A stretch of DNA of 64,000 nt, from NCBI GenBank assembly GCA_037447605.1, contig CM074809.1:1044689-1108688 (forward strand), written 5' to 3'. How positions within the stretch are numbered: the stretch's first letter is position 1; every line of letters starts with the position of its first letter. The translations under genes were made by a program, and so were the position numbers. Positions 1-64,000 of the stretch are shown here, in pieces. The stretch comes from Zygnema circumcarinatum SAG 698-1b (taxonomy: Eukaryota; Plantae; Zygnematophyceae). Under the pieces are notes generated by a model. It did no database searches. It was given only the letters and a program-made list of their open reading frames with translations, and was not told where the DNA came from.

Positions 1-796
1 GGAGTCTGTCAAGTATGAAGAAAAACTCATTGAATCCACGAGGCGATGCATTCACGTGGGAGATATTTCGTTCCGCCCTCCATACTTTTAGCTCTTGAAG
101 GGCCGATGGGTATGACTTCCGGAGATGTTTGCACATCCGCTCAGGCTACATCCAACATAGAAATGCGAAAGATGGAGAAAACAAGTAAGAACAACGACAC
201 ACCAAAAAGTAGTAGACATCCTTACGACTAAAGGTGAGGTGAAGCATCTAATACACACCTTGCTCTTAAGTCACTTATTCTCTTGCTTGATTAATGGGGA
301 TGGAGAAAAAAATAATCAAACAGAATAAGCCAACTAAAGCATATACAAGAAAACCGTTTCAGCATCGTCCACTCCCCTAAAACACTTAAAGCGTTACACA
401 ATTATATCGCGGCAAAACACCAAATAACACCTTTCCCATGATGATAGCCGACTTCCCCTTCCCACTGCCAATACAGACAGGCCCAATCGCCGCCTCCATA
501 ATATTCTTCCATTCTGTTCCGCCTTGCCTCTTATCCTTCAAGATCGCCTCCCGCACGTCGGGGTGCTGCCAGCCCAGCCCTGCTCTGCTCTCTTCCTGCT
601 TTTCTTTCCTTAACTCCACCAGTTCCCGCGGCACATCATTTTCCTGAACCACGGCCGCTACTTGCGACATGCCACCACCACCACCACCACCTTCATGCAT
701 CACCACCGCCAACCCCAATGCCGACGAGTCCTCCTTCACAATAACGTCTTTCAGGGGCATCGGTAAAGCCGGCTCTCCATTGAGATTTTCCCCCAT
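1..796 (-). CDS. Unidentified protein, first two exons (continues beyond window start)
   Basis: ORF from ATG 796 to a donor AAG|GTGTTA near 433. An acceptor TGTAG| near 146 continues in phase 0 (...SAIIMGK|PERMCKHLRKSYPSALQELKVW...). No family recognised. Confidence 0.55.
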
Positions 797-1039
797 TCAC
801 GCCCTTGCAGCCAGTAGGTGACGGGTAGCAGCAGCAGCGGGGCCTGCACGACCAGCTGTCCCAAACCTAAAGCTCAAGATAAGCGCCACCGGGAAGGACC
901 CTCAAGTCCCCCTCTTCCTCAGGCAGCCATAGCGAGAAGCTCCGCGAGGTGACGGGCGTGGAACTGGGAAGAGCCATGCCTCCTTCTCTGGGCCAGAGGG
1001 GCCGCCATGGCCTCTGCTGCGAAGCGCGAGGGGGCCGGT

Positions 1040-1350
1040 CAATGGTTGGCCATCCAATGGTTGGCCGCCATTGAATCCAATGGTGGGAACCACCGGCAAC
1101 GGCTGCTCGGGTGGCGAATCAATGGTTGGCAGCCATTCAATCCAATGGTGGGAACCACTGGCAATCGGCTGCTCGGGTGGCGAATCAATGGTTGGCAGCC
1201 ATTGGATCCAATGGTGGGAATTACTGGCAACGGCTGCTCGGGTGGCGAATCAATGGTTGGCAGCCATTCAATCCAATGGTACCCACCATTGGCTCCGACT
1301 GCTCGGGGGGCGAATTAATGGCTGGCAACAATGCCAATGGTTGATCCAAC
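1040..1350. repeat. Tandem array of about four 64-66 bp units rich in CCAATGG/CCATTGG
   Basis: CAATGGTTGG recurs at 1055, 1120, 1186 and 1251, with a degenerate copy near 1315. Unit is approximately CAATGGTTGGCAGCCATTCAATCCAATGGTGGGAACCACTGGCAACGGCTGCTCGGGTGGCGAAT. Confidence 0.9.
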
Positions 1351-2080
1351 GGTTGCTCTACCGGCCCAACCTGCACAGCGGTGCGCGTGCACCTGCTCAA
1401 GCGCGGCCATGGCTGCCGCTGCCTGGCAATCCGTACGGTACGGTTTACAGTACGGCCTCGTGTACGGTCCCTACTTGGCAGCAATGGCAGACGGACGGTG
1501 CCTCCATGTCCGACCTGTGAAGGTGAAGGTTTGCTTTGATGTGTTTCTGGTCCTTTCACCATTTCTGTTTAAAAATAAAAAATAAATAAGCTGCATAATC
1601 ACTTTACCCTTAAACAATAAGCTCTAGCCAGAAAAAGATGAGCCCTAAGCTTCTTCGTTCCACAGAGGCTGGCCGACGGGGATGCACAAGCTTTAGGTTG
1701 GCATGCGCAGCAAGTTCGCAATGTGTCTCTTTCAACAGACACGAGCGTGCCGCCTTGAATAGTGTGCGTAGGCATCGAAGTTAAAGTGGATCATAGGAAA
1801 GAACAGGCATTTCAACACAAGCAGATAACGGAAATGGCTGCACGGCAGCCTTGCACAGATTTATTTACAATCGATGAATGAATCTGAGCAAGGAGCTGAC
1901 ATGACGCTGCCGTATAACCCCTTCCATTACGTTTTCAATCCATGGCTGGTCTAGTAATGGACTAAGGCAATTCTCTTACTACAACGAGGGCTGAAGACCA
2001 AACTAACCCAATATGGTTTACTACATTGGAGCAGGTTATCAGGTTTTTCTTGAATGTAGAGAGATACATTGCGGAGGCGG

Positions 2081-3348
2081 CTAGCTTCCGGACTTGGAAG
2101 CTCCTGCAGAAAGAGGGAGTTGGAGAGCGCTTGGCAGTGCTGTGCCCGACTCAGTAGAGGTGTGTGCGGCGGGAAGAAGTGCCACTGCGGTTCCCTTCAG
2201 CACTTGCACTCCCTCTCCCACTGTTTGACATGTTGTCAAAAAAGTAACCCTGCTTCAGCAACAGCCCGGATTACATGAGGCGCACTACATTAGCAGTAGG
2301 TGATAGACAACATCTCAGACACTACTGGAAACCAGTGAGTTCTACAATCCACTGTACCTTTTTATTGAGCTTCTGAAACATGGAACACTGCCGTTGGAAC
2401 TCACGGCAGGAGGGGAGGGAGAGAAGGGGAGGGCAACGGGAGTGGAGGGAAGGGTGGATTGCTGAGATACAAACTTTGGAAACGGTCACATTATATGCCC
2501 TTACAAAGATGATTTTTGATCCTTAAAAAAATGATTGTTTGTCGAAGCTTTTGGTGAAGTCTACTTCTCGTTCAAGCCCTGAGAATTTGTAGAAGTTACA
2601 ATGTTTTAAACTTTGAGAAACCCAAAGCATGGCATACACGCCAGCTGGCCCGCATACCTGAACCGCTTGCGGTAGACGCTGACGTCTGTTACTTCAACAG
2701 TGGCTCGGAGAAGGTCGTCAGTCAGCACAGGGTGTGTAAAACGTAGTGTTTGCGACACATATATTGCTCCTGGCTGCCCTGCAGCATACACATCTACAAT
2801 TTAGGCTTTCTGCCATTTTTCATCATCGTAGATTAAACTACATTTGCCGGAAAATACGTCGCCAATGTGCTGAGAATGCAAAACGGCCGAAGGGCTGCAT
2901 GCAAAGGAGCTGTCGGCCTGCATAAGCGTTGCGTTCACCGAGGGTTTGTGTGAAGGTGGACGACAGATAAAATGCATAGTTGAAGCAGAAAACATACGAA
3001 GTGGTTTCCAATTATAGCTGGAAAAAGTCCTGCATAGAGCAGGCCATGGACAACTGTATCCTTGAATCCCGCCTTCGCTGCTGCCTCCTTGCAGACGTGA
3101 ATGGGGTTCAAATCTCCTCCAATTCGTGCGTACTCAGCGACGTCATGTGATGTGAACCTGCGCTCAGACTCTCTGATATCTCCGATGCAGACAGGAGGCA
3201 GTGCTGAACGCTCTCCAGTGGAGCAAAAGCGGGATTGGCAGCCATGGCGGCAGCTCTTCCAAATCTGCAGAGTTTCCGCTGATTTGAGGCGAGAAAATGA
3301 AGTAGTTCCGCTGCATATAATGAACGCGCGCAATGCAGGTGGATGCAT
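2081..3348 (-). CDS. MaoC-like (hot-dog fold) 3-hydroxyacyl-thioester dehydratase, probably organellar
   Basis: Three exons: ...FTSHDVAEYARIGGDLNPIH...VVHGLLYAGLFPAIIG, PGAIYVSQTLRFTHPV...ATVEV, and a last exon VTFLTTCQ...VLKGTAVALLP ending TAG at 2081. DxNPxH hydratase motif present. Start may be ATG 3348 or 3465. Confidence 0.88.
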
Positions 3349-3677
3349 GAGTAGAGAACTGCGTGAAGGCTGTGCTACAGCATGCTGCCTGCCTGCTCGT
3401 GAGGATAGCAATGACGGCCTCCGGAACCCTAAAGGCGTCCCATGTTCCAGTTGTGTCTGTTCCATGCGTAAAATCAGTCTGACGCGAATTTACAGATCTG
3501 AAACTGCACAGAGATGCTCATCCTTCGCCACTGGGCCATGGCTATTGATGCCATGCAGGACATGGCCATGGGTCGATGACTCAGTCATGGCCAGAGCTGG
3601 CCATTGCCATCCCCTCCTTCCAAAATGCATGAGCAATTGAGCATCCATCACGCCCTCCATCCATTCATCCAGCATGC

Positions 3678-3790
3678 CCATCCATCCATCCATCCATCCA
3701 TCCATCCATCCATCCATCCATCCATCCATCCATCCATCCATCCATCCATCCATCCATCCATCCATCCATCCATCCATCCATCCATCCATC
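3678..3790. repeat. (CATC)n microsatellite, about 28 units, with degenerate CATGCC-interrupted flanks
   Basis: Uninterrupted CCAT/CATC run between two divergent genes. Confidence 0.97.
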
Positions 3791-4059
3791 ATGCCCATCC
3801 ATCCACCCATCCATCATGCCCATCCATCATGCCCATCCATCCATCATGCGCATCCATCATGCAAACGCCATCATGCAGGTGCAACCCTACAAACCCTAAA
3901 AAACAAGGCTGCACTGGTTCAATCCTTTGAGCTTTTAGAGCTGCTCTGCTCCCTTGGGCATGGCTGCAGGATGTGCAGCAGCAATAGGCTGTCAAAGCTT
4001 AGGGTTCGAGGCTGTCTACTCAAAGCTGCGTGGAACTTGCTGCCTCGCTTCATGCGAGA

Positions 4060-6503
4060 ATGAGGATGGATGTCTCGGAGCTCCCTTCCCCGAGCCATGG
4101 CGGAACCCTCTCGCCTCCTTCCTCCCATGGCGACCATAACGGCGATTTCGCCATCACACTGGCCTCCTCCACTAACCCTTTCTCCTCCCATGCGTGGCGG
4201 ACTGACAACAGTCAGGCATTGCCAGATGCAACTCTATCTCGTCCTCTTCCTTCTCTCCCTCCATTCCTCCAGCAAGAACAGCTTCCCATAGGGCCTGCTC
4301 CAGAACTTCGACCGAAGTCATTGTCACTTTTATTAAATAGAAAGAACTCCGCCTCTTCCGACATTAAAGAGAAACAATTGTGTTCGTGGAGGGAAAGACT
4401 GCGAAAACGGAAGCACACTGGTGAGAATCTTCAGATTAAAGAAGAGGGAGAAAGTTTAAACGGCATGTCGACAATAGTGATACCATTGCGGGCAACTCCT
4501 AATGCCGCTCGACAGTATTTCAAGTCGACTCCTTTGCGTCCAAAGACTGCAAAAACTCGAAGTTCGTCCAGCTTGCAGGTTTCTTTGGCTTCAGATTCAT
4601 TTTCTACTCCCGAACGGCAGGCTGTATCGAATGTGTCATTTGACCGCCTGCCTGCCTCTTTTTGCAAAGTGGATGCGGTCCAGCTGGCAATGCGTTTGGT
4701 GGGAAAGCATTTGCGGAAAGAGGATGTGGTGCTTCGGATCACAGAGGTACAAAAGCCCTTTCTCTTTTCGTGCCCCCGTATATATTACTTGATACCGTAT
4801 GAAGCGCACCTTGTTTTTTTCGTCGCTGAAAGCTCCCTCTTTGGACAATGGCTGCGTCCTGTGTGTTTTTAGTGCTGCCGTGAGTACTCTTCTTATCATT
4901 GATATTCACGTAGATATGTATCTTTCAATCAATTGAGGACTCGCAAGATGTCGCAGGTGGAGGCTTACACCGAGGGAGATACGGCCTGTCATGCCCGTTT
5001 TGGAAAAACGGGCCGCACGGCTCCTTTGGTAAGTCTTCTTTGTAGGTATTTGCAACTCAGCGTGTCCACACATGGATCCAAAACTCTCGATTGTTGTACA
5101 CATGGTAGCAGCAAATGAGCTTTTCTCTGCCTGGTATGAAAGGACCATGTAGCTTAAATCCCCAATCCGTCAAACCCATTCAAAGTGGAGGAGGATTTGA
5201 TGCCCCTACTGCCTGATGGATGGTGCTAGTTTGGTCCAGGAGGCCACGCGTATGTGTACCTCTGCTATGGTCTGCACAACATGCTGAACATCACCGCAGA
5301 TGAGGAGGGAATTGGAGCAGCCTGCCTCATCCGGGCATGCCAACCCGTCCATGGTGGGGCTCATCCTAGGATTTGTGGAGAATTTGCAACCTCTGACTTG
5401 ACTTTTTCAATTGTTTTCCTATATTTAAACGCCAACGCCGTCATTATCATCTACACTTTGATGGCAATGCATTTTCCCAGTCAGCTGACGACATTTCCAG
5501 CCATACCAGAATCAGTTTACTTAACAGCTTCTTCAATTGAGTGATAGGCGGGAGAAGCAATGGCTGCAAAGATGGTGACGATGATGATGATGAGATGGTG
5601 ACGATGATGATGATGAGATGGTGCCTTCATAGGATGTGCTTTGATCCCCCTCCTCTCTCTGTCTCCCTCGACCTCCTTTTGTGCCCTTTCCTACTTTTTC
5701 TTCTTGCCAAGTTTGAGTGTAATATTTTCGATGCACTGACTGCTCCTGACCTGTTTTCAGTTTTGATTTTTTGTTTGCTCTCACAGGGATCGCAACCATA
5801 CAACTAAGACGCGGCCTGCAAATAGAGGGACCCAATTTGCTGACGGGGCCTGGAAAGGTATTTTGAGACAAGAAGGAAAGGGTATGCCTTCCACGAGATT
5901 GAAAATACCACATTCGCCTTCTTTGTTTTCTTATTGTGATCGTTGCCTTTCAAATTCACCTAATTTTGCTACCGCTATCTTGTTTGTGAAGTGAAGGTGG
6001 GCCAAGCGTTAGGCCTAACGCCAGAATGGTCCCACCATCCGTTATATGAAGAAGGTGAGAGAGATTTCCAATTCAATGTGTCTCTCGTCCTGTGAAACAT
6101 CGGACGTCCTGCCTTGACCCTCATAACCACTCAGTGTATATGGATGATGTCATTTGAGCATGTCATAGCCCTGCTCTCTCTCTCCTATTTCTCCGATCTC
6201 GCATTCTCCCTCTCATTCTCTTCTTTCTGCACTCTCTTTTTTTCTCTCTCTCTCTCCCTCTCCCCTCTCACTCTCTCTCCATCTCCTCACCCTCCAATGT
6301 GTGGGGGATGGCCTATTGCAGGAGGACTGGAGCTCCTTGATGGACCCCCTCCACCAGAGGGGCTGCTGGCGGGGCCGCGAATTGGGATAGACTACGCGTC
6401 TGAGGAGGACAAGAGCTCCCTTTGGCGGTTTGCTGCAGCGGGAACCAAATGGGTGAGCTCTTCTCGCAAGGGGCTTGTGCCCGTGAAGGAAACTGCGTTT
6501 TGA
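4060..6503 (+). CDS. MAG: DNA-3-methyladenine glycosylase (AAG/MPG family)
   Basis: Six GT-AG exons join to LRITE|VEAY...|[20 protein letters not shown]...LIRA|...LLTGPGK|VGQALG...|GPRIGI...LWRF. Long S/P-rich N-terminal extension with a basic RERLRKRK patch. Confidence 0.95.
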
Positions 6504-7103
6504 ATGGAGGAATCAAGGCAACTGAAGCAAGAGTGGCCAAAAAAAAAAAATGGCGTAGAAGGACGTAGCCATGTAGAGATAGAACGACCCATGTACAGAG
6601 TCAGCGGGTGGAAATAAATGTGCATTTTCCTTGTATTCTTTTGTAGCAATGATTGTATGCCATGTGCCTCATCATGTTGATGTTTCCAGAGCATGCTGTC
6701 AATCTTCATGGACACCATCCCTTGACAATTTAAGGTCACATTCAACATGCACATTGAATCGAAAATAAGTGTAAGCATGCATTATTGTGTATATACATAA
6801 TTGAATGTAATTGCGGATCAAGAGAAGAAAACTGGCCGTTATCTAGAGTGAGGAGCTTCCAGGGGTTTTCACATCCCGGTTTTCAAAAGCAGCAACAAGC
6901 ACAAAAGAATGGCAAACATTCCTTCCCAATCCTACAATTCGATTCAATTCAATTCGACACTTCCGGAAGAATGCAGGTGGGCAGACACATGTTCGTGAAG
7001 CCTGTACAGCCTGTTAAGAACTCTCTAAACTTAAAAAAAGAAAAAGGTCTTGACGACGCCATCGGAGTTGGCATAGTTTCTCGAACTTCTGGCTGCAGGA
7101 ATA

Positions 7104-8486
7104 TCAAAATCTGTCACAGCAGCCTGCAGACACATGGCCGCCTGCCATCAGAGTGGGCTCAAACTTTACGAAGACTTTGGACGCAAAGTGATGAGAGGCA
7201 GAGAAGGGGATGCAACTGAGCTTCAAATAAAGTTTGAGAGGAAGAAAAGGGGCCTACGAGTGGGAAGCACGGGCCTGCTCCCCGGCTTGAGCCCCAGCTG
7301 CCTCACAGCTGCCTGCAGGGCCGGGTGGCGGGTGGCGAGGAACAGCTGCAGCGCCCTTTCTGTCATCCCACCCAGTCGCAGAATGCCCTGCATACACGCA
7401 GCATCCAGTTTCTTTCTTGTATTGTCAAGTCGGTGTTGACATCTATACGCATAGCCAAAACGGACATTCTGCTGCCACTGTCAGCAGTATGTTTTGGCTG
7501 GACGTCTGTTAATTGGAAAAAAAGCTCAAAATGCGGTCACCGAATCAACTTAATTTATCGAAATGCCGAGCGTGACAAATGGATGGTTGCTCTGTGAGCC
7601 AAATGAGAAGCACTTCATGTGAAAAGGAGGAACTGGATGCATCAATTTGTCAACCTATCTGTAAACCTGGATTGACCTCCTGACCTTCCTCTTCCTCTGT
7701 CTGCTAAGCTTCTCTTAATGCAGCAAACTGAATTAAATCTAGAATCATTCAACACATCACGCAACTTGAAACTCGACTATAACTCTTACATGCAGATAGA
7801 TGGCTTCAAGTAAAGAACGAACATTATAAACCCATAAACTCGAATTGTTTTCCAAACAACCATACACTGAGCTCGTCTTTCAAAAGCGGTAAAGGAAGAG
7901 AACTGAGTAAAGTTTCCCTTACCCAAAACAGCATCATCACAACCTCTTCAGGAATGCCTTCCAGCGACTGTACATGCTGAATGTTCAGAGCAACCACTTC
8001 AAGCGAAAGAAGATACAGTGACGCTGGGCCCATTCTGGGCACCTCAATCTCAGACAACTGCCTCTCTCTTGAGCTCCTGACGGTCCTATTTGCACGTCCA
8101 GCTCCTTCATCGGATCCTCTCCTAGCTAAATCATCACCTTTTCTTCCAGCCGCTCTTCTCTCCTCCCTCCTGCTACTGTTGGTGCAACTGCTGCTGCAAT
8201 TTTTCCCCGAAAGATTGCAAGAATTACCTAGTTCCTCTCTGCTTCCTCCATTGATGCTACTGCTGCTGTTGTTGCTACATGAAGCTGCAGATGCTTGGAG
8301 GGAGATTTCATCCAAGTTCAACGGTGTGAGAGACTCTGCCGAAGAAAAGTCGAGCTCGGCGGGAGTGCAGAAGGAAGACGCAGGCACCTGGTTCCGCATT
8401 GAGTCGTCCGCACATGCCATGGAATCAGCTTTAGTCCCCCTCAGCTGCGCAGCGCATACAATCGGCGCCAAAGCTGAGGTTAGCAC
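7104..8486 (-). CDS. Uncharacterised protein: S/N-rich N-terminus plus a short helical C-terminal domain ending PVLPTRCCDRF
   Basis: Exon 1 ORF to VMMLFW|GTAAGG, exon 2 GILRLGGMTERALQLFLATRH...RPVLPT, exon 3 RCCDRF* with stop at 7104. The C-terminus resembles a plant uncharacterised family from recollection only; needs a search. Confidence 0.7.
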
Positions 8487-8504
8487 CCATTAAGGGGCAA
8501 ACTA

Positions 8505-8915
8505 GGGTGATAGGGTTAGATCATAGTGAGGAAAGGGGTGGGCTAGAATTACAGATAAGTTAGTAACGTGGAATTAGGGTAGCGAGTAGACGAGAAGGTA
8601 AGGAAAGCCTGAAGCCACGGAAAGTGGAAACTGGATGAAAAGTTGAACAGCAGTTTCCACGAAATTTAGGGTTCCGGATGCAGAAAGGCGCGGATGCTGG
8701 AAGCTTCCTAGCAACGAGCGCTCGGCTCACAAATTAGGGTTAAGGGCCTCTCACTGCAGGGACGATGGAGTCGGAGGTAAAGCGAAAGGGCTCCAGAAAA
8801 GCTCTTGCTGCTACTTCGTCGGCGGGGGACTTCTGAGTTTTGGGGCAGGCTCAAGAATGAGGTAGAGGGTGTAGGAGCTCCTGCAGCGTTCACACAGAGG
8901 ACCATTAAACCCTAG
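8505..8915. promoter_or_regulatory. Short bidirectional promoter with telo-boxes (AAACCCTA/TAGGGTT)
   Basis: TAGGGTT near 8512, 8666 and 8735 and AAACCCTAG near 8908, between ATGs about 480 bp apart. Function inferred from known plant telo-box elements. Confidence 0.5.
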
Positions 8916-8962
8916 CATCTGCCCTGAATCCTCTCACCGAGACCTGAACCCCTGGAGCGATC

Positions 8963-11900
8963 ATGCTGGCTCTTCTCACACCTCTCGTACCGCGGCAGCT
9001 CTCTGCAGTGAGGCATGGGGGGAAGCTCCTATCACCATGGCGGCCTCTAAACCCATCAAACCCTAATTCGCCGGACCGGCCTGTCTTGCTCGCCCTCTGT
9101 GAGAGCCTCCTCCGACCCTCTCCTCTGCAGAGTGGCCAGAATCGGGGACTCTGTTCTGAGGAAGGGGGCAGAGGCAGGGGAAAGGGAGAGGGCGAGGGAG
9201 TTGGAGAGGCAGAGGTGGTGATTGTGGAGGGAAGGGAGGGCTCTTTGGAAGGGCCGGGAGCTGCGGAAGGTGAGGAGGTGGCTCTTGCTGTTGAAGGCAG
9301 CAGTGAGATAGAGGGGCGAGGGAGGAAGAGGAGGAGGAAGGTGGCGGCAGTGGCAGCCGCGGATGAGGGAAAGGAGAGCCTGAAGGAAAAGGGAGGAGAG
9401 AGCGGGGAGGCTGTGGAAACCTCCATTGTTGTTGCAGGGCCTCGGCCAGAAAATTATCCCAAGGTGAGAGCATTTGGGGCTTTCGTAAATCAGGAAATTT
9501 GCACTGGGTTAGTGAGGAGGAGGAGGGCAGGGGAGAAGGAAAGGCATAGGGAGGGAGCTCGTCTGAAAAGTTGACAGAGATGCGTCTTCAGTCATGTCTA
9601 TACAATCTATCCCTCTAGTACGAAATTGATTGAACACTTAAAATCTCAAGTAACGACTAAGTATTGTAGGGGCGAAGCGTGGCATGCATGAGTGCGGGAA
9701 GCACAGAAAATGATAATTTTTTTGAAGTACATGATTAGTTTTTGATGCGCAAATACCGTTCAAGACAAGAGAGATTGCCTCTATACCGATTCTGGAAGAA
9801 GGCTGCCATTTTTGGAACTACGTTACATGATCATGAGCTGAATAGCGAGCTTTGAGGTTGAAAATGGTTCTTCACTTTAGACGGATGTAGGACCAATATT
9901 GAACGAAATTTTATATCGAGGGAAATTTCTCATATGCGAAGAGAGGCTTAGTTAACATTAAAAAAAAAAATTGTTCTTTTTCCATTCCACCTCTTAACCG
10001 AAAGTCTCAAGGCACAGGAAGTTGCGGGATTGGTTAGACGCTACCGTGATATTTGTGCTTCGAGGGAAACAATACCACTACTGCATGCACTGCGATTATC
10101 AAAAAGTTCAACGAAGTAGAGACGAATTGTATAGTATGATAAAGGATAGCGTGTTGCAGTAGAAGCTTGTAAGCATCTGTTATCCATTTCATGTCTGCAT
10201 TCGTTTGGTTGAATGTAATATTGTGTCGGCTCAAGTGTTTTGTGGGCTCCATCAGGTGCTGGCGATTCCGCTGACTCGGAGACCCCTCATCCCAGGGTTC
10301 TTTGTCCCCGTTCAGTTAAAGGTAACGGAGCAGATTCCGCGTGTATTTTTTTTGGGACTTTGTCCTAAAAGCCGTCAATCCTTTTTAAACCTAAGACAAC
10401 TTCCTGCATACATGCTTCCCTGCAAGAATGTTGATTATGATTCCTCATTTCAATCAAGCTCTAACTCTTGCATACTTAGAACAGAACCTTTTTGCAGAGC
10501 AAGAGCTGTACATTATCAGACTCATGTATTCCTTCACCCTCTTTTAAACATCGCCAAATCTAGTGTCTGTTGTTGCGTGTTACTTTAATCTCGTGTGCAG
10601 AATCCCAAAATGGTGGAAGCCCTTATGGAATTGAAGAACCGGGGAACTCCTTATGTGGGCACATTCCTTACAAAGAAGGCAGTAAGAGAGGGGGCAGGGT
10701 TCATCTCGGAGGGGGAGGAGGGGTCGGCGGTGGAGTTGTACGGAAAAGAATTCAGCCAGCGGATGCACGAATACGGGACTTTTGCCCAGGTGAGTAACAA
10801 GTTGAGGTCGAGCAAACTCTATTGTGCTAAAGAAGGGTGAAACAAACGACCACAATTGACTCAATTGACCAATTGACCGCAATTGACTGACAAAGATACC
10901 CAGTTTTTAGTGCATTTCAAGAGTGCCATTCTTTCTTTCTTTACAGTAAAAAGTAGCGCCTTTATATTGGGCCCTCGTGGTTTCAGATCCTGCATGTAAC
11001 GCCGGGCCCCGAATCCACCCAAGTGCTGTTCATGGGCCACCGGAGGCTGCGCTGGACATCAGTGGTGAGCTGGAAACTCAAAAATAGACGAATTAGGGTT
11101 GAGAGAAATCAATTAGGGTTAAGAGAAATCCTTTAGTCTCAGGCTTTTTTCTACCTCCAGGCTGAGCAGGAAAGGATGTAAAAGGGACATTGCTTGACCA
11201 AGGTTGGCACAAGTTCTTCTCTTGATGGAGTTAGTTTTGGTTGATTCGAGTGTGTTTCTGACTTGATTAGAAGCAGCGAGTCATGTGAGGAAGTGATGCA
11301 GTAATTTGGAGGGAATGGAGGGGAATGATATGAAGTGGGGGAGGGATGTAGGTGGAGGAAGACCCCTTGACTGTCACCGTCGAGCATTTGAAGGTTTGGA
11401 TGAAACTGAACTCTCGGCCTCAATGTTAATGATACTAAACTATAGCTTCAAGCGAGCTTCTTTTTGCTGTCATTCTGTCTCCCTCTTTCTTCTCTTTCTC
11501 TCTCTCCGCCCTCTCTCTCGCTTGCTCTCGCTACAATCACAGGTTAGGAACCCTACCCTTTTTTTTTTGTGTGCTTTCTTCATCCAATGCTGGAAAGAAT
11601 GACGAGTTTGAGATTCTAGGGTTGTAGGACAAACCGTACGACCCTGAAGCGAACGACGTTATGAAGGCGACGGTGATGGAGGTGGTCAGCACTCTCAAGG
11701 ACCTCATCGCTCTAAACCCGCTCTACAAAGAACACATTCCCCTCTTTACGCAGGTACGCCCTGTTCTCTCTCCCCTCTCTCTCTCCCCCCCCCTCTCTCT
11801 CCCTCTCTCTCCTCTCTCTCCCTGTCCCTCTCTCTCTTTTACTCTCTCTCACACACACACTCACCTGCCCGCAGCACGTCGGAGACTTTAACCCGTCGCG

Positions 11901-14900
11901 GATTGCGGACTTTGGGGCTGCTCTTACGACAGCGGACGATTCCATGCTGCAGGGCGTGCTTTCAGAGCTTGAAGTAAATCCTCAAAACCCTAATGCTTAT
12001 CACCATTCTACCTCCACAAACATATTCGTCACATTGTTGGATTGCTCGGATCGATCGATTAGATGCCATTCTACTCATGCAGAAAAGTGATTCTTTTGTG
12101 GTCCAATTGAGGCTTTATTTTGTGTGTCTCCCACGCATTTAAGCCGCTTTAATTTTGAGGGTAACTCGGAATGTTGGACCTTCCCTCTGTGCGGGCAGAG
12201 CAGGTGGAGAAGAGGCTCGGGCTCACCCTCATGCTGCTCAAGAAGGAGCTCGACCTGGCCAAGCTTCAGGTGCTGCAAACTGCAAACTGCAAACAAACAA
12301 ACATGCAAACTGCAAGAGCCGTAGCAGTATAGGGATTTTGAACATTGTGGGATATGGCTCTGGACAAACTTTCTGAACAATCCTCCCCTGAAATCACTAT
12401 CCGAGGAGAAGGTGGGAGGGATGAAAAGGGAATTCATTTGAAGGGGGGTCTAGATAGAAAGTCCAGGTGGAATTTAGAACTTGAGATTGACACCATAAGG
12501 AGAGGAGAAGTACTGGGAACTGGCATTAGCTATTTAACTCTAGTATCCTACGAAGATATTTCTGCTGTTGCCTTCAAAAAGTATTCCTTTAGGAATATTC
12601 TGTTGGCATTTGTTTCAGTGCATAAATGGACTCATTGCGTTTTGAAAATTTTGGGAGTGTGTAGGCTAGCATAGCCAAAGGAGTGGAGGAGAAAATTTCC
12701 GGCGAGCAAAGGCGATATGTTCTACTGGAGCAGCTGAAAGCCATCAAGAAGGTGAGGTGAGAAGGGGAGAGATTTGAAAGGCTCGCATTGAGGGTGCTTT
12801 CGTTTAGCGGTTTTGAAGCTTAGGGTTGTTGAAGTTGAAGCAGGTTTGGGTCCTAGAGGGCTCTCAAGGTACACAATCGACTTGAGGAAGTTGCTGGAAA
12901 AGTTGATCTTTACAAGGTAAAGGTTCACATCATATGTCGTTATTTTGTTTTCTTTCGTTTGTTGGTCTTCTTCTGAATTTTTTGAAAACAAAAAGGGACG
13001 AGGTTGTGCATGTGTGCAGGAGCTTGGCCTCGAAAAGGACGATAAAACCACGCTGATTGGTACTGTTCGTGAAACCCTAATCCTGCCAACCCTAATTATT
13101 AAATGAAACAAACCTTAGATAACCTTCAAGTCCTTCAACAGAAATTTTCTAGCCTTGCCTTTTGGAGCCAAACTTTGACACGAAACCTTTTGTGGATTCT
13201 CAAGGCACAATTGGGCTTTCTAATTCATTTCTTACAAGGTTTTTCTTTCGGATCAAGTTGCATGAGATCTAGGCTTCATGAGCTACCCATGAGCTACTCA
13301 CTTTAGAACATCCAATGCTCCTCTAATTCCCACATCGCTGGGCACACTTTGGGGCTATGCAGGAAAGTTCAGGACGAAATTGGAGCCCTTTAGGGAAGCC
13401 TGCCCTCCCCAAGTGCTGCAAGTGAGTTTAACTTGAGTGAGTGCAAGTGCAATTGCAAGTGAGCTTAAGTCTAACTTCCTGGAAACACAAAATCATCGAC
13501 CCCCTCGTATGGTAGGGCTAGCAAATTCCACTTGTTGCAATGGTTGGAAAATTCTCAACCCGAGCCATCTCTCAAACACTGCAAACAATCTACCGATGCG
13601 GCACAATGTCGTCAACAATGTTCTTCTTTGGTGACTGTTGACCGTTGACCATTGGCTGTTGACTTTTTGACCGTTACAGGTGATCGAGGAGGAGATAGCG
13701 AAGCTGCAGGGTTTGGAGGGGAGTTCGAGCGAGTTCAATGTCACACGGAACTACCTCGATTGGCTCACCTCCCTCCCGTGGGGGCACCACAGGTGGAAAA
13801 TACAAAACAAAACAAAAAAAAAACAATACAGAAATGTGTTGTTTGGATAGGCACAGTTTCAGGGCCTTTGTTTTGTTTTTGGCCCCCTTGTCTTTGTTTG
13901 GGTGATTATTCTACAAGGTTAGCAGGCGAGGCTTCATGTACCATTGGTGTCAACATGCTTGTGGTTTTGGGGGGGAGGGGGGCGGGCAGCAAAGAAAATT
14001 TCGATGTGAGGAGGGCTCAGAACGTGCTCGATGCGGACCACTACGGTTTGGAGGATGTGAAGGAGCGCATTCTCGAGTTCATCGCCGTGGGGAAGCTAAG
14101 GGGCACGGCGCAGGGTGAGGAAGAGAGAGAGAGAGAGAGAGGGAGAGGAGAGGGAGAGCAAGAACGAGCGAGAGGAGGGAGAGCGGGAGAGAGTGAAAAG
14201 AGAGAGAGAGGAGAAAGAAGATGAGCGAGAGAGCGAACGAGTGGCGGAATGGGAGAGGAAAAAGGGAGGGAGTGGAGGAATGAGAGAGGGATATTGGGAG
14301 ACAGGGAGAGAGTCTAGGTGAAATGGAAAGCAGGAATGAGAGAGGGGGAGAGAAAGAGAGAGTGTGATGCTTAGATGGTGAGAGGGGAGCGGAAAACGAG
14401 GGAGGTCTGTTGAAAGCTTGTTGCCACTCTGCCGCATACGTTCATCAATTTTGTGGGCCTGTTCCGCGAATTCGATTCCGTTATCTAAATATTGTCCTTT
14501 CGAGCTTCTAATTTGGCCCTCATTGTTGGTCCAATGTTGGAACATGTAAATAACATGTGATTGAATAGACCTCATTTCTGCGGGAAGTTCTGCGTCGTGT
14601 TACAGGAAAGATCATTTGTTTGGTCGGGCCGCCCGGAGTAGGGAAGACGTCGATTGGGCGATCTATTGCAAACGCTTTGAACCGAAAATTCTATCGATTC
14701 TCTGTCGGAGGTTTGAGTGATGTTGCGGAGATAAAGGTACGGAGATGGAGAGTTGAGGGAAAAACAAAATTGGTTATGGCTGTTGGTCAAACAGCATAAA
14801 ACTTTGCTTCCCTCTTTCTAGTTCTGATGAGCATCACAGTTTTTTTTCTTACTTGTTTCCGAAAAACCGGCCGTTCTTGGAGTTCTAGGTGAAGCATGGA

Positions 14901-17900
14901 GCTTCTTCAGACGTAAGAAGTTGATCTGAAGTTGAAGAGACTCACATTCATTTTTAGCGAGACAGTGAAAAGATAGTCACTTTGGTATTGGAGGGTTGCA
15001 TGGCATCAGGGTCATCGCAGAACCTACGTGGGAGCTATGCCTGGCAAAGTAGTGCAGTGCTTGAAAGCCGTTCAGACTGCCAACCCTCTTGTGCTTATCG
15101 ATGAAATCGACAAGGTGGAGCTCTGATTCAACCCCTTCAATCTTCGCTTTAAAGGCCTCTGAAGCTTTATGAGTGTATGGGCCCTCATAAAGCTCAAGCA
15201 TTGTGGAAGCGTCTTTTAAGTGTTCTAACGAATGATTTTTTGAGAACCCACACACTGCATTTCGTCCCTTTTGCTTTGTTTTGTTGGGGTTTGTCGCTGA
15301 CAGTTTGTGTGCGTGCGATTTCTCAGTTGGGGCGGGGGAATTCGGGAGACCCTGCAAGTGCGTTGCTGGAATTGCTTGACCCGGAGCAGAACTCCTCTTT
15401 TCTGGACCATTATTTGGATGTTCCCATTGACCTTTCCAAGGTTAGACTCTTCACAAGTCTAAGATGGTCCAATTTCTTGACAAAGCAAAGTGAAAAAGGC
15501 TACCTATCGTCAATAGATGGTTCTTAAATGTCCACTGTTTGCTCGCTTGTGATGTTTGCTTCTACTTTTAACGATGTGTCTCCCACAAAAGTTCCAATTG
15601 TTCACGAACTTTTAGTGTGCATCTTTCGATCCGTAAACGCGTGTCAGCGACATGGAACGGACCTTTACGGAAGAATCTCAACTTTGGAAAGGGCTAAAGC
15701 TCATACTGAAAAGCTCCTGCTTCCTTTATGTTCAACAAAAGTGAGATTTTGCTCACTTTTCCGTTCCTTGTTTTCGTGTTTTGAACACATCCACCTTTAC
15801 ACCAATCAGGTCCTTTTCGTCTGCACTGCAAACGTTCTGGAAACGATTCCCGTACCTCTTCTTGACCGCATGGAAATCATCCGACTCGCTGGATATATCG
15901 GGGATGAAAAGATGCACATTGCTCGCGGCTATTTGGAACCCAATGCTCGAAATGCATCTGGAGTGGCCCTACATCAGGTAGAGTATTATCTATTCTTTTT
16001 GAAGTAGAATTGGTTCTGTTTTGCATCTTCAATGTTTGCACTCGTAGTGTGATGGATTGTCCAAACGTGAACATCTTTCTACAGGTGGAAATAACAGAAG
16101 ATGCCATACTGAGGCTGGTGGAGGATTACTGCCGAGAAGCGGGAGTCCGCTCTTTACAAAAACACATTGAACGGATATATCGGAAGGTGGATGCTCGTAG
16201 CATTTCCTGCTTATTTTTTGAAAGTGACAAGTGAATGTGTGAGGATTGTGCTGTTATTAGCCCTGCGCACAGTTTCAGTTGTCTCGGGAGCGAGCAGTTT
16301 CTGATTAGTGAGTTGAGATTCTTTAGAGATTTGGTGGTGTTTTTTAGGAGAAGGACAAGGCTCAAAAGAGTTTTTTGGTTGCTGAATCTATGGCGGCTGA
16401 TGTGGTCCTCCCCAGATCGCCCTGCAAGTCGTTCGTCGAGAGGCGGAGATGGAGAAGACTCACAAGGAAGATGCAGTAGAGGGAGTGCAGGAGGCAGTAG
16501 TGGGAGAGGCAGAAGGGAAAGAGTCGCATGGCTCTCACGTAGTAGAGATTGCGGAAAAAATAATCGAAGGAGGGAAGTTCGAGGAGGGCGAATTGGTGGC
16601 GGAGTTGACAGAAGAGAGTGAAGACGAGGAGGTGCGGCTGCTGCGTGAGACGGAACGGAAACGGAAAGAAGTGGAGGAGGCAGTGGCAGAGAACGGGAAG
16701 CTGCAGGAGGTGGGAACCCTATGAATGTGGAAACCCTATCTGAAGAAGGGCAGGTCTGCATTGCAGTTTCTGAGCCTGCCGTGTGATATTTTCTCAGTTT
16801 CTGGCCTATTAGGGTTAGGAGCACATCTCATCTCTTCTGACACAGAGAGCTGGTGGCGCCACGTGGCACTGCAGGAGCAGTTGACCAATGTGCAGCCGCC
16901 AGCTCAGCAGACTGAAGGCGAGGTCGCGAGCCGTGTGATCGGAGAGAAGATTGTTGTGAGCGGAGAGAACCTGCAGGAGTATGCAGGGCAGCCGGTATTC
17001 CAAAACGAGCGGCTTTACGAGCAGACACCATTGGGGGTCGTTATGGGGCTCGCATGGACATCCATGGGGGGGTCAACGCTGTAAGCTTCCTTCTCCAGAA
17101 GATGTGGTTGTTGCCTTTCTGAAAAAAGTCAAATCATACAATCCTGAACAAACATGAAACTCTTCAGTGAGCTGATAATGGTTGAGGTTAAATCACTTCC
17201 TTAAGACATGACTTTCTTTGATGGTCCAATCAGCATACGCATTAAGCTGACGTGCACGTCTGTGGATTGCAGGTATGTGGAGACCAGCATAGTGGAGCAG
17301 GTGATCTATGGCTCCAACTGAGCCCTTCTGTTTCTCCCAGCAGTCCATTCCATACTGAAGCTTGTTCCATTCGCTCTCCTCCGTCTGCTCAAACCCTAAT
17401 TCCGAACGCTCCGCTGTGGGTGCGGATGCAGGGCGAAGGCAAAGGGGGCTTGAAGCTGACCGGGCAGCTGGGAGACGTGATGAAAGAGAGTGCTACCATC
17501 GCCCACACAGTCGCTCGCCGCATCTTCTCCGCCATGGCCCCCGGCAACAGCTTCTTCTCCTCCACCCTCATGCACCTCCACGTGCCAGCTGGCGCCACCC
17601 CAAAGGACGGCCCAAGCGCTGGGTGCACCATGATCACCTCCATGCTCTCCCTTGCGCTGGGGAGACCTGTCAGGAAGGACCTTGCCATGACGGGAGAGGT
17701 CACTCTCACAGGGCGCGTCCTGCCTATTGGGGGCGTAAGCTCTCTCTCTCTTCTCTTTCCCTCTCTCTCTCTCTCTCTCTCTCCCGTTTTCTCCTTCCGA
17801 TGTTGTGCCTTGCCTCGGTGCTCCTTTTGATCGTTCCAAGGTGCGTGTTGCAGGTGAAGGAGAAGACGATCGGTGCGAGGAGGAGTGGCGTGAAGACCAT

Positions 17901-18072
17901 CATCTTCCCGAAAGCGAACAGGCGGGACTTTGAGGAGCTGCTGCCGCACGTGCGGGAGGGCCTGGACGCGCACTTCACCGACAGCTACGAGGAGATATTC
18001 CGACTCGCGTTCGAAGAGGAGGGAGCGGCGCAGAGCGCGGTGGAGGAGGAGGTCGCTTCGACCTCGGCATGA
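8963..18072 (+). CDS. LON1: Mitochondrial Lon protease
   Basis: About 20 exons give an N-domain ([15 protein letters not shown]), Walker A GPPGVGKT, Walker [23 protein letters not shown], catalytic PKDGPSAG and GG|VKEK. N-terminus looks like a targeting peptide. Confidence 0.97.
14115..14395 (+). repeat. GA-rich low-complexity tract in a Lon intron
   Basis: Near-pure purine run after donor CAGG|GTGAGG. It generates spurious RE/ER ORFs. Confidence 0.85.
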
Positions 18073-18456
18073 GGAGGCAGCACATGCATTCAGAGGATGG
18101 GCACATCTCTCGTGTCTGCGTTTGCGTAGTAAGGAAAGGTGAAACCCTAGAGCTAGTTGGGAACAACATTGGAGGACACGGCCTGTACAGAGGGTAGCAG
18201 GTACACTCGGTAGCGCAATTACCATTCTTTCAATAGAAACATGGTCGAGAACAGTTTTGTAACAATTAAAAAAAACTCAACAGGGCTATGACGGAGCCTG
18301 CAGCTCTACATTATTCGCATCGATCAAAAAGAGAAAAAAACATGGTTTCAAAGGGATCTCAACCTTAAGAGGAACCGCGAGCTAAGCTACTGAATGCAGA
18401 ATGGCTGGCTACACAGCCATGAAACAAAAGAATGGGAGTGCTATACAGCGCCACCT

Positions 18457-20270
18457 CTAAAAGTGGTCCAAGTTTGCAAAGTGCTCCATGTTCCCGAGGT
18501 GCGGCCCTATGGTCTGATGAATGGCGGCAAAGGCTGTCAGGACGCTGTACACAACTTCAAAAACGATGAACTGCGCAGCACTCCCCGGGATGGCCCGCAC
18601 GAGGCACACGGAGAGGCCGCGGTAGAGCTCGCGCACAGAGCCCTCGTCTTGAAGGATGCGCAGCGCGGCGTGCAGAGCCCCTTTGAAGCGCGGCAGCGTC
18701 AGAGAGTCGGTTTGAATGCGGCTCTTCAGCGTGTCAAAGGGGTACCCAACCTGCTCAGATAACGAGAAAAAAGGCGCCAATGGTCAGAGGAGAAAGGGGA
18801 GAAAACAAGCACATAACTTCATTACCTGGTAGCATTCCTTCCGCAATTTAAGGTTTCTGCAATCATTCCAAAGCGGACAAAGCAACAGAATGAAGGAGGG
18901 GACATACGGAGAAGTAAGCCATGCCGGCCAGGCTGCCCGCCGGCCAAATATGCATCCAATGCAGGCCTTCCGGATGTGCATGTCTGCTGCCTCCCCTTCC
19001 AGCTCCCGGCTCCCCGAGAAGCAACATAACGATGTCATATACTCCAAAGAGCGCCTGTCCACCAGCAACAAACCCCTTCAATCAATCCAGCGATTGATAA
19101 CAGCACGTATGCATATCTGTGGCTAGACGGGTAGTCTTAATGGGCCTTTCGACTCCCTGACTTTAGAAAGGCCAAAAGCAAGTGTAGCGCCCTTTCTAGC
19201 CCATGACATGTTTGCAGAGATGATGCATGCACAGATTGCCCACTTTCAAAGGACTGCCGTTCTATCGGGGACATAGGGTGCATCCATCTTTCCAAGTACA
19301 TCTCGTGTCCAGCCTTTCTAGAGAGCGCGTTTGCTTTGCACACAACTATTTTCCATCTAGCTTCAAAAAGCAGTTCACCCCTCTCATGAGTTGTTCCCTA
19401 AGGTTCTAGTCGCCGCTTAGATTGGACATAAACGCCGACAACCCACATCAATGCTCATGATTGCAACTGCAGCTTACCACGTTTCCGGTGGTCTCCTTGA
19501 GAAATTGGAACACCCAACCGTAGTAAAGACCCAAAGGACCTTTTGCCGCAATCACCTCTTTCATCACATGCATTGCACTGGACACATGCATCTCAGCTGC
19601 ATTTTTTCCGACATTTGTTGGGTTTCCTCTTCTTCCTCGCTTGGCCGCGCCAACTTGAAGCCGGGCTTTGACATGATCAAACGGGCAATAAATAATGCTC
19701 TCGACGGTTCCAATTAAAAAGCACGCAAGGATAAATCTGTGAGGTGCGAAAATGCTCGCTCCTAGCACCCCCCGGAGCCAGTCCATAGCTCCAAAAAGTA
19801 AAGCAACCCCAAGTGCGTTTTGAATCAACGGAGCTGCAAGCCCTTTGTAGAGTCCCGCCAACCCTTCCCTACGAATAATTGTCACCGTACAATGTAAAGG
19901 GCCCCTGTATAAGACTTTGTCACCGACCCGATCCTGAGATTGCGTTTGAATTCGCGTCTTCACAGTATCAAATGGATGACCTGCACACGCAAAACACGGG
20001 CTAGACATCGGCTTCTATGGAAGTACAACGGGAAAGCATCTATTTACGTCATCATGCGAACACTGAATGCAATTTTACTACCATGCATAGAGTGAGAGTG
20101 AAAACCTAAAACGTCCTGTACTGAAACCATTTTCACTGCCTCGATTCTAAGTTAACAGAGCATTTTTGAGCAAATCCTGAAAGCAACCATGTGATTTGAT
20201 CCGCACCGATGAGGATCTCTGCAATTCCCGCACAGAAGCCGGCCACAACGCTTATCCTCGTGTCCCCCAT
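18457..20270 (-). CDS. Mitochondrial carrier family (SLC25), amino-acid/carnitine carrier-like
   Basis: Four exons: MGDTRISVVAGFCAGIAEILIG|HPFDTVKTRIQ...CPFDHVKARLQ...|ALFGVY...AGSLAGMAYFS|VGYPFDTLKSRIQ. Three Px[DE]xx[KR]xR signatures. Substrate not determinable. Confidence 0.93.
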
Positions 20271-21159
20271 TTCTTTCACAGCATCAACTCAAATTGCTCT
20301 GCAGGTACGCAAATGCAAAGAAATTAAAACCAGTTACTGGTATTCATGCAGGGAATAATTAAATTGCGCAAGAGGCTGCCATGCATTGAGTTGAAACATG
20401 CTTTGCTAATCCAAGTGATAGTGAGTTTGTATTGATCCGAAGGCTGCGTACACAACTCCAATGAATCAAACAAAAACTCTGCAATTGTTCACGGATACGT
20501 GTCAATTGAACGATGAGGGCCTCTCGAAGCCTGCTAAAATGCACAAAAGCGCTTCTTGCTTTTTGCCTTTACTTTTGCCCTAATCAGAAACAATTCGTTT
20601 GATCCATTTAGGTCATCCTTTCAGGAAATTGGCTATGTCATCACTTTAAATGAACTACAAAATCTGATGCTTGAGCAGAGTCTGCAGATCCATCCGCACT
20701 TCCGTGTTTCCTATCGCCATATGAAGTTATACCGTACCATTCCATCAGCGAAACCCTAATGCTCTGCCGAAAATGGATGACGTTGGCCACTCGCGAACTG
20801 TACCTGCCGGCATTGTCATCCCTTCATCACAAAGGCCTCCAAATCTCTCGCCAGAGACATCATCTGAAGCCAACCTTCAAATTAAACCAGAGAATATAGA
20901 ATAATGTATGATTGTGATTATGAAAATGATCCCCAACGTGAAGAAAAGTATCAAATTTCTGCCTTTTCCCGCCTAATATTGGGGCCCTGCGATGCCGCTC
21001 TCAAGCCCTCTGCTCTGCAGGATGAAGGCAGTTGCAGGAGCACAGACATGGGTCAACATGGAGCAACTCTGATCCAGATCAAACGGGATACGCGGAGATC
21101 TACCTGGTGGACCCTCGGATCAATACGGATCAACAATGCGCAACTGGAGTAGGGATGGA

Positions 21160-21580
21160 TTAATTACGACTATATAATATATATTATATTATACAACTGT
21201 GACGACTAGATAACGGCTGATATATATTACTTTACAACGCCTTTACAACATGTACGGTCGGACGGTCGTATGATCGTACGATTGTACGGTATTATGCGGT
21301 ACGAATGTACGGTCGAGCACGAGCAGACAGAGTGAACCAGACGGACGCATTTCGCAACGCTAACGCCAAAACGACCTAATTTTGGTATGGTATGACCGTA
21401 CGACCGTACGAGTACGGTCATACGGTCGTTAATTGTTCAAAACGAGTGGGTATAATATATGTAATAAAATGTTTTACTTTGTAATATATTTGCCATCGTG
21501 AGTTCAATATATCATCCCCCGCCTATTTGTAATATATTACTACTTTTAAACCCGTTCTAAAGTATATAATATATTCGGAA
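21160..21580. repeat. Composite intergenic repeat: GTACGGTC cluster flanked by TAATATAT-rich segments
   Basis: Eight GTAC in 21250-21420, in both orientations (GTACGGTC/GACCGTAC). Repeated TAATATAT, and a perfect palindrome GTAATATATTAC at 21529-21540. Confidence 0.65.
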
Positions 21581-22024
21581 TTTATAACGCGGGCCATCCC
21601 TAAACTGGAGTGCCACTGATCCGCTTGCGGGAGCAATTGCCCAATCTATGTGGAATCCGCGCAGTGAAGTTTCACAAAACTATGACACAAACTTAATTTG
21701 AACATAGAATAATTCACGGAAATCGTAGTTAACCGTTTTTATTTTTGAGCTGGCAATATCTGATTGGCAACGGTAGCGTGGTTTCCACGGAACAATCGCT
21801 CAACGGTTTCCACACTCATGGAAACAGTAAATCTGCACTGCCTCGAGCCCGCCCTCCAAGGCGCCTTTCCTCCAAATGCGAATTTTCACAAGAAGTCGAT
21901 TACCTTCCAATGACGAATCGCCACGTGTAGTTATTGCATACGTGGCGGACACTGATTGGAGGATGCTTGACAAAGCAGAGAGAGGCAGAAGCTTGAAGGG
22001 AGAGAGGGCGCAGCTCCACCTTTG

Positions 22025-25000
22025 ATGGAGGCAATTTGGAGGGCGCCGGCCATGGCCTCCCTCCACCTCATGCATGTCGGCCGGCAGCCATGGCCGCAGC
22101 ACTGCTGCAAGGGAGCCATGGCCGTCCGGAATGGCTATGGAAGTCGGAGTCTGAGACCAGGGCAGCTGCTTTCAGCTATCTGTCTTTTCTCCATGGAGAA
22201 GAAGGCGCCATGGATTTCAAGGAGCTTCTCCACCCGCCGCTATTCTGTGACGCCGCAAGTGAGCAGCAGGGGAAATTCAAGGGGCCTCAGCTCACCGCTT
22301 CCGCGGACTGTAGCCATGGCTTCCATCCTGTTCACTCTGCTCGGCCCTCCTGCTTGTGTTCTCGGCTGCCCAACCCTAAAGGCTCCGTCTCTATCGCAGC
22401 CCTCCCTCCTGCAGACTGCTACAAGCACCAGGAAGAGGAAGCCTCTCTCACCTCCGCAGGGTGCTGCAGGGAGTCCACCAGGGTCTAAGGAGTCGGTGGA
22501 AGCTGTGGTAGCGGAGAAGGAGAGAAGGGTAGAGGAGGACCAGGACGAGGTAGAGCGGCTTGACAAGGAGCTCTCGGAGCTCCAGTCCATGGCGGATGAG
22601 ACTCTGCAGCAACAGGTGGGCCTGCGGAGGCGCGACTATCCGTGCACGGCGGACGAGCTCCACTATGTCCCTTCGGGGGACTGGCGACTCGCCCTTTGGC
22701 GCTACAAGCCGCCTCCGAATGTGAGTGGGCAGGCGGCGCTCATTTTTAGAAGGCAGTTTTTGATGGAGAGGGGAAGTTCGACAACTGAAGGTCAACTATG
22801 CACTTGTCATCTGTGTCGTCCAAGTACCCACTTTGCGTTACAGCACGCATTGACAAATAGTTGAGGAATCTGTGCGGCCTGCTAATCGCATAGGCATGTA
22901 CAATCAGAAATTTAGGTTTGGCTTACTTCATTTCTTCTGCTCTGCCTTTCAAACTGAAGGAGTAAGGCTGAAGTTAGCCTGGATAAGTGGATAACTTTAG
23001 ACCTTTGGCGGAAAAATGGTTGTTGACTTTGCACTAATAGCAACGATAGGATCACCGCCATAGAGATTATAGTTCAAAGGTCGCATGCTGACTTTAAATG
23101 ATCTATATTTTACTATCTCCATCGCGACTGTGCGCAGGCTCCGAAAAGGAACCATCCTGTAATTCTGCTCTGTGGAATCGCGACTAATGCAATTGGCTAC
23201 GACCTTCATCCAGATGTAAGGTCAACTATGGCAGCTATAATGCACGCATTGAAATAACACTTTGTATGACCGATTTACATTACAGATCATCAGTTTACGT
23301 GGCTCCCGGATACTTATGCATGCTGTTTTTTCATTTCAGGTCTCTCTGGCTCGACACCTTCGCGATAACGGTTTTGATACATGGACACTTGAGGTGCGCG
23401 GAGCAGGACTTAGCCATTTAGCCGAGGAAGAGGACAAGCCAGCGGGAGAAAAGTTGGACGAAGTGAAGCGTCTGCAGAAGCAGGGGGGGGAAGAAGGTGA
23501 TGCAAATCCAAAACCATCTCCTAATGTCGAGTATACATTAAAGGGTTCAGGGCCTGATGACTTGAGTATCAATGTTGCCGATCAGAATGGGAGCACAAGA
23601 CCTGTGGATTTGAACGGAACTGTGGATCAGCTTCAAGATCAGCTCGATGTTCTTGCAGAGGAAGGCCAAAAGAATGCATTTTCTGAAAAGTTGGTTGAAA
23701 TGCGAGAGATTGCGAAGGGACTAATGGAGGAAGCTACTAAAAAAACAGCACTTTCAGAAAGAATTTCTGACTTGGCTGAGGGTATAAAGGGGGTTTTGAA
23801 TGAAGAACAGAAGAATGCCGTAGCCAGCAGGCTGGCAGACGTCCGGTCACGTCTGGCTCGATTAGGGGAAGAAGCACAGAAAGCAGGAGAGCCCTTGAAA
23901 GTGAATGAGCTCACAGAGAGGCTGAAAAAAATACTGGATGAGGGACAGAAATCTCAACTTTCGGAACGGATTTCTTCAGTTCGCGAAAGCCTGGGAAACC
24001 TTGTGGGAGAAGGGCAAAGGGCCGCCTTGACGGGAAGAATTTCGGACTTAGTGGAAAGGCTAACAACTTTACTGGAAGAAGGACAAAAGACGAGCGTTAC
24101 TGCAAAAATTGTGGAGCTAAGAAAGAGGCTGGAAGTGCTTCTGGAGGAAAGTCAGTCTGCTGCATCTCCTAGAGTAGAGGAAGTGAGAGGAAGAATGGCG
24201 GTCATTTTGAATGAAGCACAGAGAACACTTGAACTCATGAAGAAGTATGATTGGGACTTCGATACCATTTTGTATGAGGATATCCCTGCAGCAATGGAAT
24301 TTGTGGTAGAGCAATGTAAACCAGAAGACGGGAAAGTGATTGGCGTTGGGCATTCAATGGGCGGTATTTTGTGGTTTTCTCACCTTGCAGCAAAAGGTGC
24401 GTGTCTGGGCAGGTCCCTTTTTCTTTCACCTTTTCTTTCTATTACTTGCACAGACAGATGCAGTTTTGAGGAACATTCTGTATGTATCTTCAGAAGCTTC
24501 GATTCTTTTAGTGATATCGAGGCTGATAGAACGATGTATCCTGTGAAGTGCAGGCGAGAAATCTGGCCTGGCTGCAGCAGTGGCAATAGCTTCATCCATG
24601 GACTACAGCCCCTCCAATTCCAGTTTGAAGCTTATCGTGCCTCTGGTATGCTGAAGATCACATCTCACTTGCTAAATTGCGAAGCTCAACTTTCTAAAAG
24701 TAAGATTTATTAAGGGGTTCGGCGTCTTTATAAGTCAAAAGAAAGTCTAACGATAGTCGACACTACCGTCAAAATGAACACGTGAAGATTTTGACATCCC
24801 TATGCTTAGAGTTAGTGTGGTTCACTCACCCTCCTTTTTGCCCATCCTGTCCTGTTCTTGCTTCCGAACTTGAGCCTGCGAACTGTGCAGGCCACCCCTG
24901 CGAGGCTTGCCAGTGTCCCTGTCATCCCAATGGGTGTGCTGGCACGGACCGCGCTACCGTTCATCATGTACCCGCCGTACACACTCGCATGGATTGGTTA

Positions 25001-26049
25001 CCAGATTTCCGCTCGCAACATGATGGACCCTGAACTCCTACAAAAACTCCTATTGAACAATTTCGGTGGGCGGGCCTGCCTTAGTACCCTACTTGATGTT
25101 AGGTCTAGATAGGAAAGTTCGCTGAAGTTTTTTGGGGGTGTTTTCCTGGTTCAAGGGTTTCGGGATCATGTAAACTGAGTCCTAAAGCCTGTGCTTGCAG
25201 ACACGATTCCGGTGAAGCTGCTGCTGCAGATGGCCACTCTGTTCTATGGCTCAGGCCTTAAAAATCGCAACGGTACGGTGGAGTATAGAAAGGGACTGCG
25301 GGACTGCAATGTTCCTGTGCTCTCATTGGCCGGCGATCAGGATTGGATCTGTCCCCCCACTGCTGTCACTGGTGAGAACCACTGACCTCTCCTTTAGAGC
25401 ATTTTTTTTTTTTTCATTGAGCTGCATGGAATCGCCAGCAGGTCAGCGACTGAGCTAGAGCCAACTGTTCATAAGTCTAAGTGACGGCTGCTGTTCCTCG
25501 AATTCAATATTCATGAAGAAGATGTGCCATCTCTTTTTTCTTGCTGATCGATTTTTCCGTTCTTTGCGTTGGGACACGTCACTTTCTGGTCAGACACGTT
25601 GAAATACTTCCCAGAGGAAAAGGCCTCTTACCGGCTCTTTGGCGGAGGCCCCGATGAGCATAACTACAGCCACTACGATCTCCTTGTGGGCAAATATGTG
25701 AGTACCTTTTTTACTGAGGATTTGGAGCCTGCCCTTCATGCATAGCATCAAGTTGGCTCTCCGTTTTGTGATCCGTCTGCTCCTTTGTTCAGCCATTCAC
25801 AAGAAAATGCTTTCACCGGCCCTCCCCTTCTTAGGACTTGATGTTCTGGAGTTGTGGTGTTTACCGAGACCTAAATACGACCTATTCCAGTAATGTCTTG
25901 TGTAATGCCTGCGGTTGTGTAGCTCTTCCTCAGTTACGACTCTAAGCATTGAGGCTTTATGCCTGCTGCATGTCTTCCCTGTGCAGGCGAAGCAGGAGGT
26001 CTTCCCAGTGATCACCGACTTCGTGTTGGAGCATGATGAGTTGTCGTGA
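22025..26049 (+). CDS. Alpha/beta-fold hydrolase with an internal amphipathic helical-repeat insert
   Basis: Exons join ADELHYV...WRLALWRY|...HPVILLCGIATNAIGYDL|SLARHL..GFDTW.LEVRGAG...YDWDFD..YEDIPAA...GHSMGG...LAGDQDWICP...YSHYDLLVG|...VFPVITDFV..HD. Ser-Asp-His triad intact. Start is ATG 22025 or 22052. Confidence 0.9.
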
Positions 26050-26657
26050 TGCGAACAAAGTTTTTGAACTTCGACCAACTGAACAGTCCTGTCGACTTCT
26101 TGTATATAATTTCGGCATATCTCGGCATAGTGTTTCTTCCTGAGGAGTTTGAAGGAGGATGGGCGATGGCATCTCTGATTTCGTCTTTCTACATGCTTAC
26201 TTAAAAGCGAATGGTGACATACTTCCTGTTCAATCTCTAGTCATTTTTTTTTATAACCTGTATAGTCACTGCAACTTTTCTTGTACGGATGAACGAGGAT
26301 GTAATGTAGCCCTATTCCATGAACTGCGACTTCAAGTGTTTGGATCTGAACCCATGTTTCAATTTGTTGTTGCGGGTACGAGGCCTGCTTTCATATAAAT
26401 GGTTTAAGATTGCAGACTCGAATGCTAAGACCAGCCGCCGCCCTTTCGCGCATTACGAGACCGCACGGGGGGACGGACGGACCACGCTTCAAGGATGAGC
26501 TTTGATTTAGGCGAGAGCAAAGGTTGGTAAGCTGTGTGCTGGGGTGGGTTTGATCGGACGATCAGGAATGACCGATTTTCTACCCGCTGACATAGCTGCT
26601 GCCGGTGTAAACCGGCGACTTCCGCCCTCTACATCGCTGGGCGTTTGGTGACAACTC

Positions 26658-26765
26658 TGAAACCCTAAAAGCCTCAAACCATTAAAAACCTTAAACATCC
26701 TAAAACCCTGAAAACCCGAAAAATCTTAAGGACTCTACAACCTAAAAATCCTAGAAATCCTGAAG
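26658..26765. repeat. Degenerate telomere-like tract (AAACCCTAA variants)
   Basis: About ten degenerate units, e.g. GAAACCCTAAAA, AAAACCCTG, AAAACCCG, AAAAATCCTAG. Confidence 0.6.
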
Positions 26766-27389
26766 GGACTCCGGACTCCGAAAAGTTTCCCTTTTCTTTG
26801 CAGTCTCTGCTTCGCGCCACCTCCCTCCCCCCCCCCCTTCCCCCCTCCCCTCTCCCCTCTTGATGATGTTCTCAAAGGGATAGAGCCCTTACTAGTCTTA
26901 GTTACTCCTAGGTTTGAGGAATATGAGCGATATTACACTTATCTGAACTAGCCACATTTCATGACATCAGCCATCAGTCGGCTTTGGCCTGATAATGAAG
27001 CCAAACAACCTCGCTCACATGTAGACAACCACATCATAGGCCCTTGATGGGGAGGATTAAAAACATACACAATCTGTTTCTTTCCACATTCCTTCATCCA
27101 CATGCTTCAATTGAAGCCTTAATTTCAGTTAACGAGCCTAGTACATCTGAACTACAATTGAGTCTACTGTTAAGACGACTTCTCGTCAAATCGTGGTTAA
27201 AAAGACAATCTCAGGTAAGCCTAAAGTAAGCAACAATGAAAGTACCGAATTTCGCTCTCGTGGCTCCAAAAAGGCACAGCTAAGCCATGGCCTTAACAAG
27301 TATGGCTTCGCTTTTCGCTGCCCTGCGACCACAGTGACTCATCTAAATCCAATGTTAAAAGGAGCTTCTCGCTTCCTCTTCCTAGCTTT

Positions 27390-30069
27390 CTAGCAGCAGA
27401 CCTTCACTCCTTTCTTTTCTCTACGCTCGCTCCTCCCTCCTTCCGACCTTCCCTTCCTGTGCCCCCTCCCCCCCACCCTTGGGCTGCTCCGACTCTTATG
27501 TCCGGAGGTCCGCCTGCTCTCCCTTCCCACCTTTACTATCAGCCCCTTACTTCCGACTCGTCTCTGCTCCGATCGCTTCCTAACTCCCACCACATCAACC
27601 ACTTCTCCTCCCCTGTTTCCTTTCTCCCCTACCCGCCATTCCCCACATCTCCCACCTCTCACCTTCCTCTCTGTCCTCTCTCTCCCACCCGACACTGGCC
27701 GACCCGTCTGTGAGCTGATGCGAATCCTGCAGAAACCATCGACCAGCATCTCGCTACTGCAGCAGGGGCATCTTGGCATTCCGCAATTCTCTACGCTGAT
27801 TGGAGACACGGGAAGGCGCTCTTTCAACCCTAAACCTCCTCCTCGCGTGCTTCGTGGGCGAGAACATTTCTGTGTCACAAAATCTAAGTTTGACCAGAGA
27901 GGGAGCAGGTCGAACTCGTCCGACGAAAGGTACGCACTTCGACTCCGTCGATGCTTTTCCTTCTGTGACCCAATCCTGCTTATGGGCTGCGCATTTCCCC
28001 AAGATCGTGGTTTTGAAGCTGCCGGAGCACTTGGAGGCTGAGTGGCAGTAGCCCCCTCCTCTCCGCTGCTCCCTCCTCTCAAAGAGAAGCGGATGGACTG
28101 CAAATTTCCGAGAGAGATCGACCTCGAATGGTGCCTTTCGGAACCTTTCAGAAATTTCCGCGTTTGCGGAACATAAGCAGGCCGGTGAGGAAGAAACACC
28201 TTTGAAGGCCGAATGCTGCTGAGAAGGTCCTTGGCCCTCTGCAGGGTTCCCGGACTCCTCTGAGCTTGAAGCAGCGTGATAGCTTCAAGCTCTTCTCCCC
28301 ACGACTTCATGGCTGCCGCGTATTCAACAGCAGGTTGACCGCTCACCCAAGACGCATCGAAGAGAGGGGAGGAGAGAGGCTCGTCGGAGCTGCTTTGTGG
28401 GAAACAGGTGTCGCTCTCGTGCTCAACAAAGGAAGCCCACGTGTGTTCCAAGCTTTCGGAAGAGGGAGGGGAGTCTGCAGAGTTTGCGATGAAGGGGGGG
28501 CAGCTTCCATGGCGGGGGTGAAGCTGCCAGGCTGAGTGGGCAGCTGCAAGGACGCTCGCTGTAACCACTAAGTCCCCTGCGAGCTCGTTCAGCCCAAAGC
28601 ACATCTCTCCATCGCCTGAAGGAGGAGAAAAGGAGAGTGCGAGAGCGAGTGTGTGAGGGCAGAAAACAACGAATGATGCGGAGGAGTAAAGGCGAAGGTG
28701 GACGGAAATAGCAAGATGACCTTAGCTCTGACTCCTTTCTGAATACCCATTCTTTGAAAAAAAGGGAAAAAAACGACTCCTAACCAGCAATAGCAGTCTC
28801 CCCCCTCCCCCTTCTTTCGAGATTCCTACCCTCCATTCAAAACTGACGGTAACAATTCACATGGGCCTTCCCGCCCCCCCCCCTTCCCTCCAGCTTTAGC
28901 AGCAGCTCTTAAAACAGATGTTGCTCCTCCCTTCCCCACTCCACTGCGACATCCCATGCATTCTTCCCCCCGTCCTCAGCCCATCAAAACTAACAGTGTC
29001 TCTTGAAAAACCACGCCAACCCTAAAAACATTCCAAACCCTAAAAGCACGCAAACAAAGAAAGAAGCATAGCGGCTGCCTCCCTCACCGTTCTCCGTCGT
29101 GAGGCACGTCCGCAGCCACTCGCGAATGAGTTCCAAATTCCCGGGCAGCAGCGCGTGCACGTCCTCCACATCCCTCAGAGCTCCCGCCATTGCATCATCC
29201 GCTGCAATTCCCACCACTTTCCACGACAGGACATCTTCCTCCTCCTCCTCCTCCCCCTCCCCCTCTCCCTCTCCCACCAACCCCCTCGTCCTCTCCCTCT
29301 CTCCCACTCCCTCAGCGTCAGTCTCAGCTGCACCCTCCCCATTTCCCCTCTCCTCCCCATGCCCCTCCACTCCCTTCACTCTCTCTGCCGTCCTCTGCCC
29401 CTGCCCCTCCCCCTGCCTCTCTCCCTCCTCCTCCCCCCCTCTCTCCCTGCTCCTCCGCTTCCTCCTCCTTTTCACGGCTGCGAACACGCCCAGTGGCTTC
29501 ACGAGATAGACCTCTCCCACCCTCCGGGGCCTCTCCGCCCCCATGTCCACCACCTCCAGCGCGCCGCCATCCCCCCCCATCCCAAAGCCCTCCCGCATGT
29601 GCGTCACGTCCCCGAGCGTCTGCGGCAGCAGCCCCACGTTCCACGGCGCGTTGTGCGCAAAGGGGGCGGCGCGGCCCCCTTCGTCCTTGGCCAGCTGCAG
29701 GGGTGTGAAAGGCTCGTCCTGCGCCGCCACGTGGCGCAGCCAGGTGCCCGCAGGCGTGGTGCACACGCAGCGCAGGAGGCCGTCCGGGCCGTGCAAAGGG
29801 AGTTCGTGCCACGGCGAGACGGGCAGCCCGCCCCGCAGGACGGCCACGCGGTGCTTCAGGGACCCCGCCTGCCCGAACTCCAGCGTCGCGAGGTCCTGCT
29901 CCGCGCCGCCATGGCTGCCGCGTCGGGCCTCCACGCGCTCCGCAAGGACGGTAGCATCTTGAGGGAGGGCCAAGCGGCATGGGGAGGCCCGAATGGGAGC
30001 CTCTGCTGTGGCCATGGCGGCGTCCCCACTGGGAGGGCGGAGGGGAAGCAGGGGAGGAGCGGCAGCCAT
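27390..30069 (-). CDS. Family-I soluble inorganic pyrophosphatase homolog (plastid PPa6-type), catalytically degenerate, with long disordered C-terminal extension
   Basis: SPWHELPL...DEPFTPL...WNVGLLPQT...VKPLG...LSWKVVGI...DVEDV...PGNLELIREW. Donor AACG|GTGAGG near 29086 and acceptor TTCAG|GC near 28615 continue in frame into EMCFGL...HSAW. The 3' end is uncertain; further exons may extend to about 26510. Confidence 0.8.
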
Positions 30070-30112
30070 GGCAAGGATCTGCAGGAGGCGACATGAAGGG
30101 GTGGGCAGGAGG

Positions 30113-30210
30113 GTGCCGTACAGTTGGACAGGGTGTCGTACAGGGTGCCGTACGATTGCGTACCGTACGAAATAATGAAGGTGTACCTTCTGCCAGTAAG
30201 GTACGGTACG
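30113..30210. promoter_or_regulatory. Cluster of eight GTAC cores just upstream of the PPase-like start codon
   Basis: GCCGTACA, TCGTACA, CCGTACG, GCGTACCGTACG, GTGTACC and GGTACGGTACGG within about 100 bp. GTAC is the SBP-domain binding core; function inferred. Confidence 0.45.
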
Positions 30211-31337
30211 GTAAGAGGTTGCTGAAAGGGGAAAAATTCCAACTGGTTTGACGGATTTAGGGTTTTTATGTGGCAATTAGGACAGGGCAGTTGGCGCCGA
30301 CATTTTTTAGGGCCAATGGGCAGCCACGCCGGGCAGGACAGGGTAAAAAGTCGGCACACGAATACGTGGCAGGAGCTGCCGGAAGCGACAAGCGAATTCT
30401 TTTTTTGGTTGACCGAGAAAATGACCGAGGGGGACGAGGCCGATGAATTCAGCCGTTGGATATCCGCCACGTGACAAGAGGACAATTCTGGATGTCCCTA
30501 TGGCGAGCTGATCCTTAGGAAGTCTTTATAATTTCACTACGCGACAGAAGTTCACCGACAATGTCAACCATTCATATATTGCCACGTGGATCAGAGAGTT
30601 AGAAGTTGCCATAATAATCCAAGGCACAGCTGGCCGTACCTAACAAGACAGTTCGCAGTGGCCCTGGGCGGGAGCGTTCGTACAGGTCAGAATGCGCCAG
30701 CCGCTCAAGTTACTACCTAAACGACAAACTTTGCAGTGCGGACAAGCTTGGAGTTTCCGCGCCCGGGAACAGTCCAACTTTGACTGGCTGCAGGTCCATA
30801 TGTTCCCACGAAACCCGGAGGGGCCGCGATCTGTACGGAGAGGGAGATCCCAGATCCAGTCTCTTTGACCGAACCGCCGCTGCCGGCAAGGATGTACGGA
30901 TGACAGCTCTAATACGCCAAAACGAGCCGCCCGCATGGCCGCCCGCCCGGCCGGTCGTCTGGGGCTGCTCGAGCGCATGGCATGGCATGGCATGGCATGG
31001 CATGGCCGGGCAGTGGGGCTTGGGGTGATGGGGCACGTCCCCACTGCTCTAGGCGGGCGTGTTCGCACTGTCCATGGAAGCACCCATGTTGTTGTTGGTT
31101 GCGAGACGGTTCGCGGCATGGCTCAGTTCACAACGACTTTGCGCGTTTGTGGGGCCAATCATGGGAGGGTGCGCTTGGCAAAGTGGTCCATTGGATCAGC
31201 CATAGTAATGGTTGCGAGCCGTTGAATCGCGAGCCAGGCAACCATTGCCAATGGTTGGAACAATGGATTTAAAGGTTGGCGTCGAGCCGAATCAACCATT
31301 GCCAATGGTCGCAAGACTCGCTAGTCGCCATTGGGTG

Positions 31338-31525
31338 ACAATGGTTGCCAGTCCAACCAATGCTGTCCAATGGTTGCCAGTCCAACCAATGCGGTCCAAT
31401 GGTTGCCAGTCCAACCAATGCTGTCCAATGGTTGCCAGTCCAACCAATGCTGTCCAATGGTTGCCAGTCCAACCAATGCTGTCCAATGGTTGCCAGTCCA
31501 ACCAATGCTGTCCAATGGTTGCCAG
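31338..31525. repeat. 29-bp minisatellite, about 6.4 copies (ATGGTTGCCAGTCCAACCAATGCTGTCCA)
   Basis: Unit starts at 31341, 31370, 31399, 31428, 31457, 31486 and 31515, with one substitution. Degenerate CCAATGG sequence continues upstream to about 31190. Confidence 0.97.
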
Positions 31526-31593
31526 CCCTTGAGCAGAGGAAGCTGCCTTCTCCGCCACCAGGCACCTCCCTCCCCTCCCTCCCGGAGAACGCC

Positions 31594-34500
31594 ATGTCCG
31601 CCTGCCTCCCGCTCCACCACCTCCTCACCACAGCGCGCCACGTGGCAGTCCGTGGGGCCTTCCTCTCCGTCGATTTCGCAGCCTCAAGCAGCCGGGCAGC
31701 CCTGAGAAGGCGGGCCCTGCAGCAGGCTCTGCGCGCTCCCTCCCGGGCCTGTCCTCGCGTGGGCGCGGCTGGGTCTGCTGCTCGCGCGCTCTCTCTCTCG
31801 CCCTCGGCAGCCATGGCCGCGACCTCTCCCGCTCTGTCGGCTGTTCTGTGGGAGAGGTGCCAGAGGGAAGCCATGGGTGCTCTTCACCACCCCTTTGTGG
31901 TGGGGCTGGCGGCCAACACCCTGCCTCTGGACGCCTTTCAGCACTATGTTGCTCAAGACGCTTTCTTTCTCTCTGCTTTTGCAAAAGCGTAAGGTCTTTT
32001 TGTCTGCCTCAATGATGAGAATTTGCATTTGTCAATCTTCGCTGAAGGGGTTTTCGCATGCACCCGGCGTTTTTTTCTGTGATTTTTCGTACACTTGAAG
32101 GCATTGAAGTTTTTTTTGGGTGTGTTTGGTACTGTCAGTTACGAGCTGGCTAAGGAGTCGGTGAGGGATGACCACGCGAAGAAGGTCCTCGAAGAACAGA
32201 GAGCGGCTGTTGAGCGCGAACTTCAGCTCCATGGTGCATATGCGGAGGTATTGCAACACATTTGCTTTCCATTGCTGAACGTTTCTTCGTTTGGGGCCAC
32301 ATTCCATGGAAAGCCTTCAGCTCGGAACCTGCATCCGACAACCTCTGTGTTTTGAAGAGGTTGCTTCCTGTTGAGAAAAATGCGAGGCTGTTTATGACAA
32401 ATTGCAAAATGCGCAGAATCCGTTAGACGAAGATAGCTGAAGGATGTGTAAGCACTCTCCTTTGTGTCCACCGAATTTATCGGGTTAGAGTTGATAGACT
32501 TAACTTTTGAGAATCCGAGCTCCAAGAGTTGGGTTAAATGATGTTCCTACAGCCCTTTAGTCGTTTTTGGGTTGTGGCTGTAATTTTTTCCTCTATTCTT
32601 GACACATTTTCGTCACAGTCTTGGGGCGTTGATCTCGCGACACATGGCACGCCGAGCTCTGCCACTCTTGCTTACACTTCATTCCTCCTCAGAACAGCCG
32701 GAGAGAACGATCCTGACATAGTAGCACTTTCAGCGGAGAAGGAGGGGGAGCTGAAGGAGAGGAGAGGGAGAGGAGAAGGAGAGGCTTCAGAAGAAATTCG
32801 GGGGACCACAAGGGCAGCAGAAGTTGTGGCAGCCATGGTGCCCTGCATGCGCTTGTATGCCTTTCTGGGGAAGGAGCTGAAGTGGGCTTCCAAGCTGCTT
32901 GAATTGGAGGACACGAATCGATATGAAGAGTGGATGGAGACTTATGCATCGGAGGGATTTGAGGTGAGAAAAGCCTTGAGCGTTTCAGTTAAAATGATTC
33001 AGCTAACAGGTGCAGCTTAACTTTTTTGGACATTGTAATGGGATCTCCTCTTGTAAGAGGGGAAGTGGAATGGATTGAAGAAATAAGGACTCGTACAGTT
33101 GCTCTCGGATAACCCGGCAGACTTTATTGCTGCACCTTCTGAGTGGCTGTTGCAGGCATCAGCCCTGCAACTAGAGACGTTGTTGGACCGCTTGAGTGAA
33201 GGTGCAAGTGAAGAAGTTAGAGAGAAATTGTTGATGTTGTACAGGAGGGCCATGGAGTTGGAAGTTGCATTTTTCGCAGCGCAACCCATACCTCAAGGGA
33301 TGAGGGCACCCTTTGCGATGGGAGGAGCAGGGGATTCTAAAGAAGGCATCTCTCGTAGAGAACTTGTTTTTGCTTGTGACTTTGATTCCACCTGTACGGC
33401 AGAAGATTCAAGTGTCCTTTTACCAGAGCTGGGTTTCATTGCAAGTGAAGCGGAGGGAGAAGGTGCCGATCAGTTGAGTGAGGGAGAGAAGAGGAGGAGC
33501 AGGTGGGAGGAGGTGGCCAATCGCTATGCAGTGGACTTCAAGGAGTTGCTGGATAGCTATCTCTCAAGCAGGGGATCAGGGTTGGACACCAACGAAAGTA
33601 ATGAGCCTTTCAGCAGTCTGAGAAAGTTCCTGGAAAACTTAGCTGAGTTCGAGGTAGAGGCAAACACGAGATTGGAGGCCTCTGAAGTTCTAAGAGGAAT
33701 AAAGAGAGATGACATCGTGAGGAAGGGGAGCCAAACGGCTCTTCGAGAGGGGTGTGGGAGAGTGCTTACGCTTTTGCGTGAGGAGGGAATTCACATCAAC
33801 ATCATTTCAGTGGCATGGAGTCGGAGCTTCATTCGTGGGTCTCTCACCCACGGGTTGGGAGAGGTCACTTTGGCAGGTAACGTGCCATATTTCAAATGTG
33901 TTCTTTGAGGCTCGCAGGGTATAGACTGCATTGAGTGATACTTTCATACGGCTCAATCATGTATTTGAAGATCATTGCATATCGTCAGAACCTCAGTACG
34001 TCCCTCCTCCATCAATTGCCATCCCGTTCCAGTCTATTTCTTCTCTCCTCCCCACCTTGCCCTCCCTCCCTTCTCTCTCGCGTTCCCTCCTCCCCGTCCT
34101 CCCCCCCTTCCATTCGCCTCCCGCCCCCCTCACTCCATTCATTCTCCAACCCCCCCCTTCTCTTCGACCCTCTACCCATCTCCCACCCCTCCCTCTCCCT
34201 CTCTCTTCCCTCACCCTTCATCTTTGAGAGGTTCCAATACTGCTGCAGAGTGCATGTGACCCCTCAACCTATGGGCCCTTTCATCCTTATCCACCCATCA
34301 TAATTCGGCATTTGTTAAGACAGAGAAGCTGCAGCCATTGGTGTGTCCTGTCTTGTAAGCCATTTCTGCCAGGTGTGGATATCCAATCGAATGAGCTTGA
34401 GTTTAACTCCAATGGCGTCTCTACCGGAAAAGTCGTACGGTCCCTTCAAACTGCCATCGATAAGGAGAAAGCCTTTTCCAAGTTATGTGCGACAAATGAG

Positions 34501-34791
34501 CCGGGGAGGACCCATGTCTTTGTGGGAGACAGTGTCACGGATGTGCTCGCCCTTCTGCGTGCGGATGTGGGAGTGATAGTGGGAGAGAATCAGACTTTGG
34601 CAAAGGTACTGGACACTGTCAGCGATATTCAGGTGAGGCCTCTCCTCTCTGCGTCCATTTCCAGAGCACGTGCAGAGAGTAGTAGAGAGAGCAGCCCATC
34701 GCGGAGAATTCTGTACAAGGCGAGGGGCTGGGAGGAGATAGAAGCGTTTTTAGGGTTGGTCGAGTGGACGGATGTTCGCGGCGAAGCTTGA
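31594..34791 (+). CDS. TH2: Bifunctional TenA/HAD thiamine monophosphate phosphatase
   Basis: TenA domain (HPFV...FQHYVAQDAFFL..F...PCMRLYAFLG...Y..W..Y...MELEVAFF) plus HAD motifs CDFDSTCT and FVGDSVTD. Two in-frame ATGs at 31594 and 31813. Confidence 0.93.
33990..34215 (+). repeat. CT-rich low-complexity tract in a TH2 intron
   Basis: Pyrimidine run between exons. Confidence 0.8.
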
Positions 34792-35765
34792 AGCTTGAAG
34801 GTCTCGTGGTGCTTTAGAGAGTTTTTTAGATTATGGAGCAGATTTTCTCCGCAACCCTAAGAGCCTTAGAAATGCTAAGGAAGCTGAAGCTTCTCCCTCA
34901 CTCTGGTACACTACGAGCCATTGTCTGTGATTGTGGCTTTGCTGCTTACATTGCAAAGGAAAGAGTTAGCGTATTCATTGTCACAAAAGACTATTTCTTT
35001 AACCTATTCTTTCACCAAACCAATGCCTTTTTTAACCTTTGTCTGTTTGCAGCGTAATGCTTGCGCCCTACCACTCACCTTCAACCCTGCGTTCCTAAAA
35101 GTCAGTTATTTCCAAAGTGTGCAGTTTAGTCAGTTGAGTCCCAAAACCATTACAATAGGACCTGCCTGATGTGAACTGCTCTTCACAGAGTTCAAACATG
35201 CAAGGGACTTGGTAATTCACAGTTCATGGGCCCACCGTTCAAGCCCAGAGTCAGGTTCGTATGGCGGGGAACCTGCCCTGAGAGGGAGATGCGATGATGC
35301 CTTCAAATGTACATGGACAAAATCATCATCATGGGGAAACCACTAGGAACTGGACCAATAGAGTCACCTTCTGTAGTACGGTAGGCCGCGTTGGCCCCAA
35401 TCAGACCGTTGGCGCCCGTTGGTCCAACCGTTGGCAACTGACGGTGACCTCTGGCGATTTAACCGGTGTAGAGCGAGCAGCCAGTGGGAATCCGCCCGGT
35501 GGCACTTCGCTAAAGTCACGTTTCTATGCGCGGCAGTTGGGCGGCGTTTCGTTGCCGCAAGTAACTGTCCCTATGTGCTTTCAAGTTGTCAGCGCGGCCT
35601 TCATGCCATGCCATGAACGCGCTCCCACAAATGTATAACAATGTCCATGGACCGTGAAACCGAACAGGTTGGAAATTGAGAAATTGAGAAATTGGTCATT
35701 TTTTTTTTTTTTGTCACAGGGCGCTGCCGCCGCCCTCTTGCCGCCGACATGTACGAATCGGCTAT

Positions 35766-36507
35766 GACACGTGGCGCTTCACTCGCTGCCGCCCGCACGT
35801 GCGGTCCATCCCTGTCACTTTTGCCCTCTATGAAATTGCTGCGAAGTTTCAGGTTTGGACGCAAAGGATGGACAGTACGGCCTCAGTCCGTACATCGATC
35901 AGATCCGATCAGGGGGGCAGGCGGCTCTTGTGCTGCCACGTGGTGCGGGACACTGTCAGCTAGTGCGTCCACGTGACAGCTCTGGCGCCTCAGATCTACA
36001 TCTGCCACGCTCCAAGGACGGCCAGGATCGTTTCTAAAACCTTTTCCATATATTTTTGAGACAGATAAGGGGTGCAAATGGAGTATAAGGAACAGTCGCA
36101 AAAATCCAAAAAGGTTACGTTGACCACGAATGGGTGAGGGCCACGTTGACAGACCAAGCGAATATTCCCCGCCCTCCGCTCCCGACAAAACGGGCCCTCC
36201 TCAAAGCGGATCTTTCGATGCCTTCCCGCCTGACAAAGATTCCCACGCACTAACCGACACTATTTTTTTGAGTCTAGCGATTTGGCATTTTTCCTGCCGC
36301 GAGATCACCTGTTGACCACGTGTCCATCGAAGGTCGCTCCAATCTGACGGTGGTTTGCATCGAACATCTGGCACCATCGAAACGACAAACTGCGACGCAG
36401 TTTTGTCGGGCCCGTCTGGGCCGGGCAGTCCCCGGCCGGGCGCTGTCCACCGACATTAGTCGGTGGCGGCGGGCTAACCGGCCGCGCACTCCCTGCGCTG
36501 ACGTGGC
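35766..36507. promoter_or_regulatory. G-box/ABRE cluster upstream of the cupredoxin gene
   Basis: GACACGTGGC 35766, CACGTG 35796, GCCACGTGG 35935, CCACGTGAC 35969, CCACGTGTC 36316, ACGTGGC 36501. Confidence 0.55.
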
Positions 36508-36729
36508 GCCGTGCATGTACGGATTCACACTTGTGGAACGAATATGCCGGGAGGCTGCCTTGGGCGGCAAGCGCCCACTTGCTGCGGCACGCACTGCCGC
36601 CGGCGGCTAAGGTCGGGGGAGGAGAGGGAGTGGTGAGAGAGAGAGAGTGAGAAAGAGGGAGAGGCAACGAGAGAGGGAGGAGTGGAGAGAGGACGAGAGA
36701 AAGAGAGAGGAGTGTCGCGTAACGTCGCA

Positions 36730-38735
36730 ATGGCAAACTCACTTGCTGTGCTGGCAAGTTCCCTCTCGCTCTCCCTCTTCGTCCTTCCCTCACTGTCAGA
36801 ATGCAGCTCTGCCGAGCGGCGAAATGCTGTGTCTCACTCAAGTCCTGACGCGAAGCTCTCTCCCTCTCTGTGACATGCAGGTGGCCACCGCTCTCGTCGC
36901 CATGGTCGTTCTCCAGACCGTCCCCTCAGGTGGGCCACTCTCCCTCTCTCCCACTCTCCCACTCCCCCTCTCTCTCTCTCCCTCTCTTCTCTCTTCCACT
37001 CTCCCTCGAATGCTGCTGACGTTATTGAACCCGGTGCCTTGCGCAGTGAGCGCGGCGGCCCCCGCCCCGGTCCCGGCCCCGACCGCGAAGTGTCTGTTCA
37101 AGAACTGGAAGCTCGGCATCGTGCAGCGCTACGTGGTGGTGTACAAGGGCACGAAGTGCACCTGGACGTGGGCCGACGACCAGTACCATTGCCTCAACTT
37201 CTTCGCGGGACCCGCGCGCTTCACGGGACCCTCCATCATCGGGAAGGGCTCCACGTGGAGCTACACCTTCACGAAGCCCGGGGACTACAAGTACAACTGC
37301 TGCATCCACGCCGCGCAGATGCGGGGACGCATCACCGTGCTTAACAAAGGTGGGTTCGCTCGCCTGCACACCTGCTGAGGGAGGGAGGGAGAGAGGGAGG
37401 GAGGATGGAGGGTGAGAAGGGGGGAGGGGATGAGGGGGAAGGGAAAGGGAGCCAGGGAGGGGTAGGGACAGGGGTAGAAGTTCGGGCAAGACGGCGAATG
37501 TTGGGGGTCGTGGGGGTTGGGGAGGAGAGGGACGTCTGGGCGAAGTGGAGGTACCTCAGCAGGAAGATGGACAACGAATTTAGGGAGTAGGGGATGTGGG
37601 CAGTGAGAAATGGGTGTGGGAGAAGTAGAGAAAGGAAGTATAGGGACAAGAGTGAGGACAGGTAAAGGGAGGGAGATAGGTAGAGTAGGACAGGTTTTAA
37701 ACAATAAACGAGCGATCGACAGCATCCTTAAGTGAAAGGTGGTAGGTGGTGAGGCTAAGAAGTGTGGAAGGGGAGTAGGAGTGTGGCAGTGAGGGAAAGT
37801 GTGATGAAATGAGATAAAGGATTGGAGGAATGATTGAGCGCTTGAAAGGACGGAACTAATAGGTAGAAGTGAATGGTTAGAGGAAGTGCGGAATGTGAAC
37901 ATGGAGCGGAGTGGTTCTCGGAATAATTTAAAAGATTAAGTGGTAAATGGAAGAGAGGAATTGGAGGTGAGGATGAGGAGAGGGAAATAAGGTGGAAATC
38001 TGGTAGTGGACACACGAGTGGAATATTGAAACTTGAGAGTGACAGCTTGAGAGGGTCGTGTGGGCCGCAAGAGGGAAGTGGATGCAAGTGTATCGATATT
38101 GAAAGCATAGACTCAAAGTGAAGAAGCTATTCAGTTATGGTCTTGGAAGGAGAGAGAAGAGAGGGAGCAGTGAAACATAATGAAGAGGCAGGAAATGGAG
38201 CGATTGTTGAAAACGTAAAGGAGCTATGTCGGCTGTAAACAGAGACTATGGGGATGGGGGAAAGTCTAGTGAAGTGGAAATAGTGATATTCCTTTCATCA
38301 TACGCTTTCCTTTCCCTTCTTCTCTACCCCTCCGTCGCAATTCTCCTGCTCACCCTGCTCTCCGTCCTCGTCCGTTTCCACCTCTCCTCCCTCGCCCCCT
38401 CCCTCTCCCTCTACCTGGTCGTCTCCCTCTTCCTCTCCCTCTTCCTCTCCCGCTCCCTCTTCCCCTCCCTCGTCCCCTTCCCTTTCCCCTCCCTCTTCCC
38501 CTCCCTCTCCTCTCATCGTGACACCTTGGCCTTGTCCCTCCCTCCCTCCCTCCCTGCAGTGTGCCCAGTTAACTGCGGCAAGCGATGCTGGGGCGGCAAC
38601 GGCTGCAACGGGCTGTGCCCGTACCCGAAGGTCCGCAACTTCTCGACCTGCACCACGTGCTGCAACGCGGGACGCGCCCCCGGGGACAAGACCGTGGCGG
38701 CGTGCCTCAAGGCCTGCCAGAAGAAGAAGAAGTAG
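36730..38735 (+). CDS. Secreted type-1 copper (cupredoxin) protein with C-terminal 10-Cys module, 183 aa
   Basis: Exons 36730-36753, 36881-36929, 37047-37349 and 38560-38735 sum to 552 nt, in frame. Signal peptide MANSLAVLVATALVAMVVLQTVPSVSA. Ligand set YHC...YKYNCCIHAAQMRG. Tail CPVNCGKRCWGGNGCNGLC...CTTCC...CLKAC. Confidence 0.85.
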
Positions 38736-39101
38736 AGGGCCACTTTAGGGGCCGGGCCGAGCCGGGGTTCTCGGTAGAGGGTATTATGGGTTAGGAGGGG
38801 CGGGAGGGTGGGGAGACGGACGAATAAAAGAGGACGAGACGGGTCCGAGGAGGAGGAGAAGGAGAAGAAGATCGTCGAAAGTGAGGTTGAGCTTTTTTGG
38901 GGTAAATTTTTTAAGTCAGGGTAGTAACATTTATTTTCTAAGTGAGGAATTTTGGGCCGTTTCTTTTTCCTTTGCGCGGTTTAATTTGATGGATCCTGGG
39001 TGGGTCTTGCAAGCAGATTTCAGAGTCGCTAGGTAGCGAAACTCGCTGCCACCGCCATCTGGAAAGAGAAGTGTGCTCAAACTAGTATACGGAAAAGTAA
39101 A

Positions 39102-39152
39102 AAAGTGCTAAAACTAGTCTTTTGTTCGACAAAGGAGTAGTTTTAGCACTTT
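39102..39152. repeat. Hairpin with perfect 15-bp arms
   Basis: AAAGTGCTAAAACTA (39102-39116) and TAGTTTTAGCACTTT (39138-39152). The spacer pairs further (TTTGT-TCG-ACAAA). Confidence 0.85.
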
Positions 39153-39393
39153 AGAACTTTAGTAGTGCCGAGGCTACGAGAAAATCATGCCATTCTCTAG
39201 TGGCAGTTTTTTCGCAAAGTTTGAAACTCTGCTCAACTGATATTCCTATGAAAAGGAAATTTTGGTTCTGTCCACATGAGCAAACCGAGTTGAAGCTGGC
39301 TGAGATCCTGGAATCAGTCCAGAAAACATATTACCATGTGCAGAACAGTGAACCAGCTTTCAGCCACTTGACACGCACCAAACCCATTCAATA

Positions 39394-39550
39394 GGGGGTG
39401 TCAGACTTAACAAAATCTTACGAAAAGCGTTACGAAAAAAAAGGTTACGAAAGTACTCCGCCGCAGAAGGATCGGGATTATACTGGAGTACTCGTTCTGA
39501 TGTCAAACTTACGAACACGTGTACTGAAATTTTTTAAGTCTGACACCCCC
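39394..39550. mobile_element. MITE (non-autonomous DNA transposon), 157 bp
   Basis: Perfect 17-bp terminal inverted repeats GGGGGTGTCAGACTTAA...TTAAGTCTGACACCCCC flanked by TA on both sides (alternatively AAT if the TIR is extended by 1 nt). No ORF. Confidence 0.8.
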
Positions 39551-40027
39551 TAATATCTCTTCGCCAAATTTCCGTCAGATTGGAATGATGTTCGCAAAGC
39601 GGCGGGTGTTACAATATGCTCCAGACTGAAGGTTTCTGACGAAAGATGATTGTGTAGCATACGGATATACCCCATTTGCCGGAACGCTCTATCCACTTCC
39701 AGTATACAACCCCTGTCGAGCGCTAATGCGCAGCGAGGTGAAAATCTTCAATTTTGAAAATCCGGCGCCGATCATGAATCGACAGCCTACTTTTGTCAGC
39801 ACACTTCAAAAGTTGAAAATGTTCAATACGTGAAAGCACATCTGACCAACTCCAAAATTTCAACCAACAATTCTATAAAAAGCTCGTGTAAAGCTCATGT
39901 AACGCTTTCTTCAAATAGCCATTTGGCCTACACATATATACAAAACTGTGTGAAATCCTTCAACTTAGCAGGTTGCCTCTTCCACTACTGTACGCCTTTT
40001 CCTACAGTCACCATTAGCATTAGGCTC

Positions 40028-43000
40028 TCATCGAACCCTGAGGACCACGTCGGGCACCTCCGCGTCTTCCCCATCTGCGTCCGTACAAGTAACGGAGAAT
40101 GTGATGGAACCATCCAAACCGCTGAGGGGAGTTTTCCCCACAACGGAGACCAGTTCAGTGATGGGCATGGGCATCCGCTCTTGAATTTTCTTCTTGTTTA
40201 GAAATTCTGCATAAAGAAGGCTCTTCCCGTGCGATATCATGCTTATCTGCAACTCCCCAACCGAAAATTTCTCACTAAGTTCATGAACTGCACAAAAGGG
40301 TCCACTGTTTGACATTTTCACAAACGAGAAGAACGTGCTTTCATGGGAGCCCTTCTCTAAGAACTACGCGTGCAGCTAAACCGTACACGTCTGAGAGATG
40401 CAGTCGGTGCAACGAACATGGTCTGTTCCATGTCATAAATCGGAAAAAATGTACAGAACATGCACCAGGGTTGTCCTCAACAAAGTTTTACATGAGATGC
40501 ATTGGAGGTGGCCCACCTCCAACCCGTGCAGCTGCTTGAACGCGGACAAGAAGCTCTCCAAAGTGAGTCCCCTCCCATCCATCTCAAAGCGGTCCCACAA
40601 TGTCCACACTAATGGCTTTCCTGTCGTTGTCGCCACCTGCTTCCCATATGCACACACAGCTCTTCCGACTTTTGTAGGCAGTCCCCAATGCCGCTCAGCG
40701 TCCAACAACCAGTTGAAATAAACGAGCAAATAAATAAGCCCAAATTTCACCTCTCTCTAGTGCCCAACAACCCCGTGGTGAATAGGACTTAGCCTTTTGA
40801 CAAGCTCGAAATCACATTGTAGCCAAGGAATACTCCAGGACAACCATAACTTAAATGACGCAGTCTCCAAAACGGGCAAGTAATGAGTCTCTTTTGAGGA
40901 GGGTTATGTGACCTACCGTTGTGGCGATAGCTTTCCGTGGCTGTGCCTGCACGATGAGGGGCACCGCAAGGTTAAAGAAGGAATGCCGAAAGTCTTCCAG
41001 CACCTTCTTCAGAGCCAACTTGTACACCTCCAAACACATGAACCCTCCCACCACAGCTGCTGTGGTAGCCATGGCAGGAACTATGTTCGCTCCTGCTAAG
41101 CGTGCCTGTCAGCCATGGCCACCCCCTTTGCATCCCTTAGAAGGAGGGAAGGGAGTAGGGCAAAAGTGCAGTAGTGGCTTGCTCAATGCAGTAAGAACAT
41201 GACTAAAAGAAAACTAAAATAACTGGTCCTCAGTGAGCGCCCTCGATCTCAAGCTTTGCGTGATCGCAATTCACACGGACCACTCTGCAAATGGGACGAG
41301 TGATTCCCTTTCTTTGAGAAAAAGCAAGTCGAGCTTTAGAATAGTTCATAGTGAGAAAGGTGCAAAGCAGGTCTGGGCACAAGTTCAATGCGCAGAAACG
41401 AGAAGGGCATGGGGATATTCGAAATATACTCTTTCCCATCATACAAGCTCGATACAAGGAAACGTTTTGTAGCACAAACGAAATGCTCACAAAGAATAAA
41501 ACAATTGAGTGATGTAAACTATCTACCGGCCCTTATCCTCTCCACTTACGCAGATATTTCCGCCATTGCTCTCTTACTGATTCCAAAAGACCTGTGCTCC
41601 TCTCTTAGAGCGCATCTCAGCCGTACCTGCAACCGATCGCTGCCCGGAATGCCATAGTTTTGAGCTCTCAAATTTGCCGCGGCAGCGACAAACTCCGCCG
41701 CAAAACTGACTTCATCATCGGGATCGAACTGCAGAGGAGTAAGGCGGTAGCCCTGCCAGCTTAGCCAACCCCAAATCGCCACGTCAGACAAAACCCTGTA
41801 CACGAACAAGGCATGCTAGTTTGTCCTTTTCTGCGAGTATTTTGCGAGGATGGGGGAGTCGCGGGGGGGTGTCATCGCTAAACTCCACAAATTATAGGTT
41901 GCAGGAAGGAACAAATCCTTTTGAATGTCAGCTGCACTCCCATTCCAAAGGAGCCTTCGGACTGGAAAACAGAGCGGTTTGAGGTGGACAGACAGATGAT
42001 AATACAGCACAAATCTCACAATGCTGCTGCTTTACTGAAGAAAGCGAGGACACTAAATATATCGCTAGAAGAGCCAAGGGAAAGGTTTGCAAACCCATAA
42101 AGGAGGAAAAAAGCTATTTGAATACGTACTGCCAGCGACGCAGGAGAAGGCAGCTCCTTAGCCAGCCGCTCGCATTCGCTTGCTTCTGCAGCATCTTCTC
42201 CTGTCATGTTCAGCCCATGCTGATTTCTCAATTCACTGTCATTCACTGCGATTTTCACCCCCTCCTGGACCACGTCTCCCCCGAGCGAGAAACCACATCA
42301 GAACATAATCGATTTTTGATGCATAAAGATTATTGACATAAACCAGGGTTGATATCTTCATACACCCTAACAAAATGCACAGGTCAGAGGAGCCAGCCTT
42401 CTCCAAAAAAAAAATGACAAAAGAGTCTCTGCAAATTCCTTCCTTTAGACCTCCTCACCTTCGGCTCAAAGGGGGGCAGCACCATATCTTTCAAAGGAGC
42501 AAGAAATGCGGCCCGATCGTGGCAGGCCTTCAGTCCATAGACCTGCGCTTGGAGGTTCGCAGCGGCCATAATGAAGTCCAGATGCATTGAATCTTGAGGA
42601 TTGAATATGAGGGGCTTAGGCGCCCTCTTTGTGCCGCTCCAAAATGGAATGCCGGCTGTTGTGGTCATGTTGTGTGGAAAATTATGAAGAAGCTGCATGG
42701 AAAAGTTCACACAACTGTGGGGATAAAGAAATAGACATACTGAATTAAAGGAGGGATAATTTAGAGAGCAGATGGGATAAGCGAGAACAGGCAGATATAC
42801 TATTCATTATAACTCGACAAGAATTGGTAGAACTTCAAGATTTGTATTCACCTGCTTTATAGTATTCACAAAAAGGTCCTCAAACTGAAGCCTTGCCCAC
42901 TCTACACACGCCTCAAAGCTGCGCCCAACAGACCAAACTGGATTGAAAGATTAAAAAAAAAAAAAAGCAGAGAGGGAAAGCTAAGGGGAAAGAAGGTCGT

Positions 43001-46000
43001 CAAACGATAATCCCTATCTGTAAAGGAATGTGAGGACATTTATGAACAGATAAATGCATACGAAAAAAATCGCATAGCGCATACAAGTTGATGACTAAGA
43101 AGTGGCCATATAGTCAACCTGAGAGGCCGTCTCTTCACCAGAGCATCATACAGCACTTGCAAAACTGGCAGCTGCGAGCTTGGAGGCTGCTTCAGCTGTT
43201 GATCCGCAAAATTTTTGCGCCCCAAATACGCATTCACGCCTTCCGGTCTCTCCGTGAAGAGCGTTGAAAATGCGTCGACAGCCCACTGAATTGTGTGCTC
43301 AGGTGCATAGGGGAAGTTTTTTAGGGTACAAATAGGGACACCCTTATGCTCCGGAGGGTCTCTGCTGGAAGCATACATTTCCGACTGGTGGGGCACAAAC
43401 ACCTGAAATGGAGCCCAAAAGGAGAGCAGTTGCCAATCCTTAGTCTGCCGCATAAAGGAGAGGAGACGCAAGCTCGCAGAAGGAGGATTCTGAAGTTTAG
43501 CCCATTTGAAGTGGAGGAGAGATTCACACCTGAACGCTCCCCTTTGTGCCATACTTGCCCCCGTCCACCATGGGCTTGCGGAAATATACACAGCGGGCAT
43601 CTATGTACAAGCGAGAAGTGGCACTATCGACTGCACTCATGACCCCTGCTCCAAGTCATGCAACAGCAGACACCCTGTAAGTGGCGAAGACAGTCGAAAT
43701 CACTGACCATAGCGTGACCCAAATCTCGTAAACTAAACTTAAATTAAGCACAACCTCTTTAGGTTTTTACTACTTGCTTGTACAGCCGAACCAAGGCGAC
43801 AAATTTCTCCTGCCCCATCTATCCAAAACCCAGCTGAACCCTCATCCTCACCTGATAACGACTCGAAAAGCGCGGACCCCAAAAGAGCCTCTGACTCCCT
43901 CTCTAAACGTGCCTCAATAGCCCTTATGTCCACCTCGGGATTGATACTCCGCAAAGCTCGAGCAGCTGCAGGAGCCTTTGCACGCTGTAAATCCCCCGAA
44001 TTGTAGAGCCCCTGAGAGGGAAGGTTGCCCTTCTGCACAGAGTCGGGGTCGATGATGGAGAGGCGGCCATGGGGGCCCGCACCCACACCCATAAGGGCGA
44101 GGTTTTTCAGCACTTCGCAGCCAATAGCACCTGCTCCTGCAACCAACCACTGGGTACTCGCCCACCCATTGAAGGGAATAAACAAGCAGTCGGTTCGCAA
44201 TGGTGAAAGGAGTGCTATGGGGGTGACTGTGCGGTTGGAAACGAAGGCATTTCGGAGGGGGTTCTTCAGAGGCAGCATGCAAGTAGTTGCTCAACATATA
44301 TGAAAATTAACGCCTAGATGAAGGGAGGCAGAAATGCAATCTGCAATCCGGTTGACCTTCAGTAAGCGACACTGGCTACGGATAAGTGGTGTGGTACATC
44401 GCCAAGCCGATTACAGTACAGAAGCCCCTAGCTGAAGCAGTTTGGCGTAACGGCCCACGAACTTTCTCATTTATTGCATCAAACAGAGAATTGGATACAG
44501 CTAGCATAAACTGGGCCTCACCTGTTGGTTTTCGAGGATCTCCTGAAAGCTTCCGCCATACAATGCCACTTGTCCACTATAACGAGAGTCGTGATTCTCA
44601 AGTTCTGCGGGGGACAGCTCCTCTTCAGGCAGACACTCTGTTGCTTCAAAATACAGCCATTGCTGTAATGGCATGAAGACTCGCGTGCAAGCCTGCGGCA
44701 CATTGCTGCAAGGAGAGGTTCAGCAAACTTCTTTTCAGACCAGTGATGATCCAGCGGCATGCACAAAAGTAGTCTTGCTAGTCATGCATTGTCTGCAAGA
44801 CGGTATCCGCAATGCTTTCAGACTAATAACTGTGGCTGGGACAATAGCTAGACACAAAAGTTTGCAGTCACACGCTGTAGCACCACTTTAGCATACTAAT
44901 GCTCTTACTTGATATTGCAACGCTCCACCGATACAATCATATGAAGCTACAACGATAGCATCAAATTCCCATCAACGAATGAACTAAACAACAGCATTGG
45001 GGAAGCTACAACAATTCGCCTAGAGTACAATGGTGGCTCTTAAATCTAGCGGGCTTTAATACAGTATGGACTTGGGTAGTTTATGAGTGCCATGGATCCG
45101 TGGCTGGCCTTTATGGCGACTCTGGAGCACAGTTCCCGGGAAAGCTTCTGCCTTCGCAAACATGTCGATTCACATGGTCTAGCGATTAAATCAATACTAC
45201 GCCCTGTGAGCAAAGTTGGATGACCGCCCTACAATTTATCTTCAAAGAAGCATCTACGTCAAGACATTTGGCCTGACTCTTAAATGAATATACAGACGGA
45301 ACAAAAAAACACTGACCTTGAAGACCTCCTGGGCTGCAATGCCGCCTGCTAGAGAAACAATGGGGCTTAACTCCAGTCCCCTTCCCTGAAGAACAGCTTT
45401 CAAAAGTGCTTCATCTAGCTCTGTTGTAAGGCGAGTCTGCAAATTTATATCTGAGTCTGCAACAACTGGAAGAGCCCTCCCCTGAACCCCTTCTGCATCG
45501 TCGGTTCTCACAGTCCCCTCTGGCAAACCAGCACCAGTGTGCCCATTAACTCTCAGCTCATCCCGCCCGTCAAGCGCTACAGGATGCACAGCAGGTGTGG
45601 TGGGCATAGTCTGTAAATATTCCCGAGCTAAATTTCTAATTTCCCCTTGCGCAGGAACAGAAAACTTCTCGGACTTGACTGCAGATTGATGTTCGAAGGT
45701 ATCTAGAGCTCTGAAAATTGCATGAAGCTGCTGAGATGCTCCAGGCCTTCCAGAGTCTACATCAGCAAATTGGGGTACTAGTAGAGAGTCCTCTAGAGAG
45801 AGGAAAGGTACAGTTTTCGGTCGGGGGCTGAACCGGATATAACCTCCAGATTTATATGGTTTATACCCTCTACTATCGTCCGGAATGGTGAAGGAGGACG
45901 GGCCTGTAACTGTCACAACGCGAGCCCTACCATCCTTGAGCTCTTGCATGCCCTCTATGGCTGTAAATATGACGAAGTCCCCTGTTTCCAGGTTATGCCG

Positions 46001-46744
46001 CTGATCTTCAGCAATGGTGACTGTTGCAGGAAAGTCCAGTGTGATGCTTTCCACTGGCAATAGACCACCACCACCTCCTCTCCTACCTCCTCCGCCCCCC
46101 CACGGCTCGCCTGTAGCATCATAAACCTCAAAATTCTCCCCAAAATCTGAGAAGACGTAACAACACAGCCCGCATGTCCGTGCAATAATAAACTTCGCCC
46201 CTCTTTCTCGGCAGTAACAATTTAATTCACAAAGACTTGAAAGTGAATTGTTGCAAGCGGCCACAACAGCAGTTGCACTCCGAAGCAACGCCTCATCTTC
46301 CATAACTACATCTTTCTCCCCCACATCACCGGAACTTGATGTGCGGGTTTCCGGTGTTAAAGTTAGGTTTAGAGTTTCCCTGCAAACAGCCTGCACCACG
46401 GATGTACAACCCAGCTGGCGCAGTCGATCAGCAGCAGCGACCGCGCGATGCCTCCCAATATCCTCCGCTCTAAAAAGGCCTCCAGCTCCTAAATCAGAGA
46501 GTTTCACAAGAGCATCATCTACGAGGGTGAGTGTTCCGACTCCACTGAGGGCGAGTATAGTTGAAATCTGAGTCCCCAGGGCGCCTGAACCCCAAACCAC
46601 TACATGGCTGCTGGATATGGCGGTCATCGCCTCCCTCCCCACAGTAAGAATTTGACGGGAGAACCGCATCTCGTCCATGTTGTCTGCGGAACTCTTTCCC
46701 TGCACTGCCGTCTCCTCCTGTGCCTTCCTTCTTTTGGAGCCCAA
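40028..46744 (-). CDS. Ubiquitin-activating enzyme E1 (UBA1/UBA6 family), divergent paralog
   Basis: About 12 exons: first adenylation domain FSRQ...GSGALG, second GAGAIGCEVLKN, catalytic PICTLKNFP (Cys codon 43328-43330), FWSGTKRAP, C-terminal ubiquitin-fold domain WTLWDRF...EVPDV. Confidence 0.93.
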
Positions 46745-47568
46745 GGAGGGGGAGGAAGCGAAGCTTTCCTCTGCTCAGCCCTAACCCTAAAAGACACTTC
46801 GTACTCGCCAGCAGAGGGCTGTCAAAACCCTAAAAGTGCGGGGGAGGACGAGGAAGGTCGCTGGCGAGGCGACACGTGGCAGAGGGACCTTGAGGGGGTC
46901 TACGACTGTTCACCACCGGATAGGCCGTACGGTACGGACTACAAGTTGCATCGTATGGCCTTGCATGGGACATGGTCCACTCGGACTGATGAACTGATTG
47001 ATGCCAGGTTAACCATGTCCCATGAGACCATGTCCCATGAGACCACATTGTATCGTGCCATGGCTCGCCACCAAGAGGCTATGGTAAATAAGTGCAGCAC
47101 ACATCCAATAAATTCACAGAGCCAACACTCATACTCATACGTTCGTACAATTCGTTGGCTCAGAATTCAGAGGGTAGCTTTTTTCACTCGTCTTTGGGTC
47201 CTTCGTGACCGGTTCTTCGTGGTTCTTCGTGGTTCTTTGTGTTGACCTTTGTCCATGTACGTCTGATGGCATTGCCATCGTTAGATCAAAGACAATTCAT
47301 TTCGAAAGTTGAGGATATTCGATCACAGGTTCCCGCTCATTCAACGACTCCATTGGACCAATTCTGACTCAACATTATCTGGTGTTCGTTACAGCATCTC
47401 TCACATTAACTGATAATAAGATCATGGTTCGGCCTCGAGTCCTACAAGTTGTCCTAGCCTTTAAGTAAAAAATGGAGAAAGCCGGCTGCTTTTTCTGCAA
47501 GCAAGAACTAAATCCTAGCTCTTGTTGGACGAGGATCTGACCACGTTAACCAAACCAAAACCACCCTG

Positions 47569-50500
47569 TTACGCTTCTTTCTTGCGTCTGCCCACTCTGG
47601 CAACAAAACCGGCCTTGATTGGCGCGACAGACCGCACCGAGCCGCACTGCACCCATGCCCACAATTTCCACCAAGAGGACAAGGCAATGTCACTTATCTG
47701 CAAACCAAGGTAACTCTAAATCCTGAGCATCGTAAATAAACCATTTCAAGGAGGACTTGCTACAATACGGCAAGCAGGGCGATTACATGAACACCGAAAG
47801 AAAAGCTCACCTGTTCACATCGGAGGAAGAAAAGACGATTTTCCTTTGACAAAATAGTATCTGGAGACTTGCATCCACTGCACATCACATACTCATCTGC
47901 AGAACGGAAAAAAACATGGAGAAAATAAACATCAGTGAACACAAAAAAGGATCTTTCACAGAAATGCTACGCCCATGAACAGTAAAGTTTCTCCAAGAGC
48001 CTGTAAGGAACGTTCACTGGTCTTGATGAATTGACAAGGCAGATGACATACAACAAAGCACGAGTGAAAAACATATGAGAACAAAAAGTCCGGCAAAAGT
48101 CACAAAAAAACTAATCGAGGGCAGCGATTGGAGTTACCGTACCATCTGCCCAGCTTTCCACTTTGAATAGACAAATAAAAAATGTTAGCAAAGTGCTTGA
48201 CTTACTGACGTAACGCCGCAAAATACCCTCAAAATTTTTAGGAACAAATCGCCCTTTGACAACCAGCCGCTGTTGACCATCAAGGGAACCGCTGGTTCCC
48301 AACTCAGCTAGAAGGAAGGCCATCACATGCTCCGGCTGCCGATGCATTCTGCAATCACACAAGACCATCCCAAGCTGGAATCAGGCGTGGAAAATCTTAA
48401 GGTGGCTGAACTCCCCATTCAGAGCCATAATCTATCAAAATAGAAGTGTAGGTAACGAATACAGTAAGCACAAGGTTGCAAAATCATATCTGATAAGTAC
48501 TAAAAATGAAATGCGGAGAAATAGACATAATATGTTTAGTGTAAACAAAACCGCGCCCAGTGTCTCAAGGTCCCACAAAAGTTTTCTAAAAGATGCAGAG
48601 AAGAAGAGTAAATCATTCCATCAGCCATTACACGAAAGGGTAAAGTTCACTTGAAAACTGCACATTTTCCAATCCAAAGAAAAACTTACGTTTTGCAAAG
48701 GTCCATAAAGTTCACGAAAACGGTCTTCTTGGTTCCTTCACGCAGAACCTGAGGGGGTCTCATGATAGTTCTACGTTTTTCTCCAGCAAGCTCAGGGTTG
48801 TTTTCACGAAGAATGTTGAACACACGGTCCAATAACTGCACAATACAAAGTCTTGCCTCTTAAGTCTTCAGCGTTCAAGTTGACAGACACATTGCATGAA
48901 CAGCTATCAAATCAAAATATTAATCGATTGCTTAACCCACAAACTTAGGATCAGGCTATTTCATCCCGATACTTGATTGGAAAACATTTAGCGTACAAAT
49001 CTGAATGTCACATACATACATGCAAATCAATCACATACAGCAAAGTAACAAACACTCGCTAGGTGATACCTCTTCATAGACGTAGTCCCGGTCTGTACCC
49101 TCCCAAGGGAGTCGTGGTGTTAAATCAATTGGTTCTGCCTCCTCATCGTCCTCCTCATCAATGTCTAGACATGTCAAAAACAAATGCAGCTTTTGAAAGT
49201 CAGAACAAAAACAAAATTTTACAGTTTTGCTATTCAATGTTTTGTTTGTTCAACAGAAATGTCCCGCCATGAAAGTGGCTGCTCGTCAAACCAAAGCCCC
49301 TTCGTGCCTCTCTGGCAGCAGCCCCTCGATTCAGATTCCGAAACTCTGATGGTTACCTTCTTCATTTCTTTCGAGCTCCTCTTCATCAGGAATTTCATCT
49401 TCCACTGGTCGTCGGCTCTTCGACTTCTTCTTCTTTTCTGGAAGGATGGCACCTTCCGCCAACTCGTCAACTGCCTCATCCTTCAGCTCTTCGCCTTCCT
49501 CGACTCCTCCACCAACTTCCGCAGCTGCAGATGTATCATCGGATACTTCTTTCGCAGCTTCGCCTTCGGCCTGACCCGCATCATCCAAAGGATTGATGTC
49601 AACATATTCATGTGCACAAAGGAACTCGTCCAGCATCAACCCTCTTGTGCTTGGTACCTGTCTTCTTGAAAAAATACCACTAAGTTGCAGCGTGCAGGCC
49701 TAAGCAAAGCACCATCACTTGCACGAAAACTAAGAGTTGCCGGGTCAGTCAGTACGAGTGAAAGTCATGAATCTGTGGTTTTTGACGGGCAAATTCGTTT
49801 TTGAAGCATGATTAATTTCTTTTAGCGGAAGAATGAGTTTGACTTACCGGCTCGCCGACTCTCGCCTTCAGCGGCTTCTTCTTTTTAAGCCCCGAAAAGG
49901 GAGCATCGGACTCACCAGCGTCAGCAACTGCAGTAGGAGAGAAACTACCGGGTTAACAACGTCATGATCGTAAAGTCCACTAGCTCAGTATTCACTGTCC
50001 GTTGGCAATGACGAGGAGCAGCTTGTCATAACGTTCACTACTGTTTGCAAGTTCCTTTGATGAAGTTTATACAACGATAATCCGGTCATATATAAGAAAA
50101 ATACATAATCAGAAAACAATCAAGCAGGCTCAGAACACGAAAAGTATAGGTTCAATGCATTGAAGTCGTAGTGACATAACTAGAACAAGAAGGCAGATTT
50201 CTCAAGAAAGAAAACCAAATTCATGCAAAAGGTTAAAGTCGGAACAGACTGGACGAAGTTTCCGGCTTCGCAGCGACTTGAGATGCTTCTGGCACGTCCT
50301 CTACGGTTCTATCCTTCTTCTTCTTCTTTCTCCTCGCCGGGTCGAAGTTCCCAGCCTGCCCGCACCAATCCACCCAAAACATGCAAGTCTGAAGATAAAG
50401 GAGCAACAGAAAGATCAATAGTAGCAATATCCTACTTTCAGCACGGCGCATAGAAGCTTCAATTCCTTAAAACTCCTTGAGAACAACAAACACAATGAGG

Positions 50501-50593
50501 AAAACGCGTGACAGACAAATCAAATTGACATACCTGATCCTTGCTAACTTCATCCTTCGCATCAATAATCGCCTCTGCTTCCGGGTCCGCCAT
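47569..50593 (-). CDS. EIF2S2: Translation initiation factor eIF2 beta subunit
   Basis: N-terminal poly-Lys boxes, [13 protein letters not shown]|LLDRVF...[30 protein letters not shown], and a C4 zinc site CSGC...CEQ|CG. Confidence 0.96.
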
Positions 50594-53012
50594 CCTGCTG
50601 CTCTATCCCTTCCCTGCACTCAAAATCCCTCAAACAAACGTCCGAAACCTAACTTTCTTCCAACGCGCCACTAATCTCCCAAACAATAATCACCCCCTTG
50701 CAGAACCACAATATCACGCTTCCAAGAAAGCGCTCCTCCAAGAGATTATGGCTGCTGCTGCAACCCTGCCGCGCTGTTCGGAAATTTCTAATCCGCAGCA
50801 ATTTTATAGAAAGGCAGCTTGAAAGGGTTTAAGTTTGTACCTTGGGAAAAAATATTGCAAAGGTGGTCATCTGTCACATGGCCACAGTTCCGTTTTTTAG
50901 ACAGTCGAACTGTAATTGAGCAGTAATGCTTCACGATAAACAAGTAATTTGCTACGGAACTGTGTGAAACTGTGAAGATCTATGCTATTTGTACGCATTC
51001 TCCGCTCGTGGTTTCCCGAATTTGCCAATTTGCGAGTCGAAAAAAAAGGTGCCGCCGAGCAGACGTGCCCGCCACGAAAACATTTCGTTTTCTTTTTAGT
51101 GCGAAATTTGGGCACGTCCGATCGGCGGTACCTTTCGTGCCCGAAAATATTTCAACCAATCGAATGCATTTCGTACAATTAGAAAAGTTTTCTTAATGTG
51201 CAGGTCTATCCATAAAATATTTCTTCAATGGTCCTCCGTCGCACACCGGGGAGGGACTTAGCCCCGTCAGAATTTTTAAAAGCTGTTAGCCACTGATCGG
51301 CTTTGAGGTTGAATAGCAGAAATACAGTCGAATATCATATTTATTTCCCAACTCACTGGTCAGGCCCCTCCCCTTCACCCTTCTAAACTAAAGACCCTGG
51401 ATCCGCCCCTGATTGAAATTGCAAAAGTTCTTCCTATGACGAAAACCAGAGCGCAGTCATTAATAGTGTTGTCGTTCCTTTTCAAAACCGTAAATTATCC
51501 CGAAGCATGGCTGTCAATTGCCGGGGATGCTAAGGTTGTATGCCCTCTGGCATCAAACAATTTTCCAAGTGGAAAAATCGAGGCTTGATCAAAGTGGCGG
51601 CGAAGAAACCTTGTCACTGTCAGATAGGGTCGATCTGTGCGGCTGCAAGTTCGACCAGTAGAGTGAAGTGTGAAAACCGTAGCCCGTCCCGATATAATTG
51701 CTGATGCCATCATGATGGCAACATACCGACACTTGAATCCAAGGCATTCCAGGATAGTCCAAATCCCCGTCTCAATGGCCAACTCATTACCAACTCGTTC
51801 AGATAGGACACACCCTACAATCATCATCAGCTTTAGACTCTCTAGCTTCGATTTAGCCGAGTCGAGTCTGCGTCGAGCTCAAGTTAAGTCGAGTCAAAGT
51901 CAAATGAAATCAGCACACAGATAAAGCTTCCGACTGACCAAGGACATGGCAGTAGGGTCCATACAGCACTAGCAAGGCCTGACCAAACCTATTTGCGCTC
52001 AAAGAGACGGACTACAACAGGGCCACAGCTGTGTGACTGTGCTTCATGGCACACCTATAATGAACAGAACTGCTCTGAACTCTGGACTACACCTTCTGCA
52101 CCACGCAGAGTTCTGACGCCATATCTCACAACACAGCCGACCAAAGCCTCAAACAAAGCAAAAGAGTCGTACGCCTCTTCTTATAAAGTCGCAGCATCAG
52201 CTCCTTACTCGGCTAAGCACGGGATTGCCAAACGGATTGGCTAAAGGAACACTAAGGATCACTCATTTGTGCATCTTCCTGATTAAACCAATAGGAAGAC
52301 AGTAAGTAGCTTGTATCGGCTGCATCCACCATTAGGCCCCTGGCTCCCTCTTTCACGTGTCTTCCACGAGCGCTGCATTGAGAGCTCTAGTCACGAACTG
52401 GCTTGAGGCGCTTTAGTCAGAGGACCGGCTAATGAGGGCGTAGCTTTGCGTGCACTACTTCAAACATATCCAGTTTACGTCAATCCGCTCCACACAGCTA
52501 TGCACAGAACTTCACAAGACACTCTGCATCCAACAACGCTCCAACCCGCCAGTCTGCAGAAACAACAACGAGACAACGAAATGGATCCCGGTGAACAAAT
52601 CTAAAACTATTCATGTTCCCCAACAGGCATGTTCATCACAGCTCACTAAAAGTTTTTTTTTGCCAATCCTGGGAACCTCACAAGGTACTGCAAGCACTCT
52701 TACTAAACCAAACACCAAAGAATAAACTAAGTGGGCTGAGAAATGTGCCATAGAGACGAGGCGTACGCCAAGAACATTAGATAAGGGATGAAGTTGCATT
52801 TCCCTTCATCATTCTCCTCAAAATGAACGTTATCAGACTTCCACTAAGACGCCCTGACATCAGATTATGCACAACCTCTCCTTGGCTACTGAAGTGTAGA
52901 GGTTGGGTCCCAAGCCAGAAAACATTCACCCGCTAGCTTTAGCCATACATGCTTCACCTTGAGTGTGGACCCAAACTCGCTGCAAACTTCCCGAGATAGG
53001 AAGAATCTCAAA

Positions 53013-56000
53013 CTAATCTTCTCCGCTCAGCATCTGCTTCACAGAAACAAGTAGCATAGAAATAAATCTCAGAATGGATACAAACTCAGCTCAGTTAACC
53101 AGACAAAAAGTCATTTTCTGTAACAATGATACGGATGGTTCCTCAAGAAACGTGAAATGGAATTGATGTCCAAGAAAACCATCGCTTCCAGGAAACTACA
53201 GCCTGAAAGACTATTGCTCTCTCTAACGCATCCTCAAAAAAGAAAAATCACGTCACCCCCAATGCACACCATGTCAGACTCATGTTGCATACCTTCATAA
53301 TATCTCCAAGCATCCCCTGCATGCCTCCCGGCTTTGAGACTCCATAGAACCGCGCTGCAATCTCATCAAGATACTGCAATACCCACAGCAATCCATAGAA
53401 CATCCAGCACAAGAAAAATAAATTCATACTCTGGAACCACTCTTTAACTAACTGCAGGGAGTCAAGTGGACCTATTCTTCGGTAAATTGAGCAGGAGAGT
53501 CGACGTCTTCCAGACTTCTATATCTACATTCTTAATCACTGGTGTGCGCAAACTTACCTCACCAAAACTTGGATCCCGTTCAATACTAGGGCGATAACGA
53601 TTCCGCAACATCCGAAAGAGGGCAAGAGCGTCTCTTTCAAGTCTGAAAAACCCTTGACATGCTGTATCAGTTTCAACTCATACCATACGTCGACTCAATG
53701 AAGATCAGTTCAAGAACTTAGAGTCACCAACCTAAACGAAGCCACCAGAAAGACAACAAAAGCAAAAGCCCAAGCAAACCAAACCCGCCCGTGGTCTCTG
53801 ACTTTACGGCCATTTCCACGATGGTTGTGCTCTAATAGCGAAGAAATTGTCCAAACTGAGCCAGAACTATCCAAGCAATGGGGTATCATAGTAGATAGTA
53901 AACCATCTCAGTATGAACAGAACCTTTACTTCTTGAGCACATAGACCAAGCTGTCCAATAGTCCAAATTTATTGACCTATGTCAAGCTGTTTCAGTGTCA
54001 TATCAGTCAACTTATGGTTAAGAATGAAGCGTGTACGTCTCATGACCCATAGTATTTGATCAACTTGAGATGGAAGCTGATCACAGATAACTTCATTATC
54101 ATAGAAATGAGCATAACTGGGAGGTCCTATGGTGAAAATTTCCCGTTGTACATAGGGTGTAATTGACGTTTCTTATGACTTTTGCAATCAATGAATGTGA
54201 AAAATTATGGACTCTTACATCATTCTCATTCTCTCTGTTACTTCTCGTAACTCTGAATTCTAAAGCACATATTTTCCTCTTTTACGATCTAAAGCTGAGA
54301 AATCCTTTTTACTTTGCCAGCTCCTTCCATAAGTTGCGTGAGGAAACATATCTCAACTACAGACAAGGCCGTGAAGGAGCCAAGGGAAAAGACCAACGAC
54401 AGTAAGAAACTGACGAGAACATGGGCCTCAACGAGCTAGATCAAGAGCTCGTCCTTAGCAGAGCTTACGTCAAAAGGAGAAATTTGACGAAGTGCAAGAG
54501 AGGTGTGTCTGGGATGGGCGGAGCAGAAAATGATCTGGAGAGCTTCTGTAACTCCTCCATCAATCGGTTTGCATCTCTGAGATTACCAAGAACCAAGTAC
54601 CTGTGACCACATTTAGACATAAGAGTCAGCTCATTAGCCAATGAATCCCGCCACTATGATTCACTACCCGAAGCCAACAAGATTACACGATAAACTTTGG
54701 ACAAGTCAGACAGCATGACTTTGATTGAACTGTAGGAGAGACGCTGGTAAAGAAAGGAAGAAATGAGGAAAAGTGAGAAGACGAAGAGAGAGAAATGTCT
54801 CTGGGGAACTGGACTACTCTGTCTCCTTTGAGATATAAAGAGGGTCAAAATATGCCCTGGCCTAACATCATCAAGTTATCCATTGAGGCTACAGAAAGAA
54901 GAAAACTTACTGAAAGACTGCCCGTGTTATAATGAGATCCACCTCCCCCGGAAAGCACTGATTGGCAACAATAAAAAACATTCATATTAGCTATCCAACA
55001 GGAGCAAAAAACAAGAATAGAAGAATTTCCATTTGCGATGGGAGAAAAGGAAGCCGGACACAACTCAATACTTATCTGCGTAGCAGTGTGTTACGGTAAG
55101 CGGATATAGCCCCATATTCCAACAAAAATACTTCCAGTTCACAACCATCTAAACATTTAAGCACCTTGGGAAAATAACCAGATGTCGAAATGATTCATCA
55201 AGGACAAGGACCACTCTCGTAAGAAGTTAGGGTTCCACACCTTTTTCATGACGTCAGCAAGAGCTTTTGCAAACACATCCGGTCGATTCCCATGGACAAA
55301 GTGCTTCGCTGCAATCCCCAGGTCCTGGCAGGGGCCCAATTTCCATTGCAAGTCAGCGTGGCTCACACTCCTATTCCAAAATTATTAATTTAAGGCCCGA
55401 TAAGGATAAGGATATAAGGATATAGACTGAAAGATTGTTCTCAAACGGACAGAATTTCAGTGTTCATATTATTCTCATCTGCACAAAAACTATCAACAAG
55501 CCTGCTGCACCAATCAAGAGAAGTACCGAGTTACGCAAAACTGTACATCGCAAAGTAATCCTAATCGAGCTTTGAATAAGGGTCCAAAAAAGTTCCTACA
55601 TGCAAAACACACAGCAGACTGTCCGGACCATAGCCATACTTTAGTTGGAGACTGCGACCAGATGTACTCTGCCAGCATATCATGGATCTCGGGAGCACCG
55701 GAGGGAGGACCCCCATGGTTAGCAGACCACCTGCACAAAGCCCGATAGACAATAAGGAATTCAAATGGCCTAGCAATGCTCGTCTCCGCACCCCAAGCAA
55801 AAAGCTGGCTGGAGATGTTTCCCCACATCCACCAACGTGATGACAAATACAACAGCTCAGACAAGCAGGGATGCATTCAAGAGCAAGGGAGATATTTCAA
55901 ACATAACTGCAAAGACAGATTTGCCAGAACTTAACAGGAGGAGGGAGACAAGGGGTACAATTGACTGACTTGAGAGCAGCTTTTAGAAAAGCAGCACATG

Positions 56001-57894
56001 CGTCCAATCTAGCGGTTGCAGCAGCTTTCTTCTCATCTTTAATGTCAGAACCATTCTTCAATGCTGTTCGGTTTTCCTCAGACTTCTGCCCATCCTCACG
56101 AGTCTCCACTTCCTCTCGAGGGAAACTTCTATATATGGCCTCTATTTTTTCTGCAACCGTAAAAGCAAGAGAAGACTCAGAAGACATCAATAATTTCCCA
56201 TTGATATCTTCTCCACTGAGAAATGCAATCATTCAATAGACCATTAAATTCTGTAACGTTCTTCTCAATGCGTGACAAGCAAATCAGAAATGCTCTGCAA
56301 ACAAGCTTAACAAAGGCCACTTATTAACTGAGCTCTAGTTTGAAAACTTTGCTTCATGTGTAATCTGATCAACTGTGCAAGTGTCTCGCTCTTAGCCCCA
56401 CTGTTCTCCACGATGAAAAGAATTATCACCATAGTTTGAGAAGAAATCAGAGGCCTATGTTTATTTATGGATGTTGCAAGAAAAAACTTACCTAGAGATT
56501 CAGGATTAAGCTGAACCTTTAAAGTGTTGAAGGTTTCCACCATAACTACTCCAAGTTCCGAACCACAGGTCACCTGTCGCAGTATCAACCCCAAAAGCTT
56601 CACTCCACAAATTCAATGCCATGATTCACAGAGGAAAAGTCAAAGACGACAATGCATCCTATGCCACCATAGAATCTAGCAACTGAAATACGGTATCGGC
56701 CAGCGGTTCCTTCCAAAAAAGGAACTGCAGAAACATCACAAAGGCGAAAAAAGCAACCTAACCAGTTTCGCTCAAGTTGGAGCTGTGAGCACACACCTTT
56801 TCCTCACTTCTAAAGAAACGATGCAAAAGAACACTACCTAACAAAGAAACGAGAAGCTGCAAACAGACAAAAAATCCTTAAGGCGTTTTTTTTTTTTTTT
56901 GACCTCCATTCGTCCTCAGCAAGAGCTTGCTCAGAAACGTGCAAGGGAGTACCTGTCCATGCTTAAGCTGAATGCAGGCTCCAGAGAGCACAAGATCTAT
57001 GGCATCGCTGTGCTTCTTCTGTCCCATATACCTGCCAAAGTAATTTTTTGTTTTAACGGTCAATTTCAAACTGTGGATGGAAAAAATGGACCAAAAGACG
57101 GGCAGATAAAATGTGCACAACAAAGCAGACAAGCTAATCAGCTCATAAGCAACAACATCCTCAAAAGAAAACACAGAGAACGAGAGTCGCAGAGAAAATG
57201 AAAACGAGGTTGTTCCAATCACGTTTTATCGAGCACAGAAACATGAATCAAATGATATTTTGAACGGGAAGATTCATTAATATCATATAAACATGTCAAA
57301 AAACGCAATTTGCTGAAAAAACGAAACATGCCCCCCAACAAGAGAACTCAAACTTGGTCTACGAACATTCAATCTCCGGAGCATCCACGGGCGTCGAAAG
57401 GCAAGCGTCAGCCGTTCTTTCAGAAAAGGAAACTTTGAAAAGCATATGCAAGTATCTTCTAGGCAACATTTGCCCCAGCCTACCTTGCATGAACACTCTT
57501 GTACATTTGTTGAGCTTCGTAATAATTTCCAGCCTCGACACTCTTCTGAAGCTTCTCCACCATCTGCTCCAAAATGACAGAGCCAATATCGAAGCATACG
57601 CTTCATAATCTCTCCAAAACTTTGCATGCACAAAAAAACTAACATTCCAACATCACGACACAGGTAGCAACTGACGAAAGCATGATTCACATGCAGGCAA
57701 GCCACTGCAGATTCTTCCGTCCAGCTCAAATCTAAAATTCGATTTCCACCCAATCCTTGCGTGCAGAAACACCCTCCCGTGCAAAGGCGACTTTCAAACT
57801 GAAACGCAACGATGTTTCCTGTTGCTGCAAAAACATCGCTGGTCATGCAATGCGCGCTGTGACGCACCTTGCTTGTTCCTGCTGAGACCGCCAT
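53013..57894 (-). CDS. GET4: Golgi-to-ER traffic protein 4 (tail-anchored protein targeting)
   Basis: Many small exons, several missed by the ORF track: MAVSAGTSK|MVEKLQKSVEAGNYYEAQQMYKS, SGACIQLKHGQ|VTCGSEL, WSANHGGPPSGAPEIH, KHFVHG, CFPGEVDLIITRAV, YLVLGNLRDAN, LERDALALFRMLR..Y..SIERDP, YLDEIAARFYG, MLSGED*. Confidence 0.93.
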
Positions 57895-58470
57895 CTCTCC
57901 GCCCTCGCAATGCCCTCCCTCTGCAATCCGCCAGCTGACACCTGCCACTCTCTCCCTCCCTCCCTCGCACCTCCAGACCCTCCCTCCCTGATGGACATGG
58001 ACTTGCAGACGTGACACGATGTCACGCCGCACCGGTGGTTCCGTGTACGGACTTGCCGCCCCCCCACGCGACTCGCCTCCTGCGAAAAATGGACAAATAA
58101 TTTTCCAACCAAAACGCGCCACGTGTACATATATGTACACGTGGCAAGATTTCATTGGCGGATGCCCCGGCAGACGCGCGCAAACTGGAGGCGAGGCCGT
58201 TGGAGAGAGGGAGGAGCGTGCGGGGAGGCGGAGGAGGAGCCATGGGGCCATGGCAGGCCAGGCCATGGCGAGGGGAGGCGAGGGGAATGGAAGGGCTGTG
58301 CAGATCAGACTGAATGAATGCTTTAGGGCACGCTGTGGTTAGGGTTAGCGCCGCTTGAGGAACATTAATTAGGGTTAGGCTAGAGAGGGAGAGAGGGGGG
58401 TTGACCCACATTTCTGAAAAGCGGGAGCAAAGCTGGGCTGGAAGGAGGAAGAGGGAGGGAGTGAGAGGAG

Positions 58471-61400
58471 ATGAGAGGCGGGAAGTTTCAGCAGAAGGCG
58501 GCGGATGCGGGCAGCGCGCGCAATGCCGAGGGGCTGTTTGAGACGCGCAGCGTGGCGGAGATACGCGAGGTGGAGGCTCGCACGCGGCGCGACATTGAGG
58601 AGAAGAAGGAGGAGCTGCGGCAGCTGGTGGGAGCGAGCTACCGTGATCTCATCGAGTCCGCAGATTCCATCCTTGCCATGCGGAGGTCAGTGCAGATCAA
58701 AGTCTTCTTTTCGGCTCTGGCCGAGCTGCTGTTATCTGCATGTGTCCCGGTTACAGGAAGCGCAGCTTATTGTTGTCCCGATTGATAGGGCGTTGCAGTA
58801 AATAGTTAAGGGGATAGGGAAGTTTTAGGTCTAGATGGAGCACGGGAGGTCTGTTGATCTTGAGTTTCCCAATCGTGAGCTCTCACAAACTTTGGAACGG
58901 GTTGAGTTGCGTCAATGTACGTAGGGAATGCGACGCTGCAATAAACAGAATATGAATATTGTGTTTGAAGTTGAGACATATTGGAGACATGAGTTTAGGT
59001 TATGGCGACACAATAGTAGATCCCATGTTTTGAGTTGAGGCGACTTCCGTTCAGTAGTTATAACACTAGGGTACTCGTTTTGTGGTCTGCATTTAAAGAT
59101 GTTTGCTCCATGGAGACCTTGGTCCGCTATCCCACATTCGCACGAGTTTCCTCTTGTCATTTTTGCAAAATTCTTGACCTGACTTTCGACAAGGGCATCC
59201 TTTTGCATGATCAAGGTTTGCAGTAGATTTATGGCCTCGTAGATTCTTGTGAAATTTTCAGGAGGTACTGAGATGCAAGGGGTGGCTTTGGAAAGGCCCT
59301 CTCTGCTTGAAGGTTCCGTTAGTATTAAGAGGAAGTAAAAGCATGCACTGTTTCCCTTTTAGCACCATGCATTCCCATGTAACGCAGTTTCCCACTGCAG
59401 TTCACAGATGCAGTTGTTCTCAACCGATGAGTATCACTTTTCTTTTCTAGTAGTAGGACACTACTTGCATGCGTCAATCGATGTTAAAGGAGACGATAAT
59501 AATTCACCATAAGGCCAGTTGCGGATGTGCTTGTGAATTAGCTTAGCTCTTTCTTGTTGGACAAGAGCAGTCTTATCCTTACAATGGGACAAATTCATTA
59601 TATTTACTGCATTGTGGCGAAGGAAGGGTTGGAAATGAAAGGCTTGAAATCATTCTGGCGTGCAGATCTTGCGAGGCAGTGATGGCCAACATAGTGCACA
59701 TGGAGGAGAATTTTGCCACTCTCCAGAACAGCATTTCAACATCTGCTCCAGCGCAGGGGATGGATGAACTCCGCCAGGTACAGAACCAGTGTATCAACTA
59801 TCTACTCGCCCATACTTCCTTATCCCGTATTCCTGAGGTTATGGGAAGATGCCTGAACTTCAGTCCTCATCGTGCTGTCGTATAAATCGCATGATGCTTA
59901 GAGTCCCAGAAGTTACAATATCCTATTGCATTTCATCCGCAAACCTGACCCGAAGTGTCTGCAAACTGACCTTCTAGCAGGTCAGTTTTATTCCTGTTTT
60001 GCTATTTAGTCCCTCTGAAATCTGGAATCTGTTCCCTTCTCTTTTTCATTCCCTTATCCTCAGGGTGGCCTATAAACTGAATGGATGCCCCTTTTCGTAG
60101 CCATTGGCTGGGCTGTCCATTACAACCTTTACAGTTGTAGCTTCACCAGTGTCGGTGGCCATGGTGTCCCAACCTCCAGCACTCCCTAGAAGTTGAATGT
60201 ATAGCCAACAATTCATCATGCACAGTGTCTGCCTTCTAGACCATTTTGCGCCCCTCACGTGGGACGCACTTTTATCGGAGTAGAGTTTTTCGTTGTAGTC
60301 CACTTAAGTATAATCTCATTTTTCTGCTTTCCCTGTGCACAAAACTGTGTTTTCATAGTTTTTTGATGTCGGAAAATGTTGTCTACAAGGAACGAAAGCC
60401 TGAGCATTGTCTCACTTCACCTTTTGTGCTGTGCAGAGACGGGAAAGGTTGTATGACGTAGGCTCTCGTGTGAAATACTTGGTTGACACGCCCGAGAAGA
60501 TCTGGGGATGCTTAGATGAAGATATGTATTTGGAGGGAGCTGAGAGGTATATGAGGGCAGGCGAAGTCCATACGCTCCTCACAGCTGCTGATAATGGAGA
60601 ACAAAAAGAGCTGTTGGCATCATTTCCACTGCTAAGACATCAATGGCCACTTGTGGAGACCTTCAAAAACCAGGTGAGGAGTTGAGGGCAAGAGAGAGAG
60701 CGCAAATAATAGTGGTCTCCTTAACTGGTGAAGCTAGTCAAGATGTCCAACTAGGTTGTCTGAAGTTACTGTCAACATTGGCCGAGGCTGGCAATTCATC
60801 TGACCATTTATGAAAGTACGGGGAAACAGATATCGCAGAGGAGTCGAGATCGATTGCAGGAGATGGGGCTGAAGGTGGAACAATATGCGGTGGCCTTGGC
60901 GGGGGCAGTCGTGATTGATAATTTGAACTCAGCTCAAATTTTTGCTTTCTTTCTAGAGTCTCGTCGAACATGGGTTCGGGCCCAGGTGAGTAATCGCTTC
61001 AAGAAACAGCACTTCTTTGCATTTCATAAAACAAAGTCCATTTCTGAGCGCACATCCCCTCTCTCGTTTACCTTTCCTCACCTACGTGCAACAGGCATTG
61101 TTCAGCCGATGTTTCCATGTTACCATAAACTGAACAGTCATCCTTTCTTACTCGTCCTTCCTTCTGTTGTATAGCTTCGAGCCGCTACAGGTCGCTTCGG
61201 TGGAGCAGCTACAGCTGTGCTACAGGAGGGTGACGTGAATGCAAGTCTTTCTCCAGATGCGGCCAATGTAGCCGCTTCCCTGTGCCGTTTAGTTTCCGTC
61301 ATACAGCAGTCGCTCTGCCATGCAGGAGAACTGTTCTTAGAAGTTTCCACTGGGAAGATGCCTCTCCTTTTTGGGACAGTCCTTGTAGCAATGCCGGGGT

Positions 61401-64000
61401 CGCAGCTTTTCGGCGGTATTCCCAACCCGGAGAAGGAGGTCGAGCTATGGAAGGAACACAGGCAACGCCTAGAGGAAGCTATGACTCCCTTGACAAGCCG
61501 AGCGGTGCAGGATGCATGTCAGGCATGGTTAAAGGTCATCGCAGAGGATATTGGAGGTAACGGTTCCTAGAAGTTCGCTTTCCTTTTCATTCTTAGGAAG
61601 GCATTGCTCCTTGAGCTTCACTTTATAGCGTCATCATTCGTCTTGTCGAACCTAATGTCTTCGTTTTGACCTCGAATTCCTTCCATGTTCGTTGGATTGT
61701 TGTACACAGTTGAAGGGCGAGCCATTCTTGAAAACATTAAGAGTGCCAAGGATTTAGCGAAAATCGAAGTGCAAGTCCGTCAAGCGATGACTCTCCGAGA
61801 GACTTTTGCCGATTCGATGCCATGGCTTACAGCCGCTTTTGGGGCGACTCCGGACTCTCCGTGGGACTGCATATGGGAGCTACTTTTGAAGGAGCCCTTA
61901 GACTTGTGGAATACTTTATTCGATAAAGCATTTACTGAACGAGCTAAGGGTGTCATTGATACTGCCTTCCAAAAACTTAATATTACCAAACAAGTGGAGC
62001 AGTTTTTGTCCAAAACGGAAGCTCCAAAGACAGTTGATCTTGGAGCCTGGGGAGCACTGCCAGAGCTGGAGGGAAGTGGAGGATCAGCGTTGAAAATTGG
62101 ATCAGATGACCAAGATATGGAGAGTGCGAGAAGTGCATACTTCAGTCCGGAGGTAAGACTTGAAACTGTCCATGATCTCCTGGTCACTTCAGTTAGGGTT
62201 GTGGGATGTTTTGGTATTCTTGGAGTTTTTTGGCAAGCTACATAACGATTTCATACATGAACATTCACCACCGCACCTCACCTTACCTCACCCCATCTCA
62301 CCCCAACCCACATTACCTCATTTCTCCCTTTTTTTTACCTCTCGTGTCGCTCTCTTGTCTCCCCGTTTTTGTCTTTGGCACCTGGAGATGCAGGTAACAC
62401 AGCTTCGGGACGAGGTAGACCAAAGGCTTGCTGCCATCCTGACCGATGTGCTTCATATGCTGCAAGGCCCTGCGGGAGCTCTGCGTTCTGCCGAGCTTGC
62501 ACCTTATCTGCAGGATGAGTGTTTCTCCTCCCTCAGAGCTATGGTGGAGGGGCTGGAGAAGCAGCTGGAGAGCCTCCATGTTTGTGCAGAGGATGGTGCA
62601 ACTGCGACTCCTCTTATAGTAGAGAAGGCTCTCCTTATTGGGCGCTTTTGCGCCGCTCTTGGGCAGTATTCGACCTTCTTACCGGTAGTTTTGGGGCCGC
62701 CTTCGAGTTGGGGCCAGTTTGCAGGGGCAACCTCGGCAGGTGCGCATCTGGATAACTCAAAATCGTCCATTCCATTGACAGGTTCTTCATTGCATGGATT
62801 GAACATGGATGGCAAGACATAAAGGTAGAACGGCTGGAAGTGTGAATAGAAAGCTCTTTAACATTGCAATCGTTGCATTAAAGCAACTGCTTTGGTGTTC
62901 ATCCCATTCCCAAGATGGCACAATGCCGGAAACAAACGGGAAGCAGGTGTCCATCCGGAAGGACGTTTTCCCGCATTGCTAAGTGGCTCCAATTGATAAT
63001 GTATAGACAATTGCGCATGAATGATGGGACCTGATCTTGAAAGGAAAGCTTATGTTCTGCCTTTTGTCCAGTAATCTTTCTTAAAATTCATTGTTATGAA
63101 ACAGTGGTAAGCACATTCAATCTTAGCGGTCATGCTGAATTAAGGCGGACTGGGTGGTGGCCAGGGTCAGGGTGGAAAATTTTCTCTGGGCAGGCAGGAA
63201 CTGGGCAAAGGGATACGCTGTCAGATTCAGAACCTCGCAGAACAGTCCTGCGCCGGGCAGGCCCCGAATTTTTGCTCCGGGCAGCTGAGGGAACTGTAAA
63301 GTTGAAGGAAGTTCAGAAAGAACTGAGGAGGGTTAGCATATCAGCCCACCGAGTGTGGGTAGAGTGGGTCAGCACCCAATTGGCGGAAGCCTTTGCTCAA
63401 AACTTGAGAAAGGATGAAACTCTCGCCACAACAGCACCTCTGAAAGGATGGGAGGAAACTTTGCAGAAATCAGTGGTGGAGGAGGGAGAGGTAGAGCTGC
63501 CCATTGCACTCCCTGCAATGCCCTCAAGTTACTGTCTCTCCCTGCTCTTTTCGGGGGCGAGGGAGATTCATCGTGTGGGTTCGCATACACTCGATCGTGC
63601 CGTGCTTCGCCTTTTCGCATGGAAAATTTCCGAGAAGGTACGCTCAAAATGCAAGCGATAGGATCTCCGATATGGTAAATTTCCAGGAAGTAGCCTCGTG
63701 GCGGAAGAGAGGCGAGTTGGGAAGTGGGCAGGTCTTTTCTAAATGTTCAAATGATTCGAATCACGAGAACTGTCACAAAGTCGAGTAGATCAATGGATTG
63801 TTTTTCTCCTTCCAGAATGTTCAATTTGGAGTTCTGATGTTAATGGTGGACTGACGAGATAGCGTAGTGAAACCCTGAACACCCTATCTGTTAGCGATTG
63901 ATCCAAACAGCTACATGCGGTTGCCCTTCTCTCGCTTTTGCTTGACATGTGTTACCATGTTGACCTTCGTCTGATTTGTCCAGGTGCTCGCCACATATGA
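58471..64000 (+). CDS. COG1: Conserved oligomeric Golgi complex subunit 1 (3'-partial)
   Basis: Vps51/COG1 N-terminus [14 protein letters not shown]...[23 protein letters not shown], then [42 protein letters not shown]. Continues past the window end. Confidence 0.93.

Follow-up and report, generated by a model that had tools for sequence, protein, structure and literature searches.

The minus strand of the window, by which we mean the whole 64,000-nucleotide stretch of Zygnema circumcarinatum DNA analysed here, carries a two-exon gene whose frame stays open throughout its 735 codons and encodes a protein of 735 residues (Table 1). The start ATG at 30069 lies in the context GCCATGG, the exon 1 donor reads G/GTGAGG, with the exon ending at 29088, and the splice joint (28614/29087, cut +1) is found in contigs of four runs (X1, X2, X3 and X6) from three studies, runs that we treated as RNA-derived (the record of run types does not state RNA). 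Depth over the intron is 0 in X6. The first-pass annotation had placed a pyrophosphatase-like feature at 29086-30069 and described its frame as open and spliced; those coordinates correspond to exon 1 to within two bases, the gene goes on into exon 2, and the contigs bear out the splicing. That annotation included neither the tail exon nor the hairpin insert described below, and it did not place the gene in a large family. Exon 2 is itself uninterrupted, since record 23 of X6 is continuous from 27073 to 28614, and no minus-strand joints were seen within the tail in any of the contigs. Two relatives, L002 and L003, have an intron at the same position and in the same phase, and in both the FGLNELAGD-type motif likewise follows it.

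Table 1. Features of the pyrophosphatase-derived gene, in window coordinates
Feature	Positions	Strand	Description	Evidence
Transcribed stretch upstream of the gene	30070..30967	-		Contigs X2, X3 and X6 continuous from exon 1 to 30967
Exon 1, coding part	29088..30069	-	327 codons plus first base of the junction codon	ORF; RNA-derived contigs
Exon 1 contents			N-terminal stretch of ~59 residues, then PPase-like head	Pfam PF00719; PDB phmmer; BLASTP to P0157
Charged low-complexity insert	29233..29472	-	Residues ~200-279	
Intron 1	28616..29087	-	472 nt, GT..AG, phase 1	
Exon 2 start: last PPase-fold helix	28524..28615	-	FGLNELAGD...AAAHSAW	Predicted helical
Tail	27390..28523	-	~377 codons plus stop at 27390-27392	
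Probable 3' untranslated region	27073..27389	-		Contig X6 record 23 reaches 27073

Because contigs cannot show where an RNA ends, 27073 is a provisional 3' limit of the transcript. A plus-strand transcript overlaps the tail exon/3' untranslated stretch. At the other end of the gene, X1 contigs stop near 30053-30245, a loose end at 30245 recurs in three runs, and the upstream transcribed stretch may be either a long 5' leader or a separate transcript.

The head of the protein (approximately residues 60-360) is, on the evidence of its homology and predicted structure, a family I inorganic pyrophosphatase (PPase, EC 3.6.1.1) fold of the plastid PPa6/yeast type, in which two C-terminal helices accompany a barrel core. 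It matches Pfam PF00719 at 35.2 bits, above the curated threshold of 23.5 (E 1.3e-8), phmmer finds PPases in the PDB (E 1.5e-15), and BLASTP aligns it with P0157, an active chloroplast-type PPase from Lonicera, at 29% identity (E 7e-30). The two exons were searched and folded separately. AlphaFold and Foldseek were given exon 1 only, the last helix, encoded by exon 2, lying outside the head model; mean pLDDT is 85.4, rising above 93 in the core, and the best 50 Foldseek matches are all family I PPases, the top one at E 5e-14. An ESM Atlas look-up returned ordinary PPase clusters only. The beginning of exon 2 is colinear with residues 261-284 of active P0157, an alignment that is weak taken alone (E 0.09). 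Of the structural motifs first listed as retained, SPWH, FTP, GLLPQT, VKPL and DVEDV are indeed present, and FGL is encoded by exon 2. Yeast IPP1 and human PPA1 (1E9G, 1WGJ, 6C45) are the best structural matches (Foldseek E of about 1e-12 to 1e-13), with a TM of 0.6 to the head model despite its disordered insert and an identity of 20-21%. Those enzymes are homodimeric, active and tailless and keep all 13 catalytic residues, and in this the Zygnema protein differs from them.

We take the active site of family I to consist of 13 residues (yeast numbering: E48, K56, E58, R78, Y89, Y93, D115, D117, D120, D152, K154, Y192 and K193), with D117 as the general base, E48, E58, D147 and D152 as metal ligands, and R78, Y93, Y192 and K193 as phosphate binders. 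In the HMM alignment, the 13 columns read TRVAFVDGESKCL in the Zygnema protein against EKERYYDDDDKYK in its active relatives; the latter string is exact in 29 of the 36 active-classed rows, with seven exceptions that either deviate at one or two columns or are missing the final two. Only D115 and K154 are identical in the Zygnema protein, and of the 11 residues lost, three are replaced conservatively (K56R, Y89F, D120E) and eight radically. The D147 column holds K, and the metal-binding signature D-x-D-P-x-D is not kept, reading DGGALE where P0157 has DNDPVD. Measured against P0157, every motif change first proposed is upheld: VEIP to CTTP, AKME to LRHV, KLRYY to RAAPF, WNYG to WNVG, GDNDPVD to GDGGALE, DEGELDWK to ..DVLSWK and RDYK to RTCL. 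Yeast variants appear among the Foldseek matches (E48D, R78K, Y93F, D115E, D117E, D120E/N and D152E), and their existence indicates that these sites had been singled out for study as part of the active site. With the general base, metal ligands and phosphate binders absent, the head is predicted, on established family I knowledge, to be incapable of hydrolysing pyrophosphate by the known mechanism of the family. The original description, a kept fold with a dismantled active site, thus stands, the fold in the model and the losses in the alignment.

Part of what has been lost lies in a single hairpin, the one bearing D147 and D152 in active enzymes, which in the Zygnema protein is occupied by the charged insert. 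From the conserved F to the W this loop spans 86 residues, whereas the family median is 10 and active enzymes have 9; in a comparison of 120 degenerate domain rows, none has a longer one. It begins with the basic cluster KRRRKRR, continues in runs of G and E, is encoded by CT/GA-rich simple repeats, and has an AlphaFold pLDDT of 51-56. We considered the insert as an unrecognised intron and ruled this out, because mRNA contigs (X2 record 12 and X6 record 23) run colinear through it. Since the loop opens with a cluster resembling a nuclear localization signal (NLS), a nuclear location of the protein is possible.

The tail is of a different character. S, R and G abound in it, its C-terminal end is a basic stretch followed by -VCC, and most of it is predicted to be disordered (mean pLDDT 39 in a single-sequence fold). 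Exon 2 contributes an open frame of 407 codons, whereas the longest in 2000 shuffles was 266, and from this open frame the tail is presumed to be translated; GC is weakly structured by codon position, at 0.55-0.62 in all three. We found no Pfam family in the tail, no similarity to other tails among 152 family proteins, and no tblastn match in the related loci; the other family tails are also mutually dissimilar past the last PPase helix. The tail has no PP1-docking motif of the form [RK]-x(0,1)-[VI]-{P}-[FW], the nearest approach being RSISL, with L for F, and no 14-3-3 motifs were found in it. RxxS sites number 12 where composition predicts about six, an excess too weak to build on.

Could such a gene simply be a young pseudogene, a decaying but still transcribed copy whose frame has stayed open by chance? 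The weak codon signal of the tail and its lack of relatives would fit, as would the simple-repeat expansion in the head, the frameshift in the related copy L004 and the plus-strand transcript over the tail exon. At the same time, the tail frame exceeds every one of the shuffles, and the whole coding sequence is intact, with none of the marks of a unitary or processed pseudogene: its 735 codons show no frameshift, premature stop, lost splice site or lost intron, and the intron that the genomic sequence carries is spliced out of the transcripts. Of 38 positions at which the family is at least 80% conserved, the head keeps 35, and GC3 reaches 0.84 in the head where the intron has about 0.5. Estimates of dN/dS for the Zygnema gene are 0.48 against L002 and 0.44 against L003, values that serve as upper-bound hints only because dS is near saturation, and L002 against L004 gives 0.32. 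With correct splicing in four runs, these values below 0.5 and relatives in a well-supported clade of degenerate proteins, decay is very improbable, and the first-pass judgement that this is not a pseudogene is sustained.

Finding those relatives required an exhaustive profile search, because word-index protein searches returned few relatives, their candidate lists being filled by low-complexity words and by active PPases in their thousands. The profile search gave 1700 matches at E<=0.001; 120 of 156 domain rows are degenerate and 36 are classed as active, and among the best 150 matches the degenerate proteins form more than 100 clusters at 50% identity. In a careful IQ-TREE analysis the Zygnema protein falls within an all-degenerate clade of 49 sampled rows, supported by UFBoot 100 and SH-aLRT 99 and subtended by a stem of length 0.35, and a quick tree likewise has an all-degenerate side of 109 rows (SH-aLRT 90). 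The only named members of the clade come from Closterium (CAI5466163.1, CAI7838725.1, CAI7803755.1) and Mesotaenium (ME000420S07042, ME000191S02480), both Zygnematophyceae, and are accompanied by EukProt transcripts. Across 103 clade rows, E48, D117 and D152 are absent from the five commonest residues listed for their columns, and the losses shared by the clade (E48, R78, D117, D152 and Y192/K193) are all present in the Zygnema protein. The Y192 column is Cys both in that protein and in 51 of 98 clade rows, and the architecture of a head followed by a long tail is also common to them: full-length transcripts, at 700-870 residues, typically have long tails free of Pfam domains. The Zygnema protein departs from the other members in having lost E58 as well and in having by far the largest hairpin insert. 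L004, a related copy from another organism, carries altered conserved residues in addition to its frameshift.

A single origin of the degenerate clade is strongly supported by the tree. Its link to PPa6-type enzymes is weakly supported: the nearest active group in the tree is the streptophyte PPa6-type enzymes, and the sister relation to zygnematophyte active PPases is weak (57/82). We rejected a rooting of the clade inside the streptophyte PPa6 group, given that sister node of 57/82 and outgroups from plants only. The best-scoring named active proteins are from Mesotaenium, Spirogloea, Riccia, Ananas and Camellia, one of them labelled chloroplastic PPa6. Represented by P0157 (Lonicera), P0085 (Ananas), P0074 (Mesotaenium) and P0087 (Spirogloea), the PPa6-type chloroplast PPases (Arabidopsis PPa6, Chlamydomonas PPA1) share with the Zygnema protein the same fold, common ancestry and an N-terminal extension, and they are colinear with it through SPWH, FTP, LLPQT, VKPLG, WK and PG.L..IR.W. 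Unlike them, the Zygnema protein has 11 of 13 catalytic residues changed, an 86-residue loop and a tail of ~377 residues, and, judging from its sequence, would have no activity. On the reading we favour, a plastid-type, PPa6-like PPase gene was duplicated, probably inside the conjugating green algae or at their base, and so founded the clade; the catalytic residues were lost once, and the clade then radiated under purifying selection on the fold.

One might also suppose that the remodelled pocket is still put to use, either as an enzyme with a new substrate or metal or as a sensor of pyrophosphate, phosphate or a similar ligand, a sensor being one of the roles suggested in the first-pass annotation, rather than as an inert binding module. 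Pocket charges do persist in the clade, with E58 in 71 of 102 rows, D120E in 66 of 103 and K154 in 72 of 102, position 56 is basic in about half of the rows, position 192 is frequently Cys, and the Zygnema copy retains R56, D115, E120, K154 and C192. Against this, E58 has become V in the Zygnema copy, only two of six phosphate-holding residues survive in any form, and a loop modelled as disordered has taken the place of the site-closing hairpin. Pocket residues also differ widely among members, and this variation therefore makes for a poor fit to one conserved ligand. We regard a working or ligand-binding pocket as unlikely.

A second possibility is that the protein acts directly on the active plastid pyrophosphatase, as a dominant-negative or targeting partner. 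The clade appears to derive from the PPa6-type lineage, its N-terminal stretch can be loosely aligned to the presequence region of a chloroplast PPase, and many pseudoenzymes control their active paralogues (review PMC11266112). The family comprises more than 100 divergent clusters, however, each with its own tail, which is more than regulators of one enzyme would require, and the KRRRKRR cluster favours a nuclear over a plastid location. In photosynthetic eukaryotes, PPases of the plastid type are reported as monomers, which also counts against pairing. Direct regulation of the plastid enzyme is accordingly improbable.

Overall, we believe, with a probability of roughly 70%, that the gene encodes an expressed, spliced pseudoenzyme derived from the PPa6 type, in which a non-catalytic head is joined to a docking tail in an adaptor or scaffold. 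The head would serve as a binding module, the disordered Ser/Arg-rich tail may be a regulated docking region, and in the Zygnema copy the former active-site hairpin would have become a charged loop led by the NLS-like cluster. That the tail lacks [RK][RK]x[VIL]SF, has a weak codon signal and resembles no other tail counts against this adaptor role. The same combination, in which a fold is kept, catalytic residues are lost, the rest of the domain is under purifying selection and docking regions are often fused to it, characterizes pseudoenzymes in general, among them pseudokinases, pseudophosphatases such as STYX, and pseudopeptidases. In the literature searched, we found neither a pyrophosphatase-derived pseudoenzyme nor a degenerate PPase family.

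The tails of relatives allow a more specific, though doubtful, extension of this adaptor reading. Of 62 tails in the family, 7 contain [RK][RK]x[VIL]SF where 0.22 would be expected, six of the seven having it within ~30 residues of the C-terminus, and an RVxF-like C-terminal motif is present in the group P0008/P0012/P0013/P0014/P0017/P0086/P0105 and absent from the Zygnema protein. Dead PPase heads might thus be lineage-specific signalling adaptors, a subset of which targets PP1 by RVxF, while the Zygnema copy, possibly nuclear and with an NLS-bearing loop, would have a partner of its own; we hold this only tentatively, as a rather unlikely proposal. The prevailing view of soluble pyrophosphatases is that they are uniform housekeeping enzymes; the Zygnematophyceae are the sister lineage of land plants. 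The degenerate PPase family is a substantial lineage-specific invention, and it could be relevant to how signalling networks took shape shortly before plants colonised the land; if the signalling proposal is correct, signalling adaptors originated in the algae most closely related to land plants. To this the locus contributes a clean RNA-supported gene model, the strongly supported single origin of the clade with its weakly supported PPa6 link, and an extreme variant that combines a loop insert with the absence of a PP1 motif and shows that the head tolerates replacement of its old active-site hairpin.

The gene had also been described as lying head-to-head with the phosphatase TH2. The idea that a shared promoter ties the gene functionally to TH2 finds no support, because the Closterium relative has neighbours different from those of the Zygnema gene. 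The TH2 neighbour itself is real and divergently oriented, with a TenA Pfam match and HAD-like motifs.

The window carries a spliced, expressed gene under constraint, whose product retains the fold of a pyrophosphatase (PPase) with the catalytic site dismantled, and we believe, with a probability of about 0.7, that it encodes a retained non-catalytic pseudoenzyme. The start codon stands in the context GCCATGG, the exon 2 frame is preceded by a pyrimidine tract and CAG, and the phase at 28615 fits a continuation from exon 1, giving 735 codons in total. The joint 28614/29087 (cut +1), CT..AC on the plus strand and GT..AG on the coding strand, is exact in contigs from four public sequencing runs belonging to three studies, and in run X6 the exons have a depth of 50-58 and the intron none. 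Such an intron-less canonical form in all four runs, together with the zero intron depth, is most simply explained as complementary DNA, the run types carrying no RNA record. The run contigs show no minus-strand joint within exon 2, and one of them runs unbroken from 27073 to 28614, spanning that exon. Thus the interval of the first-pass annotation, 29086-30069, is exon 1 and its "open spliced frame" is real, while the gene goes on into an exon that the interval left out.

Features of the pseudo-PPase gene and its divergent neighbour (window positions)
Feature	Position	Strand	Detail
Exon 1	30069 (ATG) to 29088	minus	open frame; 982 nt coding; donor G/GTGAGG
Exon 2, coding	28615 to stop 27390-27392	minus	407 further codons; 1223 nt
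TH2-like gene	31566-34788	plus	TenA/THI-4 domain, then HAD-phosphatase-like motifs
TenA Pfam match	31876-31989	plus	Pfam
HAD-like motifs DFDSTC, GDSVTD	frames 33087-33905 and 34228-34788	plus	motif reading
TH2-like gene intron	31989-32138	plus	loose contig end maps to 32139

Two minor features of the locus may be recorded here. Within intron 1, at 29007-29055, an AAACCCT(A)-type unit resembling the plant telomere repeat or "telo-box" is present two to three times. At 30245 and 29719, neither of which has a canonical splice site, contigs from two or three runs match the window rightward only, their leftward sequence being unrelated and absent from the window; these breaks could reflect a second haplotype, a paralogue with the same 5' half or a structural variant.

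Searching and folding were done exon by exon. The exon 1 head matches Pfam PF00719 above threshold, phmmer against the PDB finds eukaryotic family I PPases (E 1.5e-15, the match split in two pieces flanking an insert), and BLASTP against P0157, an active chloroplast-type enzyme from Lonicera (E 7e-30), reproduces all seven motif comparisons of the first-pass annotation. An AlphaFold model of the head, based on a 63-row alignment, has a mean pLDDT of 85.4 over residues 60-327 (core above 93, insert 51-56), and its best 50 Foldseek matches in the PDB are family I PPases without exception, led by the Toxoplasma, yeast, Schistosoma and human enzymes (E down to 5e-14). This bears out the first-pass view that the fold is kept. 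Exon 2 opens with 30 residues that align colinearly with the last PPase helix, weakly by themselves (E 0.09); in L002 and L003, two related loci, the motif of this helix also comes after the same intron.

Family I PPases use D117 as general base and bind their metals through E48, D115, D120, D147 and D152; yeast variant structures among the Foldseek matches indicate that these positions were studied as active-site residues. We aligned 173 domain segments from a profile search to one HMM and read 13 canonical positions in yeast numbering. Exactly EKERYYDDDDKYK was found in 29 of the 36 rows classed as active, the remaining seven differing in one or two columns or missing the last two, and the window protein reads TRVAFVDGESKCL. 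The active site is dismantled, as first proposed: two of 13 residues are identical (D115, K154), three changes are conservative (K56R, Y89F, D120E), eight residues are lost (E48T, E58V, R78A, Y93V, D117G, D152S, Y192C, K193L), and D147 is replaced by K, with the insert directly after. Judging from these residues, the loss of the general base and of metal holders should leave the canonical PPase reaction impossible. We consider it unlikely that the altered pocket still holds a ligand or has some other catalytic activity. E58, which has become V here, is kept in 71 of 102 rows of the degenerate clade described below.

Retention as a gene is indicated by several measures. The tail frame of 407 codons compares with a maximum of 266 in 2000 shuffles, and third-position GC is 0.84 in the head versus about 0.5 in the intron. 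Of 38 positions with at least 80% conservation across 45 other degenerate members, the protein retains 35. L002 and L003 share the intron's position and phase, and dN/dS against these loci is 0.48 and 0.44, respectively, with dS near saturation; between L002 and a further locus, L004, it is 0.32. The frame, head composition, conserved positions, shared intron and dN/dS bear out the earlier judgement that this is not a pseudogene, and a decaying copy that is still transcribed seems to us highly improbable. L004 itself (1425-2167), a metagenome copy 73% identical to the search match P0001, is probably a gene in decay in a relative: the frame shifts between N-terminal part and head, the donor is GC in place of GT, and residues that are invariant elsewhere have been replaced (W by S in IREW, G by C in NIGL).

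The pseudoenzyme belongs to a family. Word-index protein searches returned only four similar proteins; when 1.84 billion representatives were searched exhaustively with a profile, 1700 matches were obtained at E<=0.001, 113 of them reaching E<=1e-30. The 150 top proteins of this search contribute 156 near-full domain rows, of which 120 are degenerate. A quick tree separates 109 of these degenerate rows, including the window's, from the rest by a branch with SH-aLRT 90, and in a careful tree of 97 rows the window protein falls inside an all-degenerate clade uniting 49 of 49 sampled rows (ultrafast bootstrap 100, SH-aLRT 99), with 0.35 changes per site on its stem. Across 103 clade rows none of E48, D117 and D152 is among the five commonest residues at its own column, the typical states being T/K, R/G/S and S/A/T, respectively, a pattern that fits a single ancient catalytic loss followed by radiation. 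Degenerate members with recoverable names, a minority of the family, are all from Closterium (four strains) or Mesotaenium endlicherianum, the others being EukProt transcripts, Logan contigs or metagenome contigs. Among active proteins with names, those scoring best come from Mesotaenium, Spirogloea, Riccia, Ananas (labelled "soluble inorganic pyrophosphatase 6, chloroplastic-like") and Camellia, and the Mesotaenium and Spirogloea enzymes are sister to the degenerate clade with weak support (57/82). Full-length family transcripts, mostly of 700-870 residues, have an N-terminal head and a tail without Pfam domain, an architecture like that of the 735-residue window model. We found no description of such degenerate proteins in the literature searched.

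Tandem forms also occur. P0005 (5113 aa, NCBI source, contig of 18.7 kb) is a predicted giant protein with 18-19 degenerate PPase-like domains on long branches, one of which the careful tree places outside the degenerate clade. Three JGI metagenome proteins (P0018, P0036, P0048) have three or four PPase domains with all or nearly all catalytic residues, an unusual form for a normally single-domain enzyme.

The head of the window protein would act as a binding module without catalytic activity, with the tail as a docking region under regulation; to this adaptor mechanism specifically, which we put forward tentatively, we give roughly half of the probability of the pseudoenzyme reading as a whole. 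Direct regulation of the active plastid enzyme is very unlikely. The hairpin, bounded by the conserved F in KPLG.F and the W in WK, holds 86 residues between them, the largest of 120 degenerate rows, compared with a median of 10 for the family and 9 for active enzymes. Its DNA is a patchwork of CT/GA-rich simple repeats and is not an intron, since mRNA contigs, one of them also bearing the spliced joint, are colinear across it. The insert begins with KRRRKRR, which may resemble a classical nuclear localisation signal, and continues in G/E-rich runs. The Ser/Arg/Gly-rich tail is predicted to be disordered save for one helical hairpin (mean pLDDT 39 in a weak single-sequence fold), and no similarity to any other family tail was found.

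The motif [RK][RK]x[VIL]SF, which has the shape of an RVxF site for PP1 docking that includes a phosphorylatable Ser, occurs in seven of 62 family tails (P0008, P0012, P0013, P0014, P0017, P0086, P0105) versus 0.22 expected from shuffles (maximum 2), and six of these seven tails have it no more than about 30 residues from the C-terminus. The window tail lacks the motif, RSISL coming nearest. Part of the family thus plausibly docks PP1, and the window member, by this motif, would not. At 27393-27420 the window tail ends in a strongly basic stretch and -VCC, seen in no other family member examined, which could be a lipidation or membrane-contact signal.

The "head-to-head" TH2 neighbour proved to be a divergent TH2-like gene. 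No functional link between the two genes is seen, since a Closterium relative has different neighbours. On the plus strand, GT..AG joints at 26522/27733 (run X2) and 27930/28243 (run X3) show that a transcript running antisense to the tail exon is spliced in the region 26400-28616; it is probably the long, spliced 3' end of an alpha/beta-hydrolase-like gene that converges on this one and has frames around 25179-25742. As the contigs give no strand, the 3' end of the pseudo-PPase mRNA stays provisional. Between the divergent genes, just upstream of the TH2-like contig start, lies a near-perfect tandem repeat (31339-31525; period 29, 6.4 copies, 98% matches).

Follow-up and report, generated by a model that had tools for sequence, protein, structure and literature searches.

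A spliced gene of Zygnema circumcarinatum encoding a predicted secreted blue copper protein with a ten-cysteine C-terminal module

Organization and expression of the gene

The window considered here, a stretch of 64,000 nucleotides from the alga Zygnema circumcarinatum SAG 698-1b, carries a four-exon gene located between two eukaryotic neighbours, a TENA-like gene upstream and a ubiquitin E1 gene downstream. The coding sequence (36730-38735, + strand) starts with the ATG at 36730 and ends with the TAG at 38733-38735; once spliced, it comprises 552 nt and encodes a product of 183 aa (Table 1).

All three exon junctions are carried by one 1474-nt Logan contig (run X2, depth 57), whose successive pieces are placed on 36400-36752, 36880-36926, 37044-37347 and 38558-38618, the intron borders having been set after allowing for the letters common to both sides of each joint. 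The gene is transcribed and its four exons are spliced as modelled, including exons 3 and 4, whose junction is crossed by this contig; a failure of these two exons to join would, according to the earlier note, have refuted its reading. The donor and acceptor sites of intron 1 read ctg/GCAAGT and GCAG/gtg, respectively. An in-frame stop at 36634 precedes the ATG at 36730, and an alternative start, the ATG at 36876, was rejected since it falls within intron 1 and the spliced contig does not contain it. Intron 3 is located exactly between the sequences encoding the two domains of the protein, a cupredoxin and a cysteine-rich module. Near its two ends, this intron also carries complementary GA-rich and CT-rich tracts, with arms of 21 nt (37378-37398 and 38535-38555) that are 95% complementary.

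Table 1. Features of the gene, in positions of the window
Feature	Position	Strand	Basis
Exon 1: ATG and first 8 codons of the signal peptide	36730-36753	+	X2 contig unspliced from 36400 to 36752/3, then joins 36881
Intron 1, 127 nt, GC-AG, phase 0	36754-36880	+	Joint 36752>36880, 2 shared letters, shift +1
Exon 2: remaining signal peptide (hydrophobic core and start of the VSA cleavage motif)	36881-36929	+	X2 contig
Intron 2, 117 nt, GT-AG, phase 1	36930-37046	+	Contig pieces 36880-36926 and 37044-37347 contiguous; 3 letters (cag) shared
Exon 3, 303 nt, symmetric phase 1-1: Ala/Pro-rich stretch and whole cupredoxin	37047-37349	+	PF00127, relatives, PDB sequence matches
Intron 3, 1210 nt, GT-AG, phase 1	37350-38559	+	Joint 37347>38558, cut +2
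Exon 4: 57-aa ten-cysteine module (residues 127-183), KKKK end, then TAG	38560-38735	+	Invariant Cys in relatives
3' UTR	38736-38979	+	Run X2 transcript contigs on 38589-38979
Copper-ligand codons	H72 37187-37189, C109 37298-37300, H112 37307-37309, M116 37319-37321	+	Residue-to-coordinate map
Clade-specific Cys codons	C40 37091-37093, C62 37157-37159, C73 37190-37192, C110 37301-37303	+	Residue-to-coordinate map

Layout of the protein and its close relatives

The spliced contig and its translation bear out the architecture proposed earlier from the unspliced DNA, i.e. a predicted signal peptide (residues 1-27, with cleavage predicted after A27), an Ala/Pro-rich stretch (residues 28-38), a cupredoxin domain (residues 39-125) and a ten-cysteine module encoded by its own exon. 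The spliced product contains every motif listed at that time (YHC, YKYNCCIHAAQM and the KKKK end). A short hydrophobic segment forms its N-terminus, and V-S-A precedes the predicted cleavage point. This N-terminus resembles an ER-type signal of 27 residues devoid of the long S/T-rich stromal part of a bipartite presequence, in agreement with the earlier statement that no plastid/lumen presequence is present.

The protein belongs to a clade of four members (support 100/95). Two relatives display the same succession of signal peptide, cupredoxin, linker and module: a 183-aa protein from a Netrium digitus transcriptome (P0018), which is 51% identical, and a second EukProt protein of 185 aa (P0118); both have equivalent N-terminal signal peptides. 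An environmental relative of 116 aa (P0090) lacks the tail module. Netrium belongs to the conjugating green algae, which as a group are the closest algal relative of land plants.

The mature protein is strongly basic (net charge +20), as are those of the whole clade (+16 to +20), whereas 563 related domains have a mean charge of -3.1 (SD 4.0). The module contributes +10, +10 and +11 in the three proteins that carry it and, in the protein from the window, includes a single acidic residue. The latter protein has 15 cysteines, an odd number, and only 1-2 residues link its cupredoxin to its module.

The cupredoxin domain and its predicted copper site

The domain matches PF00127, the plastocyanin/azurin family, with 33.6 bits (E 5.2e-8; Pfam gathering cut-off 21.2 bits) over positions 17-98 of the 99 of the profile, and it has the ligand set of a type-1 copper site, with H72 followed by C109, H112 and M116 in a C-x2-H-x3-M loop, as had been read from the DNA. 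These four columns are kept in 638, 620, 624 and 605 of 647 related domains, respectively, and all four ligands are present in the four members of the clade. The cupredoxin can thus be assigned from its sequence to the plastocyanin/azurin family, with all four predicted copper ligands retained. An exhaustive HMMER search retrieved 2181 relatives of the domain at E<=1e-3; a word-indexed protein search with the read-through ORF retrieved none.

The structures modelled with AF2 were those of the Netrium relative and of exon 4, which stand in for the full 183-aa protein. In the former, the cupredoxin has a pLDDT of 95-98 and adopts the Greek-key beta-sandwich fold, with a Foldseek probability of 1.0 to both plastocyanin and amicyanin. 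Among solved structures, the closest are these two proteins and the cupredoxin domains found at the C-terminal end of two copper enzymes (9cck and 6hbe); all of them share the fold, and their type-1 site has an identical His/Cys/His/Met set carried by a short C-terminal loop.

The domain is nevertheless neither an amicyanin nor a photosynthetic plastocyanin. Indeed, it scores 30.6 bits against the amicyanin equivalog model (TIGR02657, cut-off 110.2) and 20.5 bits against that of PetE (TIGR02656, cut-off 87.85), in the latter case also without the bipartite presequence. Furthermore, compared with amicyanin and plastocyanin, the protein is predicted to enter the eukaryotic secretory pathway rather than the periplasm or the thylakoid lumen, and adds four cysteines, a strong positive charge and the C-terminal cysteine-rich module. 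The earlier view that this cupredoxin is of the plastocyanin/amicyanin kind and not a phytocyanin was upheld: PF02298, the phytocyanin model, matches none of the four proteins of the clade at E<=10, and none of the best 30 structural matches to reviewed proteins is a phytocyanin.

Cysteines restricted to the clade

Besides the copper ligand C109, the cupredoxin has four cysteines (C40, C62, C73 and C110), two of which, C73 and C110, directly follow the ligands H72 and C109. These two are found together in exactly 4 of the 647 domains, those of the clade, and never singly. C62 is limited to the same 4 of the 647, while C40 is present in three members of the clade and offset by one position in the fourth. 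This co-occurrence and general cupredoxin geometry suggest the pairs C73-C110 and C40-C62.

The ten-cysteine module

The module has cysteines at residues 127, 131, 135, 141, 145, 156, 159, 160, 174 and 178, i.e. a pattern C-x3-C-x3-C-x5-C-x3-C-x10-C-x2-CC-x13-C-x3-C. The spacing given in the earlier note was right throughout, except that 13 residues and not 12 separate the CC pair from the next cysteine. All ten cysteines and their spacing are invariant in the two relatives that carry the module, where the KKKK end is not kept.

At E<=10, neither Pfam nor NCBIfam has a model that matches any of the three modules, and no relative was retrieved by a word-indexed search of proteins with the module alone, a pattern scan of metagenomes or a viral scan. 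The likeness to bacterial CxxxCxGKxCGxDGCGGxC repeats suggested previously did not hold, as no curated model matches and the leads from the protein atlas, Myxococcota Cys-rich proteins, have feature scores of at most 0.74, scores being counted as meaningful from 0.9; repeats of the myxobacterial type were rejected on these grounds. The GASA/snakin family (PF02704), brought to mind by the CX3CX3C...CX3C...CX2CC spacing, was also rejected, with no Pfam match at E<=10 and no snakin among the PDB matches. The tail, without relatives in Pfam, NCBIfam, PDB or metagenomes, is plausibly an undescribed domain.

The only PDB match of the whole-module profile is BWI-2c, an alpha-hairpinin trypsin inhibitor, with a marginal E of 0.056; it was lost, and no other match appeared, when the profile covered the C-terminal half alone or the query was a single sequence. 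This half fits the motif CX3C-Xn-CX3C that defines alpha-hairpinins (PMC7191063), with C156-x3-C160 and C174-x3-C178 separated by 13 residues, invariantly in the three modules. In the AF2 model of exon 4, helices are located at module residues 27-35 and 43-54, and two independent runs place the four cysteines of the motif on two helices, with a pLDDT of about 65-74. The Gly-rich N-terminal half has a pLDDT below 50 in both predictions, and Foldseek with the module model yields bromodomain helices only (E 6-10), which is meaningless. The C-terminal half of the module resembles BWI-2c, EcAMP1, MiAMP2 and other alpha-hairpinins in its CX3C-x13-CX3C arrangement, on what may be a helix-loop-helix, and in its cationic character; the module differs from them by six further cysteines and its Gly-rich half. 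It is also fused to a cupredoxin, whereas alpha-hairpinins sit with vicilin or in a tandem cassette (PMC7191063).

Proposed function

The reading that we favour, with a probability of roughly 0.6, is that of a secreted single-domain type-1 copper protein acting as an extracellular electron carrier bound to the cell wall. The protein would enter the ER, where one of its 15 cysteines would bind copper and the others would pair into seven disulfides, two within the cupredoxin and five within the module. The predicted C73-C110 bond would staple the two segments that bear the ligands and stiffen the site for extracellular life. Because of its strong positive charge, the mature protein would stick electrostatically to the anionic, pectin-rich wall or mucilage; such binding through charge is plausible. 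With Met as axial ligand, the copper centre could shuttle single electrons for an extracellular partner, e.g. an oxidase, a peroxidase or a metal reductase. The module may be a handle for docking to the wall or to the partner, with its C-terminal half folded as a disulfide-braced helix-loop-helix. As the environmental relative is devoid of it, the module would not be essential to the role of the cupredoxin.

Such a carrier would be a functional analogue of the 'basic blue' phytocyanins of land plants, built on a different cupredoxin lineage. In phytocyanins, a disulfide lies next to the copper site and Pro-rich glycomodules are frequent; these proteins take part in wall chemistry and signalling, and their redox partners are poorly known. 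As proposed for the protein described here, plantacyanin ('basic blue protein'), uclacyanin and stellacyanin are blue copper proteins of a single domain that are secreted or associated with the wall, and plantacyanins are also strongly basic. However, the algal protein belongs to another lineage, has its extra cysteines elsewhere, lacks a GPI signal and carries a ten-cysteine tail that is absent from phytocyanins. The relationship is therefore likely to be one of functional analogy.

The type of protein is ordinary; the additional predicted disulfides and the tail are undescribed. The alga would carry a secreted basic blue copper protein from a cupredoxin lineage other than that of phytocyanins, with two features that have no described counterpart: a cysteine pair flanking the copper ligands, which would amount to a naturally occurring test of what stapling does to a type-1 site, and a conserved cationic ten-cysteine module. 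If it binds copper and resides in the wall, it would offer a small and tractable model for the origin of wall-bound electron carriers before or alongside phytocyanins, and for the role of a new disulfide-rich domain. If it is an ordinary electron carrier, the outcome is the correct annotation of the gene.

Alternative functions

The earlier note had suggested that the module may serve in adhesion, defence or metal binding. A defence protein or the precursor of a defence peptide is a rather unlikely reading. The cationic module, or its alpha-hairpin half, would be an antimicrobial peptide or a protease inhibitor, either freed by proteolysis or displayed on the cupredoxin, which would serve as carrier or as local source of redox activity or ROS. 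The conserved positive charge of the module and its near lack of acidic residues fit this reading, as do the CX3C-x13-CX3C motif on two predicted helices and the match to BWI-2c; moreover, alpha-hairpinins are excised from larger multi-domain precursors (PMC7191063). However, this match is marginal and not robust, the comparison of structures yields nothing meaningful, no processing site is evident, the linker is very short, and the retention of every copper ligand speaks against a cupredoxin that merely carries the module.

The wall-bound electron carrier and the defensive hairpin could also be combined. Apoplastic blue copper proteins would then have been invented independently on the plastocyanin/amicyanin scaffold, with a clade-specific disulfide staple flanking the ligands and a polycationic five-disulfide module as wall tether, whose alpha-hairpin half, of ancestral type, would confer a second, defensive activity. 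This scenario as a whole is speculative and rather unlikely.

A role in copper handling, also raised in the earlier note, is unlikely. The complete copper site and the many cysteines are compatible with a function in buffering, storing or delivering copper within the wall or the secretory pathway, the module providing an extra metal site. Nevertheless, a single buried type-1 site makes a poor store and the module matches no model of the metallothionein-like or known copper-binding kind. Furthermore, the number of cysteines fits disulfides, being even in the module and, in the cupredoxin, odd because of the one copper ligand, and their invariant spacing would be expected of a structural knot formed in an oxidising compartment and not of free thiolates.

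Relatives and origin

The earlier note regarded the gene as horizontally acquired and undescribed. The second point is plausible, since no paper on this protein family was found in the literature searched; the product itself is absent from the protein collection searched. The first point is not supported. It is true that the wider domain family consists overwhelmingly of prokaryotic sequences, which are 35-45% identical and come from Actinomycetota, Chloroflexota, archaea and others (the GTDB scan was run with a 6-sequence alignment), and that bacteria or cyanobacteria supply the nearest reviewed proteins. However, the sister group of the four-member clade is a set of 31 rows that are mostly eukaryote-like with a few bacteria, and the two together form a clade of 35 rows, the 'W-x-W-x-D' cupredoxin subfamily (support 98/83). 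A single clade of all eukaryote-like rows is not rejected by the AU test (p 0.33). Recent bacterial transfer is not supported because the trees place the gene in a mostly eukaryote-like subfamily and the AU tests permit one eukaryotic origin. With, in addition, three spliceosomal introns that are removed in transcripts, a locus between eukaryotic genes and algal transcripts of the same architecture as nearest relatives, a recent transfer, or a bacterial contamination mimicking an algal gene, is already largely refuted and very improbable. It is possible that the entire subfamily goes back to a very old bacterial ancestor. Scans for the four-cysteine cupredoxin clade retrieved no viral relatives and, in metagenomes, one locus only, presumably bacterial and 39% identical.

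The same subfamily includes another family of streptophyte-algal cupredoxins, represented by the Mesotaenium endlicherianum gene model ME000243S04013 (JGI Mesen1; P0006) and by two further proteins (P0079 and P0096). These are also secreted, with Pro-rich (SPPPP) linkers, but consist of two or three tandem cupredoxin domains and lack both the four extra cysteines and the ten-cysteine module. They form a separate clade (99/96), whose joint monophyly with that of the Zygnema protein is not rejected by the AU test (p 0.43).

Gene structure and transcription

The gene encoding the predicted secreted cupredoxin comprises four exons and is both transcribed and spliced. Indeed, a contig of 1474 nt (depth 57) assembled by Logan from the public transcript run X2 matches positions 36400-36752, 36880-36926, 37044-37347 and 38558-38618, and a single contig therefore carries all three exon junctions. 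The intron ends listed in the table take account of the letters that adjoining pieces of this contig have in common, and the contig confirms the GC-AG pair of intron 1 (donor GCAAGT). Intron 3 is covered by contigs of low depth (7-14x versus 57x for the exons), apparently derived from pre-mRNA. The ATG at 36730 is the first in-frame ATG downstream of a stop at 36634 (an alternative ATG at 36876 was rejected as intronic), and the spliced CDS of 552 nt encodes 183 aa. Upstream of this ATG, the X2 contig is collinear with the genome and unspliced over at least 330 nt (36400-36729), so the 5' UTR is long; about 709 nt more of spliced contig lie beyond 36400, and the 5' UTR may reach about 1 kb or the contig may have merged with a neighbouring transcript.

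Intron 3 carries a GA-rich and a CT-rich tract that are 95% complementary over 21 nt, and weaker GA/CT pairings are numerous across the introns and the 5' UTR. Pairing of the two tracts could draw the ends of this 1.2-kb intron together or could be a mere side effect of a microsatellite. Both neighbours of the gene are eukaryotic genes.

Features of the cupredoxin gene and its neighbours (positions in the window)
Feature	Positions	Strand	Description
Upstream neighbour	32538-34791	+	Weak TENA/THI-4 match in the first long ORF (E 2.8e-4, just under the Pfam cut-off); no Pfam match in later ORFs
Cupredoxin gene	36730-38735	+	Four exons
Intron 1	36754-36880	+	GC-AG, 127 nt, phase 0
Intron 2	36930-37046	+	GT-AG, 117 nt, phase 1
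Intron 3	37350-38559	+	GT-AG, 1210 nt, phase 1
GA-rich tract of intron 3	37378-37398		About 28 nt past the 5' splice site
CT-rich tract of intron 3	38535-38555		Stops 4 nt short of the 3' splice site
Downstream neighbour	40851-46744	-	Ubiquitin-activating E1; ThiF, E1_FCCH and E1_4HB domains in one 495-aa ORF

Protein architecture and cupredoxin type

Residues 1-27, encoded by exons 1 and 2, form a predicted classical signal peptide, in which a short n-region leads into a hydrophobic core of 15 residues and V-S-A precedes the putative cleavage site. Exon 3, which is symmetric (phase 1-1), covers both an Ala/Pro-rich stretch (residues 28-38) and the cupredoxin (residues 39-125); the 57 residues of exon 4 (127-183) make up a module that contains ten Cys and ends in KKKK. 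This is the architecture that an earlier note had read from the sequence; its Cys pattern was also right overall, but 13 residues, not 12, separate the CC pair from the next Cys.

The same note had assigned the domain to plastocyanin/amicyanin-like cupredoxins rather than phytocyanins, and this assignment is borne out. The domain matches the plastocyanin/azurin family PF00127 of Pfam above threshold (33.6 bits, E 5e-8), gives no match at all to the phytocyanin model PF02298, and shows only sub-threshold similarity to the amicyanin, halocyanin and plastocyanin models of NCBIfam. Among solved structures, the closest in sequence are two copper enzymes, through their C-terminal cupredoxin domains (9cck, E 5.8e-8, and 6hbe), followed by amicyanin and then plastocyanin. 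Furthermore, the AF2 model of the relative P0018 (51% identical) reaches a pLDDT of 95-98 over the cupredoxin and matches plastocyanins and amicyanins with a Foldseek probability of 1.0, with no phytocyanin among its top 30 reviewed matches. The copper-ligand columns H72, C109, H112 and M116 are conserved in 605-638 of 647 related domains.

A small clade with its own cysteines and charge

Searched exhaustively with HMMER, 1.84 billion cluster representatives yield 2181 relatives. At the top of the ranking stand long prokaryotic proteins in which the cupredoxin is repeated 5-7 times in tandem and whose rank is inflated by summed scores. Compared domain by domain, the nearest are P0018 (183 aa, 51%), from the Netrium digitus transcriptome in EukProt, P0090 (116 aa, 41%), from a JGI environmental contig, and P0118 (185 aa, 38%), another EukProt transcript. 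P0018 and P0118 share with the window's protein the succession of signal peptide, cupredoxin, Pro-rich linker and module, and all ten module Cys are invariant in both. P0090, which belongs to the same four-Cys clade, stops right after the cupredoxin and its contig encodes no Cys-rich module downstream; the module is therefore optional. A profile search of a 5.8-billion-protein collection found no further clade member, and the window's own protein is likewise absent from it; full-text literature on cupredoxins or blue copper proteins of zygnematophytes yielded nothing on the family.

Two Cys directly follow copper ligands, C73 after H72 and C110 after C109. They occur together in exactly four of the 647 domains, those of the clade, and never singly; C62 is unique to the same four, and C40 is present in three of them, the fourth having it one residue away. 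The residues that follow the first His ligand and the Cys ligand touch each other in solved cupredoxins; a C73-C110 disulfide stapling the copper site is therefore reasonable to infer. A C40-C62 pair would tie strand 1 to strand 3, and the number of Cys, 15 in all, fits one ligand plus seven disulfides. The mature proteins of the clade are also strongly basic (net charge +16 to +20), with modules of net +10, +10 and +11 that each contain at most one acidic residue; 563 related domains have a mean charge of -3.1 (SD 4.0).

The Cys-rich module

The resemblance of the first Cys block of the module to repeats of bacterial extracellular proteins, put forward in the earlier note, finds no support: the module has no match in Pfam or NCBIfam at E<=10, and its atlas feature matches to Cys-rich proteins of Myxococcota score at most 0.74, under the meaningful range. 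No relative was found in the word-indexed protein collection, metagenome contigs or viral contigs. Two independent AF2 runs, one on P0018 in full-length context and the other on the window's exon 4 alone, agree in leaving the first half unmodelled (pLDDT <50) and in predicting a helix-loop-helix for the second (pLDDT about 65-74). The predicted helices carry C156/C160 and C174/C178, in the CX3C-Xn-CX3C arrangement that is characteristic of plant alpha-hairpinins (PMC7191063). When the three modules are combined into a profile, a single PDB chain is retrieved, the alpha-hairpinin BWI-2c (E 0.056). This match disappears when the profile is limited to the C-terminal half or when the query is a single sequence, and Foldseek returns nothing useful with the module model; the alpha-hairpin resemblance is therefore a lead and not a classification.

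Putative function

The best-supported reading is that of a secreted type-1 copper electron carrier. Predicted secretion would place the protein in the anionic wall or mucilage, where its positive charge and its cationic module would retain it, and the type-1 copper site would carry electrons. Such a wall-held basic carrier would thus play a role analogous to that of the basic phytocyanins in land plants, built on a different scaffold. Rival readings, which are less likely, would make the protein a defence-peptide precursor or assign it to copper buffering.

Origin of the gene

Across GTDB genomes, domains of this type are widely distributed, with 35-45% identity, and occur in Actinomycetota, Chloroflexota, Pseudomonadota, several archaeal phyla and other groups. 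A maximum-likelihood tree built on 64 domains groups the window's protein and its three nearest relatives with strong support (100/95), and the sister of this clade is a mixed set of 31 rows (98/83) that joins many eukaryotic-looking proteins to a few bacterial ones. The latter are Bacteroidota proteins with a PF18962 C-terminal domain, a protein whose contig exceeds 1 Mb and flanks it with bacterial genes, and P0131, whose sequence led to its being classed as bacterial. Among the rows called eukaryote-like, a name that reflects a reading of sequences and contigs and not a database label, are a Mesotaenium protein of three cupredoxins joined by SPPPP linkers, proteins that combine Ser/Thr/Pro-rich linkers with a C-terminal anchor, one row on a contig with a fragmented MutS gene and one on a Logan contig of run ERR1719453. 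AU tests reject neither the grouping of all eukaryote-like rows into one clade (p 0.33) nor a clade joining the window's family to the Mesotaenium-type family (p 0.43). Placement and tests thus suggest that the gene is not a recent bacterial acquisition, and neither the horizontal acquisition proposed in the earlier note nor the rival reading of recent transfer or contamination is supported. The subfamily as a whole may have an ancient prokaryotic ancestry.

The Mesotaenium protein ME000243S04013 (P0006), P0079 and P0096 represent a second streptophyte-algal family, with two or three tandem cupredoxin domains. In the first of these, extensin-like SPPPP/K-rich linkers join the cupredoxin domains, making it a cupredoxin-extensin chimera.
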